64,000 bases of DNA, from NCBI GenBank assembly GCA_964016885.1, contig OZ024741.1, positions 112,096,001-112,160,000 on the forward strand, written 5' to 3'. Origin of the DNA: Eledone cirrhosa (lineage: Eukaryota). The translations under genes and the position numbers were made by a program. The notes below the pieces were generated by a model. The model ran no database searches. It saw nothing but the letters and a program-made list of their open reading frames with translations, and had not been told where the DNA came from. Numbering within the stretch: the first letter of the stretch is position 1; each line of letters begins with the position of its first letter. Below, piece after piece: positions 1 through 64,000 of this stretch.

Positions 1-84
1 GTCTTTCTATTGGTGTTGTTGTTGGTGGTTTTGCCGGTGCTGGTATCGGCAGCAGTGGAGCCTTTCGATCCCTTGCCTCTTTCA

Positions 85-871
85 GCAGTTGAGGGCAGAA
101 GGCTCGCAAATGGGTTTTTTCCCCACAAACAAAATACTGCGGCCTTTTGCCTTCGGTCATAATGTGAATGACCGTCCCATTCTGAAGGCGGATGTGGTCC
201 GGGATTGTCTTCACATTCTCGGGCCTGATCTGGAGAAGGATCTCCAGGTCAACCCCAGACCAGTCCTCTCTGGCCGTTCTGGTCACTTCTATAGGGACTG
301 TATCCATCGCCTCCACAATCACACATCCCAGAAGCCACCACATGTCAAGTCCTGGTGGGATTCTGGGAATGCGGAGACGGGCTGTTCTTTTTCCCATGTG
401 GGAGGGGTACATTATGACCTTGCTGGTTTTGCAAGGAGTCATAGCGTGTTTCATAGCGAGGGCTTCTGACTTGAACAACACCTAAATGGTGCCGTACTGT
501 CTGCCCCTCTCTATATACTGGGTATCTTCGTAATGCACCGTTTTGCGTTCCACTGCCTCAATAGCTTCTACCGGGACAGTTAAGTTGGCCCAGGTTTGCT
601 CTTGCTTGATGAGCTTCCATGCCTGGGCCAACTTTTCATCTTTATTTGAGAGGTCCATGATGAAGCATGGCCTCTTTTTTGCTGCTGCCGCAGCGAAAGT
701 GTTCTTCATGTTTTCGTTGGGGGTTTTGTTGTCGTTATCGTTGTTCTTGTTGGTGTTGTTGTTATCATTGTTCTTGTTGGTGTCGCTGTTATCATTGTTG
801 TCTTTGTTGCCACCGTTGTTCTCGGTGCAGTTGTTATTGTTGCTGTTGGTATTGTCGCTATTTGTTTTCAT
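85..871 (-). pseudogene. Decayed ORF1 (gag-like) of an L1/Tx1-type LINE
   Basis: Reading the minus strand past the stop at 482 gives an RRM-like segment (RGRQYGTI*VLFKSEALAMKHA). Near 160-90 it reads EGKRPQYFVCGEKTHLRAFCP, a gag-type CX2CX4HX4C knuckle with the first Cys changed to Tyr. The N-terminus is Asn-rich. Confidence 0.6.
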
Positions 872-1096
872 GTTAGTGGTGTTGATATTGTTGTTGTATT
901 TGTTATTTTTTTTTTGTTATCTGTATTTTGGTTGTCGCTGTTACTGTCATTTTTTTCAAAATTAGTGTTCTTATTGGTATCTTATTGGCACCCGACACTG
1001 ACTTCTACTATAGGCACAAGGACAGAAATTAGCAGAGTGTGGGGGGGGGGGTCGATTAAATATGACCCTAGTGCATTATTGAGCCATCCCAATTAA

Positions 1097-2560
1097 CAGA
1101 AAGATGTTTCAAGGGGACTCCCTCCACCACTCTTCTTTTAGCATTCAAACCAGTATCTGAGATATACATGACTGAACTTGGTAATAAATGGTACGGCAAG
1201 GATATTAACCTTCTCCTTTATATGGACGATTTAAGGCTGTACTCTGTAGACGAGAGATAACTTGAAACATTGCTGCAGACAGTAGATGAATTCACAAAAG
1301 AAATAGGTATGGAATTTGAAAGATTAGATAGGAACACTATAGATGGATTAGATTACTACATAAAACAGAACTAAAAGGAAAGAATAAAATCATCGGTCCC
1401 AGTAATAAACTACCGTTTTAAAATTCGGAACTGGACTCTGCAAAAACTAGCAAAGCTAGAAAAGCAAGAAAAATAATGACTGCATTTAGAATACACCAAC
1501 CCCAAATCAGATGTAGAAATATTATACCCAACACGAACACAGGGAGAATATGGCCTTATACAAGAAAAAAACTATGATAACATAATAAATGAAGAATAAT
1601 TGAGAGCTAAAAGAAATAGCCTCGAAACATGAACAAAAAAAAAGAAATGTTTTCTGTCTTCAAGGAAGCAAATAAATCCAAAGCAGAAACTGAATTGACG
1701 GATAATTATGAGGGAAATGAAAATAGAAGAATCAGCAATAGAAACTGCATAAAAGATAACGTCCACATTGAAAATAGATTTCGAGAATGCTCTGTTAAAA
1801 TGATGACAAGAAAAAAGAAAAACCTACATGGCTAATTCTGAATAAGGAGGAAGTGGAGTAACAAAATTCACAAAAGCGGTTAAGAAACACTGAAATTAAA
1901 AGCCGAAAGGATGTCTAATTGTTGTACAAGAACAATGACTCCCCACCAGAAACTACCAAAATACATAATAAGATAGAACACAGTAACCGCAGAATATGTA
2001 GAGATGAGAAAGAGAAAATCAACCACATTATCTCTGGCTGCCCAGTCTTAGCAAAAAAAGAACATATCCACAGACATGTCAGAATTGAGATTTCCATACA
2101 CTGGAAATTATACCAACACAACGAATTTCCATCAGAATTAAGGTGGTACAAACATATAACCAGAAAAATGTGTCAGATAGTAACAAATCAACCATTGGCT
2201 GGGATAAGCCAATTCACACCGACAGCTAGATCAAAACCAACCGCCCTGATATTGTAGTTAATGCCCACAAAGAAAAATCATGTCTTCTAATCGATGTATC
2301 TATCTCCTGAGACGACAAATGAAGAAATTATCCAAATATAAAGATCTGGAGTTAGACATATCCTGAATGCTGATGATGAAAAACAGAAACAATTCTCTTT
2401 AAAATAGGTGCTCTGGGAATGCTACAAAATATAAGCACAAGACACAGAGACAGATACATAACAAAAACCCCAGGACGTATGAATACAGCATACAGAAAAT
2501 GGCACTATTAGGTACTGCATATACTGAAATCTTGCAGAGCTGTGCTTGGTAAGGCACTGA
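1097..2560 (+). mobile_element. 5'-truncated, decayed R4/Dong-like non-LTR retrotransposon (RT + restriction-like endonuclease)
   Basis: Frame-broken motifs: FQGDSL (~1108), LLYMDDLRLY (~1212-1241), RRICRDEKEKINHIISGC..RH knuckle (ORF 1919-2257), NRPDIVV...CLLIDVSI (~2239-2305). Confidence 0.8.
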
Positions 2561-2589
2561 CGACACGCACTAAATTATGACTATTAAGA

Positions 2590-3290
2590 TTAAATCGACC
2601 CCAGTGCATTACTGGTACTTTATTTTATCGACCCTTTAAGGATGAAAGACAAAATTAACCTCGGCGGATTTGAACCCAGAACGAAAAGAGACATAACTAT
2701 GCCGCGAAGCATGGTGTCCGACGCTCTACCGATACTGCCAACCCACCGACTTATAATAAGTGTTTCTACTTTTTGGCACAAGGCCAGCAATTACCCAGTA
2801 CATTACTGGTACTTTATTTTATCGACCCCGTAAGGATGAAAGGCAAAGTTAACTTCGGCGGGATTTGAACTCAGACCGTAAAGGGACGTAACTATTATAA
2901 TAATTGTTTCTTCTTTTGGCACAAGGCCAGCAATTATCCCAGTGTATTACTGGTACTTTATTTTATCGACCCCGTAAGGATGAAAGGCAAAGTTAACCTT
3001 GGCGGGATTTGAACTCAGATCATAAAGGGCCGTAACTCTTTGCTGTAAAGCATGGCGTCCGACCCTCTACCGATACTGCTGGTTTCTTATATAGGCACAA
3101 GCCCAGCAATTTTGGGGGAGGGGAAATTGATTAAATCGACCTCAGTGCTTGACTAGTAAATTATTTTACCGACCCCGTAATGATGAAAGGCAAAGTTAAC
3201 CTCGGCGGTATTTGAACTAAGAACGTAAATGGCCATAACTCTATGCTATGAAGTATTTTGTCCGACACTACCGTTTCTGCCAATCCAAAA
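2590..3290 (-). mobile_element. Cluster of four head-to-tail tRNA-derived SINE copies
   Basis: Repeated core actggtactttattttatcgaccccgtaaggatgaaaggcaaagttaacctcggcgggatttgaactcag. On the minus strand there is an A box (TGGCAGTATCGG) and a B box (GAGTTCAAATCC). Confidence 0.85.
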
Positions 3291-3334
3291 ATAATAATAG
3301 TAATTATATTACTGATAATTTAATTACTGATAAT

Positions 3335-3740
3335 GATTTCTTTTATTGACCACAAACAAGGACCTAATACATTGGGGACAATACAAAGACAAAATCAATA
3401 CAGAGTGGGAGTTTACGTCAAGTAAAGGAAAGGGAACATCACTAGAGCAAATATAGTAGACAACAATAATAGTTATAGTAATAAATATCCATGATAAAAA
3501 TAGAACACATGACCAAATGAAAACTAGTAACAGCTTCCCAATAAAAAAATGGAGGGGGGGGGGGGGGGGCTACGGTTTAGGGGAATTCTCCGGAGAACTC
3601 CTCCAAATAACCCGGATTACTGTGTCGTCTCATGGGCTTTAAAGGTTCTATTAACCTGCTTAAGAAAAAGCATAGTCAGAGTAGATACATACAACCGGCC
3701 ACGTTAATAATCTCGTTGATCTCACCCATCTTTCATAAAT
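3335..3740 (-). mobile_element. Probable 3' end of a LINE (L1/Tx1-like)
   Basis: The minus strand ends a frame with ERWVRSTRLL..., followed by a 3'UTR, AATAAA at ~3347 and an (ATT)-rich tail. Confidence 0.4.
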
Positions 3741-3763
3741 TATGATGAAGACGATAATGATGA

Positions 3764-3801
<38 letters not shown>

Positions 3802-4679
3802 ATGATTGTGATAGTCATGCTAATGATGATGATGATGATGATAGTGATGGTGGTGATAATGATGATGATGCGGATGGCGGTGATGGTGATGATGACGGTG
3901 ATAGTATAACAGTCAGGAATAGAAGTGATGCTGACGACGACGATAACGATGATGATGATGATGGTGGTGGTGGTGGTGATGGTGGCAGTGGTGGTGATGG
4001 TGGTGATGGTGGTGGTGGTGATGATGGTGATGATGATGATGGTGATGGTGGTGGTGGTGGGTATGATGATGATGATGGTGGCAGTGGTGGTGATGGTGGT
4101 GATGGTGGTGGTGGTGATGATGGTGGTGGTGGTGATGGTGGTGGTTATGGTGATGATGATGGGGATCGTGGTAGTGGTGATGGTGGTGGTGGTGGTGGTT
4201 ATGGTGATGATGATGGTGATCGTGGTGGTGGTGGTGGTGATGGTGGTGGTGGTGGTGGTGGTGGTGGTGGTGGTGGTGGTGATGATGGGGGTGATGATGG
4301 GGGTGATGATGATGATGGTGGTGGTGGTGGTGGCAGTGGTGGTGATGATGGTGGTGATGATGATGGTGGTGGTGGTGGTGGTCGTAGTGATGATGATGGT
4401 GGTGGTGGTGGTGGTCGTGGTGATAATGATGGTGGTGGTGATGATGATGATGATGACGATGATGATGGTGATGATGATGATGGTGATGATGATGAGAGCG
4501 ATGATGATGATGACGATGATGATGATGGTGATGACGATGATGATGATGGTGATGATATATAAAGGAGCTGCCACAATTATCATAGCATTTCTTGACATGA
4601 TGACGATGATGATGATGGTGGTGATGGTGATGTTGGTTGTGATGATGATGACGACGACGACGACGACGACGACAGCGAC

Positions 4680-4735
<56 letters not shown>

Positions 4736-4795
4736 CGACGACGACAGCGACGACGATGATGATGATGATGATGATAGCTATGATGATGGTGACGC
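3741..4795. repeat. (GAT)n/(GGT)n compound trinucleotide tract
   Basis: Directly visible; it accounts for ORFs 3660-4862, 3925-4893 and 4199-4576. Confidence 0.95.
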
Positions 4796-4967
4796 TATAT
4801 AAAGGAGCTGCCACAACTATCATAGCATGTCTATTCTGTTCGTCCTTATATTGTCCTAACAAGGGGAACCCTAACGTTGTCTCAATCTCTTAAACTACAA
4901 CAAACGAATAATTTATAGAAATGTTTATAAAAATAACACAAAAGAAATTATAAGACTGCAGACTTGG

Positions 4968-7900
4968 TAACACACAACATAGACACACTGACAGGTATAC
5001 AGACACATAGACACACATAGACACACACACTGACAGGTATACAGACACATAGACACACATAGACACACACACTGACAGGTATACAGACACATAGACACAC
5101 ATAGACACACACACTGACAGGTATACAGACACATAGACACACACACTGACAGGTATACAGACACATAGACACACATAGACACACACACTGACAGGTATAC
5201 AGACACATAGATACACATAGACACACACACTGACAGGTATACAGACACATAGACACACATAGACACACACACTGACAGGTATACAGACACATAGACACAC
5301 ACACTGACAGGTATACAGACACATAGACACACATAGACACACACACTGACAGGTATACAGACACATAGATACACATAGACACACACACTGACAGGTATAC
5401 AGACACATAGACACACATAGACACACACACTGACAGGTATACAGACACATAGACACACACATAGACACACACACTGACAGGTATACAGACACATAGACAC
5501 ACACATAGACACACACAACATAGACACACTGACAGGTATACATACACATAGTTACACATAGACACACACAACATAGACACACTGACAGGTATACATACAC
5601 ATAGATACACATAAACACACACAACATAGACACACACACTGACAGGTATACAGGCACATAGACACACACATAGACACACACACTGACAGGTATACAGACA
5701 CATAGATACACACATAGACACACACAACATAGACACACTAACAGGTATACAGACACATAGTTACACACATAGACACACACAACATAGACACACACACTGA
5801 CAGGTATACAGACACATAGATACACACATAGACACACACAACATAGACACACTAACAGGTATACAGACACATAGTTACACACATAGACACACACAACATA
5901 GACACACACACTGACAGGTATACAGGCACATAGACACACACATAGACACACACAACATAGACACACACACTGACAGGTATACAGACACATAGTTACACAC
6001 ATAGACACACACAACATAGACACACTGACAGGTCTACAGACACATAGTTACACATAGACACACACAACATGGACACACACACTGACAGGTATACAGACAC
6101 ATAGACACACACATAGACACACACACTGACAGGTATACAGACACATAGACACACACATAGACACACACACTGACAGGTATACAGACACATAGATACACAC
6201 ATAGACACACTAACAGGTATACAGACACATAGTTACACACATAGACACACACAACATAGACACACTGACAGGTATACAGACACATAGTTACACATAGACA
6301 CACACAACATGGACACACACACTGACAGGTATACAGACACATAGATACACACATAGACACACACAACATAGACACACTGACAGGTATACAGACACATAGA
6401 CACACACATAGACACACACAACATAGACACACTGACAGGTATACAGACACATAGTTACACATAGACACACACAACATAGACACACACACTGACAGGTATA
6501 CAGACACATAGATACACACATAGACACACACAACATAGACACACTGACAGGTATACAGACACATAGACACACACATAGACACACACAACATAGACACACA
6601 CACTGACAGGTATACAGACACATAGTTACACACATAGACACACACAACATAGACACACTGACAGGTCTACAGACACATAGTTACACATAGACACACACAA
6701 CATGGACACACACACTGACAGGTATACAGACACATAGACACACACATAGACACACACACTGACAGGTATACAGACACATAGACACACACATAGACACACA
6801 CACTGACAGGTATACAGACACATAGATACACACATAGACACACTAACAGGTATACAGACACATAGTTACACACATAGACACACACAACATAGACACACTG
6901 ACAGGTATACAGACACATAGTTACACATAGACACACACAACATGGACACACACACTGACAGGTATACAGACACATAGACACACACATAGACACACACACT
7001 GACAGGTATACAGACACATAGACACACACATAGACACACACACTGACAGGTATACAGACACATAGATACACACATAGACACACACAACATAGACACACTG
7101 ACAGGTATACAGACACATAGTTACACACATAGACACACACAACATAGACACACACACTGACAGGTATACAGACACATAGTTACACACATAGACACACACA
7201 ACATAGACACATACACTGACAGGTATACAGACACATAGACACACACATAGACACACACACTGACAGGTATACAGACACATAGACACACACATAGACACAC
7301 ACACTGACAGGTATACAGACACATAGATACACACATAGACACACACAACATAGACACACTGACAGGTATACAGACACATAGTTACACATAGACACACACA
7401 ACATAGACACACACACTGACAGGTATACAGACACATAGATACACACATAGACACACACAACATAGACACACTGACAGGTATACAGACACATAGTTACACA
7501 TAGACACACACAACATAGACACACACACTGACAGGTATACAGACACATAGTTACACATAGACACACACAACATAGACACACTGACAGGTATACAGACACA
7601 TAGTTACACATAGACACACACAACATAGACACACACACTGACAGGTATACAGACACATAGACACACACATAGACACACACACTGACAGGTATACAGACAC
7701 ATAGACACACACATAGACACACACACTGACAGGTATACAGACACATAGATACACATAGACACACACAACATAGACACATACACTGACAGGTATACAGACA
7801 CATAGATACACACATAGACACACACAACATAGACACACTGACAGGTATACAGACACATAGTTACACATAGACACACACAACATAGACACACACACTGACA

Positions 7901-9095
7901 GGTATACAGACACATAGATACACACATAGACACACACAACATAGACACACTGACAGGTATACAGACACATAGATACACACATAGACACACACAACATAGA
8001 CACACTAACAGGTATACAGACACATAGTTACACACATAGACACACACAACATAGACACACTAACAGGTATACAGACACATAGATACACACATAGACACAC
8101 ACAACATAGACACACTGACAGGTATACAGACACATAGTTACACACATAGACACACACAACATAGACACACTGACAGGTATACAGACACATAGATACACAC
8201 ATAGACACACACAACATAGACACACTGACAGGTATACAGACACATAGTTACACATAGACACACACAACATAGACACACTAACAGGTATACAGACACATAG
8301 TTACACACATAGACACACACAACATAGACACACTGACAGGTATACAGACACATAGTTACACACATAGACACACACAACATAGACACACACACTGACAGGT
8401 ATACAGACACATAGATACACACATAGACACACACAACATAGACACACTGACAGGTATACAGACACATAGATACACACATAGACACACACAACATAGACAC
8501 ACTGACAGGTATACAGACACATAGTTACACATAGACACACACAACATAGACACATACACTGACAGGTATACATACACATAGATACACACATAGACACATA
8601 CACTGACAGGTATACAGACACATACACACATAGACACACACAACATAGACACATACACTGACAGGTATACATACACACATAGAGACACACATAGACACAC
8701 ACACTGACAGGTATACATACACACATAGAGACACAACATAGATACACACAGTGACAGGTATACAGACACATAGATACACACATAGACACACACATAGAGA
8801 CATACATAGACACATATATAGACAGTCATACAGACACTTAGATACATACATAGACACACACGTAGATACACACATAGACACACACAGACACATACACTGA
8901 CAGGTATACAGACACACACACAGGCATAGATACACACATAGGCACACACACACATACACACTGTTGCACATAGGCATAGTTACACACATAGATATATACA
9001 CACATACAGACACACACATACATAGATACACACATTGACACACATATACATAGATAAACACATAGACACACACAGACACGCATATACATAGATAC

Positions 9096-9126
<31 letters not shown>

Positions 9127-9833
9127 GAGACACATATACATATATGCACACATAGACATACACATAGACACACATATACATAGATACACACATAGACACA
9201 CACATATACACATATATATATAGATGCACACATAGACACATATATACATAGATATACACATAGACATACACACATACACACATATACATAGATACACACA
9301 TAGACAGAGACATAGGCACAGACACATAGACACACACAGATACACAGATAGACATAGATATACACCCCGACACACACATGAACACACACATACACACACA
9401 TACATACAGATACATACAGTCACACAAACACACATAGACATACGCAGACACAGAGACACACATAAACACATATAAGTCCAGACACACAGACACACAGACA
9501 CATAAAAACCGCTGAAAACCACAAATGCAGACAGACACACAGACACACCGACACACATAGGCACACAGACACATGGACACACACAGAAACATACATAGAC
9601 ACACAGACACATGGACGCACAGATATATATATATCCACATATGTGCACAGACACACATATACCCACAGACACGGAAACATACATGGACACACAGACATGC
9701 AGATAAATAGACACACACACACACACAGACACACACAAATAGATACACAGACACACACATAGACACAGATACACACACACGCACACACACATATAAACAC
9801 AGACACAAACACAGGCACATACTCATCAACACC

Positions 9834-9900
<67 letters not shown>
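4968..9900. repeat. Modular minisatellite (core ctgacaggtatacagacacatag + variable AC/ATAG linkers) decaying into (CA)n
   Basis: Dozens of core copies at 4968-8920 with variable linker modules; degenerate beyond ~8950; pure (CA)n at ~9838-9900. Confidence 0.95.
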
Positions 9901-9903
<3 letters not shown>

Positions 9904-10249
9904 CGCATAGACACACAAACATACGCCTGAAAAACACACCCGAATAAAAAATACGCATATATAGAAGAATACAGAAACACATACAGACATAAATACAGAT
10001 GCAGACACACAATAAATTATATAAAATGCAATGAAAAAGTAACAAATATTTGAATGTTTGTTTCTGTGAAGTGTGTTTAACATTGAGTATGAGCCTATTA
10101 TTTATACATCTATCCGCCAATATATTTACACAGTTGCTACAAAAAAGGAAGCATGTGTATATGTATGTAGGCGTGCATGTAGTGGCCAAAGTTAATAGTA
10201 CGAAACAGCTAATGAAACGGTGGTATGCCGCCCCTGTAGCCCGCCTCAC

Positions 10250-11480
10250 TGACTTGCAGAACCCCATTCTTATGCAGCCTCATGGTTCCAGGGGACAGAG
10301 TTGAAAGGGCGTTATTCCACAAAATTGCAACGGTGATCTACTGAATGAGTCAATTCAACACGCGGGGCTCATTCCTGTGGGTGATTAACTCCGTCCCGAT
10401 AGCAACGAGTAGGGAATTAGTTCAGGGACTCAGGAGGCTAAAAGTTTCTAGCGCTCCGATAGCAACGAGTAGGGAATTAGTTCAGGGACTCAGGAGGCTA
10501 AAAGTTTCTAGCGCTCCGATAGCAACGAGTAGGGAATTAGTTCAGGGACTCAGGAGGCTAAAAGTTTCTAGCGCTCCGATAGCAACGAGTAGGGAATTAG
10601 TTCGGGGACTCAGGAGGCTAAAAGTTTCTAGCGCTCCGATAGCAACGAGTAGGGAATTAGTTCAGGGACTCAGGAGGCTAAAAGTTTCTAGCGCTCCGAT
10701 AGCAACGAGTAGGGAATTAGTTCAGGGACTCAGGAGGCTAAAAGTTTCTAGCGCTCCGACAGCAACGAGTAGGGAATTAGTTCGGGGACTCAGGAGGCTA
10801 AAAGTTTCTAGCGCTCCGATAGCAACGAGTAGGGAATTAGTTCGGGGACTCAGGAGGCTAAAAGTTTCTAGCGCTCCGACAGCAACGAGTAGGGAATTAG
10901 TTCAGGGACTCAGGAGGCTAAAAGTTTCTAGCGCTCCGACAGCAACGAGTAGGGAATTAGTTCGGGGACTCAGGAGGCTAAAAGTTTCTAGCGCTCCGAC
11001 AGCAACGAGTAGGGAATTAGTTCAGGGACTCAGGAGGCTAAAAGTTTCTAGCGCTCCGACAGCAACGAGTAGGGAATTAGTTCGGGGACTCAGGAAGCTA
11101 AAAGTTTCTAGTGCTATAATTTTAACGATAAATCTATCAGAAAGTCATTGTTACTTAAACAGCTTGCGATCTTCAATTATCGGACAAAACCTGGATCTGT
11201 CACTGAATTCGCCAGATTGCTGTTTGAGGTGTTGCCGCATGTCACGATAGAGACAAGGGGTTTACTACTGTAGAAAGGGAATATTTTGATGCCATATAGT
11301 CTTTTGCCGTCAAATTCAGTATAATTCCACTGGTTCGAGCTGCGATGGGAAGTCAGCAGCGTCTAAGACACGCTTAATAATCTCGCGAGGAGTGGCATGC
11401 CGGCCGAGGCGAGATGCATTTAGGCACCACAACAGCCGATGAAGGTAAAAAATGTCTGCCATGGATCTACAACGGAATAT
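10250..11480 (-). mobile_element. Decayed 3' end of a CRE-clade non-LTR retrotransposon (restriction-like endonuclease domain)
   Basis: Minus-strand translation gives RHATPREIIKRVLDAADFPSQLEPVEL / DGKRLYGIKIFPF..KPLVSIVTCGNT / EDRKLFK..LSDRFIVKIIALETFSFLSPRTNSLLVAVG / IGTELITHRNEPRVLN*LIQ*ITVAILWNNA. This matches the CRE pattern RH..IIKR...LEP.GL..DGKRPDG...WD.TC...K..KY...A.ET.G...QRIS.AI.RGNA. Confidence 0.75.
10396..11115. repeat. Minisatellite, 12 x 60 bp
   Basis: Unit ccgatagcaacgagtagggaattagttcagggactcaggaggctaaaagtttctagcgct. Two recurrent variable sites (gat/gac, ttca/ttcg) and no spacers. Confidence 0.98.
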
Positions 11481-11802
11481 GTGTTGCTAGCCGATCTGGA
11501 GTTCGAGTCACGGGGAAACACCACCAACGACAGCGAATAGAAAAAGAAATATTTACACACACATAAAATAGTCACAAATATGAAACGCACATACATACAC
11601 ATACACACATATATATAGTGATTTGTACATACGATAATTTATTTGTAGTCTATAGTTTCATGAGCTAAAGAAATTGCAGGACTGCAAGCTATGGATGTTT
11701 GTCGTATCTTCAAGGAATTGCGCAAAAAAATGTCTGAACAACATTTCGCAAAACGTCTCCTGAGAAAAAAAATGAGAACATGAAAGAATAGAAGTAATAG
11801 AT

Positions 11803-11857
<55 letters not shown>

Positions 11858-12139
11858 TACATACACAAACACGCATAAATTTGTGTAGCTACTCAAATAC
11901 ACATATATAATGTATGCATAGGTTTGTGCATGTGTATGTGTGTGTGTGTGTGTGTGTGTATGTGTGTGTGTGTGTGTGAGTGTGTGTGTATGTGTGTGTG
12001 TGTGTGTATGTGTGTGTGTGTGTGTATAAGGTGTATATAATCATAGCCAGGAATAGTCTCCGATCTCCAATTAAATATATGTATATTCATGCCTCATTCT
12101 GTATAATTTGCAATGTCTGGGGTTGTGTGGTGGATAATG

Positions 12140-12715
12140 CTGTTGTTGGCTTCTTAATTGTTACTATAGTTGTTGTTGTTGTAGTCGTTGTTGTTGTTGT
12201 TGTTGTTGGTCAGCTGATTGTAGTTGTAGTTGTTGTTGGTCAGCTGATTGTAGTTGTAGTTGTAGTAGTTATTGTTGTTGTTGTTGTTGATGGTCAGCTG
12301 ATTGTTGTTGTAGTTGTTGGTCAGCTGATTGTTGTTGTAGTTGTTGTTGTTGTTGTTGTTGGTCAGCTGATTGTAGTTGTAGTTGTTGTTGTAGTAGTTG
12401 TTGTTGTAGTTGTTGTTGGTCAGCTGATTGTTGTTGTAGTTGTTGTTGCGATGGTTGTTTCTGGGTTGGTTGTTGCTGTGGCTGTTGTTTGCATGATTGT
12501 TCTTGTAGTTTCTGTCACTGTAGTTGTTATTGTTATTGTTATTGTTATTGTTGTTGTTATGCTCGTTGATGTGATTGTTCTCAGAGCGATTTTTATTGTT
12601 GTAGCTCTTGTTGGCGTGATCGTTGTTGTTGTTGTGTTGGTATTCGTCGTGGTTGTTGTTATCGGCATGGATGTTGCGGTTGTTGTTTTAGTTATTGTTG
12701 TTGTTGTTGCTGTTA
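12140..12715. repeat. (GTT)n tract punctuated by six ggtcagctgattg units
   Basis: Motif at ~12208, 12238, 12292, 12319, 12361 and 12418. Confidence 0.9.
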
Positions 12716-14349
12716 AACCAATTTTGTGAAGACGTTATCGTGTTACTATGCAGTGTATTGGAGTGATTAAAGATAATCTTTGTAACCCAACCATGTTGTC
12801 TTGTTTGGCATGACAGTTTCGAGATTTTTCTTTCAAATGCATACACAACCACAACTCCCACAGCTAGCCACAGAAGCCTCTCACCACCACCACCACCACC
12901 AGCAATAGCAGTAGCAACTGATAACGATAACAATAGCAATAATAATAATAACAACGTCCAATCAAACCTTTCACCATCTCCCCATTTCTTTCATTGCGAT
13001 TTCCTGGCCTGTCTTCTCCATTAACATTTACAACAATAACAACAACAGAAACGACGACGCCGAGAGCCAATCAAAACCTTTGTTACGTTCTCTTTCAGCT
13101 TCAGCCGCCCCACTCAGTATAATTTCCATCGTTAATATTCATCAGCTAAACAACAACAGCAGCATTTCAAACATCCCACCACTAACACTTCCATCTAAAT
13201 GATCTCCTTCGTAAAATCCATTGTGACGCAAGAAGAAGAAGAAGAAGAAGAAGGGACGAATATAAATGACCAGCCCCAGATTGAACACACCCGATTTCTT
13301 CCCCGAAAAGATGAGAGGTTATTTTGACGTGGATCATAGAGAGCCAGAACAATTAACGTATGCCACTCTGTCCGAAGTTATAACGGCTGTACCAATTCGA
13401 TCTACACTTTGGACCGACATTACTATTAAGGCCAGTTTAACATCTGCATAGGGCGCACACTTCACACAGATGCATTACTGAAACGATCACAGTTTTATAC
13501 GAAATTGTATAATTATATTGAATATATAATAATTTTCTGCAATCAATAGATAATTCGCCAAACATGTTTGCTACGTAGCAGTGTTCTAGAAATATCCTAG
13601 TGGTGGAAAGGGTCGCATGAAATTATGACCTGTCACGTGACCTGGCGCGGGAAGAGAGAGAAAGAAAGAAAAACAGAAGAGAGAGAGCGAGAAATTACCA
13701 ACTCACAGAAAAAAATGAAGATTATTAGAAGAGCATTGACTGGTCAAATCCTTTTTGTCCATGTCACTATTGGGACCTCCCGTATCCTCGGATCCTGGAT
13801 TGCCATTTTTCTGAGGGCGTCATGTCTCAAGAAGGAGCTTCGCAATGTGGGATAGCTGATATCACTAGCCGTTCTCTACGGCTACACTGCTGAGATATGT
13901 CGTTCTGCTAAAGGTTTATAGTTTTCTTCCACCTACCCACCCACTGAATTTCTCCTACTTTTTACCTTTTTGTCATTATCATATTATAAATATACTGTAG
14001 TTTGTGCAATTAGAAGTAGAGGGATCAGGCCAACATGGACAACATAGAGCAGACAATATTCTAATAACTATAGAATATGTATGGAACTGACAGCAAAACG
14101 GAGTCTTAACAATTAGAGATTACTGATGCGTGGTAGCTTGCTCCGCTGACGAATTGCCGTTTATAGAATCACCAATTCTCTTGTCAATTCTGAATTCTAA
14201 ATATCTTTGAACTAGGGTGATATCTCCAGACAATTTAGCTAGACTTGAGATAACTGTCTCGATCCAATGGGAAGCCTATTGAAGAATAACAACCCAGTTA
14301 CTAATTTCATTTTATTTGTTCCAGCTACCGAGATGTATTAAAGGTTTCT

Positions 14350-14705
14350 AATCTAGGCAAGAGAAGAGTTGATTAAATAGACTCCAATATTTGACTGGTA
14401 CTTTATTTTATCGACCTCAGAGAATGTAAGGCAAATATGATATCAATTTGTTTTAAAATCAGAATGTAAAGAGCCCGAACAAGTTGTATTAACACGTTAC
14501 TCCGAGTCTGAACACAGCCGATTTCTCTCAGAGAGAGAGAGAGAAAGAGAGAGAGAGCTTAGTACTGGACTGGTACTCTTTGTCGACCTCAGAAACACAA
14601 AAAAGCAAAGACTACCTCGGATTTAAAATTAGAACATAAAGAGCGGGAACAAATATCGTAAAGCATTTTGTCCGACGCTCTAACGATTCTGCCAATCCAC
14701 TGCCG
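14350..14705 (-). mobile_element. Two diverged tRNA-SINE copies
   Basis: gactggtactttattttatcgacc cores at ~14393 and ~14568; reverse complement of the A box (gattctgccaatcc) at ~14686. Confidence 0.7.
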
Positions 14706-15189
14706 GGATGTAACAGTAACAAAACACCGCAATGAAAATTAGTCTAAAATAATTATGTAACTGGTTACTAAAAATGCTCATAGAAAGAAAGAATGAAATT
14801 AAGAAAGTAAAAGAACACCCTGAAGAATTTGTTTTTATATTGCGTTTATCAGACAACGCAGACGGAATGATAAAGAGCCATTAATCACAATGGACGATAC
14901 AAATTTTTCGCTAGAATACGCAATTTAAATCATTTGCTAGTAATTGAGAACAACAAACTATAATTTAGTAATGTTCATGAAATAAATAAATAAACAAATA
15001 AATAAATGTGTTATTTTTTTTTTTGCGGTCGTCGTAGGCTACAGATAATGGTGTCTTGATATTTTACATGGTTTATAAATAATGCTGGATATTTTACGTA
15101 GTCCTTAGATAACTCTACATACTAAAGCTGCCGATAAACTAGAATATATCGTCAATAGATAATGACCGTATTTAAAAAGAAAGAAGGGA

Positions 15190-15538
15190 TAGTCATAGCT
15201 GGATCACTTTTGATCATAGGTCTGTTTGATGAAGGCTGGATCCCCCTTGATCATAGGTCTGTTTTGTCATGTATGTATCACTTTTGATCATAGGTTTGTC
15301 TGGCTATGGCTGGATCAACTTCCATCATAGGTCTGTCTGATCATGGTCGGATCAACTTTTGATCATATGTTTATCTGGCTATGGCTGGATCAACTTTGAT
15401 CATAGGTCTGTCTGGTCAAGTTTGGATCACTTTTGATCATAAGTCTGCCTGGTCATATGTGGATAACCCTTTGATCATAAGTCTGTCTGGTCATAGGTGG
15501 ATCACCCTTTGATCATAAGTTTGTCTGGGCAAAGCTGG
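15190..15538. repeat. Degenerate ~38 bp tandem repeat (~9 units)
   Basis: Recurrent tttgatcataggtctgtctgg(t/c)catggctggatca; related single units at ~16015 and ~56615. Confidence 0.8.
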
Positions 15539-15609
15539 TGAGGATCGTGGAGGGAAAGTACTCAGATACACCTTCCAAAGAGTAGTATATGAAGTAACAG
15601 TCTTCAAAT

Positions 15610-15950
15610 AATCTGACTGGATCTTCGAGTGAGACAAACCGCTTATGGATGTTATCCAGCCCTTTTACTCGTGGTCTATCTCTGGGTCTCCTGCCTGTCG
15701 GCTTTACACATAATATCTGTCCTGCAATTCTCTCCGCCTCGCGGGGATGTAACTCTCTTCAGAAAGAAGAAGCCCAGACGAATTTATGATAGGAAGCGTT
15801 GGAGCGGACCTCTTATTACGAAGTCGGATGATGGTCTGACAGAAAACTTTATTTGCTGATCTAAAGGCAGATTCTAACTTAACTCCAAAGTCATCCCATA
15901 TCTTAAACTTCGACCAATTCTGTAACAGTACAAGTTCACCGAGAATTATA
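15610..15950 (-). mobile_element. RTE-clade LINE C-terminal fragment
   Basis: Minus strand reads RPRDRPRVK..DNIH, similar to the RTE fragments at 62340-62960. Confidence 0.55.
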
Positions 15951-16384
15951 GGAACATTTATATCGAAAACAAAAAAAACAAAACAAAAAAGAAAAATCAT
16001 CAACCACAGGTTCATCCTAGCTGGAGTATATTTGAACATAGGTCTGCTCCATTAAAGCTGACCTAGTGTTTAAAAAAAAAATCACACATAGTATTTAACA
16101 TAAGGTGTGTGAGAACTGTTATACCAGCACAGCGATTCTTTGGGGAAAATTGCTTACCCAGTATGCGACGGAAAAAAACTGTTGATGAAAACATTCTAAT
16201 GTTTTGTTCGAACAAATAAGAACGTAAAGAGCAAATATTTGCCTCACTTTCACTACAAATTCTACCAACACCTTTCTTCAGAAATAGAACTCTATTCTCA
16301 CCACTATATTCTCTCTTATGTTCTCATCCATTCGATTTTCTTTAAGCTAATCTCATCGTTAACTTCAGTCTATTCGTGCTGTAG

Positions 16385-16973
<589 letters not shown>

Positions 16974-17415
16974 ATATGTTGTTTTTAACTTGATTTTCAA
17001 AAATTATTTTTACCTCTTCACGATATAATGTAAAGCAGTTTTAAACCGTTCAAATTGTTCTATCTCTGTTCCATATTCTCTGTATTTTTTAGTGTTTCTA
17101 TTCTTTCTTTCTTTTCATATCATTAAAACATTAAAACAAAAATAACAACAAAGAAATCACAGTGCTTAAACTGTAAAAGACTTCAGGAAAGAAAAAAATT
17201 AAATTTGATACCGATTTACACCCGCTTACGTATACAAATAGTTTCATTGACATGCACACTTACACAAACACACACACATATATATAATACGCAAATAAAT
17301 ACTCATACATATGATCCTGAATCTAAATAGCAAGTACACACATATATCTATGTATAAGCAAATATCTAAGCAGGAGCATAAAGTATATATCTCTGCGCAG
17401 TACAAACACACATAA

Positions 17416-17509
<94 letters not shown>

Positions 17510-18147
17510 GCACCACAATATAGGTGAGAGACCACATGTGTGGTTGTATTGGTGGGGGAAAGATTAATGCTTCCCTACGTAAAATAGGTTTTACATTTGG
17601 AATTCTATACAACGTATATAGAAATATATGCAAATATATGCAAACACGTATATAAGTGTGTCTGTATAGTAACTAACTATCCTCAAAATTCCAAGACCAA
17701 AACTTCCTTTAGTGATATTCAGGTTAAAAGAAGCTAGCTGGTGAGACTACTGTTCCGCCCATGCACCATACTAACCTGCTCGTTTAACTGTTTCAGCCAG
17801 TAGACTGGGGCCATGTTAGGGCATCACCTTGATTTTGCCGATCTTATCGACCCTAGTACATATTTTTCAAGTCCAGTACTTATTTTATCGATCTGTTTTT
17901 TGTGCCGAAACACAGACAGACGTAAACATGAACACACACACACTCCAACACACGATGGGTTTCTGCAGTTTCTGTCTACCAAATTCCACTCATAAGGCAT
18001 TGGTCAACCTCATGCTATAGCATAAGACACTTGACGAACGTACCACACAGTGGAATTGAGCGCAGAACCAACTGGTTGCAAATTGAACTCCTTTACGACT
18101 CTGCCAATTTATTTGTGAGGATCATTATTTTTATTTCGATACCATTA

Positions 18148-18343
18148 CAGGCCTGTCAACTCTCACCGTCAGACGGGGAGATCTCCCACCCAGTTCAGGG
18201 TGGGTGGGAGATGTCTTCGCTTATGAACATGGGTATAGTTTTCATTATGTAAAATCCACCCATCTTGTCTCATTTCTCCCCGTTTTAGGGCACCCTTTTT
18301 CATGATACTCCCCCATTTGGATTTTTAGAGGTTGGCAGGTCTG
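18148..18343. mobile_element. MITE with hAT-like TIRs; partial second copy at 23134-23280
   Basis: Termini caggcctgtcaac / gttggcaggtctg; internal sequence shared with 23134-23280. Confidence 0.7.
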
Positions 18344-18793
18344 CTATTGATGTTTTCATCAGAGCTGATTCCAGTTTGTTCCTACCAACTCATTAACATC
18401 TACTAGAAATGAGAATTTAACAACATAGATGATATACTTTGCTGCTTTTGTCGGGCCTCTGTCGGTTCTGACGACGATTGTTCTAGTTATTTAATCAAAA
18501 GATCAGTCTGCTCATAAAATTAACGTGAAAGTGGCTGAGCATTCCACAGACATATGTTTTCTTAACGACATATGTTTTCTTAACGAGTTATTCGGCGTGA
18601 CACAGAGTTTGGCAAGTCAGGTACTATGTTTTACAAGTTCAGCTCATTTTTGCCAGATGTATGGACTCAAGCAATTTTAAATAACATGCCTTGCTCAAGA
18701 ACACAATACTTCACCGGGAATCGAACTCAAGACCTTATGATCGCGAACCGAACACCCTAAAAAGTAACCCAAGCGCCTTCACATAGAGAGAGA

Positions 18794-18964
18794 CAGTGCC
18801 GGATTTACTATTGTGCTTAGGTGTGCTTAAGCACAGGGCCCCGATGACCGTTGGGGAATTTTCCTGCTAAACGTTTTTACGATGAATTAGCTCCCCCGGA
18901 GCTCAAGTAAAGGGCCTCATAACTAAACTAGCACAGGGCCTCATTTGTCCTAAATCCTGCACTG
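18794..18964. mobile_element. hAT-like MITE
   Basis: 14 bp TIRs CAGTGCCGGATTTA / TAAATCCTGCACTG with one mismatch; no clear TSD. Confidence 0.75.
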
Positions 18965-19079
18965 TGTATAATTGAATTAGTCTCCCTGCTAACACGACAA
19001 TTGCAAAGGTTTACCGCAACCACATGCTAACCATGTAAAGTGAGATATTCTCTTATATTTGTGTGGGACTAAGTAAAAA

Positions 19080-19365
19080 TATCAGCAACCTATTCCATCG
19101 CAACCTCAATGATATATGTCTGGACAATGTGAGAAAATGCTCTCTGCGTGCAGAACCCTAGCGGACAGAATCAAATCAACGTTACCCCGGAGGATAGCGA
19201 GAGAAATGCGTTGAAACAGCCATTCCAACTTGTGGGGCCCACTCCTGTGGGCTGCCAACACCACCGCAATAGCCGTGAGTAAGGCGGTATTCGAGAACCA
19301 AGAACTCCAGAATCGTCCACTGCTATAGTTTAAACGACAAACATATGGCAAAGCGGTTGACACTT
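19080..19365 (-). mobile_element. CRE-clade LINE 3'-end fragment
   Basis: ORF 19106-19363 contains LEWLFQRISLAILRGNVDLIL, the CRE C-terminal motif; homologous to 10250-10395. Confidence 0.7.
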
Positions 19366-19800
19366 AAAATATCACCTTACCGTTATTTGATGACAAGATA
19401 AATTTAATAATTTCATATGAATCCATGAGAATATTAATACATGAATAAACATCCTTAAGATGCTAGGTCAATAACGATGAGGACAATTATTACTAAACAA
19501 TAACGATGTTAATTTAATCATAGATTCAAATAGAAACTTCCAACAGAATTCGAATATAATAAAATCACTTATTTAATGTAATAACTTCTCTCCATTTAAT
19601 CTAAAATATTATTATGTTTGTAAAGCCTTTTTTGTTCATCTGTCAAACGAACGCTAAAATCTTACAAATTCTTTCTATATTTTCATTTAGAATTTATGAG
19701 ACACAATTAAACATGAGACAAAAAAGTCTTTGACAAATATTCTAAATGCTTTAAAATCGTTTTCTTCCTATCAAGCAACAATGTTGTCTGCCAGGGGAGT

Positions 19801-19847
<47 letters not shown>

Positions 19848-19949
19848 GTTTCTCTGTATATATATAAATATATATATATATATACGCTTGCATTACACAT
19901 TACATTCATACATATACATCATATTTTGATATTCTACAGTAATTATTTG

Positions 19950-20032
<83 letters not shown>

Positions 20033-20504
20033 GGTGGGTGTGTAATAGGTAGTTATTTATAACACCATGAATAGTTATTAATATTATGTATTTCTCGTAT
20101 ATTTCCTGGAAGACTTTGATTACATATTTAAAATGATTAAAAATTAATGACCGCATAGCTCATTCGGTGAAAGCAAATCGAAAATATAATTAAGGCTAAT
20201 AGATAACAATCTATATTCGGTGTTTATATGATAACATTAAAAATACACACGGATCATACGTCATGTTCTTATTTATATATATTTTTTTATATGAAGAATT
20301 AATTTAATATTAACACGTATATGTTAATCCACCGTAGAAAATGAACCGAGTAAAGTGACTCACCTTCTCTATAATTGTCCATTTTGAACTAATTCGAACT
20401 GTTCCTTAATCTGTAATTCGCTCAAAATACATTTCTGAAATTAACTTCTAAATTTACTGTATCGCATTTAAGAATGATTCAAACATAAAATTGCTAGTTA
20501 AGTT

Positions 20505-21335
20505 CAGGGCTGGATTTAATGGGGACCAAAGGGGGAAAATGCCCCAGGTCCCTTGGTAGTAGCGGTGATGGGGGACACTAGCGACAGCCTTTGCAATTTA
20601 TTTGTGCCCTTTGCTGGGCTTTAGTGGAAGATCAAGGAAAACATGGGACGAAGTTGTAAAGAATGACATCAAGAAACTGAACCCGACAAAGGAGATGACA
20701 CAGTGCAGAGCTGATTGATGCTATGCCATAATACAAACAACATGCTCACTAGTATAAACACTGGGGCACTTAAAGTAAGTGTGGTGAGAATTCGGAGGCT
20801 ACAGTGGCAATCGAATGGAGACAATATAGTGTTTAAGGGAACGCTTTCGTCTGGCCCAGATTGTGACAACCTCTTTAGTACTAGTACCATGATAAAAGGT
20901 ACATCCTGTAAATTGTTAGTGTTGGTGCCTTTATAGAATATACCTAGTCAACGGTGTAAAGTAGTTGTGCTGGTATCGCAAAAACAATGCACCCAGTAAA
21001 AACTCTAAAGTGGTTATGTTAGGAAGGGCATCCAGCCATAGAAACCATGCTAAATATGTAATGTATGGGCATGATGAGATCGCTCCGATATGTCTCATCT
21101 TGGACTGTGGTAACCCGTCCAACACATGCCATTGTGGAAAGTGGATGTAAAATGAGGATGGTTAGATTTTTTTAAAATGTAATACCTGTATGTATAACTT
21201 TTCAATTCCAATTACTTCCGCCAAGCCAACTTTGATGAGTAAAATTGGGGGTTTGATGTGTATTTTAATTTTTTGTGTATGAGCTCCCACCAACCTGAAT
21301 TGCCCCAGGCCCTCGAAGCTCTAAATCCGGCTCTG
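20505..21335. mobile_element. Non-autonomous hAT element with perfect 8 bp TSD
   Basis: TIRs CAGGGCTGGATTTA / TAAATCCGGCTCTG; TSD GTTAAGTT at 20497-20504 and 21336-21343. Confidence 0.85.
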
Positions 21336-21614
21336 GTTAAGTTACACAATGCATTATCTTCATTCTATACGCCATAGTTTGTTGGAAGAACAGTGTGAGC
21401 GATGAATGGCGTAATGAAATCCTCAATAATGTTATATAGTATATAACATTGTAATGTCTATAATTTAGAGAAGAAGAACAAAAGAACAAATCAATAAATA
21501 ATGAGTCAGGAAAGAAGATAAACCTTATGGATTAGTTTTTAAAATGTATTTTGTTTCATTTTCGGTTGTTTTCCCTCATATTTGAATCGACCAAAATAAA
21601 ACGCTACGTGTGTT

Positions 21615-21649
<35 letters not shown>

Positions 21650-22027
21650 ACACAAAGAATCAGTGTTGCATCATATACACATTCAATTACATATTACATA
21701 TGTTTCACTGCCGATCAGGTCCTCAGATATGTGTTCACATGTAGACTCGCGCCTGGGTAGTGGGTAGTGTAGTGAGAATTCGGAGTCTTCCCGTTTCATT
21801 AGATTAGGCTGTCACATACTCTGTTTGGGGAATATGGCGATAACACATTCCTCTAGCAGATTGTGTGGCAGCCTAATTTAATAAATCGTGGATAACTAAG
21901 TACCCAACAATTAACACCTGAAGATGTATCCAGGTTCCTACGCAACCTAGCCACTAAAATGGGGATAGTGTTTGCATAAATAAATAATTAAGGAAATTCA
22001 ACATATTTGGTCTCCTGTAATTTCACT

Positions 22028-22211
<184 letters not shown>

Positions 22212-22848
22212 TATATATATTGATATATATATATATATATATATATGAGTATGTGTGTGTTGTATGTTTTTTAATTTTTTTAAATTATGCACAACGCATT
22301 TCTTATTTTAGTCATGTTGCTCCAGTAAAACTTTTGCTTTCCAGCCACAAGGTCTTGGGTTCTAAACTTACATCTGTTTCTGTAAACAGTTATTTCTCCA
22401 AAGTTTCTCAGACATATAATCCTGTACATTTATTTAATTATATCCTAGGAATCTATCATTAAAATATCATTCTTACCGTTAATCATTTTCTGGGTTTAAA
22501 ACAAACTATAGGGTTTCTCATATGCAAACCATAAATTTATCAAAACGTCAATTTCCCGGACTGTATGATTGTTCGTATATCCAGTAATACTTTTATATAT
22601 GGTTTAGTAATCCTGAACTCTAAATATTAAATACATTCAACTCTATTGCCGTCATTATTGACAGCACTTGTCTAATAGCATTTGTATATGAACCAAGCAA
22701 AATACAGTCTCCATTATATTATGCCATCGGAGAATTCAATTAGGAACTTGAAACGGCTGATTCAATTGTACGTCTAATATGTATGCATGTGTGTGTGTAA
22801 GAAAATGAGGTTTTTTTTTTTAAAAGAAATGTCCCATACTGGTGAAAA

Positions 22849-23101
22849 TATAAGGAAAGGAAATTGAAAATGCAACTGGAGTCTTTTAAGAATATGTATA
22901 TATTTACTTTACCTGTTTCACTGTTCTTATGATTTTCAAAAGTAAAATTGAGATGGAGAGTTTGTGTTTCTGTTGTGACAAACCACAACAGAAACACAAA
23001 CCCTCCATCTCAATTTTACTTTTGAGAATCATAAGAACAGTGAAACCGGTAAAGTAAATGAAGATTCTTAAAAGACTACAGTTGCATATTCAATTTATTT
23101 T

Positions 23102-23108
<7 letters not shown>
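22849..23108. repeat. Imperfect ~130 bp-arm palindrome containing an HHR-like motif
   Basis: Arms centred on tgttgtg-acaaac-cacaaca (~22980); (TA)n on the right; a third diverged motif copy at ~23420-23457. Confidence 0.85.
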
Positions 23109-23137
<29 letters not shown>

Positions 23138-23281
23138 CCTGTCAACTCTCCCCAGCCGACGGGGAGATCTCCCACTCACTTTGACGTGGGTGAGAGATGT
23201 CTTCTCTTGTGAAAATAGGTATAGCTTTCATTATGTAAAATCTCCCCATTTTGCCTCATTTCTCTCCGTTTTGGGACACCT

Positions 23282-23395
<114 letters not shown>

Positions 23396-23570
23396 CAAAA
23401 ATCACCCTATCTCAAAATTATTTTTGAAAACCATAAGAAATGCGCAACCGGTAAAAACTTAAAACTAAAACTGAATACTAACTAATACTTATTACTAATT
23501 TATACTTATTCCCAAATAAACTATTTTTCACTGGGAAAAATTTGTCACCATTTTCTTTTCCTTTTTACTA

Positions 23571-23603
<33 letters not shown>

Positions 23604-25866
23604 ATAGTACCCTCTATAATCATACGTGAGAAGAAAGCAGTGTGACAAACCTAAAGATATTTTATGGCGAAAGTACGGATAATTTTTTACTTACTCTCGT
23701 ACTATTATATGCCAGATATACTTTTAACGTCGGTGTTTTCTCTCTCATACTGAAATATATTTCAATCTACGTTAGAGGTATAATTTTTGTAAATTATAAG
23801 AACAATACCTAACTGCAGGAGGCCTGGACATTTGATCTTGTAGGCCTAAACTGCTACTATTTGCTTTTCTCTCCGGAAATATCATATTTGCTCGGCAAAT
23901 GTGATATATCATACTGAGACAAATCTATTGTCTATGCTATATGAATGTTACTTATACACATAACCTTTTCTGAACATGGTGAATTTACAGTTCACAAAGT
24001 CAGAATTTCGTCATATATCTGGAAGGAAGTTCTTGTAATATAATTTTGTTTTTGTATAGTTATGTAATATGAAACAGAACGATCCCCTTATGGTTCACAG
24101 TAACCAAATTTCGCCAGAACAAATCGTAAGGTTTCTTAAAATACAATTGATATTACATTTTTAAGACAGTCATTAGAATGTTAGATTGAATATTTTGCAG
24201 CATTTGTTCCGGCTCTCTGCGCTCTGAGTTCAAATCTCATTGAAGTCAACTTTGTCTTTCATCTTTTCGAGCACGAGAAAATAAGTATCAGTTCAGTACT
24301 GGGGGCAATTGCTATGAATATTTTACATAATGACGGCTTCGACGATGAATACTCAATTGTTCAATCAACAGAACGTGTAAGTGGCTAAGAATTTCACAGA
24401 CACGTGTACTCATAACGTAATTCCCAAGTCGAATCAGCATTACATATGTGACAAGACTGGGTCTTTGAATTACAAATACAATCCATCCTACGGGCTTCCA
24501 CACAATGCTTGCATTAACCCGGAGCTATGGTAAAGATATTTGCTCAAAATTCCACGCATTATTGTAAAGCGAGCATCCTAACTCGTCTGGATGTATGATG
24601 TGAACAATGTCTTTGTTTCTCTCTAGCCTGACATGTTAACATTTAATTAAGATGGACTGTAGTAGACTCTAACTTAAGACGTTTGACGTTAAACACTGAT
24701 TAAAGTGGATTATTAAAGTATTTTGTAACTTAGAGACTTAAGTGGTTGTTAAAGGGTTACAAAGTGGTTGTGGTAGTGGCAGTTCCACCGTCACTTGCCG
24801 AACTAGACAAATTCTAGTTGGCAGTTCATCTAGTCGTGCTTATTTTAGCTCTCTTTCTCTTCTTTTCTTTTTCTTTCATTCATTCTTTCCGCCTTTCTAT
24901 TCCCCTCTCTCCCCTCTCGCCGTACTGTTTTCCCTAGTATATTTCTTGCGTATAACCTCCTTAGAAAATCAAATCTCTTTAGTAAGACAAATCTCGTTTG
25001 TTAGAATTCCATCACAGGTAAAACACCTGCTCATTTATAGTAGAATCTTTACATTGAAGCCCCACCAAGAATAACTTTGCCTTTCTTTCATCCGTTCCAT
25101 CGGTATATAGAATACCAGTTCAGGGTAGCGGATTGGCAGAATTATTAGAAGGTCGGACAAGATACCTTACAGCATATGTTCCAAGTTTCTGCATTCTGAG
25201 TTCAAATGCCACTTATTGTATCGTGTTCCCACAGAAGTAGATGGTGATGAGCTTCGAATAACAGAAGTGATACCGCAATTGGAGCAGTACCTCGGTTATG
25301 TCTATATGAAGGAATGAGGGGCGTGTATGAAGCAGGTGAAAAGCTAGAAATGATTAAAAAATACTTCGAGCTTCATAGATTGTGTTAGAAACAATCTCTC
25401 AATAGATTCTTCAAACGGAAATTATAGCCTTTTCAAACTTATCATCCCAATGGAAATACAATAGTATCGTGACTTCTTAGCTTATTGCATTTATTAACTG
25501 TATTAAACACCTTCGCATTTCCGCGTATATATCTATTACATATTAGTCAAGAAATAGTGTTAGTAACATCTCCCTTCAAAGGAAACAAAGTGAGCTAAAA
25601 CTCTGCCTCCAACCACAAAATATGGAACACAAGTTATATATAGATGTAACAAGTAAAAGAGTGGTTGACACGGGTAAGCGATATAATAAGGTTTTATTCC
25701 AAGCATTAACATATGTTTCATCGCCTAATAAGCAATTAATTATGTCTTGAAATTGCCATCATCAATAGTTGATTGGCTATTATGAAATTCGATTTTAAAT
25801 ACAAAAAAACAATGCAGTCACTAGGTGAATTATCAAAATACTGATCATGGATTTAGTCTCACAATG

Positions 25867-26776
25867 GTTTTATATCAAATAACATAAACAATAAAATGAG
25901 AAATAAAATAAAACTGAGAGAAAATTATATACTTGAGGGGGTCGGGAGATAGGGATAATATAAAATATTGGAATAATATTTCGGTAAAAACAGGGGAGCT
26001 TAAAAATTACATAATTGTTTCTACTTTTGGCACAAGGCCAGCAATTACCCAGTACATTACTGGTACTTTATTTTATCGACCCCGTAAGGATGAAAGGCAA
26101 AGTCAACCTCGGCTGGATTTGAACTCAGATCGTAAAGGGACGTAACTAAGCTGGAAAGCATGGCGTCCGACCCTATACCGATACTGCCAATCCACCGCCT
26201 AAAAATTACATAATAAAAGAAAATATGGAGCATGTTAGTGGGTTTTTGATGGGCGTGGCTAGAAGCGGTCAGTTTCACTTACAGCTGATTGGTTCATTGT
26301 CGACATAGATGTACTAACATGTTCGTAATCTACAAACCGCAATAGACCTGATTCGATCCACAGCCCTCAGTTTATATATAAATATACTACATCTCCCAGA
26401 CTTCTAATGCTTGAAAACATTAACTAACCTTGTCTCACACACACGTAGTCTTCTTATCTATCTAACACTATTTCAACAGTACCATAAAGAAATCATTTGT
26501 TTGATAACATCAAATGACGAACATACCAGGACTGGCCGAAATGAACTAGAACACTTAACCAATCAGCTGTAAGTGAAACTGACCACTTCTAACCTCGCCC
26601 ATCTAAAACCTACTAACAGGCTCCGTATTTTTAAATTTTTAAATTTATTATGTATTTTTTAGGCTTTCCTGTCTTTCTTTGTTTATACCCAAATATTATT
26701 CTCCCCACCGCCTCAAGTATATGATTTTCTCTCAGTTTTATGTTTCATTTTGATGTTTATATTATTTGGTATAAAA
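25867..26776. mobile_element. Fold-back/MITE-like element with long imperfect inverted repeats
   Basis: 26221-26294 is inverted at 26557-26630 (ggtcagtttcacttacagctgattggtt / aaccaatcagctgtaagtgaaactgacc). 25867-26015 is inverted at ~26640-26776. Confidence 0.75.
26016..26199 (-). mobile_element. Full-length tRNA-derived SINE with 15 bp TSD
   Basis: A and B boxes on the minus strand; TSD taaaaattacataat at 26001-26015 and 26200-26214. Confidence 0.9.
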
Positions 26777-26854
26777 ATCATGCATGGATTTGTTGCTAGG
26801 CGGCTTCATATAAATAAGCAAAGTAGTCTATTTTGGACCAACAACCGCTATATT

Positions 26855-27090
26855 GGCCTCACTTTGATGAATATGCTTTTGCAATCCAAGAACAAGAAAT
26901 CAATACAAAATTTCTGATTCACAAAAAATTTTAGGGATGCAGGCAAAATACCTAGATGTGACAACAAATGTAGACTCTGTAGAATTAACATTGAATATGT
27001 CATCCATATCATAAGCAACTGTCCAAAGATGTAAACACGGTACTATCTCCCTATGATGCATGATGTAGGGGCTAAATACAATGCAATTCG
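26855..27090 (+). mobile_element. R4/Dong-like fragment
   Basis: HFDEYAFAIQEQEINTKFL...KCRLCRINIEYVIHIISNCPKM*TRYYLPMMHDV, homologous to 43750-43945. Confidence 0.75.
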
Positions 27091-27899
27091 TTTTGAAGTA
27101 ATGTGCCAGCTTCAGCATTCGGTCATCATCATAAGGGAGATAAGTGTAAAATCCAAACTTTAATTCAGTATTCGTGCCAACCCTTATCTATCGGTAAATG
27201 TCATTCAACTCATTGCTGCATATCAACAAAGAACACATGACTAAGATAACGATATTGAAAGTATTATTAAAGAAAATTTTATATTCTATTTCTTTGTTTT
27301 TACTGTTTAGTAAAAAAAACGGAAGAGCAGAGCCAATGAAAATCTTCATGGTACCCCAAAACTGGTGGGCGGGAGGAAGTTAGCCAGCTAAAGGCTTCCA
27401 AAGGCCAGTCGATGGTGTTAAACTGGGTGACGGATTAATACTACTACCCACGTATTTCACAGCAGATTTTGAATTCAGAATGCGGAGCCAAAGCTAATGC
27501 TCTATCAATTCCGGTAATTCATTGTTCTGGATTGATAATATATATCATCCATCCGGATAAAATGAAAGGGAACGTTGACATCAGCAGGATTTAACCTCAG
27601 AGCACATATCCGGAATAAATACCCAAGCCTTACCTAACGATTTTGCTAATTTGATACATACTTCTGCCATTTGAAATTTGGTTTTATTTATTTGGCCAAT
27701 AACGATTCAATACCTATGTGTTTGTTATGTGAAATGACATTTAGAAATTATGATATGAAGCATTCGAAGTTGTAAGATCACCTTAAGATGATGTATTTAG
27801 ATATGTGAAACAAATATTTTCAATTATTTTAAGACATTGAAGAAAATGTTTTGAAGATGTCCAGCCTTCATGTCGTTTCCCAAGTCACCACCTCATATT

Positions 27900-28160
27900 C
27901 AAAGTGGAAATGAAGGTTTCTTACAATATATCCTTTAACATAACAGAAAAAGGAATGTCATATACAATTGGAGAGGCTATTATTAAACCAGTTGTAAAGA
28001 AAGTCATAGAAACTGTTATGAAGAAGGACTCTGAACTTATTCTTAAGGTTATTCCTTTAAGTAAAATGCCATATTTATGATATTGAAGAAGTTATTGAAA
28101 AGACGATAACTTCAGAATTTTAATTGTGTAAATTCTCTAACCAGATGAATGGGTCAACAT
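27900..28160 (+). pseudogene. hAT (Charlie/Buster-type) transposase fragment
   Basis: MKVSYNISFNITEKGMSYTIGEAIIKPVVKKVIETVMKK...KVIPLS resembles the Buster motif ASY.IS..IAK.GKPHTIGE.LI.P...IPLSN. Confidence 0.7.
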
Positions 28161-30815
28161 TGAGGTTTTAATATACTCATATCCTATTGAAATTGCTTCA
28201 AGCCCAGTAAAAGTATGCATTATTGGTGATTTTCCCTTTTCAAAATATCTTAGATCTAAACTAATTTAATTTTTTTAAAAGGAAATTTGTGAAAAATACC
28301 ATTCCTCTTAATAGTATTACAATAGTCGTGTCTATTGCCCCCAATAGCACACACACAAAGAGCTATTAAAATGGTGGATGAACGTATCAGTCAACGGTCA
28401 ACCACACCATCTATGTGTTAAATAACCTCACCAATCCGCAATTGGCCAAGCGTGGTGAGTACGGTTACACCCCTGACATGACCCAAACCAAAGAAAGCGG
28501 TGAATGTCGGGGAGGGGTTTCTCTAACAGGAGTGAGAAGGCTCTGGATTGGATTGGATTACCTGAAAGCCAGGTGGTGGGTTTAAAGCGAATGAGAGATT
28601 GTCTCCCACCGAAGTAGGTGATAACCTCATTTCAACCAATAACGTGATGAGCAGACATTCTTTCGTAAGTAATATTAAAAACGCGATATCGGCGAAAAAA
28701 ATTGATAAAGATGCAGATGAGTGACGGTAAGAGAGAGAGAGAGAGAGAAGTGTGCGTGTGTATTTATGTAAATCCGTGTCTGTGTCTACTTTTACTGTTT
28801 GTTCATGCCTCATAACTTAGTAGTTCGTCAAAATGAACGTTAATGTAAGTACTGGATTTGAAAAATAAGTACTTGGGTCGATATAATACACTAAATTCCT
28901 TCAAGACGATGCTCTAGTATGACCGCAGTTTGCTGACTGAAACACATAAATGAAGAAAAGAATATATAAATTTTCGAACAATAGCTTCGTTAAACATTTG
29001 ACCTGAGAAATCTAAACAAGCCATTTATTGATTCACTGTATTATCATGGGAGCAAATGACTTGAGGTGTTCCTAGATATATTCGACATTGAACAGTTTGT
29101 ATTTTGTCAAACACTTTTTATATATCAGGTGCAGCGATTTGGCAGAGTCGATAGAACGTCGGATAGAACGCTCTGCGATAATCATTTCGGCTATCTGAGT
29201 TCAAATCCTTCCAAAGTCAACTAGCCTTTAATATCTTTCGAGGTCGATAAAATATTATCAGTCAAGTACTGTCAATTCTTTCTCTATATCTCTTTCTCAC
29301 TTCTTCCCTATCTCATTCTCTCTCTCTCCTCCTCTGAAATAAATTGGCTGTCTTCAGACCTTGAGAGGGCTTGAGCTCCGCTAGGTTTAAAGTACCCAAG
29401 AGACACCGGATGTCACGACGACACTACTCTGACTGGTCTATGCATGCTTTATATGCAACATGAAGGTAATCATGAAGTTCCACGTTCCCTCCAACAGAGT
29501 GACATCTTGAGCAAGTGTCTTTATTATAACCTTGGGTCAACCTAAATCATGTGAGTGAAATCTGTAGACAGAAATTGTGTGGGAGCTCGTCAAATGGATT
29601 GTACCTCTAATTAATTCAAATGTCTAGCGTTCTCACGTATTGTGTTACACTGATTCTATATAGGAATTACGTTAAAAGTACACGTGTCTGTGAGATACTC
29701 AACCATTTTCACGTTAATTCACGAGTTGGACATTCGGTTGACTGAACAAATAAATGCTCATCGTTGAAACTGACGGAGAATCCATTATCCTTCACAATAT
29801 TCATAACAAAATTGACCTGTTCTTTGCTCTGATTAAGAAACTTCTCCATTATATTTGAAAAGAGACGAAGACCACGTATTTAAGGCTTGTCTTCTTTCTA
29901 CTGTTTAGATTAGATTTAAGTACTACAATCAAGTACTGCTTTTATCTTAAATTTTTTTATCATATCTATCTTTATCATATAGTTCAGTATTTATAACCCA
30001 GCGTATCTATTTTTTAATTTATTTATTACTTTCTTATCAAGTAAGTTTTGTTCCATTATACTTTTCTCTCTCAGTCTCTCTCTCTCCCCTTCTCTCTCTT
30101 TCAATATATATCTAGACATTTTAATCCCACATCTTCTTTCTCCGATGCCTTCTCAGAACTCTATGCACTGTTTGCACTAAAATGTATATTTGATCTTCCT
30201 TCTTTGCAAACAGCTTCAATTCATCCATAAATAGAAGCTGATTGATTTTTATGGTGCTTGTCTTTCATTATATATACACACACCACACCTTCTTCCCTAT
30301 TCATCACTGTAATGTTACAAGTGTCAAGAATAATACAAAAAAGCAAATGGCATAAACAGTTACCCTGTCAGATTTCCTTACCGATCTTGATATTGCCTAG
30401 AATATTTACCAAAATTCTTAGGTTTTGTTTTCCTGATGTTTCATATACATTATCAACTTCTTTATATTCTCCTCTCTGTCAGTGTAACTCTATCGTATGT
30501 ATGTTTTCACTGTTATATATCGCCTCTCTCTCTGTCCTTAACTTCTGATTGTTTCATAAGGGTATCGTAGTGATATACGGCGTATCTTGGACATTTAAAC
30601 CTGATTAAGAGAGAGAGGGGAGAGAGGGGGAGAGAGCGGTGGTGGGGGAGATAGAGCGGGGGGTTGTGTGTGAGAAATAGATAAAGAGCAAGAATCGACC
30701 GCAGTACTGTACTGGATTGGTACTTTATTTATCAACCTCAAAAGTTTGAAAGGTAAAGTTGGCCTCAGTAGGATTTGAACTCAGAGCACAAAGAGCCGGA
30801 ACGAATGCCTTAAAG

Positions 30816-31275
30816 CACGGGTCGGCAACCTACGGCCCCCGGGCCGGATCCCGCCCACGAGAACTAATGCTCAATGAGTTATTTATTTAAAATGTATTGT
30901 AATATGAGAGACGAGACTTTCGAATACAATAAAAGGCCTGCCGTTACATTCTTCTACAAATCATCTGATTCCCTCTACGTAATATTCACTACCAACCGGA
31001 TGTGAACGCTTTGACAGCAAAAAACACAATTAAAGATTGTGCTATGTATTTTTAAGATTTTTTAAACAAATGATTCCAACGATGTCTTAAATTGAATAAA
31101 TGATGTTTTTCCATTACTACATTCATCTGTGGTTAATACAAATTATTTTTAAGTATAGTCAACACTCGTGATTGTGTAATTTTCCCTAATTCTTCTTTTA
31201 TGGCCTTCGTCCGGCCCGCTATCCGTCATTAATATTCGATCCGGCCCGTGGAGGCAAAGAAGTTGCCGACCCCTG
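30816..31275. mobile_element. hAT (Charlie-like) MITE nested inside a SINE
   Basis: TIRs cacgggtcggcaac / gttgccgacccctg; imperfect 8 bp TSD ccttaaag / ctgtaaag; SINE halves at ~30695-30815 and ~31276-31325. Confidence 0.8.
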
Positions 31276-31900
31276 CTGTAAAGGATTCTATCCAGGGTTC
31301 TAACGACTCGTCCACTTCTCCGCCGAGTTATCGTATCACCTCATTCCTTGTTATCAAGGAATCGTATTATATACGTGTTCAGCGAAATTATATTCCAATG
31401 TTTGTAATGTCACTTTCTAAAGAACCCCAGGAATATTAATTCCTCTAATAGTAATTGACTTTTATTTCTGCTTTTCCACATCATAACTTCCGCTCTATAG
31501 ATGACTGGACACGTACAGAGATATCTTTTATCGTTATTTACACATGGGTGTCAAATGTATCGAGAGTATATATATGCATACATAAATATTACACACACAC
31601 ACACACACATATATATATATGTATATATATATAGCGGCGATGAATTAGTTTTGCGAGGTTTTTTATATGAAATCGTGTGTCGAAACAGATATTGTTATAT
31701 TTGGGGAGGGTCATATTTGCGTAATATTGCCAGAATTAATAACAGAACACACTCACTGTTTGGTTGGTTTTCGCTTCTCGCTGTCTTTTATATATATATA
31801 TCTGCGATCTAACTTACTCGGTCCTCAATGTTGCCATTGACTGACCGGCGGTCAAAAATAATACAGATACAATATAGACACAAACACATATATATAGTTT

Positions 31901-31957
31901 ACATAATTTACATAAATCTTTCGTTGCACATCTGCAACATCGTCAGTGGTGTTATAT
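31901..31957 (-). ncRNA. Hammerhead ribozyme motif in PLE 3' UTR/pLTR
   Basis: Exact mirror of 37358-37414. Confidence 0.7.
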
Positions 31958-32214
31958 TCATTGTTCCTCCTGCTGTGTTGTATGTCTACGCCATTTTTTT
32001 TGTTCAGTCTGTCTATATATTTATTTATTTATTTGCTTGTTTGTTTATCTTATTTTATTTTGTCTTCTTTGCGCATGCGTTTGCGTGTGTGTATAGTGTT
32101 ATGTGTGATGTGTGACTAGTGTGTATAGTGTTGTGTCTGCTGGGTGACTAGTGTGTGTTCATGTGCTTGTGTATGTATTGATTTATCTTATTTTATTTTA
32201 TTTTATTTACTTAT

Positions 32215-35200
32215 TTATACTTCTCTTAGGTCAGTGTTGTTTGTTTGGGTGTTGTTGTTGTTCCACTCATTCTTTCTGTTTAGCTTTGGTCTTCTAATTT
32301 CTATTTCACTGGCCTCTCTGATTTGCCTATCTGCTGGGTCATTCCTATGTTTAGATATTATTCTAATTTCTATGTTGTCTATGTTACCGTCATGTTGTTG
32401 TCTAGCATGTTCGTATAGTACTGACCCGTTTTTTCGTCCTTTTAGTTCCCCCCAGTGTTGGTCTATCCTTTCACCTATGCTACGAGCTGTCTCACCTATG
32501 TATGTTGTTGTCATGTTTCTGCAAGTACCCTCTGTACATTTTATGCTATAGACTACGTTTCTAGTTTTACAGTTTATCCGGGGGTTCACCTTACATATGA
32601 TACATTTCCTATTGGTACAGTGGGTTTTCTTAAAAGGGTAGGTTTTGCTGATCAGGGATTTTATGGTGGTTCCTGGCTTTTCTACCACCTTTATTTTTAA
32701 GTGGGTCTTTCTCAGGGCCTTTCTACACTGGTTAGCTAATTTCCCTCCAGGGGTGGCGTCCACAAACATGACACTCTGATATCTCTGGTTGTCGTACCAT
32801 GATGTGGCCTTCCCTATCTTATGTCTAGCCCTATCTAAGCTATTCCATGATTTGCTCCTGTATAGTGGGCAAATTCCTTTCATGTCCAGTTCTATGAGGG
32901 TCTTATACTTTTCCATGGCTCCTTCGTATACTCTGACTCTGTCTCTTTGGTTGTAGCCAGAGAACTGCATGCGGTTGATGAAGTGTTGGATGTGTCCTTC
33001 CATTTCTGTTGGGTCGCACATGCTGGACACATTCTTCATCACTCGTACCAAATCTGCGATCAGAATATTAAACTTAGCACTACTGGACATTGCTGAGTTT
33101 TTGAGTATCAGGTATTTGGAGGCCATGGGTTTAGCATAGTGTGAGTGGAGAATTTGGGCTCTCTCGTCTATAGTGTTAATCCAGAGTTCTGTGTCTAATA
33201 CAGGTAGTCTATTGTTAGGGTGTTTGGAAGGGAAGTCTATAGTTACAGTTATACTCTGGTGTATGGAATTAGCTATCTGCTGGATGCGTTCCATCGTGCT
33301 ACGTTCTAAATCAAACTTGTTAGTGCTCTCTAGTGGGGGTGTTCTTATAACTATATTGATATCGTCTACATAACGAGAGTACATGATGAGGTCTATGGAG
33401 CTTTCATTAAGGAGATCTTTAAGTCTCCTTTCCCACCATACCATGAAAAGGTTGGCAACATCACCAGCTATGCTGACGCCAATGGCTGCTCCCTCATTTT
33501 GGGTGTAGATTTTCTCATTGAACTTAAATATGTGGCCCTTTAGGGTAGTTTTGATACTAGCCCCTATTGCATGTGCGACCATTTTTCTTACCTGATCAGT
33601 GTTTTGGGGGGTCCGTATAGCTTTGGTCCACCCAATCCACCTTCCTATGGGAGTCTTTTTAGCCATTGAGGTTATGGTGGGGGGTCTACCTCTTATAGGT
33701 CTACTAGGGCAGAAACATCTAAGGTCATGGCTGTCTAGGTAGTCAGTGTCGTAGGTAAGTCTAAGTAGGAGGCCCAGTTCGTCTGTGTCGACGTCGCAGA
33801 ACTCCACCTCACTCTCAATGATCATCTCCACACATCTTTTCACAGCAAAATCAATGTTAATGGATGGGTACAGTGACACCACATCCATGCTGCCTATTAT
33901 GCAGTTGGATAGGCTCCTGTTTTTGTTGCACTCACTGATTCTGCTGAGGAGGTCCTCTGTACTTTCACATACATCTGGGGACATCTTGATTATGGGGCGT
34001 ATAACCATTGAGAGGAAGTAGGAGATCCTGTAGTTGCTAGCTATATTAGCTCCGCATACGGGTCTTGTTGGTGGTCCTGTTGTCGGGTCGTCGACTGTCT
34101 TGTGGTCTTTGCGGAGCCCATACAAGGGTGGTATGCCATTGTTAGACGCCTGGAAGTTGTTGGCAGTGCGTCTGCTTGGCTTTAGGATGTCAGTCCACAT
34201 CATCATGTGAGCATTGAGGATTTTTTCTCTCCCATCGTGTGTTAGTTGTGCAACTTCGCTCGTGTTGGTGATGTGGGGTTGCATTGCCTCGATGTAGTTC
34301 GGCATGCTATCTATTGACATCCTACCAGACTTATCTGTGGGTAGACACACTACCTCACCATCCCTTGTGCGCTGCTTGAGGCTAACCAAGCCTTCTACAG
34401 GTTTTATCCCAAGTTGTTGGGCCTCTGGTCTGCTCTGTCTCATAGTGTACCTGTCTACTACTTGTCTAATCTTATTTCTAGCTATGGTGAACTGTGCCTC
34501 CGTCTCGTCATCTATTTGCTGTGGTATGCAAACTCTTTTATTAAAGGGTAACCTCGTAGGATAGATATTACCCATCTTATATGTTTTGTCAGCTGGGTTG
34601 AAAAATAGTTTCTCTAAGGGGTTGTCGTTATTTCTATCGTCATAGTTGTGTGTGTTGCTATTATTGTTATCATGGTGGTTGTTGTTGTTTCTATCATTAG
34701 CATTAATATTATTATTGTTATGATTGCTAGATGTATTGTTGTTTACTTCACCGTTATTGTTGTTGTTGTTACTGCTATTTCTACCATTGTGGTTGTTACT
34801 ATTATTATGTTTCTTGTTTTTGTTGATGTTGCTACATGTACTATTTCCATTATTACCACTGTGGTTATTGTTGTTGTTGTTGTTCGTATTGTTACCGTTA
34901 TTACTACTGTGGTCACTGTTGCTGTGTCTGTGGTTAACGTTTCTATTATTATTATTATTGTGGTTGTTGTTGTTCTGTCTATCGCTAGTATTATTGCCAT
35001 TATCACTATTTCTCACTTTCCTGCCATTGTTATGGTTATGGCTGTTATTTCTATACCCAGAGTTATTGTTTATATTACTACTACCGTTATTATTGTTGTT
35101 GTTGTTTACCTTTGCATTCCAACGTATTTTTGTGAAACACTTTTCCAGCTCCGTTTTGCATTCCATAGGGTTAATCTTTTTGTAGATGGCAAATTTTGGT

Positions 35201-35640
35201 GGTAACTTTAGGATTTGTTGTTCTTGTTCACTGATTAAAGTGTTCCCGTAGATATTTACTGTGTGGTCATTGGTAAATTCTTCCGGTAGTTTTACATCAC
35301 TCATACGGATGTTGTCGATGTTATCTGGGTATTTTTGAGAATATTCGATTTTCCTTTCTTGTAGTTTTTTCTTATTCATCCATTCTAATTTCTTCTTGAA
35401 ATGCCTACAGCATTCGTTTTGAGCATATTTCGTTTCGCGTCGGATGACGCTCATGAAGTCATCTCTCTCGTTTGCTGTGATGAGATTTCGGATTTCCTTA
35501 CCGTTGATGCGTTTTTGTCTGTAGAGTGCGTTGACTTTTGTGTATGTTGTTCTTTTCATATTAACTGTTATTGTGTGTTTTAGCCGTTCAGCTTGTGTTT
35601 TGTTCAATAATAAATTATTTACTTGTTTTGATATGGCTAA
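32215..35640 (-). CDS. PLE polyprotein: RT + C-terminal GIY-YIG endonuclease, 5'-truncated
   Basis: Motifs PTDKSG, PPLYGLRKDHK, PTRPVC, GSMDVVSLYPSI, YTQNEGAAIG..ANLFM, YSRYVDDI, LPVLD; Cys-rich linker; VVYSIKC..C..TYIGET.R..ER..QH; RQIREA..P.LN. The first 25 codons of the listed ORF (35641-35715) belong to the inverted arm. Confidence 0.93.
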   Translation of the reverse strand, partial: LAISKQVNNLLLNKTQAERLKHTITVNMKRTTYTKVNALYRQKRINGKEIRNLITANERDDFMSVIRRETKYAQNECCRHFKKKLEWMNKKKLQERKIEYSQKYPDNIDNIRMSDVKLPEEFTNDHTVNIYGNTLISEQEQQILKLPPKFAIYKKINPMECKTELEKCFTKIRWNAKVNNNNNNNGSSNINNNSGYRNNSHNHNNGRKVRNSDNGNNTSDRQNNNNHNNNNNRNVNHRHSNSDHSSNNGNNTNNNNNNNHSGNNGNSTCSNINKNKKHNNSNNHNGRNSSNNNNNNGEVNNNTSSNHNNNNINANDRNNNNHHDNNNSNTHNYDDRNNDNPLEKLFFNPADKTYKMGNIYPTRLPFNKRVCIPQQIDDETEAQFTIARNKIRQVVDRYTMRQSRPEAQQLGIKPVEGLVSLKQRTRDGEVVCLPTDKSGRMSIDSMPNYIEAMQPHITNTSEVAQLTHDGREKILNAHMMMWTDILKPSRRTANNFQASNNGIPPLYGLRKDHKTVDDPTTGPPTRPVCGANIASNYRISYFLSMVIRPIIKMSPDVCESTEDLLSRISECNKNRSLSNCIIGSMDVVSLYPSINIDFAVKRCVEMIIESEVEFCDVDTDELGLLLRLTYDTDYLDSHDLRCFCPSRPIRGRPPTITSMAKKTPIGRWIGWTKAIRTPQNTDQVRKMVAHAIGASIKTTLKGHIFKFNEKIYTQNEGAAIGVSIAGDVANLFMVWWERRLKDLLNESSIDLIMYSRYVDDINIVIRTPPLESTNKFDLERSTMERIQQIANSIHQSITVTIDFPSKHPNNRLPVLDTELWINTIDERAQILHSHYAKPMASKYLILKNSAMSSSAKFNILIADLVRVMKNVSSMCDPTEMEGHIQHFINRMQFSGYNQRDRVRVYEGAMEKYKTLIELDMKGICPLYRSKSWNSLDRARHKIGKATSWYDNQRYQSVMFVDATPGGKLANQCRKALRKTHLKIKVVEKPGTTIKSLISKTYPFKKTHCTNRKCIICKVNPRINCKTRNVVYSIKCTEGTCRNMTTTYIGETARSIGERIDQHWGELKGRKNGSVLYEHARQQHDGNIDNIEIRIISKHRNDPADRQIREASEIEIRRPKLNRKNEWNNNNTQTNNTDLREV

Positions 35641-35732
35641 AACCTCAATGGCTAAAAAGACTCCCATAGGAAGGTGGATTGGGTGGACCAAAGCTATACG
35701 GACCCCCCAAAACACTGATCAGGTAAGATAAA

Positions 35733-37100
35733 ATGGTCGCACATGCAATAGGGGCTAGTATCAAAACTACCCTAAAGGGCCACATATTTAAGTTCAATGA
35801 GAAAATCTACACCCAAAATGAGGGAGCAGCCATTGGCGTCAGCATAGCTGGTGATGTTGCCAACCTTTTCATGGTATGGTGGGAAAGGAGACTTAAAGAT
35901 CTCCTTAATGAAAGCTCCATAGACCTCATCATGTACTCTCGTTATGTAGACGATATCAATATAGTTATAAGAACACCCCCACTAGAGAGCACTAACAAGT
36001 TTGATTTAGAACGTAGCACGATGGAAAGCATCCAGCAGATAGCTAATTCCATACACCAGAGTATAACTGTAACTATAGACTTCCCTTCCAAACACCCTAA
36101 CAATAGACTACCTGTATTAGACACAGAACTCTGGATTAACACTATAGACGAGAGAGCCCAAATTCTCCACTCACACTATGCTAAACCCATGGCCTCCAAA
36201 TACCTGATACTCAAAAACTCAGCAATGTCCAGTAGTGCTAAGTTTAATATTCTGATCGCAGATTTGGTACGAGTGATGAAGAATGTGTCCAGCATGTGCG
36301 ACCCAACAGAAATGGAAGGACACATCCAACACTTCATCAACCGCATGCAGTTCTCTGGCTACAACCAAAGAGACAGAGTCAGAGTATACGAAGGAGCCAT
36401 GGAAAAGTATAAAACCCTCATAGAACTGGACATGAAAGGAATTTGCCCACTATACAGGAGCAAATCATGGAATAGCTTAGATAGGGCTAGACATAAGATA
36501 GGGAAGGCCACATCATGGTACGACAACCAGAGATATCAGAGTGTCATGTTTGTGGACGCCACCCCTGGAGGGAAATTAGCTAACCAGTGTAGAAAGGCCC
36601 TGAGAAAGACCCACTTAAAAATAAAGGTGGTAGAAAAGCCAGGAACCACCATAAAATCCCTGATCAGCAAAACCTACCCTTTTAAGAAAACCCACTGTAC
36701 CAATAGGAAATGTATCATATGTAAGGTGAACCCCCGGATAAACTGTAAAACTAGAAACGTAGTCTATAGCATAAAATGTACAGAGGGTACTTGCAGAAAC
36801 ATGACAACAACATACATAGGTGAGACAGCTCGTAGCATAGGTGAAAGGATAGACCAACACTGGGGGGAACTAAAAGGACGAAAAAACGGGTCAGTACTAT
36901 ACGAACATGCTAGACAACAACATGACGGTAACATAGACAACATAGAAATTAGAATAATATCTAAACATAGGAATGACCCAGCAGATAGGCAAATCAGAGA
37001 GGCCAGTGAAATAGAAATTAGAAGACCAAAGCTAAACAGAAAGAATGAGTGGAACAACAACAACACCCAAACAAACAACACTGACCTAAGAGAAGTATAA
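35733..37100 (+). CDS. Inverted duplicate of the PLE C-terminal RT part and GIY-YIG (lacks RT motif A)
   Basis: 455 aa identical to the C-terminus of the minus-strand ORF except one R>S; a 1 nt T insertion at 35729 creates an upstream stop. Confidence 0.85.
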   Translation: MVAHAIGASIKTTLKGHIFKFNEKIYTQNEGAAIGVSIAGDVANLFMVWWERRLKDLLNESSIDLIMYSRYVDDINIVIRTPPLESTNKFDLERSTMESIQQIANSIHQSITVTIDFPSKHPNNRLPVLDTELWINTIDERAQILHSHYAKPMASKYLILKNSAMSSSAKFNILIADLVRVMKNVSSMCDPTEMEGHIQHFINRMQFSGYNQRDRVRVYEGAMEKYKTLIELDMKGICPLYRSKSWNSLDRARHKIGKATSWYDNQRYQSVMFVDATPGGKLANQCRKALRKTHLKIKVVEKPGTTIKSLISKTYPFKKTHCTNRKCIICKVNPRINCKTRNVVYSIKCTEGTCRNMTTTYIGETARSIGERIDQHWGELKGRKNGSVLYEHARQQHDGNIDNIEIRIISKHRNDPADRQIREASEIEIRRPKLNRKNEWNNNNTQTNNTDLREV

Positions 37101-37357
37101 ATAAGTAAATAAAATAAAATAAAATAAGATAAATCAATACATACACAAGCACATGAACACACACTAGTCACCCAGCAGACACAACACTATACACACTAGT
37201 CACACATCACACATAACACTATACACACACGCAAACGCATGCGCAAAGAAGACAAAATAAAATAAGATAAACAAACAAGCAAATAAATAAATAAATATAT
37301 AGACAGACTGAACAAAAAAAATGGCGTAGACATACAACACAGCAGGAGGAACAATGA

Positions 37358-37414
37358 ATATAACACCACTGACGATGTTGCAGATGTGCAACGAAAGATT
37401 TATGTAAATTATGT
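37358..37414 (+). ncRNA. Hammerhead ribozyme motif (minimal type I) in PLE 3' UTR/pLTR
   Basis: CTGACGA (37369)-T-GTTGCA-gatg-TGCAAC-GAAA (37393)-GATT-TA. Perfect 6 bp stem II; interrupted stem I (atataa..ca / tg..ttatgt). Confidence 0.7.
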
Positions 37415-37618
37415 AAACTATATATATGTGTTTGTGTCTATATTGTATCTGTATTATTTTTGACCGCCGGTCAGTCAATGGCAACATTGAGGACCGAGTA
37501 AGTTAGATCGCAGATATATATATATAAAAGACAGCGAGAAGCGAAAACCAACCAAACAGTGAGTGTGTTCTGTTATTAATTCTGGCAATATTACGCAAAT
37601 ATGACCCTCCCCAAATAT

Positions 37619-37705
<87 letters not shown>

Positions 37706-38123
37706 TATGTATGCATATATGTGTGTGCATATGTCTATGTGTGAGTGTGTGTGTGTGTGATCATCCCTATGTAATGTGTTTTCCCCTTTAATTGCAGTAC
37801 TCTACTCTAGTGTCGCAGTGTTCTTTTCTCGTGTGTTTGTAACAATTAGAAGAAAAAATATAACATTTCCCCATTTTTTGGTTTGTATTTTTCTAAGTAT
37901 TCTAGTAATTATTCATGTTTCCCCTTTTTTCTTCTGTATTTTTAACGCTTCCATACACCTCCTTGTTATTTACTTCATTCCCTCTCATTTCTTTCTCTGT
38001 GATCATCAAACTTCCTTCCCTACTCATTCGCCTACTCCACCTCCTTTTCATCATCATCATCATCATCACCAACGTCTTTCCGCGTCATTGATGATGGGGA
38101 AGACTCCTCTTTCTCATAATCAT

Positions 38124-38126
38124 TAG

Positions 38127-38158
<32 letters not shown>

Positions 38159-39197
38159 ACAGCAGCAGCAACAGCAGCAGCAGCAGCAGCAACGGCAGCA
38201 GTAGCAACAACATCCTTACTACCATCGTCATCATCATCCCTAGCACGCCAGCGCCACCCCCACCACATTACATTGTTACCATCGTCAGCATAAGCAGCAG
38301 TATCATAACGATCATCCTCATCACCATCATCATCATCATCATCGTCGTAACACCACTATCATCATCACCACCATCATCATCATCATCATTATCCCTATCA
38401 TTACCGTCATCACCACCACCACCACCACCACCACTATCACCACCACCACCACCGCCGCCGCCACCGCCACCATCGCCTTCACCACCACCACCGCCGCCAC
38501 CGCCACCACCAACACCACCACCGCCACCACCACCACCAACATCACCACCACCGTCACCACCACCACCAATACCACCACCACCACCGCCACCACTACCACC
38601 GCCACCACCGTCACCACCACTACCGCCACCACCACCACCACCACCACCACCGCCGCCACCACCACCACCACCACCACCACCACCGCCACCGCCGCCACCA
38701 CCACCATCACACACCACCACCACCACCGCCACCACCACCACCACCACCGCCACCACCACCACCACCACCACCGCCGCCACCACCACCACCACCGCCACCG
38801 CCACCACCACCACCACCACCACCACCACCACCACCACCACCACCGCTGCCACCACCACCACCGCTGCCACCACCACCACCACCACCGCCACCACCACCGC
38901 CACCACCACCGCCACCGCCACCACCACCACCACCACCACCGCCACCGCCACCGCCACCACCACCGCCACCACCACCGCCACCGCCACCACCACCACCACC
39001 GCCACCACCACCGCCACCACCACCGCCACCACCATAACATCTCTTAATTGTAGGGTGTTCTTCATAAACATCATATTATTTCCTCTTTTATTTTTCCGAA
39101 GCATAAATCTTAGTAAGACTGTGTATAGTGAGTTGCTTTAGATTGGCAATTAGACTGACTTGTAATGTGGTAGTGGGGCTTGACCTTGACCATGACC

Positions 39198-39230
<33 letters not shown>

Positions 39231-39871
39231 GTAATAATGATGTTGGTGATGATGGTGGTGGTAGTTATAGTGATGGTGGTGATGGTCATGGTGGTGGTGA
39301 TGATTATGATGATGATGGTGATGATTAAGACAGTGTTGATAATAGAGATATTGATGGTGACAATGTCGATGGTGTGATGATGATGATGATGGTGGTGATG
39401 GCGATGGTGGTGGCGGGATGATTATAGCCATGGTGGTTTTGGTGATGATGATGATGATGATGATGGTGATGATGACGGTGGTAGTGGTAACAGTGATGGT
39501 TATAGTGATGGTGGTGATGTTGGTGGCGGCGGTGGCGGCGGTGATGATTATGGTGATAGTAGTGGTAGTGATGACGATGATCATGATATTAGTGGTGATT
39601 ATGATAGTGATGATGATGATGATGGTGACAATGTCGATGGTGTGATGATGATGATGGTGATAATAAGGATGATGGTGATGGTGATGGTAATGGTGGTGGT
39701 GGGGATGATTATTGCCATGGTAGTGGTAGTGATACCGATGATCATGATTATGTTTGTGGTGATTATGATAATGATGATGATGATGGTGACAATGTTGATG
39801 GTGACAATGTTGATGGTGACAATGTTGATGGTGACAATGTTGATGGTGACAATGTTGATGGTGACAATGTT
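38124..39871. repeat. Trinucleotide tracts: (GCA)n, (CAT)n, (CCA/CCG)n, then (GAT/GGT)n ending in 6 x 15 bp gatggtgacaatgtt
   Basis: Directly visible; the 15-mer array spans 39782-39871. Confidence 0.95.
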
Positions 39872-40007
39872 AACCTGGAAAGATGAAAGAGGAAATTTAA
39901 CTTGGAGGGATTTGTACACGGAACATGAATAAACCTAAGTAAATACCACAAGGTAATTTGTCCCTCGTTTTACCGATTCTGTCACACAAAGACTACCACG
40001 ATTATGG

Positions 40008-40420
40008 TTTCTGATTCAGGCACAGAGCTAACAATTTTTGGATAGCAAGGTCGATTAAATCGACCTCAGTGCGTTACTAATACTTTATTTTATGGATCTA
40101 TAAAGATGAAAGGAAAAGCCTCCCTTGGCTGGATTTGAACTCAGATCTATGCCACAAAGTAGGTTGTCCAACACTCTACCGTTACTGCCAATTGCACTGA
40201 CATTAAATAATTGTTTCTAATTTAGCACAAGGCCAACAATTTGAACGGAAGGGAAAAGTAGATCAAATCGACCCCAGAGCGTTACTGGTACTTTTTTAAT
40301 CGAATCCGTAAGAATGAATGGTAAAGTTGACCTCGGTGGGATTTGAACAGAGAGCGTAAAGGGCTGGAATAATTGCCTCCAAACATGTGGCTAACGCTCT
40401 AATGCACCAGCCAATCCACA
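40008..40420 (-). mobile_element. Two diverged tandem tRNA-SINE copies
   Basis: ggatttgaac (B box, reverse complement) at ~40131 and ~40339; SINE core present in both. Confidence 0.75.
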
Positions 40421-40632
40421 ACACTGATGATAATACATACGTACATACATACATAAATAAAAGCTAATGACGACTGTTGTAGTCAGTCCGATGAATGGAC
40501 GCATGTAATTACGGCTTATAAGAAGACAACATACTATATATTGGAAAAGGTAAGCTACATATTGCTGTAAGATTACATACTCTATTTCTACATAAGTGTT
40601 TGAACTGTAAATATATTGCAACACATCTATTT

Positions 40633-40740
40633 ATATAAACGATACATAGATTTTTACATATAAAGGTTACATAGATTTTAACATATAAACGATACATAGA
40701 TTTTAACATATAAACGTTACATAGATTTTAACATATAAAC
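40633..40740. repeat. ~24-25 bp tandem repeat (~4.5 units) upstream of the R4 ORF
   Basis: atataaacg(a/t)tacatagattttaac repeated. Confidence 0.85.
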
Positions 40741-40999
40741 ACAGCGTTTTATATTACATTCATAACGAAATATACTGAGTAACGTTACAAAACGATTCAC
40801 AAAAGAAAAAAAAAGAAAAAAAAAAGAAAACGCTAAATATAAACGTTTAAAATACAGTTGTAGAATTAAAAACTAGCGTGAAAGAAAATATTACGCAAGC
40901 TGTAAACAACTTTAAATTTAATTATGACAAAATTTTGTCGAAACTATTAAAGAAGATCATCGTGTATTTTGAAAAATAAATGCTAAATATTAGTGAATA

Positions 41000-43900
41000 G
41001 ACGAACTCATCATGGCAAAACGTATGTTTCCTTCGACCAAATCGCAACTACAACTATTGTATACACTGGAGCTACGATCTCAATAAAGATTTATATGAAG
41101 CATACAAACTATCAGACCCCCAAAAGTTCTGTTTTATGCAAAGGCTAAAAACTTTCTGGAACTCCAAACACACAGAATTAGACTTTTCCCAAAAACATTT
41201 AAATGAACAGGCAAAACGTATCATTAGATGTAAATTGATACATCTAACGGAACTGAGTGACACTATTGAAGACAATCATTCCATTTCCACTGATGAACGG
41301 AGAGAATGGTCAGCTGAATCTAGCAGTAAACAGCACACCAACAACGTAGCTGAAATCCATAATTCTACTGTACAAAAAGAACACCAAAAACTTGTCGACA
41401 TATTACAAGTGATATGGGATGATGTTTCAAGAGGTACACAGACTTAATGTGAGTAACAGACCACACAACACCAGAATAAGTAAACAACCCACTAAATTGG
41501 AATTGGAAGTAGTAAATGAAATAACTGACACTTATCTGAAGGTCACACGATTGATAGGTGTGGAAACGACATATGAATTGCTTAATATTTTGTTATATGT
41601 TCCAGCTGTCACACTGCTATCCTATAATAAACAACTAAAACCACGCAACCAATATACAAACAGAAAGTCTGAACCAGCGTGGATGTGTAATTTAAAACAC
41701 AAAATTTTGTCTCTGAGACGAAGTATCGCACAGATCACTGTAATTATAAAATGCAACACAGAGCGCAACTTCACGCGACATCAGGAAGACGTAACAAAAT
41801 ACTAGAGAGGCGATTTAGAAATACAAGATTTAAAACTCTAAACTCCAAACTACACCAGTTGAAACAACAACTCACAGCTGCAACAGAAAGACTAAAATAT
41901 AAGTCAATAGCACATAAACGGCAAGTGCTAAATAGATTATTTGCCAGAGATCCTAAATCAGTTTATCGCAGCTTCAATGGGAAAAGCTCACTCTCTGTAA
42001 ATGACACCCCTACAAAAGAACAGGTTGAGAGCTACTGGAGATCTGTATGGGAAACGAATGACGGATTTAGCAAACAAACTAAATGGCTAAAATAACTGGA
42101 ACAGGAATACTGCCTGCATGTCCAGACAAAACAATATAACATAGATGGGTCAATACTGGAAACAGCTCTGCAGAAAATGTCGAATAGGAAATCACCAGGC
42201 CCAGACCTCATAACAGGATACTGGTTGAAGAATTTCACCTTCTATCGGCAAGATCTCATACGGCTGTTCAGAGAAACCATCAAAGGCACACAAGAAGTTC
42301 CCCAATGGTTATCAACTGCCACTACTCTCCTCATCCAAAAAAATACCCAGACCACCCTTGCTAAAAGTTACCGCCCAATAGCCTGCCAGAACATCATGTA
42401 TAGATTATACACTGGGTGCCTTAATCTGTTCTTACAGGATCATTGGTCCACAACAAAATTATAACACCTGGGCAAGCTGGTGAAAAGAGGGAGGTGTGGG
42501 GCTGCATAGATCACCTACTAAAAAATAAAATGATACAGGAAAAAACAGCAATGAATCGCTGGAACATGACTGTGGTGTGGCTGGACTATCAGAAGGCTTT
42601 TGATAGTGTACCTCATGGGTGGATTATTAAGGCTTTACAGTTAGCCAAAGTCCCACTAGTAGCTGTTCTTGAACGCCTGACCAAGAACTGGTACACCAAT
42701 TTGATCCTTAGGGCTGAGAAGGAGCAAATTAAGACTGACACAATACACTACCAGAACGGCATCTTTCCGGTTGATAGCTTATCAGTGCTGCTTTTCGTCC
42801 TCTCACTAAACCCACTATTATACCTGCTCACAAAACAAAGTGGTTATGGAAGTGGGTCCAGAAGTATCTCCCATCTTTTCTTTGTTGATGACCTAAAGTT
42901 GTATGGGCCAAATATCAACTACATTAAAAAACAATTGGACCTCATTACACAATTTTCTGCAGACATCAGAATGAAATTTGGTGAGTCCAAATGTAAATAT
43001 TTGACAGTAAAACGTGGAAGAGTTGTGCCCTCCTCTGGAAATCTAGAGATGAACGGCTTGACAATACAACCTCTACATTTCAGGTGACAACTACCGATAT
43101 CTTGGTCAGGATGAGAATGTCAGATATGATGGACCCATAAATAAGGAGAGAACCAGAACTAAATACCCCAGGAGAGTAAAGAAAATATGGTCATCAGAAA
43201 TATCAGCGTACAACAAATACATTGCCCACAATACTTATGCTGTTCCAATCCTAACGCCAACATTTGGTCTGCTGAACTGGTCATTGTAAGAAATAAGTGA
43301 GATGGATGTAAGAACTCGCAAGCTTCTCAGTGTTACTGGAAACTTTAACATCAATGGTTATGTGAATAGGCTATACTTCTCACGAAAGGAAGGTGACCGT
43401 GGTCTAAAATCCATATTAACAACATATGAGACCCGAATAGTAACACTGAAGCAACATCTTCAGCAGAAGAAAAGAGTCAGCAACCATCTTGACCAGGTCT
43501 ATGAGCACGAAGAAAATAATATCATTAGGATAGCCACTGATCTGGAGGAGAGATATGGAATAAGGCCTGATATATATCTCTCTCCTAGGGAAATTGGAAG
43601 ATCCTATTCAATGTTCGAACAAGATAAAAAACATGGATGATCAATGTACAGAGAAAGTTGTGCATGGGTACCTGAGACGAAACAACACAGACCATAGAGG
43701 GGATAAATCATTCAAAAATCCTGGCATGGAGTTCCGACAAGTTTATGACATCCCACCTTGAAGGATATCTCTATGCAATACAGGAACAAGAAATCCTACC
43801 AAATATCTGCCATACAAAAGAGGAGGGCCATTAGTTGACAATAATTGTAGGCTTTGTAAAATAAAGATCGAAGATATTAGCCACGTTGTTGCCAACTGCG

Positions 43901-44490
43901 AAAGAATGTCGTCTCGCTACTACCCCCCTATGAGACACGATGTGATAGCTATAACCCCCTGGAGCGCACTCAGGAAAACAAAATTAAAAACAAATGAGGA
44001 AGAATATGTTGAGACAGATGGCACTAAAGAATACTGGTGGAACCTGAAAATAAAAACTGCCACCAAATTAAAGCACAACCGCCCTGATATTGTTGTTTGG
44101 GACCACACATTGAAAATGTGCTCTGTTGTAGAGATCAGCTGCTCACTTGACGTCAACGTTGTAAGCAAAATACAAGAGAAGGACATCTATGGGCCATTGA
44201 TGAGGAGTTTGCAGATCCAGTATCCAAGATACACGCTCAGCTTTATACCCATCATTATTGGAGCTACAGGTTATATACCAACCCGCTTGGACCAAAGTAT
44301 AACTGAACTTGGATTTGTGGACAAAGAGCGCAGCTCCCTAATTCATAGACTACAAATGGCTGCGATAGCTGGCCCCTTCAACATTTGCAAAACATTCTTG
44401 CGATTCAAGGGATGATAATTTCCTTTCTTTTACAACCTTGCCACCAGGAAGGTGGCCGGTCAAATTTCTCGAAATTAAGAGAAAGCGAGA
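41000..44490 (+). mobile_element. Near full-length R4/Dong-like non-LTR retrotransposon, pseudogenised
   Basis: Collinear broken ORFs 41136-44415: KSPGPDLITGYWLK, YRPIAC, WLDYQKAFDSVPH, GIFPVDSLS, HLFFVDDLKLY, RLY..RKEGDRGL, CRLC..EDISHVVANC..RHD, NRPDIVVWD..VVEISC. Followed by a (TACA)-type repeat. Confidence 0.92.
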
Positions 44491-45543
44491 CATACATATG
44501 TGCGTACATACACACATACACACATACATATGTGCGTACATATATAGTTGTATACATACATAGAAAAATGCTTTCGAAATATTTTTACAGGACGTGATGG
44601 ATGTGCTAAAACATAGAAGTGAAGGGCGTTATACAAAATACAAAGACATGAAAAATCTGATAAATATAAATGTACAATTATAAATATGCATGATTAAATT
44701 GCAAACAAAAACAAAACAAATAATGACTGTCCACTCTCAGACACATGTATGAAGCCGTCACAAAATACAACTCCAATTACCTTCAGTTCCCCCGATTGAC
44801 AATTCTTCTATTTCACTTATTAACACATCTACATGATCCTACTATAAGTTGTTCAGCGAATCCATCTAAAACTCCTTTGTGAAGCAATCTCCGCAGCTCC
44901 CTTCTTGTCCCATGGAGGGTGAGATCCACTCTCCCATGTGGTCTAGAATGTGCGGTTTGGATGCATTACCTTTTTCCACGCCTCATTTCTTTTTGTTGCT
45001 GATTTTTAAAGTTACCTTCAAAATCAGTATACCGTTTTCTGCCTATTGGTTTGTTTGACTTTGGCTTGGTTGCTGTACTTTGGCCTTGTATATGACCAAT
45101 TTGATAAAATATACCAGGTCCAACGTGCATTCGTCGTCTTTTTTCCTGCACGAGCATCCTGGATTTTGTTGTGATTTGGGTTTAGATGTTATAAAGAGAA
45201 TATTAGGAGCACAATGGTAGCTGATCTTAATTGAACCTCTATTGAAAATTTCACTATATCGATGTTGGGATGGAAAATGCTTAACTAAGGAATTGTAAAA
45301 TTAAATTTACAAATAGAAGACATTTTACAATAGTACTTATATCATCGGATCAGAAAATTAGGACATTTATGCCAAACAGCAAACGTACAGATATCTCTAT
45401 TATGTTCACTCTTCAACTTCGGGATGATGATTGTGAGTGAAGTTAACTATGAATACTATGACTAAAAAGTGGGAAATTTAGGAGGTAGCGTAACTACGTC
45501 AACAGTTCAGTGGTTATAACCCACACCATCGGTTGACATGCAA

Positions 45544-45586
<43 letters not shown>

Positions 45587-45599
45587 GCTGCTGTTGCTG

Positions 45600-45656
<57 letters not shown>

Positions 45657-45674
45657 TTGTGGTAGTTATCAAAT

Positions 45675-45808
45675 AATTGTTTCTACTTTAGGCACAAGGC
45701 CAGCAAATTACCAAGTGCATTACTGGTACTTTATTTTATCGACCCCGTAAGGATCAAAGGCAAAGTCAACCTCGGCGGGATTTGAACTCAGATCGTAAAG
45801 GGACGTAC
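45675..45808 (-). mobile_element. 5'-truncated young tRNA-SINE
   Basis: Near-identical to the 51092 copy; flanked on both sides by caaataat. Confidence 0.85.
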
Positions 45809-46374
45809 AAATAATGATAACTGGAGAGATACAGAATATGGTAATTCGAAGAGTTCAGAGACTTCTTAAAAGAAACCATCAAAGTAGTCAAGATCGTGAC
45901 TTTAGACATAGACAGTCTGGCAAGTTATCAGTCATAACCACTCATCCACATCACCATCATCATCGTCATCATCACCTTCTGATATCAAAAACAACAGAAA
46001 ACATATTGCATAATATATTCAAAGACTCAAGAGTTAAATCTCTCAGGACACCGGTTAACATATTAAACAATTGTCTGGTGTATAACATAAGAAGTCGTTT
46101 GCTATCTCCAAGGCAATATAGAAACTACAAAACACGGTGACTGCAGCCTGATGACGCCCGCCACTCATATTAGTTGGTGCAGATAGGTTGTTGTTTTGCC
46201 GGGAGTGTTTGAAGTATGGCTTTGAAGGACGTGTGTGGTTTTTTACCTTTCTTGTGCGGTATATGACTTGTGACTCGAGTTTATTGTAGGTTTATAGGTG
46301 TGTTTGGTTGAGTTCAGAAATAGCACGGTCTTAGATACGTATATAAAGCAGCGACATGGCAGAGTCCTTAGAAA

Positions 46375-46570
46375 CTCTCTAAACCAAATGCCAACCTGCA
46401 CACATGACACCTGCTAAACAAACCCGCGACCCACCCTCCAATCGTGGCAAACTGAACCCCGACCGCAACAGCCACTAAATGGGGAAGAGAAGCGTTATCA
46501 ATCTGCATCTGTCATATTATGTAATTTCTATATAATAAAGCTATTAGTAGTCGATTATATCAACACCAAC
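46375..46570 (+). repeat. ~200 bp dispersed repeat, second copy at ~53115-53318 (LTR-like 3' end)
   Basis: Shared aaactgaaccccgaccgcaacagccactaaatggggaagag...tataataaagcta...gtcgattatatcaacacca; AATAAA near the end and a terminal CA. Confidence 0.75.
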
Positions 46571-46826
46571 TACTGGGGTCGATTCTTCATCTATATCTCT
46601 TTCTCTCTTCCATTCGCTTACTCTCTCTATCCTCATCTGGAAGAAATCTGCTGTATTCAGACCTGGAGAGTAGATGGGCTCCACCAGGTTTTAAAATACC
46701 CTAGAAACGCCGTATGTCAATACGGCACCCCAACAACTTCCACGGGAGTTACGTGACCATGCATGCAGTTACGTATATATATGTGTGTATGTATATATAC
46801 ACACATTCTCACATACACACACACAT

Positions 46827-46875
<49 letters not shown>

Positions 46876-46877
<2 letters not shown>

Positions 46878-47402
46878 ATACTACTCCCTAAATAGTAAGC
46901 TTATAGACGGTCCATATTGACTGCTATTTCTAGTGGCAATTTAAACTCCACATTTTCCCCCATGTACAAATATTCACCTTATTAGTATATCTACACATGT
47001 GCGTGCAATATTATTATTTTTTTCTTGCATCACGCTGGTTCGATGAGAATGAACTTATTTCTCTCAACGAGTATTTATAATTTTCCCTATACCTTGCAGA
47101 ATCCCCTTTGATGAAAAGTTGTTCTGTTAACGGTAGCCATCTCAAACTATTGGAAAAGTCAGCGTTATTCTTCAGCTTGGAAACTACAGTAAGGAATTTT
47201 AGAGAAGCCTTCTAGCTTTAGGTTACTTGACTAAGAGTATATCCCTAGCGAAAGATGCTTGTGAAGTGTTCTATTAGATTACTTTATTGGATTTATCCCT
47301 CAGTGATTTTGATATGACGTTCAATATGTGTTTGCTTCTCTGAATGAGATGTTTTTAGCGACCCCTTTTCATTGAAATGTTACGTATATACGTGACAATT
47401 TA

Positions 47403-47405
<3 letters not shown>
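46876..47405 (+). mobile_element. Probable PLE 3'-UTR remnant with HHR-like motif
   Basis: Lies between two (TA)n tracts; cct-TTGATGA (47108)-aAAGTTG...CAGCTTg-GAAA-C-TACA-G-TA-agg (47194). Confidence 0.45.
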
Positions 47406-47445
<40 letters not shown>

Positions 47446-47452
<7 letters not shown>

Positions 47453-49545
47453 TAACAGATTAAAGTTTAAGCAAAGAATCGCTACTTTCACTCTTAACGG
47501 GATCTTCTGAAATATGCTACTAACGAGCATATTTTCAACGACCATTCCACATATTACAATGAAGCTCTTGCTCGGAGTGGATTTGTCGATAAGGTAGCAT
47601 ATACAGAGTACGACAATAGACCTAGAAGAAATAGATCCCGACGCATTATATGGTATAACCCACCTTATAATATGGAGGCGGCCACACCATTAGCTAAGAT
47701 CTTTCTCTCCTTTATTACGAAGCATTTTCCCCCTACACTTAAATATAGTAACATTTTTAATAGAAATACTATTAAAATTTCTTACTCTACGACTCCTAAC
47801 CTTGCAGATAACATCACAGCTTCTAATTTAGCTAAACTACCTAGCCGTAGGAACACGTGCAACCCTGTAATTAGTACTAACTGTAATTGTAGGAATCGGG
47901 TTGACTGCCCCCTATCCGGGAAATGCCTCTCTAGTAACATTGTCTACAAATGTAAGGTTGAAACACCCACGTCCCGTAGGGCCTACATAGGGTTAATCGC
48001 CAATAGATTCAAGCAGCGTCTTTACATGCATACCCGTTCTTTTCGTTACCCTCTAAGAAGGAATATGACGTCACTTTTAGCTTATATCTGGAGTCTAAAA
48101 GACAACCACACCCAATATAAGTTACACTGGGAGATCCTAGCTAGGGCTAGATCGTATAACGGAAATAAAAGACCATGTGACCTCTGCGCCGCTGAGGCCC
48201 TGGAAATACTCTACGCCACAGACCACATCTTAAACAAAAAATCTGAGGCAATTTCGGCTTGTAAACATAAATTGCACAAAACTTTCCTGTATTACAGCCC
48301 CACATTATACCCTAACGGATAGTACGATCTATACGCGGATATTTTACGTCTTGATGTGGTAGCTAAGTATATGTTATGTTTATGCCATTACTTATTTGTA
48401 TAGGTAAGTATATATTACCTGTATGTTTTGTGAAGGTACGTATAATTTCTCATATGTATATTTGATTGTATATGTTATGGCATATATTTTATATATTCTG
48501 GTACATATGCTTTTGGTTATGTGTATACGTGAGTTTTGCGTCTATGTGAGTATGCGGGTGTGTGTATATGTGTACTTCGTGTTTTGGTTGACGTACGTCT
48601 CCGAACATATGTGTATTTACATGTAGGTATGTGTGTGCGCTTGTTATATACGTATTTATTTACTTATATACGTTTATTTAATTATTTGTATACACGCACA
48701 CACACACATATTTATATGTGCGTGTATTTGTATACCTATGGCGAGTGTTTTCGCGTATGCTTGTACGTCTCCGAACATATGTGTATTTACATGTAGGTAT
48801 GTGTGTGCCCTTGTTATATACGTATTTATTTATTTATATACGTTTATTTAATTATTTGTATACACGCACACACACATATTTATATGTGCGTTTATTTGTA
48901 TACCTATGGTGAGTGTTTTCGCGTATGCTTGTGTATGCACGTATATGGATGCGTGTATGCATTTATTTAATTTCAATTGCCTTTGTATTTTATTTACTTT
49001 ATTCTTAACTCTGAAGCCGAGAATCATTCGGTTTCCTAGTTAGAATTTTAGTCTACGACTTCACCTATACCATTTACGTGGTTTTGTCTTTGCGTGCAAT
49101 TGTTCTCCACGCTCCAGCTATGACGTATTATCTTCGTTTTTTCCGCTCATTGCCAGAGAACTTCTCTATGAACCACCTAATAGAATATTAGTCTACGACT
49201 TCTTTTACACCATAAACGTGGTTTTGTCTTTGTGTGTAATTGTTTTTAACCGCTCCAAATAATGACGTATTATATTCGTTTTTCCCGTTCTTTGCCAGGG
49301 AACGTTTCCACGAACCAAAGCATCGTCTTCCTGTCTTCCTCCGGTTGCAACGATTTTTGAAATATTCACTTCTGCGTTCACAGATTGACTTTGTTAGTTT
49401 CAGAAGATCCCGTTAAGGGTGAAAGCAGCGATTCTTTGCTTACACTTTAATCTGTTATTTTAATAAATAATTTCTCTACGGTTCTTATATATTTGATATA
49501 TATTTATCCTTAACGAGCCCTCTTTGGATTTTAGTCTTCAAATTT
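47446..49545 (+). mobile_element. Second, unrelated 5'-truncated PLE with a short 5' inverted segment
   Basis: 47446-47512 is the reverse complement of 49398-49464 (3 mismatches). GIY-YIG ORF present; (TA)n/(ATT)n flanks; tandem duplications of ~170 bp (48593/48763) and ~140 bp (49047/49188) in the 3'UTR. Confidence 0.85.
47516..48322 (+). CDS. PLE RT thumb/linker + GIY-YIG endonuclease fragment (Hydra-clade-like)
   Basis: Frame is open from 47516: YNEALARSGF..RRIIWYNPPY..IKISYS..CNCRNRVDCPLSGKCLSSNIVYKC..AYIGL..RFKQR..H..SF..CDLC..E..LNKKSE..CKH. It lacks the CCHH pattern of the first PLE. Confidence 0.8.
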   Translation, partial: ATNEHIFNDHSTYYNEALARSGFVDKVAYTEYDNRPRRNRSRRIIWYNPPYNMEAATPLAKIFLSFITKHFPPTLKYSNIFNRNTIKISYSTTPNLADNITASNLAKLPSRRNTCNPVISTNCNCRNRVDCPLSGKCLSSNIVYKCKVETPTSRRAYIGLIANRFKQRLYMHTRSFRYPLRRNMTSLLAYIWSLKDNHTQYKLHWEILARARSYNGNKRPCDLCAAEALEILYATDHILNKKSEAISACKHKLHKTFLYYSPTLYPNG

Positions 49546-49591
49546 ATTATTATTACTATATATTATTACTATATATTATTACTATATAAGT

Positions 49592-49666
<75 letters not shown>

Positions 49667-49736
49667 TTACCTATATATATATTACTTATATATTCATTAG
49701 TTAAGTACTCATTTTTATGTCCGTCAATAACACATG

Positions 49737-49789
<53 letters not shown>

Positions 49790-50299
49790 CATTGAATAGC
49801 TACCTGTTCACTCTTATTAATCACGTTCGCGGCGTACATAGTCAGAGAGCATATCAAATAACGCCAAGATATAAATATATGATATAACCAGATATGTAGA
49901 GGATATATTCGTCGTAATGCTCACAATAAAGAGGCGAATTGGCAGAGCCGTTAGTGGGTCGGACTATAAATACCTTGGCATTTGTTTCGGCACACTCTGT
50001 TCTGAGTTCAAATCCCGCTGAAATCAACTTTGCCTTGGAGAATGATGGGCTCCGCCAGGTTTAAAATCTCCAAGATATGTCATATGTCAGGATGGTGATC
50101 CTATGACCCCATTATAAGTTAAAGGCCCATTATAAGTTAATGGTTATACTGGAAGATAAAGGAACACCTAAAAAATAACTCCGTACTAAACTTTATAGAT
50201 AGAAATGAAGGTATTTATTTTTACTTGCAATTGTATTTCCTTTTCAACACTTGATGCAAGTGAAGGCTTTGTGTCGCTAAACGTTATCAATATATTATA

Positions 50300-50905
50300 C
50301 AAAGTCTCCCAAATATATTCTGCACAGACTATTTAAGGTGTGCAATGAATTCACGGTAGCAGCACATAATCCACAGAATTCCATTTGTTGGATCTGTCAT
50401 ACGTGCAAAAGGGATCTCATTTGGTGTTTTAAAAATCACTACTTTAGTATCTATTACTAAATATCTGGTAAATGATAAATCTCTTATTTTCTCTTCTTTT
50501 GTAAATCGAACAATACCATACAGTAAAGCCTCTTTCACTGGTAGAGTTGATTCATACAAGTGTCATTACCCATTTCAGTTCGTTTTTATATGGGTATTTT
50601 TGCTCAAGGGAATCTTATTGATTATCCCACGCGCTGGTTTGCGCAACACAATACGCCGAACCTTAGTAATAATAGATAGGATCAATTCTTCACCAACAAT
50701 ATGTCGTTTTCTGGGTTTGTTAACTAGTAATGCAATTGTGTAAGAGGCGTGTAACTGATCATTCTTTTGTATCGATACGGATGAAAATATAGAAGAAAAC
50801 CTCAGTTTGTTTTTGAAAAATGAGTCTTGAAATGGTTTTGCAAAATTAGTCTCGAAACACGATAAATCTTTAAATGACTTATTAAGTGCTCTTCTAATCT
50901 TGAAA
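50300..50905 (-). pseudogene. hAT (Charlie/Buster-type) transposase fragment
   Basis: Minus strand reads LHASYTIALLV..VGEELIL..KIPLSKNT..YESTLPVKEALLYGIVRF..DTK. Confidence 0.7.
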
Positions 50906-50909
50906 GTTT

Positions 50910-51754
50910 CAGAAATTCATTGGAAACTCTTTTGGGCTAGTTTCACTAGCAATCCTCGCACACTGTTCCAAAAAGCAAAATCGTTCTCTTTTGAGAAGAA
51001 AGGCAGTAAATCTTTTTCTCTGTCGCGATATAACTTGATTTTGGTTCTCAGTAACAGCAAATAGTTTTCTCTCAGTCTGGAAACTAATAATTGTTTCTAC
51101 TTTAGGCACAAGGCCAGCAATTATCCGGTGCATTACTGGTACTTTATTTTATCGACCCCGTAAGGATGAAAGGCAAAGTCAACCTCGGCGGGATTTGAAC
51201 TCAGATCGTAAAGGGACTGGAAAGCATGGCGTCCGACCCTCTACCGATACTGCCAATCCACAACTAATAATGCAGGCAATTGTATTTGAAAGATTCAAGT
51301 CCCTTAGAAGGTTGTTCAATTCTTGTTGACTAAAACCTTTTGCAACTGTTGAAGTTTCTCCGAGGTCGCCGTCTTTTGGCCACCACATATGCTTTCTTTG
51401 TCAGTCGCTGATTTACAATAATCTTTAGGGAGCTCAGAAAGATAGCTGAATGATGGAACAATTATCTTATTAGAATATGCAACAGGCCGTCTAATTGTGT
51501 CTATGTCAGGATACATCCATTTACTCTGGTTATGTACATTGATGCCATTTATATTCACCAAACAGAAATAACAGCCATCATTGTTGTTTCTCTGTTCTCT
51601 CCATACCACTGGTGTAACAAATGTCAGGCACCTCTTCTTCTCATTGGTCCATAGATGTAGATACACCATACATTGTTTACACATATGAGGTTCTTATGAT
51701 TGAGTGTACATGTGTGCCAGTGTATGTGTGAGTGTTAGAGTCGCGTGCCGATAA

Positions 51755-51819
<65 letters not shown>

Positions 51820-51822
51820 CGC

Positions 51823-51867
<45 letters not shown>

Positions 51868-52320
51868 GGCTAGAGAACAGACACTTGAAAATCGAAGCTA
51901 AACGAAGATATTGACACATCCCTTGTCAGAGTCCCTTGTTAGAGTCGAGTGCCAACAAGAGTTACTGTGTTTGCATGTGTGTGAGTGAGTGCGCGCGTGT
52001 GTGTATTGGCTAATGGAACAGAGAACAGACACTTGAAAATCGAAGCTAAACGGAGAAATTGACACATCCTTTTATCATCAGCTCTCCTCTGCGAATCACC
52101 ACGAATTTGGTTCACTAAGGATAGGGTTGTGTACCATTGTTTAACAGGGATTACAACGCAAGACATGACTACGATGAAATACAATACAATGAATGTTTGG
52201 ACTAAGTTGATAAGGAATATGATGCAAAATGTGTGTGTACTAAGCACATTTAGGTCAACAAAACGGTTGACTTAAAATGTATTGTGAAATTTTGGATTTC
52301 GAAATGTGTGTAACCCAATG
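50910..52320 (-). mobile_element. Left part of a Chapaev3-like (CMC) DNA transposon, decayed
   Basis: ORF 51316-51684 reads CKQC..L.LW...VWREQRN..DGCYFC..G...YP....RPV, then FSQQELNNLLRDLNLS; terminus CATTGGGTTACAC at 52320. Family assignment is from recalled motifs. Confidence 0.6.
51092..51261 (-). mobile_element. tRNA-SINE inserted in the transposase remnant, 10 bp TSD
   Basis: TSD aactaataat at 51082-51091 and 51262-51271; A and B boxes present. Confidence 0.9.
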
Positions 52321-52368
52321 CAAATACACACACACACTCTCTCTTTCTCCCCCCCCCCCCACACACAA

Positions 52369-52421
<53 letters not shown>

Positions 52422-52434
52422 TATACATATATAT

Positions 52435-52607
52435 AATTGTTTCTACTATTGGCACAAGGCCAGCAATTATCCAGTACATTACTGGTACTTTATTTTATCG
52501 ACCCCGTAAGGATGAAAGGCAAAGTTAACCTCGACGGGATTTGAACTCAGAATGGCAAGGGCCGTAACTCTATGCGTCATAGCATGACGTCCGACCCTTT
52601 ACCGATA
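52435..52607 (-). mobile_element. tRNA-SINE
   Basis: SINE core and B box; adjoins (TA)n. Confidence 0.85.
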
Positions 52608-52741
52608 TTCTATAATGAATACAAAGTACGGGTGAAAACAGAAAAAAGAACGAAACATAGACAGTCCCAAATCAGTCGATCTCTGGAGATATGTTGTTTC
52701 GTTGCTTTAAGATCGAATGTTTATACATACATATATACATA

Positions 52742-53015
52742 GGCGGCGAATTGGCAGAATCGTTAGAACGTCGGATAGAGTGCTTCATGCTATTCGTTCC
52801 AGGTCTTTGCTCTCTGAGTTCAAATCCGGCCGAGGTTAACTTTGCGTTTTATCCTTTCAAGATCGCTAAAAAAGTATCAGTCTAGTACTGGGGTCGATTC
52901 TTCCTCTCTCTGGAAGATATCTGCTGTACTCAGGCCTGGACAGGGATGGGCTACGCCAGGCTTAACATGCTCAAGAAATGCCGTCACTACGACTCTATCA
53001 GGAGTTACGTGACCA
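52742..53015 (+). mobile_element. tRNA-SINE of a related family with an alternative 3' tail
   Basis: ggcggcgaattggcagaatcgtt (A box) and gagttcaaatcc (B box). The tail ctggaagatatctgctgtactcag...gggctacgccagg also occurs at ~29335, ~46637 and ~50040. Confidence 0.75.
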
Positions 53016-54240
53016 TACCCCCCCCACGTATATATATATGTATACGTTTATATATATATATATGTATACGTAAATAAGACCGTTATTGCTTCAATTAGTC
53101 CACAAAACACAGAGCAAACTCCCTAAACCAAACGCCAACCTTCACACATGACATCTGCAAAACAAACCCGCGACTCACCCTCTAATCGTGACAAACTGAA
53201 CCCCGACCGCAACAGCCACTAAATGGGGAAGAGAGGCGTTATCAATCTGTATGTGTCATATGTAATTTCTATATAATAAAGCTAATAAAGCTATTAGCAG
53301 TCGATTATATCAACACCAGTTTTCGGAACCAAAACAAAGAGTATCAGCACACCTCACCACTCTTTAACATGAACAGCACGTAAGTAGAGCCCTCGTCGTT
53401 GATCCAAATTGTAGGTATCTGTTTTTACTCAAGATCTCTCATAGCGAACGCTCATTTTAAACATAACTAGAACTCTATCTGAAACACCAGCCCTTCTCTT
53501 CAGAGCCAGAAAATAATTCAGCCCCTAACGTCTTCTGGTCCTCTACAGAGCTCTGCTAAGACACACAAGGGAATATTTGTCCCACGTCTGGGACGGTGTT
53601 ACTGCCACTCATATAAACATCATAGATCCCATCCAGAATAAGGTCACTCGCCAGACTGGCATAAAGTCACTGACACGTATACTCCAGACATGTTCCGACC
53701 TCTGACGCACAGAAGTTTTGTCTCCTCACTTTGTCTTTTCTGCCGTTTCTACAATGGACCCCTTTTCACGGATCTGGTTGACAGGCACTCATTCCTCACT
53801 CGTCTCTCCTATTCTCAACACCCTTATTATATTCAATCCCCCAGGTCCCGCTAACCGTCAAGCCTAGATCTTCTTCCCCAGAACGTCATTCCCCAGAACG
53901 TCATCCCCCTGATATTCCCTCCCTATACATGTCTTTAATGCAGGAGTCAACATGCAACAATTAAAACTTTATGCAACAGCGTCAATCTTATACAACAGCT
54001 CCTGTTCCCAGACTTATAAAATACAACAACAAAACAGTAAAGAAATTATACAGACACAGACACACACACACACACACACACGCGTGCATATATATTTACA
54101 AGAAGCTATAGCAAAAGACACTTCAAGGTACAACGCAGTAGGATTGAATCAGAAACCACGTGTTTGCAAAGCGAACTACACACAGATATGCTTGCGCATA
54201 ATATGTATATGTGTGTGTGTGTGTATGTGTGTGTGTGTGT

Positions 54241-54293
<53 letters not shown>

Positions 54294-55222
54294 CATATCC
54301 ATGATGCTTGTGATAAGGATGTACTTGTATAACTTAGTATAAGTTTCCTTGTAGCCGATACTGCTGGTTTGTTGCAACAAAAACTGTTGATCATTTTTGC
54401 TGCAGTTGTTGCTGTGACTGTAGTTATTGCAGTTGTGTTGTTTCAACTACTGCTACTGCTACTGCTATCATCGTCGTTGCCACAGTCGTTGTCATTATCG
54501 TCGTTTATCATAGACGTGGTCGTTTTTGCAAGTTCATCGTTAGGATTACCGCATTCAATTTCCCCTAGTCCGTAACGCCGGCAAGACAAAACGAAAAAAA
54601 AAAAAAAAAAAAGGAAAAAAACAAACATCACTAGTTGACTTAGTAGTAATTATTATTATTGTTGTTACTGCAGTTATTCTCGAATGTTTATGAGTGAGTG
54701 AGAGAGAGCAAGCGATCGAGATAGCGAGAGCGTGTGTGTGAGTGAATATGTGTGTTTGTGTGTTTGTATTGATTCCTTATATCTAGGCACAAGACCAGTT
54801 TATTTCCTGTTGAGGAATAGTAACAATCAGTCGAATCAATTCCTTGGTACTTTACTTAGTTTCGCCACCTTTTTAATGGGGATGATAATGGTGATGATAT
54901 TGAAAAGGCTAAGTTAACGCCGCCCAGGATTTTCAATTCAGAAACAAAAGGGACGAAACTTAATTTTACAGTTTCAAAAGTATTTCAGTCTACTGTTGCT
55001 TCGGTTATCTCAGTCGCTCGCCTTCTTAGATCGTGTGTTACTGTTTATTCCATTACAACAAATGAAGCCATTTACATACGTTTCCTTTCTCCCTTAATTC
55101 TTCTTTTTTGTTATATATATCTCGTGCCTTTTCTCTCTCTCCAGCACCCATTTCTCTGTTTGAGCTCTCTCTCTCTCACACACACTCGTTTACTTTCTTT
55201 ACTAACCTACACATTTTTCTAT

Positions 55223-55259
<37 letters not shown>

Positions 55260-55648
55260 GATCAATCGATCGATCGATCTATCTATCCACCTACCTACCT
55301 AATTCTGTTGTCTGCTCCACTATAACTCTTCTATACCTTTTCTTTGTTTATATTTACTGACTCTTCATCCTTTCATAACTTTTTCACATCCACGCTGCTC
55401 TCCCCCCCCCCTCTTTATCTCTCTTTCTCCCACTCCTCACTTTCTAGTTTGTTTTCACTTTCACTTTTCTTTCATGTCTACATAATATTACTTCTCTTTT
55501 TCTCTTCTTCCATCTCTTAGTTTCAATCCACTATTTCCTCGTCGCTCTTCCTTGTTTTTTTTCTTCTTTCTTTCTTTCTTTCTTTCTTTCTTTACGTTCA
55601 GTCATTTTCATTTTTTTCTTTTTTCTTTTCTTTCTTTCTTTCTTTCTC

Positions 55649-55696
<48 letters not shown>

Positions 55697-57669
55697 TCAT
55701 CCTCTTGCTTTCTTTTTCAACTTTCTCCTCTTTCTTCAACTTTTACTACCTCTTCCTTTCCCCTCTCCAAACTCTCCCGATATTTTCATATTTAACAGCT
55801 CTTTTACTTCTTTCTTTTCCTTCTCTTCCATTTTATTTTCATATAATCCTTCAACTTCTTACACGACTTAGTTTTTCTCTTTCTTTTTTATTTATTCTCA
55901 CTCACACCGCTTTCCTCCATCCCCATATCACTCTCATTCAGTTACTCATATTTTCACCACCATCACCACCACCGCCACAACTAAGCCCCCCCCCCCATCA
56001 CCACCACCACCACCACCACCACCACCATCACCACCACAACTAAGCCCCATCACCACCATCACCAACAACGACAAAAAACACCCCCACCCCACCACTAACC
56101 CTCATCACCACACCACCACCACTAGCAACCATAAACTCGCCGTCACCACCGCCATGTGTACAATTACCCCCACCGCCATAACTATCATTACCAATCAGTA
56201 TAGACATATAGTTCAATAACTAAATTGTTCCATTTTACTCCAACTTTTAAGACAACAAAAACTACTTCTAGTACATCCCCACCTCAATCTAACTCTAACT
56301 TATGCAGCTCTTCATTTAACAAACATCACCATCACTATCATCATCATGGATACTATAATTTTGACGTTAACGGAAGTCCAACCCCGGCATCACTAGCATC
56401 ACAGCTCAATCTACCAATATTATAACTATCCCACTAGCAATACTATTATTACTCCACTAAACAAACCACCCAGTCCTAACAACTATAGACTCGAGCTAAC
56501 GGAGGGAGCGTCTAGAATAGTAGCTACCCTTCCCCCAAAATCACACCCTCCAGGCTTTAAAAATGGAAGGACTCATTGGATATTGCAGTCCTAGATACAG
56601 CGTCTGAAAAATAAAGATGGGATAGTCACGGCTGGAATACAATTTCTAATGCGTCTTCATAACCAGAGCTGACCGGAGGCTAAACAACGACGACGACGAC
56701 CACGACCACGACGACAACTATCCCTATCTCTTCTATATTTTTTACCACGGCTACCACCACCACAACTTCAAATTTCATTCCCACTTTTCAAATATTTACC
56801 CCTATCGTTTGTAAACAACACCCTTTTGCAACCACTCTGCAATAATATTATACAACCACAACTGCAACCGTCATACACTTCTATCACTTTAACACTTCCA
56901 CCATCAGATATAACTTCTTCCTTCGCACATATTAATCTCCGCCCCACCACCACTACCACTACACATCTTTACCACAACGACAACAAATAACATACTATCA
57001 CCACTACCACCACCAGCGCCACTACTGTCACTATCACTACTATTAATTCCTATCACAAACCCCCCTCCTCCGGCTTTTATTATTGCCACTACCTCTACCC
57101 TCCCCTCTAATCACCACCGTTACCACCACCATCACCCCCATCACACCCCCCCTACTACCACCCACCACCATTATAACAGGCTCCGCTGCATCACAACCAC
57201 TATCGCCATCATTATTATAACTAACCTCCCCATCGCCACTGCTACTACCACCACCACTGTCACCACCACCACTACCCCTCCCCCCGTCACCACGACTACA
57301 ATCATTTCTGTCATTATAATTACAACGCCTCCCCTTTATATTTCTCTAATACAACACTACGAGTCCTACCACCACCACCACCATCACCATCACCGTCGCC
57401 ACTTTCATCATTACCACAAACATCCACAATCACCACCACAACACATTTCCAGCACCGCCGCCGCACACCTCCACCACCGCCATTGTATTCATTATACCCC
57501 CCTACCACCGCACCCATCCACCACCAACACCACCACTGCCAACACCACCACTGCTATCACCATCAACCCCCTCCACCACTACCGCCGCCGCTATCATCAT
57601 CAGTATCGCCATTAGCGATATAGTGACAACGGTCGTTAGTTTATATTACTGTGACTAAAATTGTTCACC

Positions 57670-57709
57670 ATGTCGGATAACGAAGTGGAAGAAGCGTCTT
57701 TCCTGCCAG
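57670..57709 (+). CDS. Candidate first coding exon of a host gene (MSDNEVEEASFLP, phase-1 intron)
   Basis: caccATG start context, 40 nt of non-repetitive acidic coding-like sequence, consensus donor CAG|GTAAGT; locally CpG-containing unique DNA. Confidence 0.45.
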
Positions 57710-58613
57710 GTAAGTGAGTCTTTATTTTACATACCATTTTGATTAAATACACATCAAAGGCTTCTCCGAGATTCGTAAACAACATCAATAACAAATATTA
57801 TTATTATTGCAACTAATGCCGGCGTATCCGTAATGTCGTTGTGCGTATCTTTTATTTGTTTTCAATCTGTCAATGGGCTTATTGTATCGATAAAGATTAA
57901 ATTCTTTCTCTCTTTCATTCTGCACCTTTTCGATTTTCTTTCTATCTTTCTTCCATTCACTCCCTAATTCTTTCAAATCTTTCTCTCCATCAAATCTCAC
58001 TCTTGTTTCTTCCAAATATTTTCATCTTTCCTTGAAATCTTTCTTATTTCGTTCTTTCAAATATTTCACTATTGTCAATTTTTCTCTCAATCAATAAAAT
58101 CTTTCTCTTCTTCTTCAAAATCCTCTCCCCTCTCTCTTTCTCTCTCTCATTTTTTTCTGTTTTTCAAATCTTTCTCTACTTCTTTCAAACATTTTTCTCA
58201 CTTATTTATTTATTTTAATTATTATTATTATTATACAAAATCTTTGTGAAAACTTTATCTATCCTCTTCCAAACTTTTTCAAAATCGTTTATTATTATTT
58301 CAGTTATTTCCCACATTTCACTTTCTTTTTTTCTATTATCCTCTCTATTTTCCCATGTTTTCCTATTCATCTCCACCGTAAATATATACATTTTTATTTT
58401 CAATTCATCGAAACATTTCGTTTGACCAGAAGTTATCGTCTGCTGCAACCATATTCAAACATGTGGCAACATTTACACACACACACACACGTATGTATGT
58501 ATACATACATGTGCGTATGTGTATATATGGATATATATGTATGCATATATGATATATATATATATACGCATACATGTGCGCATGTGTATATATGTATATA
58601 AATATATGTATAC

Positions 58614-58658
<45 letters not shown>

Positions 58659-58682
58659 TCTCTCTATATATATATCTATATA

Positions 58683-58811
<129 letters not shown>

Positions 58812-58954
58812 ATAAACAAACATGTCCTCCGGTTATGTATATAAACAAACAAACATATAGACCGTAGATACACCACAACTTTATAAACTAATCACTACGT
58901 AAATACATCTAAATAACACTTCATTATACATTGACCCCCACCCCCTACCCACCC

Positions 58955-58999
<45 letters not shown>

Positions 59000-59864
59000 C
59001 GGCACACAGCACACAGCGATGGAGCTTCTACATGGTGTTTTGGTATCCTAGAAACAGCAGTCAAAACCCCCTCTAATCACAGATAATAACAAAGAAGGAG
59101 CCAAAACAGGAGTCGCATAACGTGTTAGAAACAACAGCCAAATATTTCTGTCAAAACGTATCTTACCATTAAAAGACAAGGAACATATTGGGAAAATAAG
59201 ACCCTCCATAGACTGATTTTAGAAAGACATGGGCGCTGTTAAAACACCTTTTATCATACGTCTGCTGGATAAGAACTGCTCTAAGTCTAAACAATAACTC
59301 ACTCAAACATACACACACAGACACGGAGACGCACACACACACATACACACGCACGCCTACAGATACACAAACGTACACATATGCCCCCCCCCCCCCTCCC
59401 TCCTTCCTCACTCTTCGAGGTTTCCATTTTTTTAAAATCTTTTATCGTTCTTTTTTTACCGCTATTATCTCTTCTCTCTTTCTGACTTCCACCCCCTACT
59501 TATCTTTCTGTCTATCTGTCTGTATTCTCCTTTTTTCTCTCTCATCATCCTCTCTTTCTGTCTCTCTGTCTGTTTGCATCTCTTTATTTTTCTCCTTTTC
59601 TCTCATCGAAACATTTTGTGCTTTCGATTATTCAGAAGTTGTTTGCTTCTTACACATACACACACAGACAAGCATATCAATATATAAGCACATTCATTAT
59701 ACGACTCTTATGTATCCACGTACATACAATGACATTCATACAATTATATATATATGTGTGTGTTTTTATATATATATGTGTGTTTATATATGTGTTTACA
59801 TATATATATATATGTGTTTTTATATATATATATATGTATATGAATGTATATATATATATGTTTA

Positions 59865-60021
59865 TAATATATATATGTTTATAATATATATGTGTTTATA
59901 ATATATATATATATATGTTTATAATATATATATATATATATGTTTATAATATATATATATATATATGTTTATAATATATACATATATATATATGTTTATA
60001 ATATATATATATATATAGGTT

Positions 60022-60074
<53 letters not shown>

Positions 60075-60107
60075 TGCTTATAATATATATATATATATAT
60101 GTTTATA

Positions 60108-60202
<95 letters not shown>

Positions 60203-60278
60203 GTATGTTTATAATATATATATATATACATATGTATATGTATGTTTATAATATATATATATATATATATATGTATGT

Positions 60279-60346
<68 letters not shown>

Positions 60347-60348
60347 GT

Positions 60349-60384
<36 letters not shown>

Positions 60385-60400
60385 TATAATATATATATGT

Positions 60401-60436
<36 letters not shown>

Positions 60437-60510
60437 TATAATATATATATATATATGTTTATAATATATATATATACATATATATATATATAGTATTTAT
60501 ATATATATTT
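59865..60510. repeat. Minisatellite gtttataat(at)n
   Basis: About 20 gtttataat units separated by variable (AT)n. Confidence 0.95.
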
Positions 60511-60920
60511 TCAGTTAACGCAGTTTGCTTTGTAGCACTCCATTCTTTTTTTTTTTTTCGTCTTTACCTGTATACATTTGCCGAAAAGCACGACTCGACC
60601 TATGCCTAAATATTTTGAAGCATTTTGAGCACAGGAATGAATTGTAACAATCCTGATGAACTGAAGCTATAGTGTTTTCCAGAGGTTGACTGAGGGGAAA
60701 CGACTGTCCATTTTCCCAGTATTTGTCTTTTGCGGTCCTTGTTTTGGTTATATATATACATAATGTTCTACTTGATTCTATGTTTTTAGGCAAGATATTA
60801 TAATGTTGTATCCATAAAGCTATCTGTATGAATGTCCTATGTTTTTGGTATTTTAGCGCCAAATATACCTAGAGGGGCTATGCTGCAGTGAGTCGATATT
60901 TTCTATCACGATATCATTTC

Positions 60921-61100
60921 ATTGGCAGTATCGGTAGAGGGTCGGACGCCATTCTTTCCAGCATAGTTACGTCCCTTTACGGTCTGAGTTCAAATCCCGC
61001 CGAGGTTGACTTTGCCTTTCATCCTTATGGGGGTCGATAAAATAAAGTACCAGTAATGCACTGGATAATTGCTGGCCTTGTGCCTAAAATAGAAACAATT
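60921..61100 (+). mobile_element. Young tRNA-SINE
   Basis: attggcagtatcggt (A box), gagttcaaatcc (B box), 3' end gctggccttgtgcctaaaatagaaacaattat. Confidence 0.9.
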
Positions 61101-61349
61101 ATATATATATATATACGTGTGTGTGTGTGTGTGTGTGTATTTTTATATATACATATAAACATTCGTACAAGAATTATGAAGGCGTGTTTATATACATAGG
61201 TATTTGTATAGACGGTTGAATAAGTAATTTCTATAAAGCAAAATGATATTCTAATCGTATACTTTTATAAACATTTATATACCGGCGAGAAAAGACATTG
61301 TCGAATGTTTTGTTGATGTGTTTGTTTGTATCATATATATGTGTGTGTA

Positions 61350-61380
<31 letters not shown>

Positions 61381-61902
61381 CTGTGTGTGTGTTAAAGGGA
61401 AACCTTAAAACATTATTTTAAAAAATCAAATATACAAATGAAAGACAGAGAACTCCTTGGGCATCGGCCGTTGAGATGAACTTGGGAAGTTTCGACCCCT
61501 ACCAACGATACTGCTGGTCCACCCGAGGAAACATCGTTTGGTGTGTGTGTGTGTGTGTGTGTGTGTATGTATATGGTATGTGTAAACGTGTGTGAGAGAG
61601 AGAGAGTGTGTATTTGTGTGTGTGTAAGCAAAAATAATCATTCCTTACACGTGTTTCTTTCTGTAAAGGTAAATAATTAAGAAATGAATATTACGAATAT
61701 ATATATATATATATATATAATTAATATTTGTACATATTATAATCTGATCCTTGACTCAAGGACTAATGATTATTTTTGTGTAATCAAAGAAAAGCAAATG
61801 TGATTATTAGAGGAAGTGGTGTATTATACTTCGTATTTAGCTTCAGTATTTACATTCGTTATACATACATCCATACGCACACTTACACACAGACACGCAT
61901 TG

Positions 61903-61965
<63 letters not shown>

Positions 61966-62172
61966 CAAAGGAAATGTGGTAAGGAACCAGATAGACCATA
62001 ACGCACGAAAGTACCCAATACTTAGGGTAGTAGAGTGGGTAATAGGAACAAGTATGACCCTGACGGCAGAGCTCAAGCCCTTTCGACGGCTAATTCTATT
62101 TAAGCGGTGGCTAAAGGCTACATGCTAAAAATCTGTTTTCCTGTGAATACTCACATTAACATACACACACGC

Positions 62173-62326
<154 letters not shown>

Positions 62327-62337
62327 GTATGTGTATC

Positions 62338-62645
62338 AACCAGCGGGTCCTGTCAGAAGCAACCGCCTCCAATTGATCCGGTTGGATCCCCAAAAAGAGA
62401 CCAGTCGAGCTCATGGATGTTATCCAACCATCTTGTTCGGGGTTTACCTCTGGGACTCCTGCCGACTGGTTTTGCTCGTAAAATTTGTCCAGCGGTTCTT
62501 TCCTGACACATGCCCATAGTATCCGATCTTTACCCCAAGGAGCCTTCCGAGGAACCACATTTCGGCTGCTTGTATTCGCGATCGAATTCTTTCGGTCATT
62601 ACCCAAGATTCATATCCATAGGTAAGGTTTGGCACGAATACCAAG
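62338..62645 (-). mobile_element. RTE-clade LINE fragment with internal deletions
   Basis: [51 protein letters not shown]. Confidence 0.8.
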
Positions 62646-62688
62646 TTCTGTATATATATATATAATCTATCTATCCATCTATCTATCT

Positions 62689-62783
<95 letters not shown>

Positions 62784-62811
62784 GTCTATATATCTATAGA
62801 TATAATATATA

Positions 62812-62960
62812 GGCCCCGAACAAAATGGTTGGATAACATCCATAAGCCTGACTGTTCTCCCTTGGGGATCCAGCCGGATGAATTGGAGACGGTTGCTTCT
62901 GACTGGACCCACTCGTTAGAGTGTTTGAGGACTCTGCCCCCACGACCCTCAGAAGAATAT
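62812..62960 (+). mobile_element. RTE-clade LINE 3' end
   Basis: RPRTKWLDNIHK..LGIQPDELETVASD; homologous and opposite in orientation to 62338-62445. Confidence 0.75.
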
Positions 62961-63069
62961 ATTTGTATATACATCCATACGTAAGTAAAAACAATGTATC
63001 AAAAACAATGGCTCGGTAATATGTTACCACACATACACATGCAAACCTTTTATGTCCAGCATGCACACG

Positions 63070-63139
<70 letters not shown>

Positions 63140-63432
63140 CAACGAGGGCTCAATACAGATGTGGAATATGTGCCAATCCATTCTACATTTCTAACTCATG
63201 ATTAAGAATTTTAGGGTTGGATTTCTATGATGTCCCAATTGTTCGCTCAACGGAAGAGCATGTTAGGGAAGTCAACATACAAGTTGGTGATCATTCCATT
63301 AGACACGTGTACCCTTAATGTAGTTCTGAGAGAGATACACTGTGACACTGTATGTAACAAGGCTGATTCTTTGAATTACAAGCTCACCTCAATTTTGCCA
63401 GCATAGTGGGCAGGAGCAACGTGAAATATAGT

Positions 63433-63629
63433 GCCGCCGGAAATATATATATATGTGTGTGTGTATACAATTTTTAATATAGAAATGACTTCTACAGGAC
63501 TAGAACTGTTTCATTCGAAGGAAATTATCCTGATGATTTCCTTCGAATGAAACAGTTCTAGTCCTGTAGAAGTCATTTCTATATTAAAAATTGTATACAC
63601 ACACACATATATATATATATTTCCGGTGG

Positions 63630-63630
<1 letters not shown>
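63433..63630. repeat. Near-perfect ~200 bp palindrome whose centre is an HHR core
   Basis: Arms pair from gccgccgg to ccggtggc; CTGATGA (63530)..GAAAC (63549)..GTC (63561). Confidence 0.92.
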
Positions 63631-63680
<50 letters not shown>

Positions 63681-63723
63681 GATATTAAATAAATGGAAAC
63701 TATATTTATAAAACCATATCTAT

Positions 63724-64000
63724 TTCATTATATATATTTCAGGGATATCATATTAACAATATGTTATGCCTTCTTCAGACAAAATACAATATAGACAGTT
63801 TTATAGATAAATAGATTTGACATACCGTTCAACATCGACTTGTATTTGAAAAAGTTGATTTGGCAGTGATTTTTTCAAATACAAGTCGATGTTGAACGGT
63901 ATGTCAAATCTATTTATCTATAAAACTGTCTATATTGTATTTTGTCTGAAGAAGGCATAACATATTGTTAATATGATATCCCTGAAATATATATAATGAA
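63724..64000. repeat. Perfect inverted repeat (arms at least 130 bp, 17 bp spacer) containing an HHR core; runs off the window
   Basis: 63724-63853 is the reverse complement of 63871-64000; CTGAAGA (63946)-AGG..catatt-gtt-aatatg..CCT-GAAA (63984)-TATA-TA. Confidence 0.92.

Follow-up and report, generated by a model that had tools for sequence, protein, structure and literature searches.

Minimal ribozyme-bearing palindromes in (TA)n of Eledone cirrhosa as probable head-to-head insertions of PLEs

At one end of a 64,000-nucleotide stretch of the 3.0-Gb Eledone cirrhosa genome (G000:C2:112096001-112160000, hereafter the window), two small ORF-less palindromes lie side by side next to (TA)n, each with a CTGANGA motif. 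The question raised by this locus is whether such fold-backs are products of PLE insertion or ribozyme hairpins mobilised as a unit, both of which had been put forward in an initial annotation made from the sequence of the window. The neighbouring palindromes proved to be real, P1 spanning 63433-63631 and P2 folding 63679-63869 onto the sequence from 63870 onward, and the CTGANGA motifs start at 63530 and 63946, as had been claimed. A third, older example, previously placed at 22849-23108, was located at 22797-23109 (P3), and its fold-back is more diverged. P1, P2 (63679-64128) and P3 all adjoin (TA)n (Table 1). The description of P1 and P2 as essentially perfect holds for the P2 arms, which are identical at 175 of 175 compared bases, but P2 is asymmetric, its right arm passing the end of the left arm by about 83 nt at the outer end and reaching 64128, beyond the window edge. 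In P1, the element arms are identical over 63 nt, and about 30 nt of flank differ by one substitution and a 2-nt TA indel. The analysis presented below led us to propose, with a probability of about 0.8, that the palindromes are minimal head-to-head PLE insertions, each arising from one dual-primed event that often ran to the capped start of the RNA, with the copies joined back to back.

Table 1. Features of the three fold-backs of the window. Element positions (- or +) take C3 of the hammerhead core as their reference.
Position	Feature	Strand	Details
22797..22973	P3 left arm, tailed	-	tail ~52 nt; third family, layout as in the other two
22974..23109	P3 right arm, tail-less	+	from -48; hammerhead-like motif with U3-A8 core (U3 at 23022)
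63433..63462	host flank	.	13 nt unique + (TA)n(TG)n, copied inverted at 63599-63631
63463..63527	P1 left arm	-	pLTR piece of the P1-family PLE, ~+4 (within hammerhead core) to +68
63528..63598	P1 right arm	+	pLTR piece, -2 to +68
	P1 right-arm hammerhead	+	C3 63530, G12 63549, cleavage-site nucleotide (GUA) 63568; stem I 5' strand missing
63599..63631	inverted copy of left host flank	.	differs by one substitution and a 2-nt TA indel; probably left by secondary recopying of one arm from the other
63632..63678	(TA)n tract separating P1 and P2	.	
63679..63869	P2 left arm, tail-less	-	young-PLE pLTR, -91 to ~+100; hammerhead C3 63778
63870..64000	P2 right arm, tailed	+	pLTR from -75, on past the window to 64128 (~+182)
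	P2 right-arm complete type I hammerhead	+	C3 63946, G12 63984, cleavage-site nucleotide 63995, stem I 3' strand 63996-64003

Hammerhead motifs of the fold-backs

The bare CTGANGA..GAAA pattern is no evidence by itself, because shuffled sequences reach similar counts (mean 5.8 and maximum 12 in 30 shuffles, compared with 10 in the window). The Rfam-type search that had been suggested as a check matched no hammerhead family in the window: none appeared among the 96 matches at E<=1, which comprised only microRNA-like hairpins below the gathering scores. Single-sequence folding of four isolated motifs gave z values near 0, no better than shuffles. The hammerhead reading rests on covariation within families, a comparative argument, and compensatory changes that support the predicted fold were found in both the P2-type and the P1 families. 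In 24 sequences of the P2 type, 97% of the cells are paired, compared with 37-59% in slid controls of the alignment, and five of the six stem II pairs are changed on both sides; in the P1 family, two stem I pairs are changed on both sides among 16 distinct rows picked for an intact stem I, the counts in both families being inflated by kinship among the sequences. Stem I of P1 also covaries between subfamilies, the stem II loop is hypervariable, and cleavage is predicted after GUA. The right-arm motif of P3 combines its U3-A8 core variant with a 7-bp stem I, a palindromic stem III and a weak stem II. The conserved G10.1-C11.1 pair is missing from P2, which has A-U (G-C in 4 of 24 relatives), and from P1, which has U and U.

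A hammerhead core had been claimed for both neighbouring palindromes. The right arm of P2 indeed holds a complete type I hammerhead, but in the P1 copy of the window the fold centre falls on the 5' strand of stem I, which is therefore missing. Moreover, the RNA of the P2 palindrome is predicted to reach -282 kcal/mol as a long hairpin, compared with -186 kcal/mol when the hammerhead is forced. A fold-back transcript would thus bury the ribozyme, which, together with the loss of stem I in P1, makes ribozyme activity in the P1 and P2 copies of the window unlikely.

In Schistosoma, opposite-strand minimal hammerhead pairs 100-700 bp apart were ascribed to truncated PLEs (Cervera and De la Pena 2014, PMC4209133). 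Like the motifs described in the accessible part of that paper, those of Eledone are of type I, with a short or palindromic helix III and an extra base after A9, and the U3-A8 core of P3 is a variant set out there. Unlike them, P1 and P2 do without the conserved pair at 10.1-11.1, and P1 has a 4-bp helix III, a 3-bp helix II and a hypervariable loop.

Parent elements of the arms

The PLE insertions form a continuous range of sizes, with P2 at its short end. A 24-base motif of P2 has 7,285 matches in the genome with at most one mismatch, and by hand count the first 100 of them include 32 pairs that face outward, separated by 76 bp to 4.9 kb, seven of them by less than 200 bp. Long pairs contain, between or beside their arms, an ORF of at least 720 aa (L199, L198, L200 and L215-L217) with RT motifs, a four-Cys linker and GIY-YIG-type motifs (YVG/RYNNH); the parent is young and has near-intact ORFs, and in L205, L215 and L216 the tailed arm continues into the ORF start. 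A Cys-rich linker is, alongside RT phylogeny, a mark of the Neptune/Nematis clade, of which the P2 parent is a candidate member. Atlas neighbours of this ORF carry HTH_animal, DUF8422 and GIY-YIG, mostly in fewer than half of the cluster members, and a Pfam scan of the P2 parent matched no RT or GIY-YIG family, a PDB sequence scan being blank as well. The 3' ends of the P2 arms are bimodal, at about +100 or about +182, each pair having one end of either kind. No two of the 13 short P2 fold-backs shown have the same centre, each centre being derivable from two separate stops in a linear parent, and the base at core position 7 (N7; A or G in the family) agrees between the arms in 25 of 25 pairs. 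A search with the DNA of the right arm had first suggested that P2 spread as a unit; it returned only three candidates because it skips common words, and the pattern search overturned that suggestion.

The P1 family is older, with 12,149 exact genome matches to its 24-base motif. A sample of 70 loci in genome order was reduced to 59 by the removal of 11 duplicates, and 44 of the 59 were flagged as fold-backs. Long P1 copies reach about 330 nt further upstream, into a microsatellite-rich region, and walks upstream from them hit microsatellite and other insertions. At L219 a GIY-YIG fragment and a P1 pLTR are joined on one strand. When the DNA of a GIY-YIG fragment was used as query, 13 of the 30 loci returned had a P1 pLTR at most 1.5 kb away (a raw count that includes the query locus), and 12 of these 13 show the expected layout, with the pLTR either inverted upstream or in line downstream, most clearly in L303, L307 and L308. 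These arrangements support the view that the P1 arm is the pLTR of an older PLE whose RT + GIY-YIG ORF has decayed. An intact P1 parent ORF was not found in the searches or in the upstream walks from long copies, and none of 30 inspected matches, out of 172, to the P1 tail-to-ORF junction run into an ORF; for P3, no link to a parent ORF was found. An apparent P1 tandem on C8 was rejected as a junction, as it contained unrelated LINE ORFs. On the same contig, L256 and L257 (G000:C8:18190500-18208800) represent a repeated segment with a long intact RT frame of 1,129 aa, which we take to be RTE-like, and a C-terminal frame of 370 aa, presumably L1/Tx1-like. As to whether arms extend into GIY-YIG ORFs, a point raised by the initial annotation, the P2 arms are the pLTR of an RT + GIY-YIG element, and P1 is connected via a decayed ORF. 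The PLE origin of the palindromes can accordingly be regarded as nearly certain.

Pairs of the P1 family typically have one arm that reaches about +60 to +70 and another that reaches about +148, and 43 distinct centres were counted among 46 arm pairs. Loop II is identical within 28 of the 46 pairs, compared with 10.6% at random, and the median difference between the arms of a pair is 5 in 56 bases. Tails are one-sided, measuring about 83 nt in P2, about 80 nt in the P1 family and about 52 nt in P3, the P1 copy of the window having symmetric ends. In nearly all copies listed, the 3' ends adjoin (TA)n, (CA)n or (TC)n (raw tally). At L094:1419-1630 the arms of a P1-family pair differ at two loop II bases, which makes it a candidate insertion from two RNA templates. 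One P1-family copy lies inside a larger repeat that occurs many times on C1 (L068, L069, L070, L071, L073, L079, L084, L085, L132, L134 and L263) and shares flanks of more than 1 kb around that copy. At least four further families with the P2-type hammerhead, several of them present as short fold-backs, were observed in L018, L044, L133, L171, L190 and others, and the genome holds many such PLE families. Finally, L003:1600-1720, L009, L018 and L231 contain tail-to-tail inverted pairs across (TA)n that look like inverted duplications of element ends.

The window itself contains further elements. A large young PLE at 31632-37626 has a frame of 1,167 codons (32215-35718, minus strand) comprising RT, an Asn-rich insert, a Cys linker and a GIY-YIG-type end; its 3' part is accompanied by a nearly perfect inverted copy of 1.98 kb, arranged outward as in the fold-backs. 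Only the left arm has a tail, of about 55 nt, and hammerhead-like motifs lie at 37369 and 31946. This PLE gave the only RVT_1 match of the Pfam scan, below the cut-off. A PLE fragment at 47397-49596 carries an RT thumb + GIY-YIG frame (47498-48322) and inverted ends about 2 kb apart. At 62338-62903, two inverted copies of a multi-copy repeat, 87% alike over 105 nt and separated by (TCTA)n, form an older pair that is possibly an aged fold-back. Part of another repeat, very common and flanked by (TA)n, lies at 61965-62130 and includes a degenerate hammerhead-like motif; this repeat occurs as fold-backs in L015, L025 and L263. The frames at 41001-44415 are presumably decayed RT frames of LINE type, and we take the frame at 2-481 to be ORF1-like and of retroelement origin.

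Joining of the two arms

Canonical EN+ PLEs make complex insertions consisting of a pLTR, an adjacent inverted 5'-truncated copy and a one-sided tail, with a bias to (TA)n (Craig et al. 2021, PMC8557442), and the accessible text of that paper describes how PLEs form inverted structures as undefined. The Eledone fold-backs resemble the insertions depicted there in their layout, microsatellite target and pLTR hammerhead, and in a parent with RT and C-terminal GIY-YIG joined by a Cys-rich linker. They differ from what that text reports in that the unit is shrunk to arms of 70-270 nt and in that minimal copies with a sharp 5' boundary are the majority product in P1. The tails are also longer, 50-85 nt compared with the 30-40 bp described for PLEs. 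The protein of the Anolis Poseidon element PAc cuts an AT-rich target in vitro and extends both strands (Frangieh et al. 2024, PMC11167929), its tail being defined by two internal RT start sites near the pLTR-ORF junction at the 5' side of an uncleaved RNA template (PMC11167929). Two 3' end positions that match the tail and an AT-rich target are common to both systems, whereas the joining of two cDNAs, run-off at the cap and minimal fold-backs are absent from the Anolis work (PMC11167929).

Arms made of pLTR with their 3' ends facing outward into a microsatellite, two family-specific 3' ends, variants shared between arms and varying centres are all observed directly. In the mechanism that we propose, both ends of the cut (TA)n target would prime RT on the element RNA, one at each site, and the two arm 3' ends would correspond to two internal RT start sites, as in vitro for the Anolis Poseidon element. 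A start in the 3' pLTR would let the copies enter the UTR and ORF and stop at random, yielding long pairs; a start in the pLTR near the RNA 5' end would leave only 60-270 nt to copy, and run-off at the capped end would yield minimal pairs. At this point RT may copy the cap as an extra G, and the two cDNA ends would be joined via microhomology or filler. The hammerhead would be a passenger, uncleaved in the template, and a short transcript from the promoter of a solo pLTR would give the same product as the 5' pLTR of the full RNA. The fold-back copies lack the upstream promoter and are therefore probably dead on arrival.

The same PLE origin could be combined with a single cDNA that starts at the tail end, snaps back near the RNA 5' end and copies itself, the endonuclease resolving the second arm short of the tail. 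Such a course would agree with the variants shared by the arms of a pair, with L027 and L110, which turn exactly at stem I, and with the host flank that the P1 of the window and L022 carry into the second arm; EN-mediated resolution of the tail is suggested in the accessible text of PMC8557442. However, snap-back cannot prime centres that join full-length arms with a 1-nt spacer (L011, L076 and C1:106097375) or centres with filler (L113 and L210), and the protein of the Anolis element uses two start sites in extending both strands (PMC11167929). We regard snap-back as a possible but rather doubtful route, and on balance favour dual priming. Dual priming leaves unexplained the symmetric ends and copied host flank of the P1 of the window, L022 being similar (2 of 46 pairs). 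In this P1, both arms end at +68, share a variant present in 10 of 102 arms and are identical, unlike family pairs; in addition, 30 nt of the host DNA on the left recur on the right side. A later DNA fold-back probably regenerated one arm by copying the other.

Arm 5' ends and remaining readings

Among 103 P1 arms taken in genome order, 56 have their 5' ends at -10..0, 15 at -19..-11, 15 further upstream and 17 within the core. An intact stem I has 1,037 genome matches, and by hand count 70 of the first 100 break off at -7 or -8, whereas 30 go on as the parent. The first T of a TATA lies at -37 in most parent-type P1 copies. As transcription starts about 30 nt downstream of a TATA box, this spacing would place the P1 start at -7, a pyrimidine-purine step. 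In the P3 family, where most of the loci are best matches to the window arm, the T of the TATA box lies at -85, 23 of 42 5' ends fall at -44..-54, and the spacing from TATA to pile-up is 30-32 nt in both the P1 and P3 families. P2 shows a weaker cluster of 5' ends at -85..-99 around an initiator-like site, only 3 of 30 genome-order P2 arms end at -87..-99, and no TATA box was found at the expected place in P2; Drosophila Penelope is described, in the accessible part of PMC2377424, as having a TATA-less internal promoter. The arms of the window itself end off the proposed start, at -2 and about +4 in P1 and at -91 and -75 in P2. Strand-switch joints in independent contigs fall at -7 or close to it (X1: 1568-1594, three of them at 1575, which is -7).

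The base next to the arms also bears on the proposed start. In parent-type P1 arms, the base 5' of stem I (-8) is C in 29, T in 5, A in 1 and G in none, and among the first 100 of the 1,037 stem I matches 3 of 30 parent-type matches have G there. By contrast, a hand count of all 85 genome matches with eight A/T bases before -8, that is, of P1 arms abutting A/T flanks, gave G47 T18 A17 C3 at this position; an extra G in 47 of 85 arms compares with a matched background of 14.8% (p ~6e-18), and 44 of 82 remain when three arms explicable by the opposite arm are removed. No such signal was found in P2, where none of five arms ending at -89 has an unexplained G, or in P3, with one of five arms. In full-length L1 copies an extra 5' G is read as the m7G cap, which is also known for AMV RT (cited in PMC4038843). 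The P1 family resembles L1, as presented in the accessible part of that source, in having one G absent from parent DNA at the inferred transcription start. No report of PLE fold-backs ending at a capped start or of a cap-derived G in PLEs was found in a search of the openly accessible literature; one may be in print elsewhere.

These data suggest that P1-family arms are copied up to the RNA cap rather than being randomly truncated, and run-off at the transcription start site appears probable. The proposal of extreme PLE truncation products can be kept in so far as the palindromes are extreme products of PLE insertion, but many arms appear 5'-complete, ending at the likely transcription start. 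A broader idea is that PLE RT, primed at both ends of the cut target, routinely begins within the upstream pLTR and copies as far as the m7G cap, which would make thousands of fold-backs complete, cap-marked records of the transcription start; it has a little better than an even chance.

The pile-up of 5' ends might instead reflect a stall of RT at hammerhead stem I or at another RNA structure, and in P1 it does coincide with the 5' strand of stem I. Nevertheless, in P3 and P2 the pile-up precedes the core by about 53 and 89 nt, cDNA coming from the 3' side is already past the whole ribozyme at the pile-up, and a stall predicts neither the extra G nor the 30-32 nt TATA spacing in two families, all of which makes it unlikely.

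Mobilisation of a non-autonomous palindromic ribozyme element, transcribed as a unit, is far less probable, although the ends of three P2 copies are the same and their centres similar, four or five P1 loci have a GCCC-A-GGGC-type centre in common, and P1 copies linked to an ORF are far fewer than short ones. The centres of the three P2 copies differ, each being derivable from the linear parent, the recurring P1 centre is the product of two full-length arms, copies lack a TATA box, and the energies given above favour the long hairpin over the ribozyme. The ribozyme hairpin class of the initial annotation was abandoned on the ground that centres do not recur, neither in the 46 P1 pairs nor in the 13 short P2 fold-backs. 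Non-LTR retrozymes, which are head-to-tail tandem repeats thought to move via circular RNA (bioRxiv 10.64898/2026.07.22.740005), share with the fold-backs, as far as the accessible text of that preprint goes, the absence of ORFs, a type I hammerhead and a pLTR origin in PLEs. The fold-backs differ in being head-to-head pairs whose centres vary, and few tandem units occur among the loci listed.

The perfect P2 arms, and the failure to find in four runs any independent contig spanning the P1 or P2 locus, could point to an assembly or long-read fold-back artefact, which is very improbable given that most family pairs have diverged arms, that their unequal ends are fixed and that strand switches recur at matching positions in independent contigs. 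MITEs derived from DNA transposons, with terminal inverted repeats at TA sites, would also be small, ORF-less, inverted and TA-flanked, the palindrome ends sitting in (TA)n, where a TA target-site duplication blends with the repeat, but this reading is ruled out for practical purposes by arms continuous with RT + GIY-YIG ORFs, and the ends are unequal, sizes range from 76 bp to 4.9 kb and the hammerheads covary.

Taken together, the palindromes are ordinary PLE insertions of known geometry, and such PLE copies can be mislabelled as MITEs. Thousands of perfect hairpins might be a source of dsRNA. The TATA spacing and the extra G, which predict a start site and cap at -7 in P1 and at -53 in P3, are the one point that a specialist might follow. 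If run-off holds, the minimal copies would be complete run-off products, and if the cap reading is true, it would explain how inverted pLTRs are formed and would provide a genome-wide fossil map of PLE promoters.
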